A DNA stretch of 32,155 bases, from NCBI GenBank assembly GCA_023379725.1, contig JAMCPC010000121.1, positions 1-32,155 on the forward strand, written 5' to 3'. Within the stretch, counting starts at the first letter, position 1, and each line of letters starts with the position of its first letter. The notes beneath the pieces were generated by a model. That model had not been told where the DNA came from and ran no database searches. It was given only the letters and a program-made list of their open reading frames with translations. The stretch comes from Actinomycetota bacterium. Lineage in GTDB: Bacteria; Actinomycetota; Acidimicrobiia; Acidimicrobiales; JAMCPL01. The translations under genes and the position numbers were made by a program. Shown in pieces: positions 1 through 32,155 of the stretch.

Positions 1-497
1 CTTACCATACCATCTACACTTGAGATGGTCATGCCTGTCAACAACTCTGCCTCAGGGATGTTTGGCGTCAGGATATATGTATATGGCACCAGTAGCTCTC
101 GATACGCCTCTATACCTTCCTCGCTTACCAGCAGATTTCCCGACGATGCCGCAAGCACGGGATCAACTACTACATTTGGCAATTCTCCGGCTTTTATCCG
201 AGACGCAATAGTTGCAACGTTCTCTGCTGTGGCAAGCATACCCACCTTGGTGGCTCTAACCGGTGATCCTGCCACCGCAAGGTCTATCTGTAGACCTAGA
301 AGATCTTTCGGCACAGGCATTATTCCTGCTACTGTGGTAGAATCTTGTGCGGTTACTGCAGTGACTGCATATACACCGCGTACTCCAATTGATTCCAGGG
401 TGCGTATATCGGCCTGCATCCCTGCCCCTCCACTGGAATCTGATCCGGAGATTACAAGGACACCACCAGGGGCGTCATTCGACTGATGAGAACCCAT
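1..497 (-). CDS. thiD: hydroxymethylpyrimidine/phosphomethylpyrimidine kinase ThiD, N-terminal part; the gene runs off the window start
   Basis: Absent from the ORF track because it is open-ended. My minus-strand translation from the ATG (complement of 495-497) reads MGSHQSNDAPGGVLVISGSDSSGGAGMQADIRTLESIGVRGVYAVTAVTAQDS..., the ThiD N-terminal signature. It lies 28 nt downstream of the thiG stop on the same strand. Confidence 0.85.
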   Translation of the reverse strand, partial: MGSHQSNDAPGGVLVISGSDSSGGAGMQADIRTLESIGVRGVYAVTAVTAQDSTTVAGIMPVPKDLLGLQIDLAVAGSPVRATKVGMLATAENVATIASRIKAGELPNVVVDPVLAASSGNLLVSEEGIEAYRELLVPYTYILTPNIPEAELLTGMTISSVDGMV

Positions 498-522
498 GGC
501 TATTTACGGGACGAGCCACTAG
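466..522 (+). repeat. Partial copy E (right-hand ~57 nt) of the interspersed element, spanning the thiG stop / thiD start junction
   Basis: CCAGGGGCGTCATTCGACTGATGAGAACCCATGGCTATTTACGGGACGAGCCACTAG aligns without gaps to the right arm of copy C (reverse complement) at 44 of 57 positions, including the blocks CCAGGGGCGTCAT and AACCCATGG. Confidence 0.75.
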
Positions 523-525
523 GTG

Positions 526-1338
526 TCATTCGGCTGAGGAAAACCCACGGCCATTTGCAAGACCGTCCGTCAGGTCGGCCATACCTTCCATAGATGAGGA
601 TGCAAGTGCCCTGAATCGTCTTGGTATCCTTCCAGCCAGATACGCATCGTGTCCAGCTATAATAGCATTTTTCATTGCAGATGCCATCATTGGAGGGTTC
701 TGTGCCCTTGTAATTGCAGAGGCCACTAGCACTCCAGAGCAACCCAATTCCATTGCCTGTGCAGCCTCTGATGCAGTACCAATACCGGCATCAAGTATTA
801 CCGGCACATTCACGGTGTCGACTATCAAAGCAATATTGTGCGGATTGCGGATTCCAAGGCCACTGCCTATCGGAGCTCCCAGCGGCATAACGGCGACGCA
901 ACCTACCTGTTCAAGACGTTTGGCAACTATGGGGTCGTCGGTAGTATATGGAAACACCTTGAAACCCTTGTCGTATAGGATTTCTGCCGCTCTCAACAGT
1001 TCGTTTACATCCGGTAATAGGGTATCTTCATCTCCTATTACCTCCAACTTCACGTAATCTGTTTCGAGTGCATCCCTGGCCATTTCAGCTGTAAACACTG
1101 CTTCGTGAGCATTGTAGCAACCTGCAGTGTTTGGAAGGACAGTGACGTTATGCTCTTCGAGTACATCCAATATCGATCTTCCTGATGCAACCGATACACG
1201 TCGCATTGCAACTGTCGCCACTGAAGCCTCTGATGCCTGTATGACTCTTTCCAGCACTTCATGGCTCTGCACTCCGCCTGTGCCGAGCAGCAGTCGGTGA
1301 GTTATTTTCAGACCCGCAATATCGACATTCTCTTCCAT
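526..1338 (-). CDS. thiG: thiazole synthase ThiG
   Basis: 270-aa ORF with a typical ThiG sequence (LLLGTGG..., [14 protein letters not shown]). Its start overlaps the thiS stop (TAATG). Confidence 0.95.
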
Positions 1339-1559
1339 TATCCGCCTGCCACCGCCGTGATGATCTCGACTTGGTAACCTTCCCTGAGCACGGTATCAGT
1401 CCACATACTTTTGGGCACTATAGTACCGTCTATCGCTACAGCTATTCCCCGAGCCGTACGAGCGTATCGCTCGACCAGGCTGGCTATCGTAGTGCCGGTG
1501 TCTATACTGTAATGCTCGCCATTTACAGTGATATCCATCAAAAGACTTTCAGACTTCAT
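1338..1559 (-). CDS. thiS: sulfur-carrier protein ThiS
   Basis: Small ORF ending in the ThiS C-terminal GG (..ITAVAGG). The ATG at 1559 has GGAG 9 nt upstream. The ORF track extends to a TTG at 1568, and an internal ATG at 1538 would give a 66-aa product. Confidence 0.85.
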
Positions 1560-1577
1560 GCAGAACAACTCCGAACT

Positions 1578-2852
1578 TCATGCGATTTTCTCAAGACGTG
1601 AGGGGCTAAACGGTACGATCTCTCGTGGCACTCCTTTTTCATCAGACTGTATAAGTGCGTTTACTGCCACTGCTGTAATTGGAGCAAGCAACACGCCATT
1701 TCGGTAGTGACCAGCAGCTACTACCAGTCCACCACTCTCATCTATACTGCCAACTATCGGACCATTATCCGGTGTGGTCGGTCTCAGTCCAGCAATGGTC
1801 TCTTGAAACGAAAGCTCTGCTGTAATAGGCAATAATGCTCTGGCATCACGCAACAAATCAAAGACAGCACCAGATCGAACTGCCGTATCAAAGCCTTTTT
1901 CCTCCATGGTTGCCCCGATGACCAGTGTTCCGTCAGCTCTGGGTACCATATATATGGAATGGCCATTCGTTATTCCTCTGATAGTATGTGCGGGCAGCAA
2001 CGAGGGGTCAAGCGTTGCCAGCCTGATTATCTCACCCTTGACCGGCCTCACAGCTGAAGATATGAATCGCGGTAAGCCATTTAATTGGGATGTCCACGGC
2101 CCGGTGCATACGATGATTTTATTGGCATGTAGATCGTTGCCAGACTCAAGTGTTATATGGAAACTATTTCCAGTACTGTCTCTGGAAGTATCTTTGGAGT
2201 CGGAGATGACGGATGTTGCCCTGGTGGGCAGGAATGAATAGCCTTTAGCGGTTACTATCTGTGTCAATGCCTTTACCACCAGCCGTGGATCCACCTGGTA
2301 GTCGTCTGCTGCAAGCATCGCTCCTCGTACAGATGGTGCAAGTTGTGGAACCAGCTCTCTTACCTCCGATGCACTCAGCCATTCGACATTCAACTTGAGG
2401 CTTGTCTGATAATCGTAGAGTTCTCTTATGTATGACCTATCGTCATTTCCACCCGCTACTACAAGAGTACCCACCTGCCTGTAACCTACATCGATACCAC
2501 TTTTCTCGCTTAGTGTCTCAGCAAAAGACCTCCATAGGTTTGCCGCTGCCATGTTTAAATGCAATTCCAGCTCTTCACCATAGTATGCTTCGGTTACCGC
2601 AGCCAACATTCCTGCAGCTACCCAGCTGGTGCCCTTACCTGGCGATGGATCAACTATTGCCACCCTCTCATAGACATCCGACATTAAGTAGGCAACACTA
2701 AGCCCTATTATCCCTCCTCCAATTATCACTATGTCGTAGTTGCTGTCGTATGCTGCTATAATAGTCTCTATTATAGTACTGTTTGAAGCGGTGCCAATTT
2801 TCCCTAACGGAATTGTGCCTTCGTATAAGCAGTGGTATTTTCTGTAGTGCAA
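1578..2852 (-). CDS. thiO: FAD-dependent glycine oxidase ThiO
   Basis: 424-aa ORF with the dinucleotide-binding motif DIVIIGGGIIGLS, located upstream of thiS-thiG. The TTG start at 2852 is uncertain. Confidence 0.85.
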   Translation of the reverse strand: MHYRKYHCLYEGTIPLGKIGTASNSTIIETIIAAYDSNYDIVIIGGGIIGLSVAYLMSDVYERVAIVDPSPGKGTSWVAAGMLAAVTEAYYGEELELHLNMAAANLWRSFAETLSEKSGIDVGYRQVGTLVVAGGNDDRSYIRELYDYQTSLKLNVEWLSASEVRELVPQLAPSVRGAMLAADDYQVDPRLVVKALTQIVTAKGYSFLPTRATSVISDSKDTSRDSTGNSFHITLESGNDLHANKIIVCTGPWTSQLNGLPRFISSAVRPVKGEIIRLATLDPSLLPAHTIRGITNGHSIYMVPRADGTLVIGATMEEKGFDTAVRSGAVFDLLRDARALLPITAELSFQETIAGLRPTTPDNGPIVGSIDESGGLVVAAGHYRNGVLLAPITAVAVNALIQSDEKGVPREIVPFSPSRLEKIA

Positions 2853-2945
2853 ATTGGTGCAATAGAATCGCTACTGATGGGCCAACGTCGTCCCTTACAT
2901 TGAACCTGTAAGAATAGCAAGATATGGTTAGTAAAGGAATAATTA

Positions 2946-5900
2946 TTGGATGACGATTGGAACGTTAAAATGAATCCTGCCTGTAAAAGCAGTAATCGCC
3001 GCGTACTCGCTGTGAGCACTGAACAAAACACTACCAGCCTTTATAACCCTGCCTTTGAGCATGATTCATGCGGGATAGCTCTTATAGCTGATATCCACGG
3101 CAACAAGAGCCATGGCATAGTGGAGGATGCGTTGATCGCCCTTCAAAATCTGGCACATCGTGGTGCGACTGGAGCTGAAGAGGAGACTGGCGATGGCGCT
3201 GGGATACTGCTTCAAATGCCTCACGATTTTCTAAAATCACAGACAGAGCTGGGTATAGAAGAAATAGGGGAGGGTAAATATGCCTGTGGTATCGTGTTTA
3301 TGCCCAGGGATGACGATTCGGTACAGAAGTCGATGAGGCGCATAGAAGAATTGGCTAGAGAAGAATCCCTGAAGGTACTTGGTTGGCGCCAAGTACCTGT
3401 GAATGATACATCCATTGGTACCACTGCTGCCGAGGCTATATGCTCATTTTGGCAGGTGGCGGTGGCTCCAACTGCGCCAGTCGACCATGGTGATTTGCAA
3501 GACGGGCCACCAGTGGCCCGTCTTGCAAATAGCGTGACGTTATCCGGCAAGTCAGGGGCATCATCTGGCAAGGCCGAAGACGAAGGCGTAGCCGGTAGCT
3601 ACGTTGAGGATGAGAACGCCGTCAGGGGTGCCATCTGGCCGGCGGGAACCCATGGTGATTTGCGAGACGGGCCACTAGCTATCGATAGAATGGCGTTTTG
3701 CTTAAGAAAACGGGTAGAGCATGAGTTGGATAGTGTCTACGTAGCTTCATTGTCAAGCAGGACAATAGTGTACAAGGGTATGCTGACCTCCCATCAGCTC
3801 TCGTCGTTCTATCCTGACCTATCGGAACCATCCCTTAAGTCAGCTATTGCGATGGTCCATTCCAGGTTCTCCACCAATACCTTTCCATCATGGCCACTTG
3901 CGCATCCCTACAGATATATTGCCCACAACGGCGAGATAAACACTCTGATCAGCAATCGTAATTGGATGCGTGCCAGAGAAGCACTACTCGACTCAGACAT
4001 AATCCAGGGAGATCTGTCCAGGCTCTTTCCTATATGTACCCCCGGTGCATCCGATTCAGCCTCTTTTGATGAGGTAATAGAGCTGCTGCACCTTGGCGGT
4101 AGGTCGTTGCCTCATGCAATACTTATGATGATCCCTGAGGCGTGGGAGAAAAACACAGATATGGATCCACGTATGAGGGATTTCTATATGTACCATGCAT
4201 CCATAATGGAACCATGGGACGGGCCAGCAGCCATGATCTTCACTGATGGCATCATTGCCGGAGGAGTACTGGACAGAAACGGTTTTAGACCATCGCGTTG
4301 GCTTCTCACGAAGGGCGGAAAACTGGTACTTGGCTCTGAGACTGGACTACTGGATATAAATCCAGTAGACATAGTCAGAAAGGGGCGGCTACAGCCGGGG
4401 AAGATGTTCCTTATAGATACATCACAGGGACGTATAATAGAGGATACAGAGATCAAGAGCGCACTAGCATCAGAGCATCCTTACGGTCAATGGTTACAGG
4501 AACAGCAGGTACATCTAAGCGATATGCCATACCGAAAGATGCTGACTCCTCAGCACTCTTCGGTGGTCACACATCAGCGCCTTTTCGGATATACCAATGA
4601 GGATCTAAAGGTAATTATCGGCCCTATGGCCATGGGAGGCCAAGAAGCAGTAGGATCCATGGGCAACGACGCGGCTATTGCAGTATTATCAACGCGCCCC
4701 AGGCTCCTGTATGACTACTTTACCCAGCTATTTGCTCAAGTCACCAACCCGCCACTCGACGCAATAAGGGAAGAACTTGTCACATCCACAAGGACTCAGA
4801 TAGGGTCCGAGGGAAATTTGCTCGATCCTCAACCAGTCTCATGTAAGCAGATTATTCTTGAATATCCAATCATAGACAACGAAGAGCTTGCCAAGTTAAT
4901 GTACGTAAACGAGCATGGAGAGACACCTGGATTCAAAGCATTTACCGTTGACGGGTTGTTCGATTCCTCGGGAGGTGCAAATGCCCTAAGAGATGCTATC
5001 GAATCAGTGCGTTCAAAGGTAAGTGATGCTATTGCGAATGGAGCCAACATAATCATACTCTCAGACCGCAACGCCAGCGCTGAACTAGCTCCTATCCCGA
5101 TGTTGTTGCTTGTCTCTGCCATCCATGAGCACCTGGTGAGAGAGCGCACCAGGACAAAGGTTGGGTTAATCGCTGAGAGTGGTGAGGCCAGAGAGGTTCA
5201 CCATATGGCTCTATTGGTGGCCTATGGAGCATCAGCTATCAACCCCTACCTTGCCTTTGAAACAGTAGATGATATGGTTGCCAGCGGTTTGTTGGAGGAC
5301 ATTTCTGCACTTGAGGCTCGTCGGCACTACATCAAAGCCTGCACAAAGGGGATAGTAAAGGTAATGTCTAAGATGGGTATATCCACAGTGGCATCCTATA
5401 TCGGTTCGCATGTATTTGAAGCCATCGGTCTGGACAGGGATTTCGTGGATGAATACTTTAGTGGTACTACTAGTAGGATAGGCGGCGTAGGGCTCAAAGT
5501 TGTCACAGAGGAGGTATTGAAGCGCCATCGCAGAGCATTCAGCCGGTTGCAGTCGGTACGGGCTCATCGCGAACTAGAGACCGGAGGAGAGTATCAGTGG
5601 CGTCGCGAAGGAGAGGCACACCTGCTGGCCCCAAAGGTAGTATTCAAGGTACAGCAGGCCGTAAGGAACCGCGATTATTCATTGTTCAAGGAATATACCG
5701 ATCTCGTCGATGAGCAATCTGAGCAACTTTGTACATTGAGGGGTATGATGCACTTCAAGAAAGGGGTGAATTCGCCCATTTCCCTGAGCGAGGTGGAATC
5801 GGTATCCAGCATTGTTAAGCGTTTTTCAACCGGTGCCATGTCGTATGGATCGATATCGAAAGAAGCCCATGAGACACTCGCCATTGCAATGAACAGGCTG

Positions 5901-8021
5901 GGTGGAAGGTCGAATACCGGTGAAGGAGGAGAGGACCCCGATAGATTTACAGTAGATCCGAATGGGGATTCTCGGCGTAGTGCCATTAAGCAGGTTGCCT
6001 CGGGACGTTTTGGTGTAACTATAGAATACCTGGTCAATTCAGACGACATACAGATCAAGATCTCCCAGGGAGCCAAACCAGGAGAGGGTGGTCAGTTGCC
6101 GCCGCATAAGGTGTACCCCTGGATAGCGCGTACCAGATATTCTACACCGGGAGTAGGACTTATCTCGCCCCCACCGCACCATGATATTTACTCAATAGAG
6201 GATATTGCTCAGCTCATACACGACCTAAAGTGCTCTAACCCCAATGCTCGCGTACATGTAAAGCTGGTTGCTGAGGTAGGTGTAGGTACTGTAGCGGCAG
6301 GGGTTGCCAAAGCGAAATCAGATGTAGTACTCATATCTGGACATGACGGTGGCACCGGTGCCGCGCCGCTTACCTCTATCAAGCATGCAGGCGTTCCCTG
6401 GGAGATGGGGTTGGCCGAGACAAACCAGGTACTGGTAGCAAACGGCCTACGTGATCGTATAGTCGTTCAGGTGGACGGCCAATTAAAGACCGGCCGTGAC
6501 GTGGTGATCGGAGCGTTACTTGGGGCTGAGGAGTTTGGTTTTGCCACTATGGCTCTGGTTGCACTCGGCTGCGTCATGATGAGAGTATGCCATCTTGACA
6601 CCTGTCCGGTAGGCATCGCCACCCAGAATCCCGTACTGCGTAATCGTTTTACAGGAAAGCCGGATTACGTAGAGGCATTCTTTGAGATGATCGCCGAAGA
6701 GGTACGAGAGTACCTCGCTGAGCTGGGATTGAGATCGTTGGAGGATGCTATAGGCCGGGTGGATCTGCTTGATGTGGAACCTGCCGTAGAGCACTGGAAG
6801 GCACGCGGCCTGGATCTTTCTCCCATACTTACCTTGCCTGCAAATAATTACGGGACTGAACGTTTTCAGTGCGCCGCTCAGAACCATGGAATCGACTCGC
6901 AGTTGGACTGGGAGTTTATTGATGAGTGCATAGCAGGGATTGAGCAGGGCCATCCGGTGGCAGTCGAACTTCCCATAAGAAACGTCCACAGAACTGTAGG
7001 GACACTGCTAAGTCATACCATCGTTTCACGCTTCGGTGCAGGAGGTTCCGGTGGTAGTGACGGTGGTGGTAGTGACAGTGATGGGGGTGCTGGTGGTATG
7101 GATGCTGCTGGTGGTGGTAGTGACGGCGGTAGCGGTAGTAGCAGTGGTGCAGGGGGTACGGGGAGTGCAGGTAATCTACCCAATGACTTTATTGCTATAA
7201 AATTAAACGGTTCCGCTGGACAGAGTTTTGGAGCATTCCTGACGAAGGGAGTGACCCTCCAGCTGGTCGGTGATGCCAATGATTACCTGGGCAAGGGGCT
7301 GTCAGGTGGCAGAATCATTGTAGTGCCTCCACCAGAATCACTGTTCGCTGCTGAGGAACAGATTATCGCGGGTAATGTAATACTCTATGGAGCCACCAGT
7401 GGCGAATTATTCCTGAGAGGGCAAGCCGGTGAAAGATTCTGCGTAAGGAATTCCGGTGCTATTGCGGTTGCGGAGGGAATAGGCGACCACGGATGTGAGT
7501 ACATGACTGGTGGTATAGCTGTTGTATTAGGACCAGTAGGTAGAAACTTTGCTGCCGGCATGTCTGGTGGAGTTGCCTATCTCTATATTGGAGATCTTGA
7601 AAAAACTCCTTGGGAAAATCCAGGTAGTACGGTAACTCAGAGTGATAAGAGTAATATAGCCAATACAGCCAATATGGTCCAGGAGGTTCATGGATCTGGT
7701 GGCGGAGAGGGTATTGTTGAGTACGATATAACTCAATATCAAGTCGCTCAACTATATATTGCCAAGCATATCAATACAGAGATGGTAGACGTGATTGCGC
7801 TTGATGAGGAGGACATCGAATTATTGAGAGACCTGTTGACCAGATATCGTAGTGAGACTGGATCGACAGTTGCCACAACCATATTACACGACTTCAATAG
7901 AGTCTCGAGTCTGTTCTTGAAGGTCATGCCACGAGATTATGCAAAAATTATACAGATTACGAAATTGGCTGAAGCTGAAGGGAGATCGGTAGACGATGCA
8001 GTTATGGAGGCTACGCGATGA
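2946..8021 (+). CDS. gltB: glutamate synthase large subunit GltB, carrying in-frame insertions
   Basis: 1691-aa ORF. It has the Ntn amidotransferase N-terminus ([20 protein letters not shown]), the FMN/Fe-S domain and the C-terminal GXGXG domain ([18 protein letters not shown]). Alternative ATG start at 2970. Confidence 0.97.
3485..3678 (+). mobile_element. Copy A of the ~169-bp TIR-flanked interspersed element (3511-3678), preceded by a 26-bp duplicate of its own right end (3485-3510). It lies entirely inside gltB and is in frame.
   Basis: Aligns end to end with copies B, C and D. CCATGGTGATTTGCRAGACGGGCCAC occurs at 3485-3510 and 3650-3675, exactly 165 bp (55 codons) apart. The gltB frame stays open. 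Confidence 0.9.
7035..7172 (+). repeat. Imperfect GGTGGTAGTGAC-type tandem repeats encoding a Gly/Ser/Asp-rich tract inside GltB
   Basis: Translation is [46 protein letters not shown]. The DNA shows repeated ggtggtagtgac units. Confidence 0.85.
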
Positions 8022-8041
8022 TGAAGGTTGTTAGGTAAACA

Positions 8042-9562
8042 ATGGGCAAGATAACAGGATTTCTCGAATATGCAAGGCAGTTGCCTGCCAGAAGGCCAGT
8101 CGAAAAGAGAACGCACGATTGGAATGAAGTATACGAGCCCTTTCCTGAGGATATGGCCAGGGCACAAGCGGCCAGATGCATGGACTGTGGTATTCCATTC
8201 TGCCACCTTGGATGTCCTTTGGGAAACCTGATTCCGGAATGGAATGACCTTGTCTACAGGGGACATTGGCGAGAAGCGTCGGAGCGCCTTCATGCTACAA
8301 ACAACTTTCCGGAATTCACCGGTAGGCTGTGTCCTGCGCCCTGTGAGGCAGCCTGTGTACTTGGTATAGCTGATGATCCAGTAACAATTGAACGCATGGA
8401 ATACGAGATAGTGGAGACCGCATGGTCAAATGGTTGGATAGTTCCCATACCGCCTGAAGTCGAATCGGGTAAATCTGTGGCTATCGTAGGATCCGGCCCA
8501 TCTGGGCTGGCATGCGCACAGCAACTGAGACGAGCAGGGCATAGAGTAACCGTATACGAGAGGGATGGCAGACCGGGGGGGCTATTGCGTTACGGTATAC
8601 CGGAATTCAAGATGGAAAAGCGCTTTTTGGACAGGCGTCTGGAACAGCTTCGAGCGGAAGGCATCGAGTTTGTATGCGACACCTATGTAGGAGTGGATGC
8701 AGATACACCCGATAAGACTTACTATGGTTGGGATGCTACAAGGAAGAATCGTGTCTCAGCAAAAGAGTTGCTCGATAGTCATAATGCCCTTGTGTTGGCG
8801 ATAGGAACCGGCCTCTCCAGAAATCTTGATATTCCAGGGCGCGGTCTTGATGGTATTCACTATGCACTCGAGTATCTGAGGCCATCAAACTTGCTGCGTG
8901 AAGGCGTGCAATGTGAAACATTCATATCAGCGGAAGACCGAGATGTCGTGATACTCGGTGGAGGTGATACAGGTGCCGATTGCCTGGGCACAGTCCACCG
9001 TCAGGGTGCCAAGTCGGTTCTTCAGCTGGAAATTCTGCCAAAGCCACCGTTGTCCAGACCAATGGATCAACCGTGGCCTACCTATCCGATGATCTTTCGT
9101 ACTACGTCGGCCCACGAAGAGGGAGGGGAGCGTTATTATTCCTTGAATACTAAAGAGTTCATAGGTGACGAAAATGGTCATTTGAATGGGATGATCGTGG
9201 AGGAAGTGTCAATGGAATACCAAGATGGACGTCCAGTATTTAATAGTATTGATGAGACTGGGCAAACCCTCAAGTGCAACCTGGCGTTATTGGCGCTCGG
9301 GTTTGTTGGCCCCGAGCAATCTGGTGTAGCCGCTGAATTGAAAGTAGAGTTTAATGCCAGAGGCAACATTATTGTAGACAGCAATTGGATGACTACCACT
9401 GAAGGGGTGTTTTCATGTGGAGATGCAGCCAGGGGTCAGTCGCTGATTGTGTGGGCAATAGCAGAGGGCAGGTCGGCAGCTGAATCTGTCGATGCTTTTT
9501 TGGTTGGCAGACAGAGCTTCTTGCCTGCTCCAGTAAAGCCTGGTGAAGTGAGTATAAGGTAG
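8042..9562 (+). CDS. gltD: glutamate synthase small subunit GltD (NAD(P)H-dependent)
   Basis: 506-aa ORF with Cys clusters (CMDCGIPFC; CPAPCEAAC) and the dinucleotide fold VAIVGSGPSGLACA, directly downstream of gltB. Confidence 0.97.
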   Translation: MGKITGFLEYARQLPARRPVEKRTHDWNEVYEPFPEDMARAQAARCMDCGIPFCHLGCPLGNLIPEWNDLVYRGHWREASERLHATNNFPEFTGRLCPAPCEAACVLGIADDPVTIERMEYEIVETAWSNGWIVPIPPEVESGKSVAIVGSGPSGLACAQQLRRAGHRVTVYERDGRPGGLLRYGIPEFKMEKRFLDRRLEQLRAEGIEFVCDTYVGVDADTPDKTYYGWDATRKNRVSAKELLDSHNALVLAIGTGLSRNLDIPGRGLDGIHYALEYLRPSNLLREGVQCETFISAEDRDVVILGGGDTGADCLGTVHRQGAKSVLQLEILPKPPLSRPMDQPWPTYPMIFRTTSAHEEGGERYYSLNTKEFIGDENGHLNGMIVEEVSMEYQDGRPVFNSIDETGQTLKCNLALLALGFVGPEQSGVAAELKVEFNARGNIIVDSNWMTTTEGVFSCGDAARGQSLIVWAIAEGRSAAESVDAFLVGRQSFLPAPVKPGEVSIR

Positions 9563-9927
9563 TTCGCAAATCAATACCTAGGTAATTGGTATTGAACTGC
9601 CCACAGCTCGGGGAAAGCGGTTACATCCGCCGTGATGGTGCAGGTAAGAGGTTCTCGCATTGTCGATTATGTGCGCAATCCAACAAAAACACCAATCAAC
9701 CAGACAAAGGTAACTTGTTCCATGCCCCCCGGGCAACCCCCCCGGCAACCCAACCGGGAACTTCCGGCGAGAGCTACCAATCAACCATATAAAAGTCACT
9801 TGTTGTATACGCCACGCTCTGAACAGGTAATATGCTTCAACCATAACCCTCAAGTGCAGGTTTAGGGTTTTAATATCTGCTTTTATTGTCATAAAATTGT
9901 GTATTAGCGTTACGTTATAAAAATAGC

Positions 9928-10007
9928 ATATATGCATAATAATGTAGTATATTGCTGCTAATATTTCTCATGATATGGCAAATATGCATAAATGAATATA
10001 TGCATAT
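9928..10007. promoter_or_regulatory. Three copies of the palindromic core TATGCATA in an AT-rich region upstream of the MerR-like gene; candidate operator or promoter region
   Basis: TATGCATA lies at 9931-9938, 9983-9990 and 9999-10006, embedded in ATATATGCATA-type contexts. The surrounding ~260 bp is much more AT-rich than the rest of the window. Confidence 0.3.
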
Positions 10008-10131
10008 TTGTTAAATGCCTGTTCAGTGCGCAAATTACTATTATGTGACTTTCAACCATTAGTAGATGTATAGTCACAAAGATATGTACAGTAATGTAAA
10101 AAATTAAACTACCAAGAGGGAGGTTACGGCT

Positions 10132-10770
10132 ATGAAGAAGAGCAAGACCGCAATGCCGGGAAATGCGATTATAGATGATGTCATCCAGCTGGACGGTACT
10201 TTGGATGGTACAGATATTGACAGTACTGGCAGCATTACGGACGATACTGCTACTGACGATAATGCTCAGGATAACCAATATATCAGTGACGACTCTGGTG
10301 TGACGTTGGAAGGTTTTAGAGGTCCCCAGGTCTGTAAACTCATCGGCATATCCTACCGTCAGCTTGATTATTGGGCCAGAACTGGCCTATTGACTCCCTC
10401 AGTGGTGCAGGCATCGGGAAGCGGTACACAAAGAATCTATTCATACAATGATGTACTGGAATTGAAAGTTCTAAAGCGCCTACTTGATTCAGGGGTGTCG
10501 CTCAGAAGCGCCCGTAAGGCTGTTGACTGCTTGCGTGATGAGGTAGGAGGTGAACTTGGCTCTTCTACGTTGGTATTTGCCGGTGGTCGCTCCATTCTCG
10601 CTCATTCCAACGATGAAGTGATTGACCTCCTCCGCAACGGTCAGGGCGTTTTTAGTATGGTTGCACTTCAGGATATAGTAAGCGAACTGGATACAGATAT
10701 CACGACACTATCTGGTAGGTCTGGATCCGGCGAGAGCACTTCAAAAACCCCTTTGGACCACGCCATATAA
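10132..10770 (+). CDS. MerR-family transcriptional regulator with an acidic Asp/Thr-rich N-terminal tail
   Basis: The helix-turn-helix segment VCKLIGISYRQLDYWARTGLL...QRIYSYNDVLELKVLKRLLDSGVSL is typical of MerR/HspR-like regulators. A strong GGGAGG lies about 8 nt upstream of the ATG. Confidence 0.8.
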   Translation: MKKSKTAMPGNAIIDDVIQLDGTLDGTDIDSTGSITDDTATDDNAQDNQYISDDSGVTLEGFRGPQVCKLIGISYRQLDYWARTGLLTPSVVQASGSGTQRIYSYNDVLELKVLKRLLDSGVSLRSARKAVDCLRDEVGGELGSSTLVFAGGRSILAHSNDEVIDLLRNGQGVFSMVALQDIVSELDTDITTLSGRSGSGESTSKTPLDHAI

Positions 10771-10824
10771 AATCATCTTGTATAAGACAGGGTCACGGAA
10801 AACTATGTACAAACTATTCCACGC

Positions 10825-10854
10825 ACACCACATTGTATGAGCTACACCACATTG
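10825..10854 (+). promoter_or_regulatory. Perfect 11-bp direct repeat ACACCACATTG x2 upstream of gcvT; candidate regulator binding sites
   Basis: Copies at 10825-10835 and 10844-10854 (19-bp period), ending 22 nt upstream of the gcvT TTG start. Confidence 0.3.
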
Positions 10855-10875
10855 AATTACCGCACGTGAACCATA

Positions 10876-12027
10876 TTGTCTAAACTTACCGATCAGCCGC
10901 GTCGTCCAATCCTTTACGATCTTCATAGGTCTATCGGTGCCAAATTTACTGTATTTGGTGGATGGGAGATGCCTTTGCGCTATCCCGGCGGCACTATAGA
11001 TGAGCACATGTCTTGTAGAAATGCCTGTGCAATTTTTGACACTAGCCATCTCGGTTCACTCCTTGTAGAGGGTGGTGGTGCATTCGATATGTTACAGAAA
11101 GAGCTGACGAATGATTTAGGAAAGATATCTCCGGGACGGGCTCAGTATACGCATCTGGTGACTCCCTCTGATGGATCTGTCCAGGACGATTTGATAATAT
11201 GGTGGCTTGAGCCCGACAGGTTCATGGTGCTGGCCAACGCAGCAAATACTCAGTTGGTAGCAGATACTCTGCATGCTGAAGATATCACTTCATCAAGAGC
11301 GCTACTAGCCGTTCAAGGTCCTAATACACGTAAGGTACTATCCATGATATACCCGGAACTGTCGACCATAAAGAGCAATCAAGTACGTGTAATAACTATC
11401 GATGGAGCTTCCTGTACTGCAGCGGGAACAGGATATACCGGAGAAGACGGCATAGAGATTGAGGTACCGGCCGCACATGCCGATTCACTGTTCAGCCGCA
11501 TTTTGGACGCTGGTGCCACTCCTGCTGGACTGGGTGCCAGAGATACCTTACGCCTGGAAGCTGGGTTACCGTTATTTGGTCATGAATTAGGTCCAGGTAT
11601 ATCTCCGTTGCAGGCAGGACTCGATTGGGTGGTCGGCTGGCAGAAAAAGTCATTCAGGGGCAAGGTAGCATTGGAGAAGGAGAGGGAATCCGGCCCTGGG
11701 CGTATACTTTGGGGGTTGATCGGCGAGAATCGTAGACCACTGCGGGATAACTCCTATCTATATATTCCATCCGACGAGGAGCATGGAGAACGTGGAGGGC
11801 ATGAGAGGCATGGAGAGCATACACAACAGAGTGGTGACCATGATCCAATTGGAAGGATTACCAGTGGGGGATATGGCCCGACAGTAGGCAGAGGAATAGC
11901 TATGGCGCTAATATCCACTGACGTGGAAGCATATCCGGATATGATTATCGACGCAGTGCATGACGATAGAACAGTACCCGTTCGGCTAAGCAAATTGCCA
12001 TTTGTACCTCGAAGTAGAACTCGATAA
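10876..12027 (+). CDS. gcvT: glycine cleavage system aminomethyltransferase GcvT, with a His-rich insertion
   Basis: 383-aa ORF: LYDLHRSIGAKFTVFGGWEMPLRY..., TGYTGEDGIEIEV, GLGARDTLRLEAGLPLFGHEL. TTG start. Confidence 0.93.
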   Translation: MSKLTDQPRRPILYDLHRSIGAKFTVFGGWEMPLRYPGGTIDEHMSCRNACAIFDTSHLGSLLVEGGGAFDMLQKELTNDLGKISPGRAQYTHLVTPSDGSVQDDLIIWWLEPDRFMVLANAANTQLVADTLHAEDITSSRALLAVQGPNTRKVLSMIYPELSTIKSNQVRVITIDGASCTAAGTGYTGEDGIEIEVPAAHADSLFSRILDAGATPAGLGARDTLRLEAGLPLFGHELGPGISPLQAGLDWVVGWQKKSFRGKVALEKERESGPGRILWGLIGENRRPLRDNSYLYIPSDEEHGERGGHERHGEHTQQSGDHDPIGRITSGGYGPTVGRGIAMALISTDVEAYPDMIIDAVHDDRTVPVRLSKLPFVPRSRTR

Positions 12028-12262
12028 TCTACTACTTATGGCACCTTATTTACACCGCCGCAACGTCTATCACTATGAGTTATCCTGGCCATCAAACATA
12101 TTGCAACTCTTGCATATTTCATATTTTTATACCTTCAAAACACGCTTCGTTGCAAAGGCTAGGATGATGGGCAATATGACTGAACAGGAAGCATAAGACA
12201 TAGACTTTTATTATGAATAGAACGACGAGAGCAAACGGAACAACGAACAAGAACAACGAACT

Positions 12263-13816
12263 ATGACTACCTACATTCCTCATACTGAAGATGAAATAAA
12301 TATGATGTTGACTGACATCGGGAACAAGTCGCTGGATGACTTGCATACGACGATTCCTGTAGAGGTACTTTTGGAAGAAGGGCTTGGCCTACCCCCGGGT
12401 ATCAGTGAGGCAGATGTAGTGAGGTCTATACGTGAACTGGCTGACAGCAATATTGGTGGGTATGCAGGTGCTAGTAGGTATGTCAATGCAATGCTCGGAG
12501 AGCGACGACTCCGAAATCCCTATCCGTTAAACTCCTTGGTATGTTTTGCCGGAGGAGGCGCATACGACCACTACGTACCGCCGGTCGTATCCAGCTTGGC
12601 ATCAAAGTCAGAGTTTGTCACCTCTTACACCCCGTACCAGGCTGAAGTGTCGCAGGGAGTTCTACAGGCATTATTTGAATATCAAACTATGATGTCGAGA
12701 ATTTCAGGACTCCCTGTTGCAAATGCTTCACTTTATGACGGTGCATCTGCTCTCTACGAAGCAGTAAACATGGCTGTATCGTACACCGATCGTCATGACA
12801 TCTGGATATCTTGTGGGGTAAACCCAAGATGGCGCTCTGTACTGGATACCTTGGTAGATGGCAGAAATATAAAAGTTCATCCCATCAAGTTGCGAGATGC
12901 ATCTACAGATTGGGGTATCTCACATGTCTCGCCAGAGCTTTCACCACCTGCAGCTATTGTCATAGCTTACCCAAACTACTTGGGTGCGCTGGAAAACATA
13001 GAGCAGGCCAGGGAATTGGCAGACGGTCTTGGATCCTTGCTCATAGTGGCATTCAACCCAATATCAATGGGAATGTTGCCTACACCCGGATATTATGGTG
13101 CCGATATTGCAATTGCAGAAGGCCAGCCACTGGGAATCGGACTATCCTTTGGCGGCCCTTATCTTGGCATTTTATCTTGCAGGGAAGAGTATATGCGCAT
13201 AATACCCGGAAGGGTCATAGGGGAGAGTACAGATAATCGCAATAGGCGAGCTTACACAATGACCCTTCGTACCAGAGAGCAGGATATCCGTAGAGAACGT
13301 GCTACCTCCAATGTCTGTACCAACCAAACACTTATGGCAATTACTGCGACAATCTATCTTTCCTGGCTTGGGCCTGCTGGACTGAAGGAAGTGTCCAGGA
13401 GATGTTATTCAGGAGCTCATTATCTGCACAAATTATTGTGTTCGATAGATGGTGTAGAGGCACTGTATAACGAACCATTCTTCAATGAATTCGCCCTGAA
13501 AATACCTGTAAACAGTGAAATACTACTCGCAAGACTGGCCGATGAGGGCTTTCTCGGTGGAGTTGCACTTGATAATGAGTTATATGATGAGTTATATGAT
13601 GACAATGTATCTCATGCAATGGAGATAGCAAATGATAATAGTGATAGTAGCAGTGGGCATATCGACAACAGCCCTGCTGACGGCAAGCATAGAAGCAGTA
13701 GAACCGTCGAAGGTAAATCTGACAATGGAAGAAGGCTACTCATTGCAGTAACAGAGAAACGAACGATCCAAGAGATTGAGTCCTATGCCCTATCTTTCGA
13801 AAAGGCTTTGCAATGA
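12263..13816 (+). CDS. gcvPA: glycine dehydrogenase (decarboxylating) subunit 1, GcvPA
   Basis: 517-aa ORF: YIPHTEDEINMML..., SYTPYQAEVSQGVLQALFEYQTMM. It overlaps gcvPB by ATGA. Confidence 0.93.
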   Translation: MTTYIPHTEDEINMMLTDIGNKSLDDLHTTIPVEVLLEEGLGLPPGISEADVVRSIRELADSNIGGYAGASRYVNAMLGERRLRNPYPLNSLVCFAGGGAYDHYVPPVVSSLASKSEFVTSYTPYQAEVSQGVLQALFEYQTMMSRISGLPVANASLYDGASALYEAVNMAVSYTDRHDIWISCGVNPRWRSVLDTLVDGRNIKVHPIKLRDASTDWGISHVSPELSPPAAIVIAYPNYLGALENIEQARELADGLGSLLIVAFNPISMGMLPTPGYYGADIAIAEGQPLGIGLSFGGPYLGILSCREEYMRIIPGRVIGESTDNRNRRAYTMTLRTREQDIRRERATSNVCTNQTLMAITATIYLSWLGPAGLKEVSRRCYSGAHYLHKLLCSIDGVEALYNEPFFNEFALKIPVNSEILLARLADEGFLGGVALDNELYDELYDDNVSHAMEIANDNSDSSSGHIDNSPADGKHRSSRTVEGKSDNGRRLLIAVTEKRTIQEIESYALSFEKALQ

Positions 13817-15357
13817 CAGGGCAACAAGAACAAGCTTCCGGCTTTGGCCATGGAAATAATCTCACAGACAATTTAGCCAATTTAGCAGCCGGAGGTAACG
13901 CCAGCAGCACTCCCTTAATGGGTGATGACGAGGAACCACTTATCTTTTCACTTTCCAGTCCGGGAAGAAGGGCATTTCAGCTGCCGTCCACCGGCGTTCC
14001 AGATATTTCACCTGATACAAAAGACATTGAACCTCCAGCACTCCCAGAAGTATCCGAGCGGGATCTGGTAAGTCATTATACCCGCCTTGCCCATAGGCAA
14101 TACTCGGTAGACCTTGGGTTCTATCCACTTGGCTCTTGTACTATGAAGTACAATCCCAAGGCGTTCGATGAAATTGCAGCAATTTCTTCATTGAAAGACG
14201 TACATCCGCTTGTGTCCGCACAGTTATCCCAGGGTTGGATGGAGATATTGTGGACACTTGAGAGGGCACTATGTGCGATTACGGGCATGTCTGCATTTAC
14301 TCTGCAGCCGCCTGCAGGAGCGGCGGGAGAACTTACCGGTCTCTTGATGACCGGCGCTTACCACAGATCATTGGGAGAGCACCGGACAGTAGTTTTGGTG
14401 CCAGAGTCGGCACACGGTACCAATCCAGCCTCTGCAACCTTGGCAGGCTACCAAACGAAAACAATAGCTACAGGGAGTGATGGATGTGTGGATATGGCTT
14501 CATTGGAGTCAGCTTTATCTGAAGATGTTGCTGCCATCATGCTGACCAATCCAAACACCATAGGCATATTTGAGAAAGATGTAGTAGAGATCTGTAGGCT
14601 TGTACATGAAGCAGGTGCACTTGCGTATTATGACGGTGCCAATCTGAATGCCATCATGGGAATCACCACACCGGCCAAAATGGGATTCGATATCGTGCAT
14701 TTGAATACCCACAAGACATTTGCCACCCCACATGGCGGCGGTGGTCCGGGGGCGGGTCCGGTAGGGGTACGTGCAGGACTTGACCAGTACCTACCAGGTC
14801 CTAGGCCGGCACTTCAAGAGGATGGAACTTACCGGTGGAAGATGCCCGAGTGCTCGATTGGCAGGGTTCATTCATATAACGGCAACGCTATGGTGCTGGC
14901 AAGGGCATTGGCCTATATTCTCTCCAATGGAGCCGATGGTCTGAAGAGGGTATCCCAAATAGCTGTGCTGAATGCGAATTGGCTGCTCAAATCCCTATCT
15001 GACATATATGAGGTGCCCTACGGCAACAGGTGTATGCATGAGTTCGTGCTGTCAGTATCCACATTCAAGAGGAGATACGGGATAAGAGCTCAGGACTTAG
15101 CAAAGATGCTGCTGGATAGGGGATTCCATCCTCCTACGGTCTCTTTCCCGCTCGTAGTGGATGAGGCACTTATGATAGAGCCCACAGAGACAGAGAGTGT
15201 ACAGACGCTGCAGGCTTTCGCTTCAGTCATGAAAGAGATTGCCTCCGAGATAGAGGCTACCGAAGGGGCATCTGCCAAGGCTGCACCTGAGCGTACTCCG
15301 GTAGGTAGGGTAGATGAGACACGAGCCGCCAGACACCCCATAGTAGTAGCCGACTGA
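13813..15357 (+). CDS. gcvPB: glycine dehydrogenase (decarboxylating) subunit 2, GcvPB
   Basis: 514-aa ORF with the PLP-lysine region HLNTHKTFATPHGGGGPGAGP. Confidence 0.95.
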   Translation: MTGQQEQASGFGHGNNLTDNLANLAAGGNASSTPLMGDDEEPLIFSLSSPGRRAFQLPSTGVPDISPDTKDIEPPALPEVSERDLVSHYTRLAHRQYSVDLGFYPLGSCTMKYNPKAFDEIAAISSLKDVHPLVSAQLSQGWMEILWTLERALCAITGMSAFTLQPPAGAAGELTGLLMTGAYHRSLGEHRTVVLVPESAHGTNPASATLAGYQTKTIATGSDGCVDMASLESALSEDVAAIMLTNPNTIGIFEKDVVEICRLVHEAGALAYYDGANLNAIMGITTPAKMGFDIVHLNTHKTFATPHGGGGPGAGPVGVRAGLDQYLPGPRPALQEDGTYRWKMPECSIGRVHSYNGNAMVLARALAYILSNGADGLKRVSQIAVLNANWLLKSLSDIYEVPYGNRCMHEFVLSVSTFKRRYGIRAQDLAKMLLDRGFHPPTVSFPLVVDEALMIEPTETESVQTLQAFASVMKEIASEIEATEGASAKAAPERTPVGRVDETRAARHPIVVAD

Positions 15358-15393
15358 CCATCAAAGCCAAATCCAAAGGCGAGACTGGTATAG

Positions 15394-15559
15394 CTAGTGT
15401 AGCGTCCCGCAAATAACCATGGTTCCCACCAGCTAAATGAGCCCCTGACGGTGTTTTCATCCTCAACGTAGCTACCGGCTACGCCTTCGTCTTCGGCCTT
15501 GTCAGACAACACCATAACTTGCCGGATAGTGTCACGCTATTTGCGGGACACTACACTAG
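15394..15559 (-). mobile_element. Copy B of the interspersed element (166 bp, three 1-nt deletions relative to C/D), between convergent gcvPB and the histidine kinase
   Basis: Full-length alignment to copies A, C and D, with TIRs CTAGTGTAGCGTCCCGCAAATA / TATTTGCGGGACACTACACTAG. It overlaps the 3' end of the kinase CDS (15537-15559). Confidence 0.9.
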
Positions 15560-17216
15560 CTGGGGGTTCGGATAGCGGAAGGCGTATCACTACCTCCGTT
15601 CCATCTATACCGCTCTCATGTGAATATATAGATACGGTGCCGTGCATAGCTTCCACCAGTTCCGATACTATAGCGAGCCCAAGCCCGGTACCGCCGCCAG
15701 TGCTTCTTGAGGTGTCTGCACGATAGTGCCGCTCGAATACATGAGCCAGGTCATCGACGGCTATACCGGGTCCGTCATCCAGCACCGATATTACGGCTTG
15801 ACCATTATCGATTCCGTAATGCAGCTGTATCTTACTGCGTGCATACTTCAGGGCATTATCTACTATGTTCCCGATCGACTGCACCAGCCGTCCTTCGTCG
15901 CCATTTACTACGATATTATTTGGATGGCCCGCGGCAACAGACACGCCTTTATCATTGACTATAATACTCTTCGGGTGAGCGTCGAGGACTGCCTCCGCAT
16001 ACCTCTCATCTTCCAACTTGGAAGCTACCAATTTACCAGCTACGGTATTTGTACTCCCAATACCCCCAATACTCCCAATACCCTCAATACCTACCACCTC
16101 TATTACAATGTCCCGCTGATTTGCAACTGGCAAAAAGATGCTAGCTACCTGCTGTACAACTGCCGATATATCTACCGGCTCCATATCGAGTGAGAACCGT
16201 TTGGCCTGCAGGTGGGCGAGGTCAAGAAGATCACGTATCAGTCCATCAAGTCGGTAAGACTCGTCTCTTATTATCTCTACAGCATGCGTGGTGTCGTCTA
16301 CCGCTCCATCAAGGATAGCCTCCGCATAACCGCGAATCGAGGTGAGGGGAGTTCGCAGGTCATGAGAGACAGAGAGAAGAAACTGACGTTCGGACTGCTG
16401 CGAGTTATCCAGTTGGGTAGCCATGTCGTTTATAGCATCAGCGAGGCTGGCTATTTCCCTGTAGTCACGTTGTGAAGTCTCCACTCTGGCTTCAAGCTCT
16501 CCCGAGGCCAGCCGATTGGCAGTAGACACTACATTGCTAATCGAGCTTGCAAGCCGTCTGGAGAGAATCCATGCCACCAACCCGGCTACCAGAAGCGATG
16601 CCAGCCCGATTAAGATGAAATATTCCAGTCCAGTAGAGGGTGGCTTTATCCTGCGAGTCACCACCATGACGACAAGTTCGTTGGTTGCTACATGTAATAC
16701 TGTATTTATACGGGTGGAGAGGTAGAGGGGAACTGCGGCATATGCCAGATGGCCGCTGGCACCTGCTATGGCGTATCCATTAAGTAGCTTTTGCATATCA
16801 AGTTGCGACGCACTCACACCCGGCGGCAAGGTGGTCAGTGGGGGAGCAATCTGGCCGTTAGGTGAGATAGTAACGACTCCTCCTCCTGAAAATCCAGCAG
16901 CGAGAAGAAGTTTTTTTGTATCGCTGACCCGTACATGTGGAGCTATCGTAGCTACCTCTCTGGCATCGGTCAGAATAGATGAAGCCTCTGATGAAGTCGC
17001 AACATGACCCACCAGGACATAGGTGCCCAGCCAGGTAATAGCAAGGGTACCCATGGCAATGAGCACCATAGATAGAAGTATCCTGTAACGTAGCGACCCG
17101 GTCCTGCCTCCTCTGTACGCACCTGCTCCACTGCCGACATTGAAGATGGAACTGAGGCTCGCCGACACCTGCTGACCCGCTACCTGATCACCAGGCATCC
17201 GTTTGTCATCAGTCAA
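15537..17216 (-). CDS. two-component sensor histidine kinase (two TM segments, HAMP, HisKA, HATPase_c)
   Basis: H-box FLLSVSHDLRTPLTSIRGY, N-box NIVDNALKYA, G-boxes DDGPGI and GGTGLGLAIV. The start overlaps the response regulator stop by 8 nt. Confidence 0.9.
   Translation of the reverse strand: MTDDKRMPGDQVAGQQVSASLSSIFNVGSGAGAYRGGRTGSLRYRILLSMVLIAMGTLAITWLGTYVLVGHVATSSEASSILTDAREVATIAPHVRVSDTKKLLLAAGFSGGGVVTISPNGQIAPPLTTLPPGVSASQLDMQKLLNGYAIAGASGHLAYAAVPLYLSTRINTVLHVATNELVVMVVTRRIKPPSTGLEYFILIGLASLLVAGLVAWILSRRLASSISNVVSTANRLASGELEARVETSQRDYREIASLADAINDMATQLDNSQQSERQFLLSVSHDLRTPLTSIRGYAEAILDGAVDDTTHAVEIIRDESYRLDGLIRDLLDLAHLQAKRFSLDMEPVDISAVVQQVASIFLPVANQRDIVIEVVGIEGIGSIGGIGSTNTVAGKLVASKLEDERYAEAVLDAHPKSIIVNDKGVSVAAGHPNNIVVNGDEGRLVQSIGNIVDNALKYARSKIQLHYGIDNGQAVISVLDDGPGIAVDDLAHVFERHYRADTSRSTGGGTGLGLAIVSELVEAMHGTVSIYSHESGIDGTEVVIRLPLSEPPASVVSRK
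16054..16089 (-). repeat. 9-bp tandem repeat x4 (plus strand CYCCCAATA-like units) encoding GIEGIGSIGGIGS inside the kinase catalytic domain
   Basis: Plus strand reads ctcccaata cccccaata ctcccaata ccctcaata. The period of 9 bp preserves the reading frame. Confidence 0.85.
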
Positions 17217-17889
17217 GGCGATAACCTACTCCCCATACAGTATGTATATTCAGTCCATCACCCAATTTCTTGCGAAGCTGGCGCACATGAACGTCAACCG
17301 TTCTCTCATCTCCGATCCAACTGTTGCTCCATGCGCCATTCAGAAGTTGCCTTCTGGAGAGCGCTACGCCGCGCCGCATCGCAATAAACACAAGTAAATC
17401 AAACTCACGTGATGTCAAGTGCACCTCACTGCCGGATACAGCCACCGATCTGGCATCCATGTCGATAGTAATGTCGTTAATGTGGATTATGCGGCTGGAA
17501 GAATCAGCCATCCTGGTGGATCTACGTAAGATTGCCTTGACCCTTGCCACCAACTCCCTGGGGGAAAATGGCTTTACGATGTAGTCATCTGCTCCGATCT
17601 CAAGGCCTACAATCCTGTCGATCTCATCGCTGCGCGCAGTCAGGATAATAATTGGAACGTCACTTGTTGCACGCAACGTACGACATACCTCAAAGCCGTC
17701 AAGATCCCCGGGCAACCCGATATCAAGTATAACCAGGCATGGATTTTGCGTTCTGCAGAGGTCGAGGGCTCGTGCACCGTCGCCTGCCTGCCGGACACTA
17801 TAGCCAGCCTTAGAAAGGTAAGCTGAGGCAAGATCCGCTATATTCGAATCGTCTTCTACTATTATTACTGATCCACCATCCGATGACAT
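17209..17889 (-). CDS. OmpR/PhoB-family response regulator
   Basis: Receiver domain (IIVEDD..., LVILDIGLPGDLDGF, DDYIVKPF) plus winged helix (RTVDVHVRQLRKKL...TVWGVGYRL). The ORF track extends to 17934. The ATG at 17889 (MSSDGGSVIIVEDD) fits family length better. Confidence 0.92.
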   Translation of the reverse strand: MSSDGGSVIIVEDDSNIADLASAYLSKAGYSVRQAGDGARALDLCRTQNPCLVILDIGLPGDLDGFEVCRTLRATSDVPIIILTARSDEIDRIVGLEIGADDYIVKPFSPRELVARVKAILRRSTRMADSSSRIIHINDITIDMDARSVAVSGSEVHLTSREFDLLVFIAMRRGVALSRRQLLNGAWSNSWIGDERTVDVHVRQLRKKLGDGLNIHTVWGVGYRLD

Positions 17890-18004
17890 CTTCTCTAACA
17901 GTCTGGCACATTTTACGTAAGCAGTCATGAGCACCGGATTGGTACATCTGTTGCGGGTACGGTCCGGCTACAAGAGACTCACCTGATGTAAGCAATTATG
18001 ATTA

Positions 18005-18173
18005 CTAGTGTAGTGTCTCGCAAATAACCATGGGTTCCCGCCAGCCAGATGACGCCCCTGGCGGCGTTCTCGTCCTCAACGTAGCTTCCGGCTACGCCTT
18101 CGTCCTCGGCCTTGCCAGATGACGCCCCTGACTTGCCGGATAACGTCACGCTATTTACGAGACACTACACTAG
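18005..18173 (-). mobile_element. Copy C of the interspersed element (169 bp) in the divergent intergenic region between the response regulator and der
   Basis: TIRs CTAGTGTAGTGTCTCGCAAATA / TATTTACGAGACACTACACTAG. There is an internal 17-nt direct repeat GCCAGATGACGCCCCTG x2 and a central hairpin CGTAGC-TTCCG-GCTACG. Nearly identical to copy D. Confidence 0.93.
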
Positions 18174-18190
18174 ATGCTAAGATATTTATT

Positions 18191-19567
18191 ATGCCAAGTG
18201 AGCAGAGCGAGCCGATGGTCGTAATCGCCGGACGTCCCAATGTGGGCAAATCGACTCTTGTGAACAGGATCATCGGACGCAGGGTCACAGTCGTAGAAGA
18301 TGTCCCAGGGGTCACTAGGGACAGGCTGGAAATAGGCAGTGACTGGTTGGGAGTTCCCTTTACAATTGTAGATACCGGTGGTTGGCAATTATCTGTCGAC
18401 GGTTTGCAGGGGAAGGTATCGCAGGAGGCTAAAAAGGCCATAGAGTATGCAGATGTAGTCGTGGTAGTGACTGATGTATCCGTGGGAGTCACCGATACTG
18501 ACATGGAGATAGCTCGCCATGTGAAACGCCTGGGTAAGCCAGCACTACTTGTGGCCAATAAATCGGACAATAGCCGTAGAGATATAGATGCATGGGAGAT
18601 GCTCTCACTGGGTCTGGGTGACCCTATTCCGCTGAGCGCGCTGCATGGTAGGAGAGTGGACGATCTTCTCGATGCAGTGGTGAAAATCATCGACAATAAT
18701 GCTACAGAGCATTCAAACCATAAGCTGAAAGGAGAAAACATGACACTGACTGAAGTTACAGAAACCGGCAAATCAGAAGAGACATCAAATGGTGACTATC
18801 CCAGGATTGCGCTAGTGGGACGTCCCAACGTCGGGAAATCCACTCTGTTCAATCTCCTGATTGGACAGGATCGTTCAATAGTACATGATATGCCTGGTAC
18901 TACCCGAGATGCTGTAGATACGGTGGTAGAGACCGACAGTGGTACATTTTGTTTTATCGACACTGCCGGAATGCGCCACAAGGACTCCAAGGGAGGTAGG
19001 GTGGAGCATTTTTCTGTACTTCGTTCATTGGATGTCATAGACAATGCCGATCTCGTGCTTATGCTCATAGATGCAACTGAGGGAATTGCCAGGCAGGACC
19101 AGCGTATAGTCGAACGGGCAGTGCAATCAGGCAGTCCGGTAATTGTGATAGTAAACAAATGGGATATCGTGGCACACGATACACGGGATGAGCTAATAAG
19201 CGATATCGAAAATGAACTGGCGTTTGTCGGCGATCCTCCCATTATCAGAGTTAGTGCTAAAACAGGACTTGGCGTACAAAAAATATTCCCTGCCATCCAA
19301 GATGCACTCTCCGCATATCACCACCGAATCCCTACCGGAGAATTGAATCGCGCTCTCAGAATGATTCAAGAAAAGCAAGTAGCTCCCAGCGGAGCAAGGA
19401 TAAAATTTATCGTACAGGGAGCTGTTGATCCGCCAACGTTTGTACTATTTACCAATAAGAGGCTGCCAGCCACGTACTTACGTTTCGTAGAGAGCAGACT
19501 AAAAGAACAGTTTGGCCTTGAACGCACCCCCATTAAGCTGAAGGTACATACAGGCGACGGCAAGTAG
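18191..19567 (+). CDS. der: ribosome-associated GTPase Der (EngA), two GTPase domains plus a KH-like domain
   Basis: Two P-loops (GRPNVGKST x2) and DTGG / DTAG motifs. The ORF-track start at 18119 lies inside repeat copy C, so I place the start at the ATG at 18191 (MPSEQSEPMVVIAGRPNVGKS). Confidence 0.95.
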   Translation: MPSEQSEPMVVIAGRPNVGKSTLVNRIIGRRVTVVEDVPGVTRDRLEIGSDWLGVPFTIVDTGGWQLSVDGLQGKVSQEAKKAIEYADVVVVVTDVSVGVTDTDMEIARHVKRLGKPALLVANKSDNSRRDIDAWEMLSLGLGDPIPLSALHGRRVDDLLDAVVKIIDNNATEHSNHKLKGENMTLTEVTETGKSEETSNGDYPRIALVGRPNVGKSTLFNLLIGQDRSIVHDMPGTTRDAVDTVVETDSGTFCFIDTAGMRHKDSKGGRVEHFSVLRSLDVIDNADLVLMLIDATEGIARQDQRIVERAVQSGSPVIVIVNKWDIVAHDTRDELISDIENELAFVGDPPIIRVSAKTGLGVQKIFPAIQDALSAYHHRIPTGELNRALRMIQEKQVAPSGARIKFIVQGAVDPPTFVLFTNKRLPATYLRFVESRLKEQFGLERTPIKLKVHTGDGK

Positions 19568-19597
19568 TTTCGAGCACGCCAGGAATCCAAGGTAACA

Positions 19598-19795
19598 GTG
19601 GCTTGGTGCGAAGAGTGCAACCAGCGCATAGACGATGATGAACTCGGTGAAGACGGCGAGTGCCCCGACTGCGGTTCAGCAACCCTGGCTCGTAGGCCAA
19701 TTCCGTGGCATTTCAAGTTACTGATTATTGCTACAATCATCTACTTGGGGTACAGAACGTTCCAAGGAGTCACCTGGGTGCTACATCACGTTTAA
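19598..19795 (+). CDS. small zinc-ribbon protein with a C-terminal transmembrane helix
   Basis: 65 aa, CEEC...CPDC followed by the hydrophobic segment FKLLIIATIIYLGY. GTG start 30 nt after the der stop. No family recognised. Confidence 0.45.
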   Translation: MAWCEECNQRIDDDELGEDGECPDCGSATLARRPIPWHFKLLIIATIIYLGYRTFQGVTWVLHHV

Positions 19796-19915
19796 TGACC
19801 TTGACCTGTCCACGCAGATATTGCACACGACAGATGTTGCATAAGTATTTTCCTGTGGCAGACATGGATAATCCTCGGTCACAGCTAAAATAAAAAGCTT
19901 GCGCTCGACAAGTCG

Positions 19916-20152
19916 TCAGAGGTTGACTACTGGGCAGGTTGTTGTCCGGGTAATACCGTCAATAAGCTGTATCTTGCTTACCACTAGGCGTCCAAGCTCG
20001 TCCATCGACTCAGATGCTGCTTTAACGACTACATCATACGGGCCGGTAACGTCATCTGCCTGTACCACTCCCTCTACAGACCTGGCCTGTTGCGCTACAG
20101 AGGCCGCTTTACCTACCTCTGTCTGTATGAGTATGTAAGCACTTACTGTCAT
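19916..20152 (-). CDS. stand-alone Lrp/AsnC-type ligand-binding (RAM) domain protein
   Basis: 78 aa: AYILIQTEVGKAASVAQQARSVEGVVQADDVTGPYDVVVKAASESMDELGRLVVSKIQLIDGITRT, the typical RAM-domain pattern. Confidence 0.75.
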   Translation of the reverse strand: MTVSAYILIQTEVGKAASVAQQARSVEGVVQADDVTGPYDVVVKAASESMDELGRLVVSKIQLIDGITRTTTCPVVNL

Positions 20153-20272
20153 TGCATCTTCTCCTTTGATATCATTGTCTTAAAATGATTCTCATCTGTC
20201 CAATAATTACAGTGTAGCTGCCATTTGCCGTAAAGTTCACAGACCGACCAATATATGGCTTAGCATTGCATT

Positions 20273-21796
20273 GTGGCTAGTTCTCATAGACGTCATCGTA
20301 ACCTGCACCCATCTGTGCTGTACGCACGGATTGCCGCGCAGCTACGCAATTCAATAGCTGCCCTGCTCGATCAGAGCCAACCTTTTGGTAGGCTCGCTCT
20401 GGTACAGGTATTCTCCATTGCAGGTGATGCCATGGTGACTATCTCGCTGGCAGGCTCGCTATTCTTCTCTATCTCTCCGAACGCGGCCAAGGGCAAGATA
20501 ATTCTTTACCTGCTTGTGACTATGGCACCTTTTGCCATTGTAGCTCCGGTACTCGGTCCGCTCGTAGATCGTTCAACCAGTGCTCGCAGGGCAATTGTAG
20601 CAATCTCTACAGGTGGAAGAGCATTTCTCTGCCTGCTCATGGCCAGCGACCTGCACAGCCTGGCATTATTCCCAGAAGCATTCAGCATACTGGTTCTGTC
20701 ACGACTTTACATGGTAACCAAATCTACCCTTGTTCCCGTGCTTACCTCTGACGAATACACCGCCTCTGACCGAGGCTCTATATCCACTTCCGGACAAGGA
20801 CTCGCTACCGATAGATATACCGCCTCCAGTCAAGACCGAGTAGACGATCCTTCCCCGATAAATAAACGGGGAGAGCCTGGATATCATGAAGGTCTTGCTA
20901 CTCGCAACGCTCAGCTCTCACTACTTGCCTCATTGGCTGGCACGGTAGGTACAACCCTGGCTGTAGGTATATTAAAGGGCGTAGGAGCCTCCTGGGTCCT
21001 AAGGGTAGACATATTAATCTACGCTTCAGGCATGGTAGCTGGACTTAGACTGCCGCGTTACATCGGCAAAATACTACCAAGGCAACATCAATCTGATACT
21101 CATGTATATGAAGCCTCTCACAATGAGGCATCCAATGAGGATAACTATCGAGATAAATGGTCTCACGAGAGTACAGAGCAAGTCAACGCTGCTCGCCAAT
21201 CGCTGTGGATGAAGGCGTTCGTCGATCCTGAAGTACTACTTGGCCTGAACGTGATGTCGATCCTAAGAGCACTGGTCGGCTTCTTTGTATTCTTGATAGC
21301 GTTTGGCCTACGCAGGGAGCATGCTTCGATGTTCTGGTACGGTTATGTACTTATAGCTTCGGGAGCCGGATCGTTGATCGGCATCCTGCTGGTACCGCGA
21401 CTTAGAAAGCGAATAAGTGAGCAATCATTGCTCACTGCAGCCGTATGGCTGGTGATGATAGGTGCCGGAATTACTGCTTCTTTTGGGAATGTCGTAGCTC
21501 AGGGCATACTGGCGTTCACGCTTGGCTTGGGGTCATCAGGGGCTCAGCCTGCATTTGATGCTATTGTACAGAGGCTGGTACCGGCAGTTCAGCAGGGGAG
21601 AGCATTTGCAAGATTTCAGACAAGGCTTCAGCTGAGCTGGGTGCTTGGTAGCCTGATATCTGTGATGGTTGCCATCCCATTTGTCTCGGGGAACATTATT
21701 GTAGCTGCTGTGGCAGGTGTAACTGGACTTTTTTACTTGGCAGGTAGATACAGCAGCGGCCAACGAGCGAACAGTGGCGGCTACGGTGGAAGATAG
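20273..21796 (+). CDS. polytopic membrane protein, MFS-like, with a long hydrophilic central loop
   Basis: 507 aa with multiple hydrophobic segments and an MFS-like loop GPLVDRSTSARRA. GTG start. Confidence 0.6.
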   Translation: MASSHRRHRNLHPSVLYARIAAQLRNSIAALLDQSQPFGRLALVQVFSIAGDAMVTISLAGSLFFSISPNAAKGKIILYLLVTMAPFAIVAPVLGPLVDRSTSARRAIVAISTGGRAFLCLLMASDLHSLALFPEAFSILVLSRLYMVTKSTLVPVLTSDEYTASDRGSISTSGQGLATDRYTASSQDRVDDPSPINKRGEPGYHEGLATRNAQLSLLASLAGTVGTTLAVGILKGVGASWVLRVDILIYASGMVAGLRLPRYIGKILPRQHQSDTHVYEASHNEASNEDNYRDKWSHESTEQVNAARQSLWMKAFVDPEVLLGLNVMSILRALVGFFVFLIAFGLRREHASMFWYGYVLIASGAGSLIGILLVPRLRKRISEQSLLTAAVWLVMIGAGITASFGNVVAQGILAFTLGLGSSGAQPAFDAIVQRLVPAVQQGRAFARFQTRLQLSWVLGSLISVMVAIPFVSGNIIVAAVAGVTGLFYLAGRYSSGQRANSGGYGGR

Positions 21797-23105
21797 GAAT
21801 GATAATCTCCCCTCCGAGAGCCCACCAAGTGCTGACCCACCAAGTGTAACCCCTGTGTCGTCCAAAACTACATTCCATTCCTGGAAGGATACCGTCGTTA
21901 TAGGCCCAGCGCTAGCCGCGGCAACTGCCGGCATAGGGCAATTTGGCATCACTGCCGGCTTGGCTCTTGTTGCCAAAGGATTTGGAAAACCATACAATGG
22001 TCACTCTATTGCCGCTGTTGCCGGTCTATCTGGAACCTCACTCGGTATAGGGCTTGCCATTATACGCCTTGCATCGCTCCTCGCATTACCGTTGGCATCT
22101 ATGGCTGACAAGCGCGGGCGGCGGCGAGTCATCCTGACATGCACTACTGCCGGCCTGATTATTACTGCACTGGCAGGTGTATCACCATCTTACTGGTTCT
22201 TTGTGGTGATATTTGCTGCCGGCCGCCCATTACTCAGTGCTACCACCTCTATCGCTCAGGTAATAGCCTCAGAAGAGACATCCTCAAAGGATCGCGCCAA
22301 GGCAATAGCTATGGTAGCCGCCGGATACGCCATGGGTGCCGGTGCTATAGCCATCTTCAATGACGTGGCATCAAAGGTAATCGGATTCAGATGGCTATTT
22401 TTTGCTGCGTTGGTGCCACTCATAGCATTGCCATTTATTGCCCGTATGATAAGAGAACCCGATAGGTTCGTCAATGCAGCACCCCCAAAGATAACGCGCA
22501 ATTCAGCCATAAGGGCACTCTCGCCACAGTATCGTGCAAGGTTACTCATAATCCTTATTCTTTCCTTCGCTGTCTCGTGGCTGACAGGACCAGCTGATAC
22601 CTTTGTCTTTCTCTACGCAGAATCCTTTTTGCATATGGCCGTCTCAAGTGTTACAGCACTGATCCTCATTGCAGGAATAGTCGGCTTAGCTGGCCTGCTT
22701 ATGGGAAGGTGGCTGGCAGATCATATGGGGCGCCGAGTTACCTCCATGGTCGCGCTCATGGCAATGACCGCTTTTGGAATACTTATTTATAGTGGCACCA
22801 AGTTGGGCATGATAACCGGTTACGAAATGGCGATATTTTCGGGCGGTATGTTCTCTGCCCCAGCAGGTACATTTATTCTCGAACAGTTTCCTACTCCCAT
22901 ACGTGCGGCTGTATCAGGGTGGCAGGTTGCGACCGGAGTCATCGGTGCAGCAGCAGGACTATTTGTCTTTGGCATAGTAGCTCACATCGGCCACCGATTT
23001 TCTATAGCTGCCTACCTGCTCTTCCCTGGTGTGGCCGTTATAGCTCTTCTCTTTCTGCTTCTACAAGAGACAAAAGGAAAGGAACCAGAAGAACTATGGG
23101 AATAG
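21774..23105 (+). CDS. MFS transporter
   Basis: 443 aa, about 12 hydrophobic segments, MFS signature loops MADKRGRRRV and LADHMGRR. The N-terminal boundary is uncertain (23-nt overlap with the upstream gene). Confidence 0.75.
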   Translation: MAATVEDRNDNLPSESPPSADPPSVTPVSSKTTFHSWKDTVVIGPALAAATAGIGQFGITAGLALVAKGFGKPYNGHSIAAVAGLSGTSLGIGLAIIRLASLLALPLASMADKRGRRRVILTCTTAGLIITALAGVSPSYWFFVVIFAAGRPLLSATTSIAQVIASEETSSKDRAKAIAMVAAGYAMGAGAIAIFNDVASKVIGFRWLFFAALVPLIALPFIARMIREPDRFVNAAPPKITRNSAIRALSPQYRARLLIILILSFAVSWLTGPADTFVFLYAESFLHMAVSSVTALILIAGIVGLAGLLMGRWLADHMGRRVTSMVALMAMTAFGILIYSGTKLGMITGYEMAIFSGGMFSAPAGTFILEQFPTPIRAAVSGWQVATGVIGAAAGLFVFGIVAHIGHRFSIAAYLLFPGVAVIALLFLLLQETKGKEPEELWE

Positions 23106-23914
23106 ATCTGTCTAACAAGAACCCCGATTCACGATATTTTGCCCTGGCTTTGTCGACAGAGATCCCAGGGCTATATCGGTACGCTCGCTCAATTACAGGC
23201 AGCAATGAAGAGGCGGAGGACCTCGTCGGCGACACAATAGTCAGAGCAATGGAACGGGCGGAGCAGTACCGAAATGAGGCATCGCTTAAGACATGGCTTC
23301 ACAGCATTCTCTACCACTTGGCAATTGATCGTGCTCGCCACAATGCACATGAGATCAGCGTCGAGGATGTAGAAACTCTCTGGCGTGATGATTCCTACAG
23401 CGTGAACGCGGAGGAGGTTGCCGAACGTGCCGAGTCAGCCGACGAACTTCGCGAAGCGCTCATCCATCTACCACACCACTACCGCAGCGCTGTCGTCCTC
23501 CACGATGGCGAGGGTTTTTCTGCAAATGAGATAGCAGATGTCCTTGGTATCTCACTATCTGCTGCCAAGCAGCGTATCCGGCGGGGAAGAATGATGCTTG
23601 TAAGTGCTCTGTCACGGCAAGAGGAGCGACGAACAGCAAATGTCGGAGTTCCCCTCGGTTGCTGGGATGCCCGAGAAAAGGTGTCGAGTTACATAGACGG
23701 TGAGCTGGATCCATCTCAACGCGCTTCACTAGAGGATCATCTTTCCAGATGTGCTACTTGTCCACCCCTCTACCAGGCTCTTGCTGGTACCACTGTATCA
23801 CTTGATCGACTGCACGATCCCGATAACGTCATCCCAGCCACCCTGGCCGATAGGGTACGTCGCTATCTCGACCTTGACCACACCCATGGAACTATCAACC
23901 CTGCCAAAGAATAG
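23096..23914 (+). CDS. ECF sigma-70 family factor fused at its C-terminus to a zinc-binding anti-sigma (ZAS, zf-HC2) domain
   Basis: Region 2 (EDLVGDTIVRAMER...WLHSILYHLAIDRAR), region 4 (LPHHYRSAVVLHDGEGFSANEIADVLGISLSAAKQRIRRGR), then C-x25-H-x3-C-x2-C (CWDAREK...EDHLSRCATC). The ATG at 23096 overlaps the MFS stop. The ORF-track start at 22919 is an out-of-frame read across the MFS gene. Confidence 0.85.
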   Translation: MGIDLSNKNPDSRYFALALSTEIPGLYRYARSITGSNEEAEDLVGDTIVRAMERAEQYRNEASLKTWLHSILYHLAIDRARHNAHEISVEDVETLWRDDSYSVNAEEVAERAESADELREALIHLPHHYRSAVVLHDGEGFSANEIADVLGISLSAAKQRIRRGRMMLVSALSRQEERRTANVGVPLGCWDAREKVSSYIDGELDPSQRASLEDHLSRCATCPPLYQALAGTTVSLDRLHDPDNVIPATLADRVRRYLDLDHTHGTINPAKE

Positions 23915-24105
23915 ATGATTCAGCGCACTGGTGAGGATGGGCTACAACATGCTGTCCACTGACGAGACGACATACGAGATGACCATAGCTTATTTGTAGG
24001 CGCTAAACAGCGATTGTATCCTTTTCCCAGTCTTGTACGTCTATGAAGTATTGAACAGATAAAACAAAAACGATCAGTTCAAAGGAGAAGAAAGGAGAAA
24101 GTACA

Positions 24106-24357
24106 ATGACTAAGAATATGGGAAATATAGATAGAGTACTCAGGACTATCCTGGGAGTAGGGGCAGTTGCAGGTAGCGGTGTACTGGGGTTCAGCACAGG
24201 ATGGGGGATCGTACTACTGGTGGTTGCAGCCATTATGCTACTTACGTCGGCAATTGGATATTGCCCATTGTACAGCTTATTCGGTATCGACACGACCTGT
24301 TCAACTGATGCCATAACCGATAAACACCATACGTTTCACCTGCACCGAACGGTATAA
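24106..24357 (+). CDS. DUF2892 (YgaP-like) small membrane protein
   Basis: 83 aa: NIDRVLRTILGVGAV...AIGYCPLYSLFGIDT, the DUF2892 pattern. AAAGGAGAA lies upstream of the ATG. Confidence 0.75.
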   Translation: MTKNMGNIDRVLRTILGVGAVAGSGVLGFSTGWGIVLLVVAAIMLLTSAIGYCPLYSLFGIDTTCSTDAITDKHHTFHLHRTV

Positions 24358-24419
24358 TAGCAGGAAGACTATGCCTAATCATCTACAATAGGCAGTATCG
24401 ACTTGTCTATTGATCTCGT

Positions 24420-24794
24420 TTAAGTGTGGGCACTCTTTTGAAAACTCAAGCAGGCAGAATTAATGCAATATCTTTTTCCAGTCGCATTTTTCGGATCATC
24501 ATCGAAAACATGGCCGAGATGGGCTTTACATTGAACGCATAATACTTCAGTTCTGATCATGCCGTGAGATTCATCTACTCGTAAAACAATATTATTCATA
24601 TTCACAGGTTCCGTGAAACTTGGCCACCCTGTCTGGCTGTCAAATTTAGCGTCGCTGGTGAACAATATCAGCCCACAATTCTTGCACTGGAAATTCCCCT
24701 GGCGTTTTTCATATAACAGTTCACCTGAAAATGGGGCTTCGGTCCCTCCTTCAAACATGATATGTTGTTCCAAGTCCGTTAAGTTGCTATCCAT
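24420..24794 (-). CDS. msrB: peptide-methionine (R)-S-oxide reductase MsrB
   Basis: GTEAPFSGELL..., CxxC pairs (CKNCG, CVQCKAHLGHVF), RYCINS. The ORF extends to 24857; internal ATGs at 24812 and 24794 fit MsrB length better. Confidence 0.93.
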   Translation of the reverse strand: MDSNLTDLEQHIMFEGGTEAPFSGELLYEKRQGNFQCKNCGLILFTSDAKFDSQTGWPSFTEPVNMNNIVLRVDESHGMIRTEVLCVQCKAHLGHVFDDDPKNATGKRYCINSACLSFQKSAHT

Positions 24795-24978
24795 AATCCA
24801 ATTATATGACATATAAACAACGCAACCTACCCTCACGTTGTAATCAATCTCGTCCACATCGTTCTCCGTACCTATCAGCTACATTGAGTATTCAGCATTA
24901 CGGATCTGACGGATCTCCACTAGCCAGATAGCGTTTTCTCTGATCGTGCTATGCATTAGACATTGGGATTTACTAACT

Positions 24979-25035
24979 CTTGCCTTATTCCCGAGCACTG
25001 GATAATGTAATGCTATTTACGAGATACTAGACTGG
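24979..25035 (-). repeat. Degenerate partial copy (one arm) of the interspersed element, 13 nt upstream of the HAD gene start
   Basis: 25000-25035 (GGATAATGTAATGCTATTTACGAGATACTAGACTGG) matches the copy C end GGATAACGTCACGCTATTTACGAGACACTACACTAG at 30 of 36 positions without gaps. Weaker similarity extends back to CTTGCC at 24979. Confidence 0.6.
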
Positions 25036-25048
25036 TGTAGAAATAGAT

Positions 25049-25867
25049 ATGAACGACAATGACACTATTGATGCAGGCAACAGTAAGGTCTGGCTGATCG
25101 ACCTCGACGGGGTCGTATGGCTGGCGGGAGAAGCGATAGAGGGAGTAGGACAAGCGGTCGAAACAGTTCGAGACTTCGGAAGAAAGGTAATATTCGTTAC
25201 TAACAACTCTGGTCCGACCAAAGACACCTTCATGACCAGATTACAGAGAGCTGGTATAAAGGTTGGTAAGGAAAGTATATTAACTGCATCCGACGCGGCA
25301 GCTAGTCTACTTGAGCAGGGAGAGGATGTATACCTATGGGGAGAGGATGGCCTACTGGAGGCTGTCGAAGCCAAGAAAGTGAGCATCGTCAGTGATCCGC
25401 AAAGAGCTGCCACCGTAGTAGTTGGCTGGAGTACTCACTTTGATTTTGATCAACTTGCCAGGGTGTCCAGCGCTATCAGTAGTGGTGCGAGATATATTGG
25501 GGCCAATGATGACCCGACACACCCTACCCCACATGGTTTACTACCGGGTACCGGTGCCTTACTGGCCGCTGTATCAGCAGCCAGCCATACACAGCCGATA
25601 ATAGCCGGGAAACCACATGATCCGATGGTACGGATGGTAGAAGACACGGTAATTGGAGAATTAGAGCTGGTCATAGGAGACAGGCCTTCTACCGATGGTC
25701 TCTTTGCGGCAAAGCTTGGATTACCGTTTGCCCTTGTCGGCTCGGACGCTACAGCTAAAGAAGGAGATAGGGAAGGAGTGAACCCGGAGTATCGTGCAGG
25801 TAGCTTGCTGGATATGGTAGAACTCATACTTGGTGAAAATGGGAGAGTGAGTTCACGGCTGCTTTAG
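25049..25867 (+). CDS. HAD-superfamily subfamily IIA hydrolase (NagD / Rv1692-like phosphatase)
   Basis: DxD motif (WLIDLDGVVW), VTNNS, GKP, GDRPSTD. It sits upstream of tlyA as in mycobacteria. Confidence 0.85.
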   Translation: MNDNDTIDAGNSKVWLIDLDGVVWLAGEAIEGVGQAVETVRDFGRKVIFVTNNSGPTKDTFMTRLQRAGIKVGKESILTASDAAASLLEQGEDVYLWGEDGLLEAVEAKKVSIVSDPQRAATVVVGWSTHFDFDQLARVSSAISSGARYIGANDDPTHPTPHGLLPGTGALLAAVSAASHTQPIIAGKPHDPMVRMVEDTVIGELELVIGDRPSTDGLFAAKLGLPFALVGSDATAKEGDREGVNPEYRAGSLLDMVELILGENGRVSSRLL

Positions 25868-26012
25868 CCTTGGAAATACACAGAAATGCACAACAGCACG
25901 AGTGCAGGATCCGTTCGTAAGGATAGGGAGGACATGGAGGACAGTATTACACTGACCTCAGCAACATGAAAACAATTTGAAAAAGTATTGCCGTGGGTAT
26001 ATAATACCTCCT

Positions 26013-26717
26013 ATGGCACGAATGGACGAATTTAGGCGGTATATAGAGGCGGCATCTTCACTTAGAGAGATAACCCGCTCCAAGGCGGAGGCACTTGTAA
26101 AAGAGCTTGCAGCGTCAGGAGAGATAGAGCGGGCACATACCAAAGAGTGGGTAGATACCCTAGTAAAAGAGAGTAAGAAACGTTCAGATTTTGTGGTCGA
26201 CCAGATTCGCAGGGAGATCAATAGACAGATTTCTGACATCAAGAATCAAACTACAGAAGAGGCCGTACGGCGTGTACTCAAGATAGTGACAGATGACAGT
26301 AGGTTGTCATTGCTCAGGGATATAGGGAAGCGTGCCATCAGCGACGTAATGAGTGCTACCATGACAGGTAGCTCAAGGGTACGCAGGGAGAGCAGAGAAA
26401 CGCATGGAGGTGGCAATACCAATGCAGCAAGGGAGGATTCATCCGCACCTGCATCTAAGCCTCCGGCAAAAAAACCAGTTGCCAGGGCAAGGCCTTCAGG
26501 CAGTACTGTAGCAAAGACTTCGACAGCCACCAGATCGCCTGCTAAGACGTCAACAAGATCGTCTACAAAGGCACCCGCAAAGGCACCCGCAAAACCATCT
26601 GCCAAAGCATCGGCAGCTAAGTCTGCTTCCCGCAGTTCCAGATCTGCAACAGCTACAAGGTCATCCAGTTCTACTACCAGGACTTCGCCAAAGACCAGGA
26701 CTTCGCCAAAGCGGTAG
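26013..26717 (+). CDS. hypothetical protein with a helical N-terminal domain and an Ala/Lys/Pro/Ser/Thr-rich basic tail
   Basis: The N-terminus MARMDEFRRYIEAASSLREITRSKAEALVKELAASGEIE is phasin-like and helical. The C-terminus has PAKKP, APAKAPAKPSAKASAAK and TRTSPKTRTSPKR. The ORF-track TTG at 25977 is an alternative start. Confidence 0.6.
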   Translation: MARMDEFRRYIEAASSLREITRSKAEALVKELAASGEIERAHTKEWVDTLVKESKKRSDFVVDQIRREINRQISDIKNQTTEEAVRRVLKIVTDDSRLSLLRDIGKRAISDVMSATMTGSSRVRRESRETHGGGNTNAAREDSSAPASKPPAKKPVARARPSGSTVAKTSTATRSPAKTSTRSSTKAPAKAPAKPSAKASAAKSASRSSRSATATRSSSSTTRTSPKTRTSPKR

Positions 26718-26760
26718 GCCAGGAATCACGCACAGGCGGCTGGATCTAAGACTAGTTGAA

Positions 26761-27660
26761 TTGAAGCTTGCTCGTTCAAGGGAGCAGGCGCATGATCTGA
26801 TATATTCAAATAAGGTACTTGTAAATGGTTCGGTGGCGCTCAAGCCTTCCCGGCAGGTGACTACATCTGACGATATACGTATCACCAGTCCAGTCAACGA
26901 AGGTTTCGTCTCGAGAGGTGGAGTGAAATTGGAATTTGCTCTGAACAACTTTGGCATCGATCCGAATTCGCTGAGGTGCCTTGATGCCGGTGCTTCAACG
27001 GGGGGGTTCACGCATTGCCTACTGAACAAGGGGGCAGGGGAGGTGGTTGCCGTCGATGTCGGGTATCGCCAGCTCCATGAGAAACTAGCCAAAGATAATC
27101 GTGTATCTGTTGTGGATCGTACAAACGTAAGATATTTGGATGAGTCGTTGCTCGGTAGCCGCCCCTTCGATCTGGCGGTTTGCGATCTATCGTTTATCTC
27201 GTTGCGTATCCTAGTACCTGTATTCACAGGCAGTATGCTAAAATCAAACTCATGTCTGGTACTACTCGTCAAGCCTCAATTCGAAGCAGGACGAAAGGTC
27301 GTATCACAGGGAAAGGGAATAGTAAAGGATCCGCTGGTGCATAAAAGCGTGCTTATGGATGTATCGAACGCTTACATAGATGCCGGATGTAGCATGGAGG
27401 GAGTGGCTCCATCTCCTATTAAGGGCGCCAAGGGCAATATTGAATATTTTCTCCATCTACACAACGGTGCCGGCTCAAATGGCTGCTCTCGGTTTTCGGC
27501 ACATGCACAAGCACGCATACAAGCACATGCTCCGGAGTACAAGCTAGAGCGTAGCCCAGCATGCAACCAACACTACAGCCAGGAATACGTCCAACAGTAC
27601 AACCCAGGGCACGTTATAGCAGAGGCGATCAAGGAGGCCTACGATAAATGGCTCGTGTAG
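26761..27660 (+). CDS. tlyA: TlyA-family rRNA (cytidine-2'-O)-methyltransferase (S4 plus FtsJ domains)
   Basis: LARSREQAHDLI..VLVNG (S4 domain) and CLDAGASTGGFTHCLL (SAM-binding). The conserved N-terminal RRLDxxLV is encoded in frame upstream of the listed TTG, so the true start is probably near 26725-26740. Confidence 0.9.
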   Translation: MKLARSREQAHDLIYSNKVLVNGSVALKPSRQVTTSDDIRITSPVNEGFVSRGGVKLEFALNNFGIDPNSLRCLDAGASTGGFTHCLLNKGAGEVVAVDVGYRQLHEKLAKDNRVSVVDRTNVRYLDESLLGSRPFDLAVCDLSFISLRILVPVFTGSMLKSNSCLVLLVKPQFEAGRKVVSQGKGIVKDPLVHKSVLMDVSNAYIDAGCSMEGVAPSPIKGAKGNIEYFLHLHNGAGSNGCSRFSAHAQARIQAHAPEYKLERSPACNQHYSQEYVQQYNPGHVIAEAIKEAYDKWLV

Positions 27661-28457
27661 CCTTTCTGGCACATAGTGGAATCGATGAAGCGGCAACTAT
27701 TGCCCGCAGGGGTGGAGACTGGCTATCTGATCACGGTCACACGGCGCTTACGATAACGGATACGTCAGAGGTAGATTCATATGTTGGCAGTATTGACCTT
27801 CTGGTAGGACTGGGAGGCGACGGCACTATGCTGCGAGCTATGGAAGTGGCCTATACGCTGGGGATACCCGTAATGGGAGTAAATTTGGGCCGGCTTGGTT
27901 ACCTTACCGAAGTGGACCCTTCCGGCCTTGAGGCGGCACTCGAGCGATTCCTTGATGGACGCTACGATATTGAAGAGAGGATGGTGCTTGAGGTAAATAT
28001 TGAAGGTAAACAGCATATGGCTATGAACGAAGCCGTCCTGGAAAAAGTCCAACCTGGCCACACTGTCCTTGTGTCAGCTTACATTGCAGAAAAACATTTT
28101 TTGACTTATGCCGCCGACGGTATAGTTATCTGCAGTGCTACGGGATCTACAGCATATAATCTTTCACTTCGCGGTCCAATACTCTCCCCTCGACTCAGAG
28201 CCATGGTAATGACGCCGATATCGCCTCATATGCTTTTTGACAGGCCACTGGTACTTGAGCCTGATGAAGATGTTACGCTCAGAATTGAGGGCACCAGGCC
28301 GGCGACGTTCCTTGTAGATGGTAAAGAGATAAGCAATGTAGGGCCTGGTGGAGAGTTGCGATGCAGAGGGTCATCGCAACCGGTTAGGGTCGTTAAAATG
28401 GACGGGACAGATCTTAGAAGCGTGTTGAAGGATAAATTCGGATTGATGGATAGATGA
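27648..28457 (+). CDS. nadK: NAD kinase
   Basis: GGDGT motif (LLVGLGGDGTMLRA), ADGIVICSATGSTAYNLS. AAGGAGG lies upstream and the gene overlaps the tlyA stop. Confidence 0.93.
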   Translation: MARVAFLAHSGIDEAATIARRGGDWLSDHGHTALTITDTSEVDSYVGSIDLLVGLGGDGTMLRAMEVAYTLGIPVMGVNLGRLGYLTEVDPSGLEAALERFLDGRYDIEERMVLEVNIEGKQHMAMNEAVLEKVQPGHTVLVSAYIAEKHFLTYAADGIVICSATGSTAYNLSLRGPILSPRLRAMVMTPISPHMLFDRPLVLEPDEDVTLRIEGTRPATFLVDGKEISNVGPGGELRCRGSSQPVRVVKMDGTDLRSVLKDKFGLMDR

Positions 28458-28464
28458 TTGGAAG

Positions 28465-30123
28465 ATGCTGATTGAGCTGAACGTACAGAACCTTGGAGTA
28501 CTCGACGATGTGGCTATCCAGTTTCAGGGTGGCATGACAGTCATTACCGGAGAGACCGGAGCTGGCAAGACGTTAATAGTGGAGGCGCTTGGCCTACTGT
28601 GCGGAGGAAGAGCTGACTCATCCCTGGTAAGAAGTGGAGCTTCGGAAGCTACTATAGAAGGAAGGTTCGTCACCGAGAAAGAGGATGAGGTGGTCGTATC
28701 CAGGCAGATTTCTTCAAACGGCAGGTCACGAGCATGGGTAAATGGGCGTATGTATACCGCCTCCGGTCTAATCGATATAACGGAAGGTCTGGTAGATATC
28801 TACAGTCAGCACACCCATCATTCATTACTGAGTCATACAACTCAGAGAGATATGTTGGACATGTACGGGGAGGTAGATCTGACCGAGTTGACCGCTGCTC
28901 GACAGGAATTGCGTGATATAGAGAGGCGACTCGAAGATATTGAGGGTGGCAGCATGACTGTAGAGCACGAAATAGAACTTCACAAGAGCCAACTCGACGA
29001 ATTGAATCGTGCGTCCCTGAATGACCCTAATGAGTACGATACTCTTGGAATCGAAGAGCGGCGCCTTTCAGATGTGGAGAGCATACATGACAAGTTGTTC
29101 GAACTTGCCGCTTACATGGAGGGGGATTCAAACGTCCATGATGATAGTGTTCAAGGAGGTGCAATCACTATGATCGGATACGCTCTTTCTGCGCTCAAAG
29201 GCACCTCCTCCTTTGGCGATATATTCGATGGAATAGAGAAAAGGCTGAAAGCGTTACACGCTGAAGCACAGGACATAGCGGCTACTCTAAACGATGAGCT
29301 GCAATCGCTTGTGTTCGACCCATCTCGTCTTGATGAGATAAGGATCCGGCGTCTGGCGCTTCGAGAGCTCATAAAGAGATACTCAGATGACGGAAGTCTT
29401 GGGTCTGTAATAGTCAAGAGGGATTCATTGCAGACCTCCCTTGATGATCTGGCGGACCGTTCAAAACGGATAGATGCCTTGAGGGTGACAAGGGATCATA
29501 TACAGGTACGGATAGGGCAGTGCGAGGAAAAAGTTCGTGAACAAAGGGCAGAGAGTGCAGTGCGTCTGGCTCAGGCAGTAGAGCAAGAATTGGCCAGCCT
29601 GGCTATGGAAAAGGCGGTATTCTCGGTGAAAGTAGGTGACTCCGGTGCCGGAGAACCAATTGAGTTTGGGTTGGGAGCCAATCCCGGAGAGCCTGTTCTA
29701 CCGGTCGCAAAGGTGGCTTCCGGAGGTGAGCTGGCACGGACCATGCTTGCGATCAGGCTTGCCTTTGCACGTAGCATTAAATACGGGCCAACAGCCACCG
29801 GTACTATACCGACTTCAATGGTATTTGACGAAGTAGACGCGGGCATAGGTGGGGAAGCCGCTCTGTCTGTAGGTAATGCAATCTACGAACTGTCAAAGAA
29901 TAGACAGGTACTTGTGGTGACACACCTTCCACAGGTAGCAGCATTTGCCGATAATCATATCCAAGTAATGAAGAACATATCGGACGCAAGAACGTCATCA
30001 TCCTTTAATTCCATCACCGGACAGGAGCGCGTAGAAGAGATTGCAAGGATGCTCTCCGGTCAGCCGGACCTGAAGATAGCCCGTGATCATGCCAGAGAGA
30101 TCCTGGATAGAGTAGGTAAATAA
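28465..30123 (+). CDS. recN: DNA repair protein RecN
   Basis: Walker A GETGAGKT, a long coiled-coil middle, the SMC signature ASGGELAR, and Walker [13 protein letters not shown]. Confidence 0.95.
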
Positions 30124-30124
30124 A

Positions 30125-31897
30125 ATGTCCACCACATACCCCGCTGAATCGGCTAAGTTCAATAGCATGGTAGATGAGCACAGACCCCATTCCCACCATA
30201 CGAAATTTATATTCTTCACAGGAGGGGTGTCATCATCGCTTGGAAAAGGGTTGACTGCGTCATCGCTTGGCAGGCTCTTGAAGAGCAGGGGGATGAAGGT
30301 TACTATGATCAAGCTGGACCCCTACATAAATGTAGATCCTGGTACGATGAATCCCTTTGAGCATGGGGAGGTGTTCGTTACAGAAGACGGTGGTGAGACC
30401 GACCTTGATTTGGGTCATTACGAAAGATTTATCGATGAAAATCTACACAGGGATTCGAACGCGACTACCGGGTCGATATACCTCTCCATTATTGCTGCAG
30501 AGAGAAGAGGAGATTACCTGGGACGAACCGTTCAGGTCATACCTCACGTCACCGATGAGATAAAGTCCCGAATAATGAGCGTAGCCACCGAAGATACTGA
30601 TGTGGTCATAGTAGAGGTAGGTGGCACTGTCGGTGACATAGAGATCGTACCTTTTTTGGAGGCTCTCAGACAGATGCGCAGTGACGTAGGGCGAGACAAC
30701 GTATGTTATGTGCATCTAACGCTGGTTCCATACCTTGCTCCTTCAGGTGAACAAAAGACCAAGCCCACCCAGCACTCTGTAACAGAACTACGCAGTCGTG
30801 GTATACAGCCAGATATAATAGTCTGCCGTTCCGACCAGCCGATATCATCAAACCTCAAAAGAAAGATATCGCTCTTGTGCGATGTGCCTATTGACGCAGT
30901 TATATCAGCTGTAGACGCACCCAGCATATACCTTATACCACTTGTTCTACACGACGAAGGAATGGATGCTGTGGTCATGAAGATACTCCACATTGATCTA
31001 GCCGATCATCCTATCGATCTCGCTGGCTGGGCACGTGTCGCCTCAATGGCAACGGACACAAGCAGATCAGTCAGTATAGGAATTGTTGGTAAATACGTGA
31101 ACCTCCCTGATGCATACCTGTCGGTCGTCGAAGCTGTCCGGCATGGTGGTTTTGCTCTCGATACACATGTAGACATCTCATGGATCCAGGCCGAAGAGAT
31201 TCCACAGCTGATAGAGGATGGAACAATATCGCAACTCGATGGCATTATCATACCTGGTGGATTTGGTGAGCGTGGTGTAGAAGGCAAGATATCGACAGCT
31301 ACATATGCCAGGTTGCACAATATCCCCATTCTGGGCATATGTCTGGGATTACAGGTAATGGTTATTGATGTTGCCCGCAATATCGTTGGCCTGAAAGGCG
31401 CCAATTCACGTGAGATGGACCCTTATACACCATATCCAGTTATAGATTTGATGGATGAGCAACGCAACGTGGTAGACAAGGGTGGTACTATGCGCTTGGG
31501 GTCTTACGTAGCTCAGCTGAAGCCGGACAGCCTGGCGGCAGAGGTATACGGTACAGAGGTTGTGTCAGAACGCCACCGACATCGCTACGAGGTAAACCCA
31601 AAATATCGTACCAAATTAGAGGATGCAGGTCTTTCGTGTAGTGCCATTTCGCCTGATGGCAGGTTGGTGGAGATGGTAGAGTTGCCAACTCATCCATACT
31701 TCATTGGTACGCAGGCTCACCCAGAATTCAAAAGTAGGCCGGATCGTCCTCATCCATTATTCAAAGGTCTGGTAGAGGCTGCACTTGCCAGGGCAGAGAG
31801 CAGGCAACCCAGAATCGTAGATGTAGAGGATGACTGGAATGCATTACCTCCCTTAAAGGCTAGAGAGATCAAGGAGCTCTCTGAAAGTAATTTGTGA
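30125..31897 (+). CDS. pyrG: CTP synthase
   Basis: [21 protein letters not shown], the glutaminase domain with GICLGLQ, and HRHRYEVN. Confidence 0.97.
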
Positions 31898-32155
31898 GTC
31901 TAGTGCAGTGCTTCGTAAATAGCGTGACGTTATCCGGCAAGTCAGGGGCGTCATCTGGCAAGGCCGAGGACGAAGGCGTAGCCGGAAGCTACGTTGAGGA
32001 CGAGAACGCCGTCAGGGGTGTCATCTGCCTGGCGGGAACCCATGGTTATTTGCGAGACACTACACTAAGTTTTGATCTCCTTCCCACGGCTGAACTTGGA
32101 CACTGCTCAAGTCGAGCACTGCCGTACGGTGGATATGGTAAGTTCGTAGAATTAC
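31894..32155 (+). CDS. Open reading frame running through copy D and off the window end. By synteny it may be the N-terminus of the gene downstream of pyrG (a NUDIX hydrolase in mycobacteria). Start unresolved (GTG 31894, GTG 31903 or TTG 32050).
   Basis: My translation: [87 protein letters not shown]... with no stop before the window end. The other two plus-strand frames after the element hit stops. Confidence 0.3.
31900..32069 (+). mobile_element. Copy D of the interspersed element (170 bp), starting 2 nt after the pyrG stop codon
   Basis: Full-length alignment to A, B and C. Left end CTAGTGCAGTGCTTCGTAAATA, right end TATTTGCGAGACACTACACTAAG. Confidence 0.93.

Follow-up and report, generated by a model that had tools for sequence, protein, structure and literature searches.

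We propose, with a probability of about 80%, that the insertion of a miniature inverted-repeat transposable element (MITE), followed by a rearrangement, replaced an ancestral ATGA junction between the thiamine genes thiG and thiD, and that the relics of this element now provide the tail and stop codon of thiG together with the start codon and head of thiD. The junction lies at the left end of the window, i.e., of the whole stretch of 32,155 nucleotides analysed here, where a thiamine operon is read on the minus strand: thiO (1578-2852), thiS (about 1338-1559), thiG (526-1338) and thiD, whose ATG occupies positions 497-495. The host has a G+C content of 49%, and DNA nearly identical to the locus comes from metagenomes of mine drainage, mine tailings and sediments. 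Among named homologues, those closest to the Der GTPase encoded here are found in metagenome assemblies of Acidimicrobiales/Actinobacteria (68-70% identity).

The initial annotation had read the thiG-thiD spacer and the first thiD codons as a partial copy of a repeat, giving the gene its start and its N-terminus; comparison with empty sites in relatives supports this reading, with several corrections and an extension. The minus-strand reading of positions 466-522, CTAGTGGCTCGTCCCGTAAATAGCCATGGGTTCTCATCAGTCGAATGACGCCCCTGG, aligns without gaps to the left arm of element copy C (18005-18061) at 44 of 57 positions, the thiD ATG coincides with the ATG within the CCATGG of the element, and a spacer of 28 nt (498-525) separates it from the thiG TGA. 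Twelve of the first 16 residues of ThiD (MGSHQSNDAPGGVLVI) are identical to the element ORF (MGSRQPDDAPGGVLVL), as had been counted, but residues 13-16 (VLVI) are ancestral to ThiD and do not stem from the element, being present in relatives that carry no relic. The element-specific part of the match is thus restricted to ThiD residues 1-12, nine of which agree with the element ORF MGSRQPDDAPGG. The ATG of copy C, formerly placed from 18028, is located at 18030, and calling this reading “antisense” is arbitrary, since the MITE is non-coding. Relic 1 contains the terminal inverted repeat, the ATG and the 5' part of the short ORF, and it forms most of the spacer as well as the thiD head (Table 1).

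An nhmmer profile made from the four full copies of the window matched relic 1 from 522 to 450 (profile positions 1-73, E=4.3e-12), while the best non-element matches of the same profile in the window all had E>0.3. With relic 1 of the relatives, the E-values ranged from 2e-13 to 5e-13, and the first 51 nt of relic 1 agree with copy C at 38 positions (binomial P about 2e-12). Chance or compositional bias, for which nothing but the shortness of the match speaks, has a negligible probability as the source of this similarity: the E-values in the window and in the relatives argue against it, the profile found no match in 1.3 Mb of 80 unrelated ThiD loci, and the segment behaves as an indel relative to the empty sites.

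Table 1. Coordinates of the relics, the thiamine genes and the full element copies in the window
Feature	Position	Strand	Remarks
Ancestral thiD body, codons 13-165	1..461	-	Pfam Phos_pyr_kin; gene runs off the window
Relic 1, element positions 1 to about 61	462..522	-	nhmmer E=4.3e-12; 44/57 to copy C
Twelve element-derived thiD codons, MGSHQSNDAPGG	462..497	-	9/12 residues as in the element ORF
thiD start codon ATG, by comparison	495..497	-	Kept in all three relic-bearing haplotypes
Relic 2, 51-nt partial left arm	523..573	-	36/51 to relic 1; 34/51 to copies A and C
thiG stop TGA, the TGA of the element's CCAGATGAC block	526..528	-	
Fourteen extra C-terminal ThiG codons encoded by relic 2	529..570	-	
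thiG	526..1338	-	Pfam ThiG 4e-102, residues 7-249
Copy A	3485..3683; full copy about 3509-3683	-	In frame inside gltB
Copy B	15394..15561	+	nhmmer 1.7e-53
Copy C	18005..18174	+	ATG 18030 opens a 32-codon ORF
Copy D	31899..32068	-	nhmmer 3.6e-60

The repeat is represented in the window by four full copies of 168-170 nt with 22-nt terminal inverted repeats, and by fragments at 3485-3513 and about 24998-25034. The first of these fragments is an extra lone terminal repeat carried by copy A; the terminal repeat of copy A is of the GTGGCCCG type, which is nearest to the relics. The terminal repeats fall into two subtypes, GTGTAGTG and GTGGCCCG, and the relics have the second one, as do copy A and the copies in contigs L210, L211 and L212. 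Further copies of the element were found in L089, L210, L211 (two) and L212, and the CCATGG-type ATG is kept in seven of the eight full copies. The element encodes no transposase, its longest internal ORF being 32 codons, and an Rfam search of the window found no known RNA family, at the element or elsewhere.

Its origin can be read from its ends. Among the matches listed, more than 120 metagenome contigs, taken from a wide range of environments, contain the terminal repeat GTGTAGYGTCYCGYAAATA; these matches belong mostly to unrelated MITE/IS630 families, and the scan therefore serves to assign the family and is not a census of this particular MITE. In L126, L139, L148 and L151, two inverted copies of GTGTAGYGTCYCGYAAATA lie ~1.2 kb apart and enclose an ORF of 361-376 aa, which matches NCBIfam NF033545 (IS630 family transposase) with 248-279 bits, the cutoff being 100 bits, and also the Pfam DDE_3 and helix-turn-helix domains. 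Copies B and C are bounded by CTA/G...C/TAG (slashes mark the borders), and the IS630 copies show the same pattern; the left end of copy D is TTAG, and copy A has CTGG at the end abutting the second terminal repeat. In the thiD relics, which lack one end, the target duplication cannot be read. According to PMC2170065 and the papers of Tenzen & Ohtsubo that it cites, IS630 duplicates TA within CTAG. Since the terminal repeats are common to IS630 elements and the borders are of the CTAG/TA kind, the ~170-nt repeat is, judging by its sequence, a non-autonomous MITE of the IS630 family inserting at TA within CTAG. No autonomous IS630 partner was found on the organism's own contigs.

One more copy deserves a comment. 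Positions 597-763 of L212, a contig of another organism with 70% G+C that comes from the same mine-metagenome project, hold a full copy (134 bits) that is about 85% identical, including the internal region, and has CTTGGG in place of the ATG motif. Such a copy suggests spread between very different hosts, and a full element on a contig of this composition implies that the family is wider than the clade of the window.

The relatives that a ThiD search usefully returned were P0001 (92% identical, with the N-terminus MGSRQPYDTLGGVLVISGSD), the window's own cluster, and P0003 and P0004 (75-76%), while a scan of GTDB representative genomes with ThiD gave no close relative, the best identity being 51%. 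All of the relatives' contigs retain the order thiO-thiS-thiG-thiD. When the junctions were aligned, a block of roughly 100 nt proved to be missing altogether from L087 and L088; in both of them, as in a contig of sequencing run X2, the junction reads ...TTGGCATGAAGCCCACTCCGAAGGTTCTC, with thiG stopping and thiD starting in a shared ATGA. In L087, GAC TTG GCA TGA overlaps ATG AAG CCC ACT CCG AAG GTT CTC, so that ThiD starts MKPTPKVLVISGSD; in L088, it starts MMPAQKAPRVLVIFGSD. These empty-site heads, MKPTPK or MMPAQKAPR, sit directly before VLVI(S/F)GSD. Run X2 holds the L087-like contig beside the relic-bearing form; the joint skips 455-574, and the intervening letters are GAGAACCTTCGGAGTGGGCTTCATGCCAA. 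Both relics are present in L089 (99% identical) and in L081-L086 (six assemblies). Overall, the relic junction was seen in at least 10 independent assemblies, and it is therefore not a misassembly.

A comparison of the junction in relatives had been suggested with the first reading, and the empty sites in L087, L088 and the X2 contig show that the relic is an insertion. Distant genomes sharing the ThiD N-terminus were looked for as well, and the MGS... start occurred in 0 of 117 other ThiD homologues, so that this check, named beforehand as a possible refutation, did not refute the first reading. Homology within the ThiD family begins at query residue 13-14 in the GTDB representative genomes and at 13 in PDB entries, and the median lead before strand beta-1 among ThiD homologues is five residues. 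One clade carries element sequence at the thiG-thiD site, two or three lineages have none there, and the filled site is rearranged, rather than carrying a clean footprint of insertion or excision; no intermediate with a full element copy at this junction was found among the relatives. Keeping in mind that L087, L088 and the X2 contig have no insert and retain the ATGA overlap, the relic is, on the comparison of these two or three lineages with an empty site, the derived condition, and it took the place of an ancestral, presumably coupled junction.

The spacer itself varies among relic-bearing relatives. In L081 (about 2215-2250), and likewise in L082-L086, it contains a 17-nt tandem duplication (CCTCAGCCGAATGATG / CCCTCAGCCCAATGACAC), by which the L081 spacer reaches 45 nt and the thiG TGA comes into frame with thiD. 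The thiG-thiD junction appears to be prone to slippage.

Directly upstream of relic 1, there is a second relic, which was absent from the initial annotation. It adjoins relic 1 in tandem and in register, with a spacing of 51 nt, and its alignments to relic 1 and to copies A and C correspond to binomial P between 1e-10 and 4e-9. Scored against the element profile, this segment had E-values of 8.6e-4 (window) and 1.5e-4 (L089) and is, alone, only marginally significant; the whole segment is missing from L087, L088 and the X2 contig. It is read by thiG in a frame other than the one that thiD uses in relic 1. With the added codons, ThiG is 270 aa long in the window, versus 257-258 aa in L087 and L088, where it ends ...ADLA and ...ANL; an exact look-up of the window ThiG returned no identical record. 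Five positions are common to relics 1 and 2 and differ from both copy A and copy C, which favours a 51-nt tandem duplication or a sequence conversion between the relics. A terminator-like hairpin, ACGGTC-TTGCAAAT-GGCCGT followed by GGGTTTTCC, occupies positions 547-566 (minus strand), where relic 2 encodes the ThiG tail; this weak hairpin does not rise above the chance level of the scan.

Such evidence allows us to outline how the junction may have arisen. In the ancestor, the two genes would have shared an ATGA overlap, presumably with coupled translation. An element copy would then have inserted at or beside the last thiG codons, and a later rearrangement would have left two tandem left-arm fragments of 51 to 61 nt, the probable steps being a 51-nt tandem duplication and a deletion by which element and thiD were fused across the 8-nt microhomology GTTCTCGT. 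The element (GCGTTCTCGTCC) and the empty site (GGTTCTCGTAAT) do have these 8 nt in common; they are plausible as the microhomology for the fusing deletion, and could also be a coincidence. Either one insertion with a duplication or two insertions with deletions would fit as the order of events. On the way, thiG would have lost its former stop, and thiD its former ATG with about six codons. The present state can be read directly from the sequence: thiG runs through the upstream fragment, gaining 14 residues, and terminates in relic 2 at the element's TGA, while thiD can begin only in relic 1, since the downstream fragment provides both the 28-nt spacer and the sole available ATG, followed by 12 codons that continue in frame into strand beta-1 of ThiD.

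It might be argued that the direction was the reverse, the MITE having been born here when an IS630 end captured the 5' region of thiD, so that the junction is the progenitor of the family. The element interior is indeed unrelated to the IS630 copies found, and the element ORF continues GGVLVL, which recalls the GGVLVI of ThiD. We consider this course of events very improbable, because MKPTPK or MMPAQKAPR, and not MGS..., forms the ancestral ThiD head seen in L087, L088 and the X2 contig, and because the resemblance past GG amounts to 8 nt that already existed in the empty site. Moreover, the full copy of 134 bits in L212 belongs to a different organism, and the junction has truncated tandem left arms only, with no right arm.

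On this comparison, the ATG donated by the relic must be the start of thiD. Between the window and L087, codons 13-26 show seven synonymous and no non-synonymous changes, a TAA in the thiD frame precedes the ATG by 9 nt, and no other ATG, GTG or TTG is present between that TAA and M27 in the window, L081 or L089. The protein matches Pfam PF08543 (Phos_pyr_kin, HMP / HMP-P kinase) with 1.1e-46 and has the GSD..GGAG motif, and PDB entries of ThiD match it, down to 4e-38, from query residue 13; the family-invariant residues upstream of M27 are G18, S19, D20, S21, G24, A25 and G26. No haplotype has lost the ATG or the reading frame, whereas the spacer tolerates a 17-nt indel. For a start in the relic, the predicted N-terminal tryptic peptide of ThiD is (M)GSHQSNDAPGGVLVISGSDSSGGAGMQADIR.

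Public gene calls tell otherwise: P0002 (L089), P0003 (L087) and P0004 (L088) all have ThiD begin at M27 (MQADIRT). Together with the lack of a Shine-Dalgarno (SD) motif before the relic ATG, these three models favour the idea that the relic is an untranslated spacer and that ThiD starts downstream, at M27 or at a non-canonical codon near 13. This is improbable in our opinion, as a start at M27 removes strand beta-1 and the invariant GSDSSGGAG motif, the purely synonymous changes in codons 13-26 indicate that these codons are translated, the relic ATG is the sole candidate between the in-frame TAA and M27, and L087 and L088 have an ATG of their own just upstream of VLVI. In the latter two contigs, the gene calls missed the real ATG, which overlaps the thiG TGA. 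In practice, automatic gene calling in this lineage wrongly sets the start of ThiD at M27 and cuts off invariant residues.

The gene behind the relic start remains, by the measure of its substitutions, a functional one. The dN/dS of the thiD body is 0.09-0.24, with 0.09 against L081 (dS 0.34) and about 0.15 against L087 and L088. One could suppose instead that thiD became dispensable after the insertion, or is a decaying pseudogene with a functionless “start”, given the loss of its coupling to thiG and the missing SD. We assign very little probability to this scenario: the low dN/dS of the gene body against L081 was kept up while a dS of 0.34 accumulated since the insertion, the ORFs of P0001 and L089 are full length with all invariant residues present, and frame and ATG are maintained in three haplotypes.

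Compared with this conserved body, the head evolves freely. The relic codons diverge at non-synonymous sites 7-12 times faster than the rest of thiD, dN being 0.076 in the head and 0.006 in the body for the L089 comparison, and 0.21 and 0.03 for the L081 comparison. Four of 36 nt in the head differ between the window and L089, versus five of 459 nt in the body (Fisher P=0.002). The head thus diverges roughly at the synonymous rate, and the 12 relic codons can be taken as roughly neutral on these counts; the dN/dS of the head is 0.26-0.45. In the AlphaFold2 model of P0001 (mean pLDDT 87), residues 1-10 score about 55 and beta-1 runs from residue 12; the head thus lies outside the ThiD fold as predicted. 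The 12-residue head is an unconstrained, probably disordered extension, and we infer that the ATG and the reading frame matter rather than the head sequence. Population variants also cluster in the relic-encoded head, at window positions 473, 479 and 480. The L089-type SYDT form of the head occurs in runs X14, X18 and X19, and a short contig end of run X20 at 485 suggests a further head beginning M-D-S-R, in which the ATG is kept.

How the ribosome reaches this ATG is less obvious. No SD-like motif was found upstream of it, folding of the RNA around the start gave z-scores of -0.3 to +0.5, the same as for shuffled sequence, and the promoter and terminator scan yielded matches at chance level, with no promoter that could be placed for a leaderless thiD mRNA. 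Three metatranscriptomes from the same study contained nothing from the thiG-thiD locus. In experiments with E. coli and Haloferax, gaps of about 20 nt nearly abolish termination-reinitiation (PMC10666635). As the gap of 28-45 nt at the relic junction should abolish it too, de novo, SD-independent initiation at the thiD ATG is the likelier mode, and the ancestral coupling has probably been lost.

The thiamine operon is not the only place where the element is read as coding sequence. Copy A is located in frame in the amidotransferase domain of GltB (gltB, 2946-8021, plus strand), where it splits Pfam GATase_2 at profile position 142/143 and adds about 66 residues. A histidine kinase gene (15537-17216, minus strand) takes its last ~8 codons (SVVSRK) and its TAG stop from the right terminal repeat of copy B (15537-15561). 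A search with six-frame peptides of the element detected at least four proteins; the window GltB was not among them, so this count understates the coding use. One of the affected proteins is P0121, an ABC ATPase resembling SufC, whose interior contains an in-frame copy that is read in the same frame as in GltB. In L210, a full copy (2997-3165) is situated exactly at the TAG stop of miaB, a CTAG target, directly before miaA. The annotation of MiaA (P0122, whose cluster has 36 members) places the start in the terminal repeat, the entire element then being translated; a TTG in the miaA frame of L210 could serve as start instead, and it too is located in the element, so that any possible start codon lies inside it. 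PdxT (P0123, L211) was considered as a second case of a donated start codon and rejected, since PdxT has a normal N-terminus when read from a GTG that closely follows the element, and the annotated start is probably over-called.

It is tempting to see in this a “translation-neutral” MITE family, with a stop-free frame, a conserved ATG and TGA in its arms, whose CTAG targeting favours gene ends and operon junctions; we regard such a generalization as doubtful. If it were true, the element would supply a new stop upstream and a new start downstream, as in thiG/thiD and miaB/miaA, and would spread through essential operons at a lower polar cost.

Some repeats of other kinds were noticed in the window. 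In gltB, the Glu_synthase and GXGXG domains are separated by a Gly/Ser/Asp-rich low-complexity repeat (7044-7154, units GGTGGTAGTGAC...), and such a linker is unusual for this enzyme. The histidine kinase gene contains four units of a 9-nt tandem repeat, TACYCCCAA, at 16052-16087, and a pair of 41-nt direct repeats (9691-9731 and 9776-9816), 85 nt apart, is found upstream of a MerR-like gene.

Finally, we would like to place the junction among known systems. In-frame fusions of MITEs are known for the Rickettsia palindromic elements (RPEs), intragenic ERIC, BOX, QMITE1 and Anabaena MITEs, as described in a 2024 review (PMC10969869), and for other prokaryotes, the same review holds that a comparable evolution of proteins through MITEs “is conceivable”. 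The thiG-thiD relic is thus a clean example of an already known phenomenon; the principle is established, and the gain is modest. RPEs, as the review summarizes them after Ogata et al. (2000, 2002), resemble our element in being short (~150-170 nt), multi-copy and inverted at the ends, and, by the same account, they too occur in frame in housekeeping genes and add peptide segments that the fold tolerates. The RPE-like hosts of the element described here are GltB, the SufC-like ATPase, MiaA, the ThiG tail and the ThiD head. The differences from RPEs are that the host here, an uncultured actinobacterium of Acidimicrobiales-like type found in mine drainage, is unrelated and free-living, that the element has clear IS630-type ends and a CTAG/TA target, and that the thiG-thiD case is a truncated junction relic that donates a stop and a start rather than an internal insertion. 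The element thus behaves like an RPE, whereas by descent it belongs to the MITEs of the IS630 family; with ends of the IS630 type and an actinobacterium as host, homology to RPE-1 through RPE-10 is unlikely. This extends RPE-like tolerance of in-frame MITEs to a free-living, uncultured actinobacterium of acid mines, whereas outside Rickettsia it had only been conjectured by the 2024 review.

With MITEs derived from IS630/Tc1-mariner, the element shares the terminal repeats of the 1.2-kb IS630 elements, the borders with TA in CTAG and the lack of a transposase. In comparison with other MITEs of ~140-270 nt that have the same ends, only the terminal repeats are common, and the internal 120 nt are family-specific. 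In the ERIC, BOX, QMITE1 and Anabaena cases, a MITE ORF is likewise fused with a host ORF; as presented in PMC10969869, however, those are mostly internal or terminal additions whose effect is not known, whereas here the relatives show what was replaced, namely, an ATGA overlap and about six codons. This overlap in L087, L088 and the X2 contig is the arrangement known from ATGA termination-reinitiation coupling (PMC6728339, PMC10666635), in contrast to which the overlap is gone at the relic junction, leaving a gap of 28 nt in the window and 45 nt in L081. Overall, we might conclude that selfish DNA was recruited here as coding sequence in two genes that both remain under purifying selection, with the states “before” and “after” both available; what sets this case apart from the known ones is a truncated tandem relic at an operon junction that donates both a stop and a start, with the ancestral ATGA still visible in relatives.

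Follow-up and report, generated by a model that had tools for sequence, protein, structure and literature searches.

The analysed window, that is, the whole 32,155-nt stretch of DNA, derives from an uncultured Acidimicrobiales-like actinobacterium (Actinomycetota). It contains an intact gltB gene encoding the large subunit of NADPH-glutamate synthase on the forward strand (2946-8021), which starts at TTG 2946 (1691 codons) or ATG 2970 (1683 codons) according to the ORF listing and translation. The gltD gene for the small subunit lies on the same strand at 8042-9562, 20 nt 3' of gltB, as identified from the ORF listing, synteny and Pfam annotation, and this operon context is kept in all related loci. 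The gltB product scored 1612 bits against NCBIfam NF008730 (cut-off 1047) and matched the GOGAT large chains in the PDB. In addition, all four Pfam domains (GATase_2, central, FMN Glu_synthase and GXGXG) are given for gltB in the tables of orthologous loci, and the N-terminal catalytic Cys motif is conserved in the translation and the orthologue alignment, so that the domains, the catalytic Cys and the adjacent gltD expected of an NADPH-dependent GltB are all present. The frame of 1691 open codons that had been reported for this gene was confirmed, its translation being exactly as quoted. The dN/dS ratio of gltB is 0.21-0.27 within the species, 0.14 against locus L001 (dS 0.34 from the window) and 0.075 against L004. 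These values indicate that gltB is under purifying selection and that the gene is still functional. Other lineage-specific low-complexity insertions also occur in gltB.

Within the part of gltB encoding the glutamine amidotransferase domain lies a full 163-nt copy of a palindromic repeat, here called E2 (3513-3675, forward strand), which nhmmer detected with 186 bits over the whole model. Its inverted repeats, both read on the forward strand, occupy 3513-3531 (left, GTGGCCCGTCTTGCAAATA) and 3657-3675 (right, the remainder of the right end beginning at 3650), and the copy is predicted to fold into a single long hairpin (-94 kcal/mol, z = -5.3). Upstream of E2, the repeat search identified a solitary 26-nt copy of the element right end, R1 (CCATGGTGATTTGCAAGACGGGCCAC; 3485-3510, forward strand), which encodes HGDLQDGP and is the sole element-like sequence in the orthologue without the insert. 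In the allele alignment, the left junction dinucleotide at 3511-3512 (forward strand) is CA in the window, whereas L008, which is 98.6% identical, has TA; because of the L008 reading we regard it as the TA of a CTAG site. On the right, a TA at 3676-3677 (forward strand) within CAC-TA-G is a putative target-site duplication, and such C-TA...TA-G flanks are also present at other copies. In the repeat search, 3485-3513 and 3650-3678 were 93% identical at a spacing of 165. The preliminary description had placed the two 26-mers (R1, 3485-3510, and R2, 3650-3675) 165 bp apart as duplicates; the spacing holds, and one base differs (GCAAGAC vs GCGAGAC). E2 is 90-95% identical to other copies, and only one of its six frames is open in six-frame translation, namely the gltB frame in use. 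In canonical copies, the left inverted repeat has a TAG in that frame, which the gltB copy lacks. The insert is presumably translated.

Comparison with orthologues revealed a series of alleles at the site. The closest insert-free orthologue (P0122; loci L001-L003) shares 92% DNA identity with gltB of the window, which at this site is exactly 165 nt, or 55 codons, longer. In L001-L003 the site holds a single copy of CCATGGTGATTTGCGGGATGGGCCAC-TA-GCT, although the 26-nt direct repeat renders this empty-site comparison ambiguous. L001 reads ...GGGCCAC-TA-GCT, L008 reads ...AGGCCAC-TA-[163 nt]-TA-GCT, and L009 and L010 carry the L008-like allele minus 114 nt, in frame. Strains at 98.5% identity accordingly have either the full insert or the in-frame 114-nt internal deletion. 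An empty site among the orthologues, for which the preliminary description had suggested looking, therefore exists (a single 26-mer followed by CTAG), and the existence of an allele without the 165 bp upholds its main claim of an intact gltB whose amidotransferase domain has taken up a MITE-like palindromic repeat in frame. The exact breakpoint in gltB is ambiguous owing to the 26-nt repeat. The 29-mer of the empty allele is identical at 22-24 of 29 positions to the right ends of other copies, a likeness that, on the basis of these alignments, is not due to chance. Close orthologues were retrieved with the full-length query, the N-terminal 491-aa query having given only short partial proteins. 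At least 12 database proteins (ENA, NCBI and JGI records) carry the full or shortened insert, and among the 15 members listed for the 90%-identity cluster, 8 have the full insert and 4 the short form. Three separate length changes have occurred here (+165, -114 and, for a different loop in L004, +99 nt), each of them divisible by three. The longer loop of the distant orthologue L004/L005 (CGEVGMYEAREDDGLEAGMQREARGG...) was considered as an old copy of the element and rejected, since its local peptide and DNA alignments were no better than those of shuffled sequences; nhmmer with the element gave no match to it, and the loop is simple loop-length variability.

Sequence variation within the insert was also compared. 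The window and L008 differ at ~3.6% of sites inside the insert (3 amino-acid changes) vs 1.4% over the whole gene, and the interior of E2 is ~5-9% different from other copies. In L009, R1 and R2 share the same change, each reading GCGGGAC, which shows that conversion takes place between the two and makes any dating less certain. At its ends (GTGGCCC.../...GGGCCAC), E2 matches the R1 variant, unlike those of most young copies, a finding that a simple model of a new insertion beside an old remnant does not predict. The idea that these ends were necessarily converted from R1 is weakened by a young copy with similar ends, L136 (GTGGCCCATCCCG).

The insertion, put at about 55-64 residues in the preliminary description, amounts to 55 codons relative to the closest orthologue and to ~59-62 residues relative to the solved structures from B. 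subtilis (7MFM), Synechocystis (1LLW) and Azospirillum (6S6S/1EA0). Acidimicrobiales orthologues have a native segment of ~20-25 residues (baseline loop ~24) from FWQVAV to RKR, put there at only ~10 residues, and orthologues vary widely in length exactly at the insert site. AlphaFold2 modelled residues 155-213 of the 491-aa query with a pLDDT of 31-34 and without secondary structure, the flanks having pLDDT > 90. The model and the orthologue lengths indicate that the insert lies in a loop of variable length in the amidotransferase domain and is predicted to be disordered. A Pfam search of the 68-aa insert found no family and no intein or Hint domain, and Rfam at gathering thresholds over the whole window found no intron or other RNA family. 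Most likely, the insert would be a floppy, disordered 55-residue loop that the enzyme tolerates. Because some conspecific strains have lost 38 codons of it by in-frame internal deletion, it appears tolerated rather than useful.

The window holds four full copies of the element plus remnants, and the repeat at 3510-3678 shares 90-96% identity with the other three, which are intergenic. The copy at 15394-15559 (reverse strand) is located between the convergent gcvP2 and histidine kinase genes; it is present in 4/4 strains of the species and was not detected in L001 or L004. The copy at 18005-18173 (reverse strand) has canonical ends (CTAGTGTAGTGTCTCGTAAATA) and lies between a response regulator gene and der/engA, while that at 31899-32067 (forward strand) directly follows the stop codon of pyrG (CTP synthase). 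No exact empty sites were obtained for the copies at 15394-15559 and 18005-18173, where the related loci are too diverged. An old degenerate remnant consisting of two tandem right-end fragments is found between thiD and thiG (450-573, forward strand), with an orthologous remnant in L001 (5897-5967), and a further remnant lies at ~24998-25036. The window lineage and L001-L003 have both the gltB remnant and the thiD-thiG remnant in common, and no full copies were found in L001-L003. Further copies occur in L006, L007, L131, L133, L134 and L136, with tandem copies in L134/P0260, and several lie at contig ends (L006, L007 and the end of L008). Among representative genomes, the element core gave only two contig-end matches, in one MAG (Actinomycetota FK_Sedi_A_Bin.79). 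As far as these searches reach, the element is lineage-restricted.

The terminal 21 nt TAGTGTAGTGTCTCGYAAATA, which form the end of the copies at 18005-18173, in L006 and in L007, are present at >120 metagenome loci. A C precedes 120 of 122 such ends, and, of the 60 ends with at least 1.1 kb of inward sequence, 52 are followed on that side by an open frame of 250 codons or more. Indeed, L028 contains a complete element of 1162 bp (337-1498) with both ends and a 361-aa ORF, which scored 279 bits against the IS630-family transposase model NF033545 (cut-off 100) and matched Pfam DDE_3. The repeat itself is 163 nt long, with one 55-codon open frame and no Pfam match in six-frame translation. In 11 distinct full copies, the ends have the form C-TA-GTG...CAC-TA-G, some of them deviating at a single base. 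Insertion of IS630-family elements takes place at TA, which is duplicated, with a preference for CTAG (PMC2170065, citing Tenzen and Ohtsubo 1991). The repeat thus has the features of a MITE, namely ends shared with a transposase-encoding element, TA/CTAG flanks, a small size without coding capacity for a transposase, and dispersed polymorphic copies. Judged by its ends and flanks, it is a non-autonomous MITE that descends from insertion sequences of the IS630 type, a family that the preliminary description had not named. Neither the window nor the ~300 kb of related contigs that were examined yielded an IS630 transposase gene.

The outer 11 nt of both arms vary among copies yet remain complementary, so the inverted-repeat arms co-vary. 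Four copies came from the peptide search, which pre-selects loss of the left-arm TAG; hence an apparent hypervariability of the termini was discarded as partly an ascertainment effect, with only the compensating right-arm changes being unbiased. Correction of quasi-palindromes by template switching, reportedly described by Ripley and by Lovett, is a candidate mechanism that would explain the mirrored arm changes.

A second coding case was found in P0263, a 2033-aa glycosyltransferase, in which the same element is inserted in the same frame as in gltB. This copy is missing from the orthologues P0276 and P0277 (92% and 87% identity). The empty site (L141, CCCAGTG|ATCGAAG) lacks a TA at its junction and hence gives no demonstration of a canonical TA duplication. 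Searching the element peptide against 1.84 billion representative proteins gave 21 matches with only two in-frame host genes; ~19 of the 21 were ORFs of 41-146 residues, apparently called on intergenic copies.

Taken together, we consider it likely, with good confidence, that an IS630-family MITE inserted in frame beside an older remnant in gltB and was kept as a tolerated disordered loop. By analogy with the family, such elements would cut and paste into TA, preferably within CTAG, duplicating the TA; because the element starts with G and ends with C, each insertion would recreate CTAG at both ends. The gltB site would earlier have borne a 26-29-nt right-end remnant of an older copy (R1), ending in CAC-TA-G and still seen by itself in the sister lineage. 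The younger E2 would then have landed in the TA of R1, giving R1-TA-E2-TA. This insertion would have comprised exactly 165 nt in the sole stop-free orientation and frame of the element, and would have struck a loop of the amidotransferase domain that is naturally variable in length, for which reasons gltB would have kept its function and the copy would have been retained. Upon translation, the insert would form a disordered surface excursion of 55 residues between the FWQVAVAP strand and the next helix. The anatomy, the family of the ends, the allele series, the open frame, the purifying selection on gltB and the predicted disorder are direct results, whereas we infer the order of these events, the mobilisation by a transposase in the host genome, the translation of the copy and its neutrality.

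The same alleles would also arise if the empty allele of L001-L003 were a secondary loss, in which an ancestor had R1-E2 or a tandem pair and 165 bp were deleted between the 26-nt repeats. Deletion between R1 and R2 would yield exactly the L001 sequence, the two repeats exchange sequence as in L009, internal deletions of the element occur (L009 and L010), and tandem copies are known elsewhere (L134/P0260). However, the E2 interior is only ~5-9% different from other copies, compared with the synonymous divergence of 0.34 from L001, and no full-length copy is present in L001 (23 kb) or two sister contigs, the syntenic 15394-15559 site included, and we therefore regard such a loss as rather unlikely. 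It is less probable still that the gltB copy has been exapted, with either the loop or the 163-nt mRNA hairpin being functional, for example in GOGAT assembly or activity, as an RNase III site or as a translational pause. The preservation of the frame across many assemblies, the very stable hairpin and the co-varying arms would fit such a role, but the species also contains the 38-codon in-frame deletion, at 98.4% identity, the sister species is without the insert, the insert has diverged between the window and L008 more than the gene as a whole, and its peptide is predicted to be disordered and has no Pfam family.

Insertion of E2 beside R1 and its retention as a tolerated loop also account better for the state of the gene than decay or removal of the insert. 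It is highly improbable that gltB is a pseudogene, whether unexpressed or decaying, or that the insert is removed through an intron, an intein or ribosomal bypass: all strains keep an open ORF of 1683 codons with dN/dS of 0.07-0.27, no indel at the site shifts the frame, and no Rfam intron in the window or Pfam intein or Hint domain in the insert was found, against which stand the other low-complexity insertions in the gene and the possibility in principle that the 26-mers serve as take-off and landing sites. Bypass would be unneeded, since no stop codon follows the first 26-mer. Copies of the repeat do break assemblies, as seen at the contig ends mentioned above, and a chimeric join at the repeat could thus be imagined in a metagenome assembly. 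Against such a misassembly, a concern of the preliminary description, the same junctions recur in independent ENA, NCBI and JGI assemblies, both flanks are continuous in-frame gltB, and the insertion is also known as a derived allele with a deletion. Since at least 12 proteins from these databases carry the full or short insert, an assembly artefact is practically negligible as an explanation.

A further idea, which we advance with much reservation and think probably wrong, is that MITE termini evolving in concert, together with homing to the element's own remnants, make in-frame colonisation of genes likelier than chance. Template switching on the long hairpin would transfer a change from one arm to the other, and a mutation that abolishes the left-arm stop (TAG to GCC or CAG) would then reappear in the right arm; new copies may also prefer to land beside, or recombine with, sequences resembling their own ends. 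Both in-frame sites carry an end-like sequence, the 26-nt end copy in gltB and CCAGTG in the glycosyltransferase gene.

In-frame fusions by intragenic MITEs have been called 'not unusual' in a 2024 review, with ERIC, Coxiella QMITE, Anabaena MITEs and Rickettsia palindromic elements (RPEs) as examples (PMC10969869, PMC5896051). The preliminary description knew of no comparable case in an actinobacterium, a claim of novelty that was too strong: the gltB insertion is another case of known in-frame MITE- or RPE-like insertions. What survives of that claim is that our literature search found no paper covering both Acidimicrobiia or Acidimicrobiales and MITEs. The gltB element resembles RPEs (Ogata et al. 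2000, 2002; summary in PMC10969869) in that each is a palindromic repeat of ~150 bp with a single open frame, each occurs in frame within housekeeping genes that are unrelated to one another, and the added peptide seems compatible with fold and function. Correspondingly, the in-frame insertion in unrelated genes with the host ORF intact that marks RPEs is seen here in gltB and P0263. In contrast, RPEs occur in Rickettsiales and the present element in Actinomycetota (Acidimicrobiales-like), and the parent transposon family of the present element can be recognised from its clear terminal inverted repeats of IS630 type and its TA/CTAG flanks. Moreover, it has only two in-frame cases vs dozens in Rickettsia, most of its copies being intergenic. 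Membership in the described RPE families is unlikely because of the IS630-type ends and the host phylum, and the resemblance would be functional only.

With IS630/Tc1-mariner MITEs, IS630 and ISY100 (PMC2170065), the present element shares TA-in-CTAG flanks, small size, the absence of a transposase and multiple copies, and its terminal 21 nt are identical to those of IS630-family insertion sequences encoding an NF033545 transposase. It departs from them in its variable yet complementary outer 11 nt and in the coding copies in gltB and the glycosyltransferase gene. Intragenic ERIC, Coxiella QMITE1/2 and Anabaena MITEs likewise occasionally form in-frame fusions or extensions in ORFs (PMC10969869, PMC5896051, PMC2229807). 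Of those tabulated for functional Coxiella genes, most are short end overlaps, and mid-ORF insertions are reported in hypothetical proteins (PMC5896051). Unlike the Coxiella cases, the gltB element is placed centrally in a catalytic domain, the amidotransferase domain of an enzyme that is core to nitrogen assimilation, and has empty, full and partly deleted alleles in close relatives.

The gltB case shows that palindromic mobile repeats colonise core enzymes in frame beyond Rickettsia and other host-associated bacteria, namely also in free-living, uncultured Actinomycetota. The allele series (remnant only, full and partly deleted) is unusually complete for close relatives and would make a good system for studying how the glutamate synthase amidotransferase tolerates foreign sequence and how MITE peptides enter proteins. 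In MAG annotations, such inserts inflate protein lengths and yield spurious small ORFs.

The window has a G+C content of 49%, and within it gltB extends from 2946 (TTG) or 2970 (ATG) to 8021 according to its ORF and translation, followed by gltD (8042-9562). Besides the element copies, the genes are ordinary housekeeping genes (thiD/G/S/O, merR, gcvT/P, a two-component system, der, MFS transporters, an ECF sigma/anti-sigma pair, msrB, a tlyA-like gene, nadK, recN and pyrG), and no transposase was found in the gene content of the window. The preliminary description had placed a repeat in gltB at 3485-3678. Indeed, a repeat search of the window detected a direct repeat (3485-3513 and 3650-3678, 93% identity, spacing 165), and the translation was identical to the protein quoted there. 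The two 26-mers, 3485-3510 and 3650-3675, are one base apart in sequence. The stretch 3520-3686 belongs to a repeat also present at 15394-15559 (-), 18005-18173 (-) and 31899-32067 (+) with 90-96% identity, and alignment of the copies gave a ~170-nt consensus with terminal inverted repeats CTAGTGTAGTGTCTCGTAAATA...TATTTGCGAGACACTACACTAG. In gltB, a solitary right end (R1, 3485-3510) is followed by a junction dinucleotide (3511-3512; CA in the window, TA in the same-species locus L008), a MITE copy (E2, 3513-3675) ending in its own right-end 26-mer (R2), and TA (3676-3677). The space separating msrB from a HAD-hydrolase gene contains a degenerate short left-end fragment (CCAGTCTAGTATCTCGTAAATAGCATTAC; 24998-25036, minus strand).

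The repeat is an IS630-derived MITE, since it shares its ends with an element encoding an IS630 transposase and has CTAG flanks. Its terminal 21 nt were found at >120 loci in a scan of metagenome contigs, where C precedes 120 of 122 ends, which therefore sit in CTAG. Sixty ends have 1.1 kb or more of inward sequence, and 52 of these open into a long reading frame. One such locus, L028, carries a complete 1162-bp element with both ends, whose 361-aa ORF is an IS630-family transposase (NF033545, 279 bits against a cut-off of 100; DDE_3 and HTH domains). IS630-family elements target TA and duplicate it on insertion (PMC2170065), and IS630 itself favours CTAG, according to a passage in that paper citing Tenzen and Ohtsubo; the window copies read C-TA-GTG...CAC-TA-G. 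Folding of E2 gave one long hairpin (-94 kcal/mol, z = -5.3), the copy at 31897-32069 gave z = -3.3, and the element matched no Rfam family. The element core is rare: of 185,579 representative genomes, a single MAG (Actinomycetota FK_Sedi_A_Bin.79) contained it, at the ends of contigs. In addition, eight of the metagenome loci (L027, L037, L063, L087, L091, L109, L117 and L124) share an identical non-coding sequence (TAGTGTAGTGTCTCGTAAATAACTTTACATAACTATACTTACAAAACCAGGGG...) inward of the same IS630-type end, and L034 carries a 270-nt element with both IS630-type ends; these probably represent further MITE families, in other organisms, that use this inverted repeat.

GltB has 59-62 residues more than solved GOGAT large chains precisely at the insert position, where query residues 169 and 234 pair with residues 147 and 153 of B. 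subtilis 7MFM. A full-length search returned P0121 (98% identity, 1683 aa, a cluster of 50 sequences), P0122 (86%), P0123 (81%) and numerous GltB sequences of Acidimicrobiales (60-69%). The insert is absent from P0122, and in its DNA (sister-lineage contigs L001-L003) a single 26-mer is followed by TA-GCT, the window being longer by 165 nt. Alignment with orthologues thus yielded an allele without the 165 nt, and the in-frame insertion of about 55-64 residues proposed in the preliminary description was borne out. The loop at this site varies greatly in length among more distant orthologues, which indicates tolerance of indels. Of the 15 members listed for the 90%-identity cluster, drawn from ENA, NCBI and JGI records, 8 have the full insert and 4 a shorter form that includes HGDL(R/Q)D(G/R). 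In DNA, L008 (98.6% identical) has the structure R1-TA-E2-TA, and two further strain loci, L009 and L010 (98.4%), have the same structure minus 114 nt inside the element, in frame. An assembly artefact is very unlikely because both insert forms recur across these records. Purifying selection acts on the gene (dN/dS 0.21-0.27 for the window against other strains, 0.14 with L001 and 0.075 with the more distant L004), and no allele compared contains a stop codon, in agreement with the intact ORF described earlier; gltB is therefore very unlikely to be a pseudogene.

In six-frame translation of the gltB copy, the single stop-free frame has the orientation and register of gltB. Canonical copies have a TAG in that frame in the left inverted repeat (GTG TAG TGT), where the gltB copy reads GTG GCC CGT. 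The insert is presumably translated. AlphaFold2 modelling of the N-terminal 491 residues (alignment of 33 sequences, pTM 0.83) gave residues 155-213, corresponding to R1 plus E2, a pLDDT of 31-34 and no secondary structure, between a strand (140-148) and a helix (215-233) both above 90. The predicted disorder, the in-frame partial deletion in strains and the absence from the sister species suggest a surface excursion that the enzyme tolerates and can do without, not a functional module.

As to the order of events, we favour that R1, an old remnant, was in gltB first and that E2 would have inserted at the adjoining CTAG after the split of the window and L001 lineages, because the E2 interior is only about 5-9% from other copies, gltB dS between the window and L001 is 0.34, and L001-L003 contain no full element copy. 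An old wave of the family predates this split, since a remnant of two tandem degenerate right-end fragments between thiD and thiG (450-573) is orthologous in the sister species (L001 5897-5967). The element begins with G and ends with C, so that insertion into CTAG remakes CTAG at both ends and a second insertion beside an older copy or remnant is expected; tandem copies occur in L134 (P0260), and the window has the tandem remnants at 450-573. Alternatively, L001 may have lost E2 via R1-R2 recombination, and these two repeats do exchange sequence, as L009 has GCGGGAC in both; set against this are the low divergence and missing full copies on which the insertion of E2 after the split is favoured. 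At L134 (10103-10334), a full copy directly adjoins a second, partial one (...CAGGCCCC-TG-GGGGTCTATCC... at the junction), and a called 146-aa ORF (P0260) reads through the pair and stops where a type II/IV secretion ATPase gene starts. The gcvP2/histidine-kinase intergenic region of L001 (about 21260-21410), a MITE site in the window, contains 4-5 tandem ~25-nt units (GGGGGGTGATTGCTGGAAGCTAGTT) unrelated to the MITE.

A phmmer search of the 55-aa element peptide against 1.84 billion representative proteins gave 21 matches. Some 19 of them are ORFs of 41-146 residues that seem to have been called on copies of the element, including one between rpsH and rplF (L133) and one between clpX and folC (L136). 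A second in-frame case is P0263, a 2033-aa multi-domain glycosyltransferase of a flagellin-glycosylation locus, with the element peptide at residues 1468-1517 (L131/L132 10390-10558; gene 6001-12102) in the same orientation and frame as in gltB. Its orthologues at 92% and 87% identity have exactly 55 residues fewer at the insert. The empty site (L141 near 7590) reads CCCAGTG|ATCGAAG and the filled site CCCAGTG-CAGTGTCTCG...CACTGCACTAGCG-AGCGAAG; at the empty junction (CCCAGTG|ATCG) a TA is lacking. This copy also lacks the TAG (CAG instead), and its right arm shows the complementary change. Immediately left of the insert, the host sequence resembles an element end in gltB as well as in P0263. 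The L133 copy (5053-5220) is a full MITE within a ribosomal-protein operon, and a called 82-aa ORF spans it, beginning just past rpsH (S8) and overlapping the start of rplF (L6); L133 15-1844 has no called gene where rplV and rpsC are expected.

Across 11 distinct full copies, the inverted-repeat arms co-vary, with 93% of cells paired and 23 cells changed on both sides against 10.5 +/- 2.2 after shuffling, a count that none of 500 shuffles attained. The outer ~11 nt of each arm (alignment columns 5-15 and 155-165; in the window 3513-3531/3657-3675, 15394-15559, 18005-18173 and 31899-32067) differ between copies by 0.36-0.42 versus 0.085 for the interior, which is 91-95% conserved, and are complementary within a copy (GTGGCCCGTCTTG/CGAGACGGGCCAC, GTGGTCTGTCTCG/CGAGACAGACCAC, GTGCAGTGTCTCG/CGAGACACTGCAC). 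Left-arm variability is partly ascertainment, as the peptide query could recover only copies without the left-arm TAG; this does not account for the mirrored right-arm changes. Candidate explanations are quasi-palindrome template-switch correction, hairpin selection or subfamilies of ends.

Rickettsia RPEs are a well-known case of palindromic mobile repeats inserted in frame into genes (PMC10969869), the precedent named in the preliminary description, and such insertion is "not unusual" for other MITEs such as ERIC, Coxiella QMITE and Anabaena MITEs according to a 2024 review (PMC10969869; PMC5896051). In the literature library searched, we found no paper on Acidimicrobiia/Acidimicrobiales together with MITEs and nothing relevant on glutamate synthase with palindromic elements and in-frame insertion. 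In view of that review, the suggested novelty is overstated. The gltB insert extends these cases to a new phylum and to a core enzyme's catalytic domain, and it comes with a natural series of alleles; given the precedents, it is a clean, well-documented example rather than a new principle.

Elsewhere in GltB, a Gly/Ser/Asp-rich low-complexity stretch in the C-terminal part (window 7040-7170; residues about 1366-1425 of the strain alignment), with imperfect tandem GGTGGTAGTGAC-type repeats, precedes the GXGXG-region match. Strains at 98% identity differ in the length of this stretch (L010 has 20 aa more and L009 has 5 aa fewer), which is wholly different in L001 and L004. A second lineage-specific GltB insertion of about 23-40 aa lies near window 7690-7870.

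Follow-up and report, generated by a model that had tools for sequence, protein, structure and literature searches.

The question raised by this locus is why a short inverted-repeat element lying in frame within gltB carries complementary changes at both of its ends, and whether these changes serve the reading frame or the pairing of the ends. The window (i.e., the whole stretch of DNA that was analyzed, 32,155 nucleotides from an Actinomycetota assembly) contains the following features at this site:

2970..8021, plus strand: gltB, the glutamate synthase large subunit gene (Pfam, PDB alignment, homologue alignment, and orthologues in L051 and L052)
3485..3510, plus strand: 26-nt right-end fragment of an older copy (E1), which adjoins copy A and forms an 18+18 palindrome with its left end
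3510..3678, plus strand: copy A of a 169-bp hairpin MITE, here called the W element (nhmmer and alignment to other copies), stop-free in the gltB frame
3510..3531, plus strand: left terminal inverted repeat of copy A, reading CCAGTGGCCCGTCTTGCAAATA, with the variant block GCCC at 3516-3519
3585..3607, plus strand: apical hairpin core GGCGTAGCCGGTAGCTACGTTGA, matched exactly in unrelated element types
3657..3678, plus strand: right terminal inverted repeat of copy A, reading ...ATTTGCGAGACGGGCCACTAG, with the complementary block GGGC at 3669-3672

Positions 3510-3678 probably represent a copy of a non-autonomous transposable element (MITE) sitting in frame in gltB, a grading that applies jointly to the whole of the explanation favored here. 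The original prediction had placed this copy at 3511-3678; the end was correct, and the true first base is 3510, one base earlier. Its central observation, that TAGT is replaced by GCCC at the left end and ACTA by the exact complement GGGC at the right end, is confirmed by the sequence. Three other copies have TAGT at the left end where copy A has GCCC, and the TAGT/ACTA form is cited for copies C and D of the window and for copy L001 from a related MAG (the left end of D is itself listed as CAGT..C). The insert splits the GATase_2 domain of gltB at profile position ~143 (Pfam), within a variable loop of the amidotransferase domain (Pfam, PDB and homologue alignments), and has no counterpart in solved GltS structures (PDB alignment) or in homologues (homologue alignment). 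Counting one TA as duplicated (the 169 bp run from CTAG to CTAG), the insertion would add 165 bp, or 55 codons, and these would be translated as part of GltB in a variable surface loop of that domain. The gltB frame is intact across three strains (the window, L051 and L052), which are otherwise 99.8-99.9% identical in this gene, and one orthologue keeps the frame through an in-frame 114-nt deletion within the element. No empty gltB site was found, as all three close strains carry the insert and distant homologues simply lack it.

The W element is 169 bp long and is represented by 12 independent full copies, all with different flanks, plus relics; it is also present in related acid-mine Actinomycetota MAGs. 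Its terminal inverted repeats span 22-27 bp, with 20-22 of 22 positions paired in most copies, and almost every copy is flanked in the pattern C-TA-[element]-TA-G. None of the strains examined had an empty site, and we infer TA duplication and mobility from the flanks only. An IS630-type transposase would be the mover; no transposase with matching ends was found in the ~0.5 Mb of loci examined. Four full copies (A-D) and several relics lie in the window, those beyond gltB being:

450..578, plus strand: two tandem right-half relics, the first ending in GAGCCACTAG
15394..15559, minus strand: copy B, at the 3' end of a histidine kinase gene, to which it supplies the last six codons and the stop
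18005..18173, minus strand: copy C, of the TAGT/ACTA form, between a response-regulator gene and der
25000..25033, minus strand: left-end relic (AGTCTAGTATCTCGTAAATAGC...)
31900..32068, plus strand: copy D, downstream of pyrG, uncompensated (left CAGT..C, right ACTA)

The inner pair of copy B is compensated (GTCCCGC/GCGGGAC), and copy D has an orthologue at L046 2209-2377. Searches with Rfam 15 at the gathering threshold gave no match on the window and 11 further loci; at relaxed cutoffs, only noise was returned for 3440-3740 (E <= 10) and nothing for four loci of other element types (E <= 1). Likewise, core and whole-element sequence searches returned nothing in plasmids, viral contigs or E. 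coli genomes.

Variation within the family is concentrated in an 11-bp block at positions 7-17 of each end, with 0.335 differences per site versus 0.008-0.065 elsewhere. Its variability exceeds that of the remaining element 5-40 times, and it covaries. The paired variants are TAGT/ACTA, CAGT/ACTG, GCCC/GGGC, GCCT/AGGC and GTCT/AGAC, so that, beyond copy A, at least three further independent compensated variants are represented (GCCT/AGGC in L038, GTCT/AGAC in L044, and CAGT/ACTG in L056). Since the chance of a 4-nt block being exactly complemented at the other end is ~0.004 per variant, the compensated ends are not a chance pattern. Unpaired cases also occur, with three mismatches in copy D, two in L028, and variant left ends but ACTA/ACTG-type right ends in L045 and L046b; it should be noted that the two end blocks are 157 nt apart and that the assemblies were made at k = 141, such that short reads cannot always link both blocks. 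Ends of the GGGC type or near relatives of it are found in the 26-nt fragment, in the relics at 450-578, in L001 (4708-4767) and at the left end of L028, in agreement with the earlier claim that the fragment and a relic share the variant of copy A or one close to it. The further suggestion of a coding-competent subfamily holds insofar as the variant, present at several loci, is a lineage marker, while coding competence is not special to it (see below). The family probably consists of several sublineages, whose ends differ between sublineages and match within each element, and positions 7-17 would be free in sequence, constrained only to pair. As every sublineage is represented at two loci or more, each would have spread only once its two ends had changed.

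The pairing corresponds to a predicted structure. On the gltB sense strand, which bears GGCGUAGCCGGNAGCUACGUUGA, the whole element folds as a rod-like hairpin with the terminal repeats as its basal stem. The sense strand reaches -88 to -93 kcal/mol (z -7.6 to -9.2; copy A, -88.5 kcal/mol, z = -7.6) versus -66 to -68 (z about -4) for the antisense strand. A covariation analysis of the terminal stem, which the original prediction had proposed, gave a signal above the controls in both terminal and interior pairs. Among 13 distinct copies, in which related copies inflate these statistics, 95.6% of cells were paired versus 92.8 +/- 0.4 in shuffled sets (0/500 shuffles reached the observed value), 10 pairs had changed on both sides (1/500 shuffles), and the covariation score was 0.149 versus 0.100 when shuffled and 0.04-0.05 when partners were slid. 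Covarying terminal pairs include 7-10 with 160-163 and 14 with 156. Interior examples include 59/113 and 69/102, which changed through G-U intermediates; the regions that hold them are repeated at the DNA level in direct and not in inverted orientation. In the terminal stem, every one-sided change is of the U-G type (pairs 13/157, 15/155 and 17/153). These data support the conclusion that end pairing is kept beyond the needs of the reading frame. The stronger form of the claim, that the ends are maintained for pairing's own sake, agrees with the margin over shuffled and slid controls, but pairing is not strictly preserved in the gltB copy itself, in which the left end drifts out of pairing (in L051 it has become GTGGCCACTC, leaving two mismatches) against a right end that does not differ among the three strains. 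Pairing would matter because the element spreads or functions as a hairpin of a single strand, whether of RNA or of DNA. A block that varies and yet stays paired is a clean natural experiment on whether MITE ends must base-pair, and in which nucleic acid.

The apical part of the rod points beyond the family. The 23-nt apical hairpin is present, exactly, in at least nine otherwise unrelated hairpin elements of ~170 nt, some of them in Firmicutes; the exact core was the search pattern by which these elements were found, and its invariance among them follows from the search. The core-sharing elements are rods of 166-173 nt with the apex GGCGUAGC-CGGNA-GCUACGUU and TA/CTAG ends, whose arms differ but pair (folds of nine types). 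RNAalifold on these types gave 59 pairs, 44 of them with compensatory changes. The sense strand is always the better folder, and the stems of one representative per type contain 47 G-U versus 22 A-C mismatches, always on the same strand. It is possible, and we put it forward tentatively, that the W element belongs to an undescribed superfamily of ~170-nt rod-shaped mobile elements in at least two phyla (Actinomycetota and Firmicutes), defined by the apical hairpin and its purine-rich flanking loops instead of by terminal repeats, in which selection would act on a structure formed by one strand (a mobile structured RNA, or a DNA hairpin that is specific to one strand and used in transposition). 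If so, the terminal block of the W family, hypervariable and covarying, would directly reveal this structural requirement. A 23-nt hairpin shared by distant bacteria points to a conserved structured module without a described function, and, should this module be real, relationships among MITEs would be defined by internal structure instead of terminal repeats. A full-text literature search for the core sequence found no paper. Likeness of the core to rRNA, SRP RNA, ERIC or Correia sequences, considered as candidates, received no computed support.

Translated in the gltB frame, copy C reads LV*CLVNS...YLRDTTL, with one stop, the TAG of the left repeat; the right side is open, and the prediction that the right-side change is unneeded for an open frame is borne out. 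Copy A has no stop, and neither has the second in-frame copy, a compensated CAGT/ACTG element in a 2033-aa glycosyltransferase (L056; left CCAGTGCAGTG..., right ...CACTGCACTAG). Of two protein searches for other in-frame insertions, the word-indexed one gave nothing but short ORFs (43-92 aa) that cover intergenic copies, and the exhaustive profile search contributed one long protein, P0143. Among 10 independent full copies in intergenic positions, 6 have stop-free blocks (GCCT, GTCT, GCCCA and CAGT), and therefore the anticipated enrichment of the stop-free variant within genes could not be demonstrated. A family adapted to coding as a special property was rejected, as a frame with at most one stop arises in 97% of shuffles of this composition; in the other element types, all or most frames are interrupted by stops. 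Thus, the proposal that GCCC/GGGC exists for opening the gltB frame is not supported. The contrary history, in which a TAGT/ACTA copy truncated gltB, TAGT was then selected to GCCC, and later changes on the right restored pairing, appears very improbable. It would explain why the sole stop in the gltB frame is that TAG and why both known in-frame copies are stop-free, but it requires that 4 + 4 substitutions occurred in a coordinated way within a gene nearly invariant between strains. It also leaves unexplained the same or closely related blocks outside genes, the GGGC already present in the adjoining older fragment, and a right end that stays constant while the left one drifts away from pairing. 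Most likely, the gltB copy inherited a pre-existing paired variant and was probably not repaired in place. It would descend from a stop-free GCCC/GGGC sublineage, having landed in the terminal CTAG of an older copy by now mostly deleted. A TAG-bearing form inserted in frame would truncate GltB and disappear, such that selection would have filtered the surviving variant in gltB without creating it there. Errors of assembly or consensus at the hairpin, or chance, could in principle mimic compensation, palindromes being error-prone in short-read data, and L045 and L046b agree in the upstream flank and diverge in the downstream one, a hint of chimeric joining at the repeat. However, the variants recur in many independent assemblies (6 contigs for L038, 10 for L028 and 7 for L056), unique internal bases link the two ends of copy A, and chance faces the low probability per variant given above, leaving an artefact as scarcely credible.

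The older fragment beside copy A bears on how paired ends may arise. E1 matches the right end of copy A at 25 of 26 bases, and 3493-3510 forms a perfect 18+18 palindrome with 3513-3530; similar head-to-tail pairs are present in L045 and L046. At two independent loci, the abutted ends form a perfect palindrome in one strain and an imperfect one in its sisters (the window, 3493-3530, versus L051 and L052; L045, 17+17, versus L046b and L047), and four of the five substitutions that separate the window from L051 within E1 and copy A fall in their junction. Paired changes may first arise at such palindromes, where the right end of one copy in a head-to-tail dimer meets, across TA, the left end of the next. 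The idea in the original prediction that one end is templated from the other gains some support from these junctions. These observations, together with block changes of several nucleotides at once on near-identical interiors, also favor templating at the DNA level alone, in which one arm would be copied from the other by template switching during quasi-palindrome correction or by short-patch gene conversion, especially at head-to-tail dimers, with ectopic conversion homogenizing the interior and not the last ~17 nt, and without selection on a hairpin. We regard this as a rather unlikely sole explanation. Templating predicts perfect Watson-Crick arms, whereas the stems retain many G-U pairs on one and the same strand; it does not predict that the sense strand always folds better; and the interior covarying pairs, being in direct repeats, are unable to template one another. 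E1 as a fold-back copy of the left end was likewise rejected, as its right-end sequence (CCATGGTG) continues beyond the palindrome, identifying a true right end. Alternatively, each block variant could be the recognition sequence of a separate transposase, with the ends covarying through a shared protein and no hairpin involved. One transposase must recognize both ends of a transposon, and each variant does occur at several loci, but at least six variants would call for as many transposases in a small genome, and none was found in the loci examined. Moreover, the invariant repeat parts beside the far more variable block look like the real binding or cleavage sites, and interior covariation and strand asymmetry would be left unexplained; we therefore consider this reading improbable.

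In-frame MITEs and hairpin-preserving compensation are already known. Rickettsia palindromic elements (~105-146 bp) are inserted in frame in protein-coding genes and translated as an additional stretch of peptide (Ogata et al. 2000, cited in PMC3184786); the W element resembles them in function only, being short, palindromic, mobile, in frame in conserved protein genes and tolerated by the fold. It differs in host phylum and probably in sequence, in being mostly intergenic with two in-frame cases found, and in its CTAG/TA ends and hypervariable covarying block. The enterobacterial RU-2/YPAL (168 bp) and RU-1/ERIC (127 bp) are, like the W element, TA-flanked hairpin MITEs, and they duplicate a TA target, as the W element would, RU-2 being nearly the same size (168 versus 169 bp); RU-2 has a 56-codon open frame, and RU-1 and RU-2 frames have been found fused to host genes (PMC2759123, PMC2229807). 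Comparison with the Yersinia 168-bp RU-2/YPAL (blastn-short) gave only chance matches of 7-8 nt, and descriptions of RU-1/RU-2 mention neither a conserved core at the apex nor a paired, hypervariable block at the ends. In bcr1, a ~155-bp mobile transcribed repeat of the Bacillus cereus group, compensatory changes preserve RNA structure (PMC3184786). This likeness is one of description; bcr1 is flanked by 5-bp direct repeats instead of TA and, unlike the W element, is not reported in frame in large enzymes. That MITEs inserted in frame can add new peptide segments to conserved enzymes is known, and that aspect of the gltB copy is ordinary. Less ordinary are the hypervariable yet paired 11-bp terminal block and the exact 23-nt apical hairpin across unrelated elements.

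MITEs mobilized by IS630/Tc1-mariner transposases, such as Correia/NEMIS, RUP and Nezha, are 100-200 bp long, duplicate TA in CTAG-like targets, give rise to hairpin-forming transcripts and carry outward promoter elements in their ends. The W element is comparable in its terminal inverted repeats, size and CTAG/TA ends, and putatively in hairpin transcripts and end promoters. In those families, however, membership is defined by the terminal repeats, with a variable interior, whereas here the apical core is shared and the terminal repeats differ. By eye, no guide-like match of the variable block to the flanks was seen, except for 10 nt at the native rplF start in L044, judged coincidental. Related elements lie on the same strand as the neighboring gene in 14 cases and on the opposite strand in 17, a random orientation that gives no sign that co-transcription is needed.

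The W element, a hairpin MITE, measures 169 bp from CTAG to CTAG and is represented in the window by four full copies and two relics, the first of which consists of two right halves in tandem.

W features of the window, with the means of detection
3510-3678, + strand: copy A, inside gltB and in frame (sequence, repeat finding, alignment)
15394-15559, - strand: copy B (repeat finding, alignment)
18005-18173, - strand: copy C (repeat finding, alignment)
31900-32068, + strand: copy D (repeat finding, alignment)
450-578 and 25000-25033: W relics (repeat finding, alignment)
3585-3607, 15463-15485, 18076-18098 and 31975-31997: 23-nt core in the window copies

C-TA-[element]-TA-G is the flanking pattern of nearly all W copies and is typical of IS630-type elements. 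Because an empty insertion site was looked for and not found, TA target duplication is inferred rather than seen directly; with one TA counted as the duplication, each insertion lengthens its target by 165 bp (55 codons). The element is also present in acid-mine Actinomycetota MAGs, where contig breaks within W are frequent, and many further loci were reached via short ORFs called across it. Among side observations, the left repeat of copy B (15537-15559, - strand) contains the 3' end of a histidine kinase ORF, whose last six codons and stop (AAA TAG) come from the element. The W right terminal repeat carries an outward-facing -35-like TTGCGA (copy C, 18023-17995, - strand), with CATAAT in the copy C flank 17 nt further on, directed at a response-regulator gene.

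Read from the window sequence, the ends of copy A (CCAGTGGCCCGTCTTGCAAATA on the left, ...ATTTGCGAGACGGGCCACTAG on the right) form the block GCCC/GGGC (4 nt of the left end/4 nt of the right). Read in the frame of gltB, copy C yields LV*CLVNS...YLRDTTL, its sole stop being the left-repeat TAG, whereas copy A has none. The original observation of compensatory 4-nt changes at both ends of copy A that remove a TAG is confirmed.

End variants among 12 independent full W copies (L-numbers are loci from other assemblies or metagenomes)
TAGT/ACTA: copy C, L048, L001; copy B is a TAGT/GCTA derivative
GCCC/GGGC: copy A
GCCT/AGGC: L038
GTCT/AGAC: L044
CAGT/ACTG: L056
Uncompensated or only partly compensated: copy D, L028, L045, L046b

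Covariation was assessed for 13 distinct W sequences on the MFE structure of copy C, with shuffles and slid partners as controls. Paired cells amounted to 95.6%, compared with 92.8 +/- 0.4 in shuffles (0 of 500 reached the observed value), ten pairs had changed on both sides (1/500 shuffles), and the covariation score was 0.149, against 0.100 in shuffles and 0.04-0.05 with partners slid. The proposal that pairing between the ends is kept for its own sake is thus supported beyond both controls. With 0.335 differences per site, columns 7-17 and 153-163 far exceed the core (0.03-0.04), the arms (0.04-0.065) and the inner repeat (0.008), and every one-sided change in the terminal stem is of the U-G type. 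Interior pairs 59/113 and 69/102 run through GC, GU and AU series; since their segments are direct repeats in the DNA, this pairing exists solely in a single strand that tolerates G-U or G-T. On the strand with GGCGUAGCCGGNAGCUACGUUGA the fold is a rod over the entire element (copy C, -93 kcal/mol, z = -9.2; copy A, -88.5, z = -7.6), whereas the opposite strand of copy A folds to -65.9 only (z = -3.75). GTCT-type ends recur in core-less derivatives of about 100 nt (L045 237-331, L046 4147-4243), and fragments in L001 and L002 bear GGGC- and GCCA-type ends. Such recurrence marks the block variants as lineages that spread once both ends had changed, in support of the subfamily reading. Most likely, pairing is kept because propagating lineages need to form a single-strand hairpin.

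A serious rival, or contributor, is that paired changes arise by DNA-level templating at head-to-tail junctions. Positions 3485-3510 match the copy A right end at 25 of 26 nt and form with its left end a perfect 18+18 palindrome. Beyond the palindrome this fragment runs on as right-end sequence (CCATGGTG), identifying it as the remnant of an earlier W copy, whose terminal CTAG was probably the target of copy A. Likewise, L045 and L046b have a short element, then TA, then a full element, with a perfect 17+17 palindrome at the junction in L045 and an imperfect one in the orthologous L046b and L047. Since head-to-tail junctions are unlike between close strains at two loci, templating is still a viable source of paired changes; against it as the sole cause, the stems retain many one-strand G-U pairs (47 G-U vs 22 A-C, counting one representative per element type).

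L045 shares its upstream flank and short element with L046b/L047 and differs in the full-element right end and downstream flank. The cause is either that the assembly is chimeric at the repeat or that repeat copies have rearranged with one another. Three derivatives of some 100 nt (L045 237-331; L046 9909-10001 and 4147-4243) were shortened by a deletion, between internal direct repeats (GTCAGGGG...CATCTGGC), that removed the core; their GTCT-type ends are still compensated, and two of them adjoin a full element head to tail. The TAGT/ACTA form is one loop base apart between two Actinomycetota genomes differing in G+C (L001 and L002, MAG JAMCPL01, 55-56%; window 49%), which suggests recent transfer or binning error.

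The gltB ORF encodes a complete GltB domain set, the insert interrupting GATase_2 near profile position 143, at a short variable linker in homologues. About 64 residues lack an equivalent in the solved structures of GltS. All three strains compared carry the insert, and their gltB genes are 99.8-99.9% identical. In sister strain L051 the left end reads CTAGTGGCCACTCTTGC and the fragment upstream of it GACAGGCCAC; the L052 copy has lost 114 nt (38 codons), in frame, around 3680-3800 (window 3523-3636). Over 17.8 kb the window and L051 differ by 53 substitutions, 13 of them in 489 nt derived from the element; within the 26-nt fragment and copy A, the junction and left repeat account for four of five. 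Intact frames, the in-frame deletion and these left-end substitutions show that the gltB frame is protected, whereas the left repeat is drifting. Compared with the sister strains, a second divergence hot spot, where a 13-nt indel accompanies 11 clustered substitutions, lies at 12141-12250, intergenic and upstream of gcvP.

An exhaustive profile search found one further long protein with an in-frame W, a 2033-aa glycosyltransferase whose gene adjoins flagellin genes (L056-L058, 7390-7558; ends CCAGTGCAGTG... and ...CACTGCACTAG). Here one T-to-C change abolishes the stop, the right end has the matching A-to-G, and CCAG replaces the initial CTAG, as in gltB. The suggestion that the variant evolved to open the frame was not upheld: stop-free blocks occur in 6/10 intergenic copies, so that the predicted enrichment in genes is not demonstrable, and in 97% of shuffles some frame contains no more than one stop, so that chance alone would give W a nearly open frame. 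Most simply, this is a filter: a copy that lands in frame in a needed gene survives only if its variant is stop-free.

Scanned against metagenomes, the 23-nt core GGCGTAGCCGGNAGCTACGTTGA retrieved 25 loci (L003-L027) representing at least nine other types of element, unrelated in arms and in terminal repeats; the exact core was the search pattern, hence its invariance among types follows from retrieval. All are 166-173 nt, with TA or CTAG ends and rod folds in which the core is the apical hairpin. For nine types RNAalifold predicted 59 pairs, 44 with compensatory changes, and arm identity outside the core is just 55-72% under optimising alignment. Purine-rich motifs flanking the core, (C/U)AGGAGCNGGAGCGA and GAGCGGAGAGCGACAC, are common to the types and were not imposed by the scan. 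The T1 type lacks the hypervariable terminal block. The gene beside one type has its best named relatives in Firmicutes and Ruminococcus, and a T3-type element (L006 ~562-727, - strand) lies in frame within a DDE_5 transposase ORF (315-1235, + strand) that reads through its antisense strand free of stops, the Pfam match being in two pieces. The elements are randomly oriented with respect to the genes around them, and no match by sequence was found in Rfam, plasmids, viral contigs, E. coli genomes or the literature.

In-frame palindromic repeats (RPE; PMC3184786), hairpin MITEs flanked by TA whose open frames are joined to genes (RU-1/ERIC and RU-2/YPAL; PMC2759123, PMC2229807) and transcribed repeats with structure-preserving compensation (bcr1; PMC3184786) are already described, and W is therefore a new family of a known kind. 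RU-2, at 168 bp with a 56-codon frame, is akin to W in length and has no sequence similarity to it. Unusual in W are the hypervariable covarying terminal block and an internal core common to unrelated types.

The window contains further repeats. A second insertion-like stretch of gltB, of low complexity, lies just ahead of the GXGXG domain (7044-7154) and consists of degenerate 15-27-nt repeats in which G, S and D codons abound. Between gltD and a merR-like gene, a 41-nt sequence is directly repeated at 9691-9731 and 9776-9816 (78% identity, spacing 85 nt); 9-nt units (TACTCCCAA and variants) occur three times in tandem in the histidine kinase gene (16052-16087).

What the first reader, a model, noticed from the sequence alone, without database searches (positions are those of the whole stretch)
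18005..18173. A dense family of ~169-bp TIR-flanked, non-autonomous elements: at least 4 full and 2 partial copies in 32 kb
Full copies are A 3511-3678 (+), B 15394-15559 (-), C 18005-18173 (-) and D 31900-32069 (+). Partial copies are at 466-522 (+) and 24979-25035 (-). The approximate consensus in A/D orientation is [169 protein letters not shown]. The two ends are ~22-nt inverted repeats ([22 protein letters not shown]). No transposase is present in the window. The element ends in the palindrome CTAG, so a TA or YTAR target duplication cannot be separated from the TIR. C and D differ at only a handful of positions, which suggests recent spread. B carries three 1-nt deletions, and the partial copies are clearly older. 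One copy per roughly 5-6 kb of core genes is a very high density. I do not recognise the sequence as any named bacterial repeat family (REP, ERIC, BOX, Correia, RPE, MIRU).
Basis: seen in the sequence. Interest (0 to 1): 0.85.

Follow-up and report, generated by a model that had tools for sequence, protein, structure and literature searches.

The report
New IS630-type miniature transposon family
The repeats are copies of a small, transposase-less jumping gene (a MITE of the IS630/Tc1-mariner type) that has recently moved in an uncultured acid-mine-drainage actinobacterium and has even settled in frame inside the glutamate synthase gene; this is a new family of an ordinary, well-known kind of element.

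Summary
The window has four full copies (163 bp plus a TA duplication), and the weakest nhmmer E-value among them is 7e-53.

The MITE interpretation is supported by direct evidence:
- **Mobility.** Nine sister-strain contigs with an identical Der protein lack copy C. Their empty site is ...ACTAGATG... and the filled site is ...ACTAG[165 nt]ATG.... This is a precise insertion with a TA duplication inside CTAG, the IS630 hallmark.
- **Autonomous relatives.** A scan with the terminal repeat found complete 1.14-kb insertion sequences in other metagenomic contigs. They carry almost the same ends, CTAG flanks and a 358-aa IS630-family transposase (NCBIfam NF033545, 247-259 bits against a cutoff of 100).

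No transposase was found in the window or in roughly 130 kb of non-redundant related DNA, so the partner in this genome is inferred.

Copy A is an in-frame insertion in gltB, in a variable loop of the amidotransferase domain. Copy B supplies the last six codons and the stop of a histidine kinase gene. A D/C hybrid copy in one sister assembly indicates a 13.7-kb inversion between copies C and D.

There is no match in Rfam, plasmid or phage collections, or the literature.

Verdict: new member of a known kind, modest interest.

The parts
18008..18170 (-). Copy C, the reported finding. A 163-bp MITE proper with TA target duplications at 18006-18007 and 18171-18172, inside CTAG. It sits between the response-regulator gene (-) and der (+), and ends 17 nt before the der start codon.
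   Evidence: nhmmer E = 5e-60. Absent from sister contigs L019-L026 and L028, present in L027. Alignment A2 shows an exact 165-nt insertion.
31903..32065 (+). Copy D. A 163-bp MITE with TA at 31901-31902 and 32066-32067. The flanks are C-TA-G and C-TA-A. It begins 2 nt after the pyrG stop codon.
   Evidence: E = 2e-59. Present in all 10 sister contigs examined.
15397..15556 (-). Copy B (160 bp, three 1-nt deletions) with TA at 15395-15396 and 15557-15558. It fills the convergent gap between gcvPB and the histidine kinase gene. The last six codons (SVVSRK) and the TAG stop of the kinase ORF 15537-17216 lie in its end.
   Evidence: E = 7e-53. Pfam HATPase_c ends at residue 549 of 559. Present in all sister contigs.
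3513..3675 (+). Copy A (163 bp, end variant GTGGCCCGTCT...AGACGGGCCAC). It is read through in frame inside gltB. The left TA has decayed to CA (3511-3512); the right TA is at 3676-3677.
   Evidence: The translation has no stop. The GATase_2 Pfam hit is split in two stretches. Homologues lack about 54-55 residues here. PDB 7mfm_G aligns around the insert.
3485..3510 (+). Partial right end of a second element directly abutting copy A (27 of 29 nt identical to A's own right end over 3485-3513). It is also translated in frame as part of the gltB insert.
   Evidence: the repeat finder D3; sequence; nhmmer.
450..521 (+). Decayed partial copy (right half, model positions 97-169) ending in CAC-TA-G, between the ends of ORF 25-486 (+) and thiG (-).
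   Evidence: nhmmer E = 1.6e-11; sequence.
522..573 (+). Second decayed right half, in tandem with the previous one. It overlaps the 3' end of the thiG ORF (526-1338, -).
   Evidence: nhmmer E = 8e-4; the repeat finder D3.
24978..25035 (-). Decayed left-end fragment in the divergent gap between msrB-like (-) and the HAD hydrolase gene (+).
   Evidence: nhmmer E = 0.005; the repeat finder D2 and I9.
2970..8021 (+). gltB (glutamate synthase large subunit, 1683 aa from the ATG). It hosts the in-frame MITE insert and remains an intact ORF.
   Evidence: Pfam GATase_2, Glu_syn_central, Glu_synthase and GXGXG. Sister-strain products are 1678-1683 aa.

Best explanation

Each element is 163 bp. It ends in about 20-bp terminal inverted repeats, [20 protein letters not shown]..., and encodes no transposase. 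An IS630-family DDE transposase supplied in trans is inferred to bind the ends, cut the element out and paste it into a TA dinucleotide, preferably in CTAG. The TA is duplicated, so each insertion adds exactly 165 nt (55 codons).

Shown here:
- the anatomy of the element;
- the exact insertion junction and target duplication;
- insertion polymorphism between near-identical strains;
- complete IS630-family insertion sequences with the same ends in other organisms.

Inferred: a matching transposase is or was present in this lineage. It could be chromosomal or carried on a visiting conjugative element.

Consequences seen in the window and related loci:
- Copy A survives in frame in a variable loop of GltB, because the insert is a multiple of three and one frame of that sub-type has no stop.
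- Copy B donates the C-terminal six codons and the stop of a histidine kinase gene.
- Copy C replaces the sequence upstream of der and of the response-regulator gene.
- Copies C and D serve as substrates for homologous recombination, seen as an inversion in one sister strain.
For: **Family and copies.**
- nhmmer E-values run from 7e-53 to 5e-60 for the four full copies.
- Further copies lie at other loci in NCBI, ENA and JGI assemblies of related Actinomycetota MAGs.

**Mobility.**
- Among contigs encoding an identical Der protein, nine have a 97-nt intergenic region with a single CTAG.
- The window and L027 carry 165 extra nt flanked by CTAG...CTAG.
- A near-identical copy (1 mismatch to C) is present in a different MAG, L001.

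**Target duplication of TA.**
- Copy D has C-TA-G on the left and C-TA-A on the right.
- The L003 copy has A-TA-G on the left and C-TG-G on the right.

**IS630 assignment.**
- The pattern TAGTGNNNNGTCNNGNAAATAGCGTGAC retrieved L033 and L034, which are 1136-bp elements flanked by CTAG.
- Their ends match the MITE ends over about 22-29 nt at 86-96% identity.
- They carry a 358-aa ORF with Pfam DDE_3 and HTH domains.
- That ORF scores 247-259 bits against NCBIfam NF033545 'IS630 family transposase', whose cutoff is 100.
- Annotated IS630 elements of Ralstonia and Streptomyces (54% amino-acid identity) also end in CTAG|TGT....

**Established knowledge.** IS630 family elements insert into TA and duplicate it, and IS630 prefers TA within CTAG (PMC2170065 and the Tenzen and Ohtsubo references cited there).
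Against: - No IS630 transposase gene was found in the window or in any fetched locus of this lineage. That is about 590 kb fetched, roughly 130 kb non-redundant (tblastn).
- The insertion sequences with matching ends come from contigs of 54-61% GC, so from other organisms than the 50% GC host.
- The interior of the MITE shares nothing with those insertion sequences, so it is not a simple deletion derivative of them.
- Because CTAG is a palindrome, most copies cannot separate a 2-bp from a 4-bp duplication.
- The two ends of each copy co-vary at positions 4-7. Transposase recognition alone does not predict this.
Confidence: 0.9

Rival explanations
1. A MITE derived from an IS5-family element (IS5/IS427 group), which duplicates a 4-bp YTAR target such as CTAG, as described for MITEPsy1 of Pseudomonas syringae.
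For: Most copies are flanked by CTAG on both sides, and copy D by CTAG and CTAA, both of which fit YTAR. MITEPsy1 inserts at CTAG or YTAA with a 4-nt duplication (PMC3189936).
Against: The ends match, over about 22-29 nt, complete elements that encode an IS630-family transposase. No IS5-type transposase is associated with them. A 4-bp model needs one mutation in D and two in the L003 copy; a TA model needs none and one.
Confidence: 0.04
2. The element is primarily a selected structured nucleic acid: an RNA or DNA hairpin with a regulatory, mRNA-stability or recombination role. Its spread and conservation would then reflect host function rather than selfish transposition.
For: - Both strands fold more stably than shuffled controls (z = -3.3).
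- The two ends of a copy co-vary at positions 4-7 (within-copy 11.4 of 13 matches against 8.9 of 13 between copies, permutation p about 1e-4).
- Several copies are fixed at the same site across strains.
Against: - No Rfam match, even at E <= 1.
- Copies lie in coding sequence, in 3' ends, upstream regions and between convergent genes.
- The fold is essentially the terminal repeat pairing, and z = -3.3 is modest.
- Copy C is absent from most strains with no visible consequence.
- The co-variation test does not control for sub-family relatedness.
- A TA duplication and IS630-type ends explain the spread.
Confidence: 0.04
3. Assembly artefact: collapsed or mis-joined repeats, or chimeric contigs.
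For: In one MAG both hits lie at contig ends, which shows that the repeat does disturb assembly.
Against: The same copies at the same sites, with unique flanks on both sides, recur in many independent assemblies from NCBI, ENA and JGI. The copies differ from each other by 4-13%. The gltB reading frame is kept across copy A.
Confidence: 0.01
4. A REP/BIME-type extragenic palindrome spread by a RAYT (Y1) transposase.
For: It is short, repeated, mostly intergenic and able to form a hairpin.
Against: At 163 bp it is far longer than the 20-40 nt of REPs. It has true terminal inverted repeats and a TA target duplication. One copy is intragenic. Its ends match IS630-type elements. No RAYT gene was seen in any locus.
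Confidence: 0.01

Closest known systems
IS630-family insertion sequences (bacterial branch of IS630/Tc1/mariner; for example IS630 of Shigella sonnei, ISY100 of Synechocystis, and the annotated IS630 elements of Ralstonia GMI1000 and Streptomyces plasmids)
   Same: - Insertion into TA with TA duplication and a preference for CTAG.
- Ends beginning GTG(T).
- About 22-29 nt at each end almost identical to complete 1136-bp IS630-family elements (L033, L034, L040) that encode a 358-aa HTH + DDE_3 transposase.
   Different: - The element is 163 bp and has no transposase.
- Its interior is unrelated to those insertion sequences.
- The matching insertion sequences were found only in other, higher-GC organisms, one of them inside a T4SS conjugation cluster.
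- The named Ralstonia and Streptomyces elements share only the CTAG|TGT tip, not the rest of the ends.
Bacterial MITEs in general (Correia/NEMIS, RUP, ERIC, Nezha, MITEPsy1 and others; review PMC10969869)
   Same: Small size, terminal inverted repeats, target duplication, many copies, mostly intergenic, hairpin-forming, able to alter gene ends and upstream regions, and prone to recombination.
   Different: No sequence similarity to any family retrievable here (Rfam, plasmid and phage collections, literature string search). The host is an uncultured acid-mine-drainage Actinomycetota lineage.
Rickettsia palindromic elements (RPE), and intragenic ERIC or QMITE1 copies
   Same: In-frame insertion into a housekeeping gene that stays intact, placed in a variable loop. 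The insert length is a multiple of three.
   Different: Only one of about 15 distinct sites seen here is intragenic, whereas RPEs are frequently intragenic. No mobilising enzyme or target duplication is established for RPEs (own knowledge), while this family has clear IS630-type ends and a TA duplication. Sequence homology to RPEs was not tested.
Stowaway MITEs of plants (mobilised by mariner-like transposases)
   Same: Tc1/mariner-superfamily MITEs with a TA duplication. Their interior is unrelated to the autonomous element, and similarity is limited to the ends.
   Different: Eukaryotic hosts and different end sequences. The analogy is one of mechanism only.

Membership tests
MITE (non-autonomous class II element) | Small size (tens to a few hundred bp) and no transposase ORF | tested here: met
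   163 bp. The only long open frame is a 55-codon read-through with no family match. The peptide search found only short hypothetical ORFs.
MITE (non-autonomous class II element) | Terminal inverted repeats | tested here: met
   19-20 nt after the TA, with 10-13 of the first 13 positions matched within full-length copies.
MITE (non-autonomous class II element) | Target-site duplication shown by an empty versus filled site | tested here: met
   Alignment A2: the empty site is ACTAGATG and the filled site is ACTAG-[165 nt]-ATG.
MITE (non-autonomous class II element) | Multiple dispersed copies and insertion polymorphism | tested here: met
   Four full and four partial copies in the window, plus further sites in related MAGs. 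Copy C is polymorphic among strains.
IS630/Tc1-mariner-derived element | 2-bp TA duplication, target TA (CTAG preferred) | tested here: met
   Every full copy inspected keeps TA on at least one side, usually within C-TA-G. D and L003 favour a 2-bp over a 4-bp duplication. The palindromic CTAG leaves some ambiguity.
IS630/Tc1-mariner-derived element | Ends shared with an element that encodes an IS630-family DDE transposase | tested here: met
   L033, L034 and L040 share 86-96% identical ends over 22-29 nt. Transposase: NF033545 at 247-259 bits (cutoff 100) and Pfam DDE_3.
IS630/Tc1-mariner-derived element | Cognate transposase present in the same genome | tested here: inconclusive
   None in the window or in about 130 kb of non-redundant lineage DNA. 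The MAGs are fragmented at repeats and could not be searched whole. Transposase homologues could not be traced to this lineage.
IS630/Tc1-mariner-derived element | Transposase binds the ends and mobilises the element | not testable with these tools
   Needs a binding or mobilisation assay.
IS5-family-derived MITE | 4-bp YTAR duplication and ends like an IS5-family element | tested here: not met
   The ends match IS630-family elements, not IS5. The 4-bp model needs extra mutations in D and L003.
REP/BIME | 20-40 nt imperfect palindrome, no target duplication, RAYT-associated | tested here: not met
   163 bp, TA duplication, IS630-type ends.
Any Rfam RNA family | Covariance-model match | tested here: not met
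   No match at gathering scores over the window, and none at E <= 1 over copy C.
Rickettsia palindromic elements | Frequent in-frame insertion in ORFs, and sequence homology to RPE families | tested here: inconclusive
   One in-frame copy (gltB) out of about 15 sites. Homology to RPE sequences was not tested because no RPE library was available.

The most novel reading that the evidence does not exclude
The matched variation of the two ends within each copy is absent from the full-length insertion sequences with the same ends. It could mean that the hairpin itself is under selection. In that reading the family has been partly domesticated as a structured RNA or DNA module: read-through-tolerant operon spacers, a donor of promoter -35 boxes, or a new surface loop in GltB. 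It would then be more than a selfish MITE.
Probability: 0.08. Interest if true: 0.5.

Novelty: new member of a known kind. Interest (0 to 1): 0.3.

Why it matters
- It gives annotators of these acid-mine-drainage Actinomycetota MAGs a defined repeat. This explains contig breaks (both hits in one MAG are at contig ends), spurious 40-100-aa 'hypothetical proteins' (24 such ORFs were found), an unexpected 55-66-residue insert in GltB, and an altered kinase C-terminus.
- It offers a clean natural example of a recently active bacterial IS630-type MITE, with an empty and a filled site in near-identical strains and a MITE-mediated inversion. This is useful as a strain marker and for studying trans-mobilisation, possibly by a transposase carried on a conjugative element.
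- It does not change what is known about MITE biology.

Tried and rejected
- **Rfam** at gathering scores over the window, and at E <= 1 over copy C: nothing.
- **blastn** of the element against the plasmid and phage collections: nothing.
- **Literature** search for the end sequence as a string: one irrelevant hit.
- **First metagenome scan**, with the central core: no hits. The genome-collection scan with the core gave only two hits, both at contig ends of one MAG.
- **GltB search for close relatives lacking the insert.** The search returned only homologues at 47-72% identity. The empty gltB site at DNA level was therefore not obtained; only the protein-level gap was.
- **AlphaFold2 on the GltB N-terminal domain** with an 8-sequence alignment. 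The model was poor (mean pLDDT 50.5). The coil prediction for the insert (pLDDT about 32) is not usable evidence.
- **Tracing the transposase to the host lineage.** Homologues sit on short metagenome contigs or unnamed records. The best-placed one (P0275, the IS of L033) sits in a T4SS cluster of a 61% GC contig, not in the host.
- **Orientation bias.** Sense to antisense relative to flanking genes is 9:1 overall, but only 4:2 among copies found without the ORF-based discovery bias. I did not count it as a finding.
- **Open reading frame of the element.** One stop-free frame out of six in 55 codons is not unusual, so I do not claim selection for coding capacity.
- **Promoter-like site.** A -35 box in the end repeat plus a -10 box in the flank at copy C is a consensus match only.

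Full report
**1. The observation**

The repeat family is real.
- The repeat finder finds C and D 96% complementary over 169 nt, and A and C 90% over 164 nt.
- A four-way alignment has 87% mean column identity.
- A profile built from it scores the four full copies at E = 7e-53 to 5e-60.
One is a second right half in tandem at 522-573. The other is a 26-nt right end at 3485-3510 that abuts the left end of copy A.
- Pfam annotation of 20 ORFs shows only housekeeping genes and no transposase: thiG, thiO-like, gltB, gltD, gcvT, gcvPA, gcvPB, a two-component pair, der, MFS transporters, an ECF sigma factor, recN and pyrG.

**2. Where the copies sit**

- **Copy A** lies inside gltB and is read through in frame.
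  - The GATase_2 Pfam match is split in two stretches.
  - Seven homologues lack about 54-55 residues between 'QVxVAP' and 'LAxDR' (alignment A3).
  - The solved B. subtilis-type enzyme 7mfm_G aligns as two blocks. They leave query residues 143-206 unmatched between chain residues 147 and 153.
  - The ORF is intact, and sister strains encode products of 1678-1683 aa, so the insert is tolerated.
- **Copy B** fills the gap between the convergent genes gcvPB and the histidine kinase gene. The kinase ORF runs 20 nt into the element and stops at the TAG inside AAATAG. The element therefore supplies its last six codons and its stop.
- **Copy C** lies between the divergent response-regulator gene and der, 17 nt before the der ATG.
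- **Copy D** starts 2 nt after the pyrG stop.

**3. Evidence of mobility**

A look-up of the window's exact Der protein returned ten contigs from independent NCBI, ENA and JGI assemblies. In nine of them the regulator-der spacer is 97 nt. In the window and in JGI contig L027 it is about 260 nt.

The alignment (A2) shows otherwise near-identical flanks. The empty site reads ...GATTACTAGATGCT.... The filled site reads ...GATTACTAG[TGTAG...CTACACTAG]ATGCT.... The insertion is therefore exactly 165 nt, and a single CTAG has become two.

Because CTAG is palindromic, this site alone cannot separate a TA duplication from a CTAG duplication.
- Copy D (C-TA-G on the left, C-TA-A on the right) fits a TA duplication with element termini G...C without any mutation.
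- The clpX-folC copy in L003 (A-TA-G on the left, C-TG-G on the right) needs one mutation under TA and two under a 4-bp model.

The empty site shows no footprint and is the majority state, so this is an insertion in the window's sub-lineage. A copy differing from C at one position occurs in a different MAG (FK_Sedi_A_Bin.79, L001), again pointing to recent activity.

**4. Distribution**

The element's one long open frame was used as a peptide query. It retrieved 24 short 'hypothetical proteins', which are ORFs called across element copies, in NCBI, ENA and JGI data. Fetching their contigs gave further sites:
- between clpX and folC, fixed in all ten contigs shown;
- after an acyl-CoA ligase gene;
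- after groEL;
- between rpsH and rplF in the ribosomal protein operon of GCA_023488965.1;
- tandem or nested forms;
- a 96-nt derivative that has lost the segment between the two internal CAGGGGCGTCATCTGGC repeats.

All hosts are labelled only Actinomycetota or Actinobacteria MAGs. 'FK_Sedi' denotes Fankou acid-mine-drainage sediment (PMC5864196). Density is uneven: four full copies in this 32-kb window, against one in several other 20-kb loci.

**5. Which transposon family**

A metagenome scan with the left-end pattern TAGTGNNNNGTCNNGNAAATAGCGTGAC returned nine contigs. In these, only the first 30-40 nt match the MITE.
- L034 has two such ends facing each other 1136 bp apart. L033 has the same arrangement.
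- Between the ends lies one 358-aa ORF. It has Pfam HTH_29/HTH_32 and DDE_3 domains.
- The ORF scores 247-259 bits against NCBIfam NF033545 'IS630 family transposase', whose cutoff is 100.
- Both elements are flanked by CTAG.
- Their ends are GTGTGATGTCTCGCAAATAGCGTGAC and GTCGCTCTATTTACGAGACAGGACAC. The MITE's are GTGTAGTGTCTCGTAAATAGCGTGAC and TTATTTGCGAGACACTACAC.
- blastn gives 86-96% identity over 22-29 nt at the ends and nothing in the interior.
- The nearest annotated relatives (54% amino-acid identity) are IS630-family elements of Ralstonia GMI1000 and a Streptomyces plasmid. These also end in CTAG|TGT....
- IS630-family elements insert into TA and duplicate it, and IS630 prefers TA in CTAG (PMC2170065 and the Tenzen and Ohtsubo papers it cites).

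The element therefore meets every testable criterion of an IS630-type MITE. The same ends also flank an unrelated MITE of about 205 bp in a 64% GC contig (L029). This IS group has thus spawned MITEs more than once.

**6. What is not shown**

No IS630 transposase occurs in the window or in any fetched locus of the host lineage. The insertion sequences with matching ends come from contigs of 54-61% GC, so from other organisms.

One of them lies between trbC and virB3 of a T4SS conjugation cluster. This makes delivery of the transposase by a conjugative element conceivable, but that is speculation. Attempts to trace transposase homologues to the host MAGs failed. Trans-mobilisation is therefore inferred from anatomy and family knowledge.

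**7. Rival explanations**

- **IS5-type MITE with a YTAR duplication.** MITEPsy1 is the precedent (PMC3189936). This is disfavoured by the identity of the ends to IS630 elements and by the flanks of D and L003.
- **Selected RNA or DNA structure.** It has weak support from folding z-scores of -3.3 and from co-variation of the two ends. Against it: there is no Rfam match, the copies sit in every kind of context, and copy C is dispensable.
- **Assembly artefact.** This is excluded by recurrence in many independent assemblies with unique flanks.
- **REP/RAYT element.** This does not fit the size, the ends or the duplication.

**8. An unexplained detail**

Positions 4-7 of the ends vary between copies (TAGT, GCCC, GCCT, GTCT). 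Yet the two ends of one copy agree at 11.4 of 13 positions, against 8.9 of 13 between copies (permutation p about 1e-4, 8 copies). In the full-length insertion sequences these positions are not matched between the two ends.

Possible causes are sub-family founder effects, conversion between the ends, or selection for a perfect hairpin. The test does not control for relatedness.

**9. Comparison with the known, and verdict**

In-frame MITE insertions (RPE, ERIC, QMITE1), gene-end remodelling and MITE-mediated rearrangements are all documented (PMC10969869). IS630-type ends and TA duplication are textbook.

What is new is the family itself. It matches nothing in Rfam, the plasmid and phage collections, or the literature. 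Its host is an uncultured AMD actinobacterial lineage. ISfinder and Dfam could not be queried.

This is a new member of a known kind, of modest interest (0.3).

Noticed in passing
L043 4276-4444 (GCA_027387465.1, DAHYEU010000014.1), compared with window 18005-18173 and 31900-32068: In this sister assembly pyrG is followed by a hybrid element, then by the response-regulator and histidine kinase genes. The hybrid has the left part of copy D and the right part and flank of copy C. This is the junction expected if the 13.7-kb der-to-pyrG segment inverted by recombination between the inverted copies C and D. A chimeric assembly join was not excluded.
   Followed up: partly
window 7035-7170 (inside gltB): A second lineage-specific insert in GltB: a Gly/Ser/Asp-rich low-complexity stretch of about 45 residues ([18 protein letters not shown]...). 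It is encoded partly by a degenerate 15-nt tandem repeat (7050-7130) just before the GXGXG domain. It may explain the 1678-1683-aa length differences between sister strains.
   Followed up: partly
window 15537-15559: The histidine kinase ORF ends inside copy B. The element supplies the last six codons (SVVSRK) and the TAG stop.
   Followed up: partly
window 17995-18023 (- strand): A promoter-like site made of a -35 box TTGCGA inside the element's end repeat and a -10 box CATAAT in the flank, 17-nt spacer, facing the response-regulator gene. It is a consensus match only. The TTGCGA box is part of every copy's right end, so outward-facing hybrid promoters are possible.
   Followed up: no
L051 10052-10222 (GCA_023488965.1, JAMDCJ010000139.1): A full copy sits between rpsH (S8) and rplF (L6) inside the conserved ribosomal protein operon, in sense orientation, so it must be transcribed through. 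In the same locus no genes are called between rpsS and rplP (5015-6844), where rplV and rpsC are expected.
   Followed up: no
L041 6214-6309; L052 2312-2513; L013 2445-2502: Structural variants of the element. One is a 96-nt short form that has lost the segment between the two internal CAGGGGCGTCATCTGGC direct repeats. The others are composite forms in which a left part ending ...GGGGCGTCATC is joined by TA to a second left end. The junction is identical in two unrelated loci.
   Followed up: partly
L033 688-1824, L053 9456-10600 and L054 688-1824: The complete IS630-family element with MITE-like ends is inserted between trbC and virB3 of a T4SS/conjugation gene cluster on a 61% GC contig that also carries a replicase-like gene. 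Its transposase ORF runs through the right end repeat and uses the TAG of the flanking CTAG as its stop codon.
   Followed up: partly
L029 1666-1872 (JGI Ga0326726_10182450): An unrelated MITE of about 205 bp with the same type of ends (CTAGTGTCCCGTCTCGCAA...TTGCGAGACGCGCCACTAG) in a 64% GC contig. The IS group appears to have produced MITEs independently in other bacteria.
   Followed up: no
ends of all full copies (window A-D; L003, L013, L041, L051): Positions 4-7 of the terminal repeats differ between copies but are matched between the two ends of each copy. They are not matched in the full-length insertion sequences. The cause is unknown.
   Followed up: partly
window 9691-9731 and 9776-9816: A 41-nt direct repeat (78% identity, 85 nt apart), with a CCCCCCCGGCAA mini-repeat at 9725-9751, in the long gap between gltD and the merR-family gene. 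It is unrelated to the MITE.
   Followed up: no
window 22919-23914: One ORF combines ECF sigma factor regions 2 and 4 with a zf-HC2 anti-sigma zinc-finger motif. Sister strains call it as 272 aa with the same domains. This looks like a sigma/anti-sigma fusion.
   Followed up: no
L027 8879-9019 (JGI 3300039716): In this contig the histidine kinase product is 507 aa instead of 556, and a 140-nt gap separates it from the response-regulator gene. The element profile does not match there. The cause was not examined.
   Followed up: no
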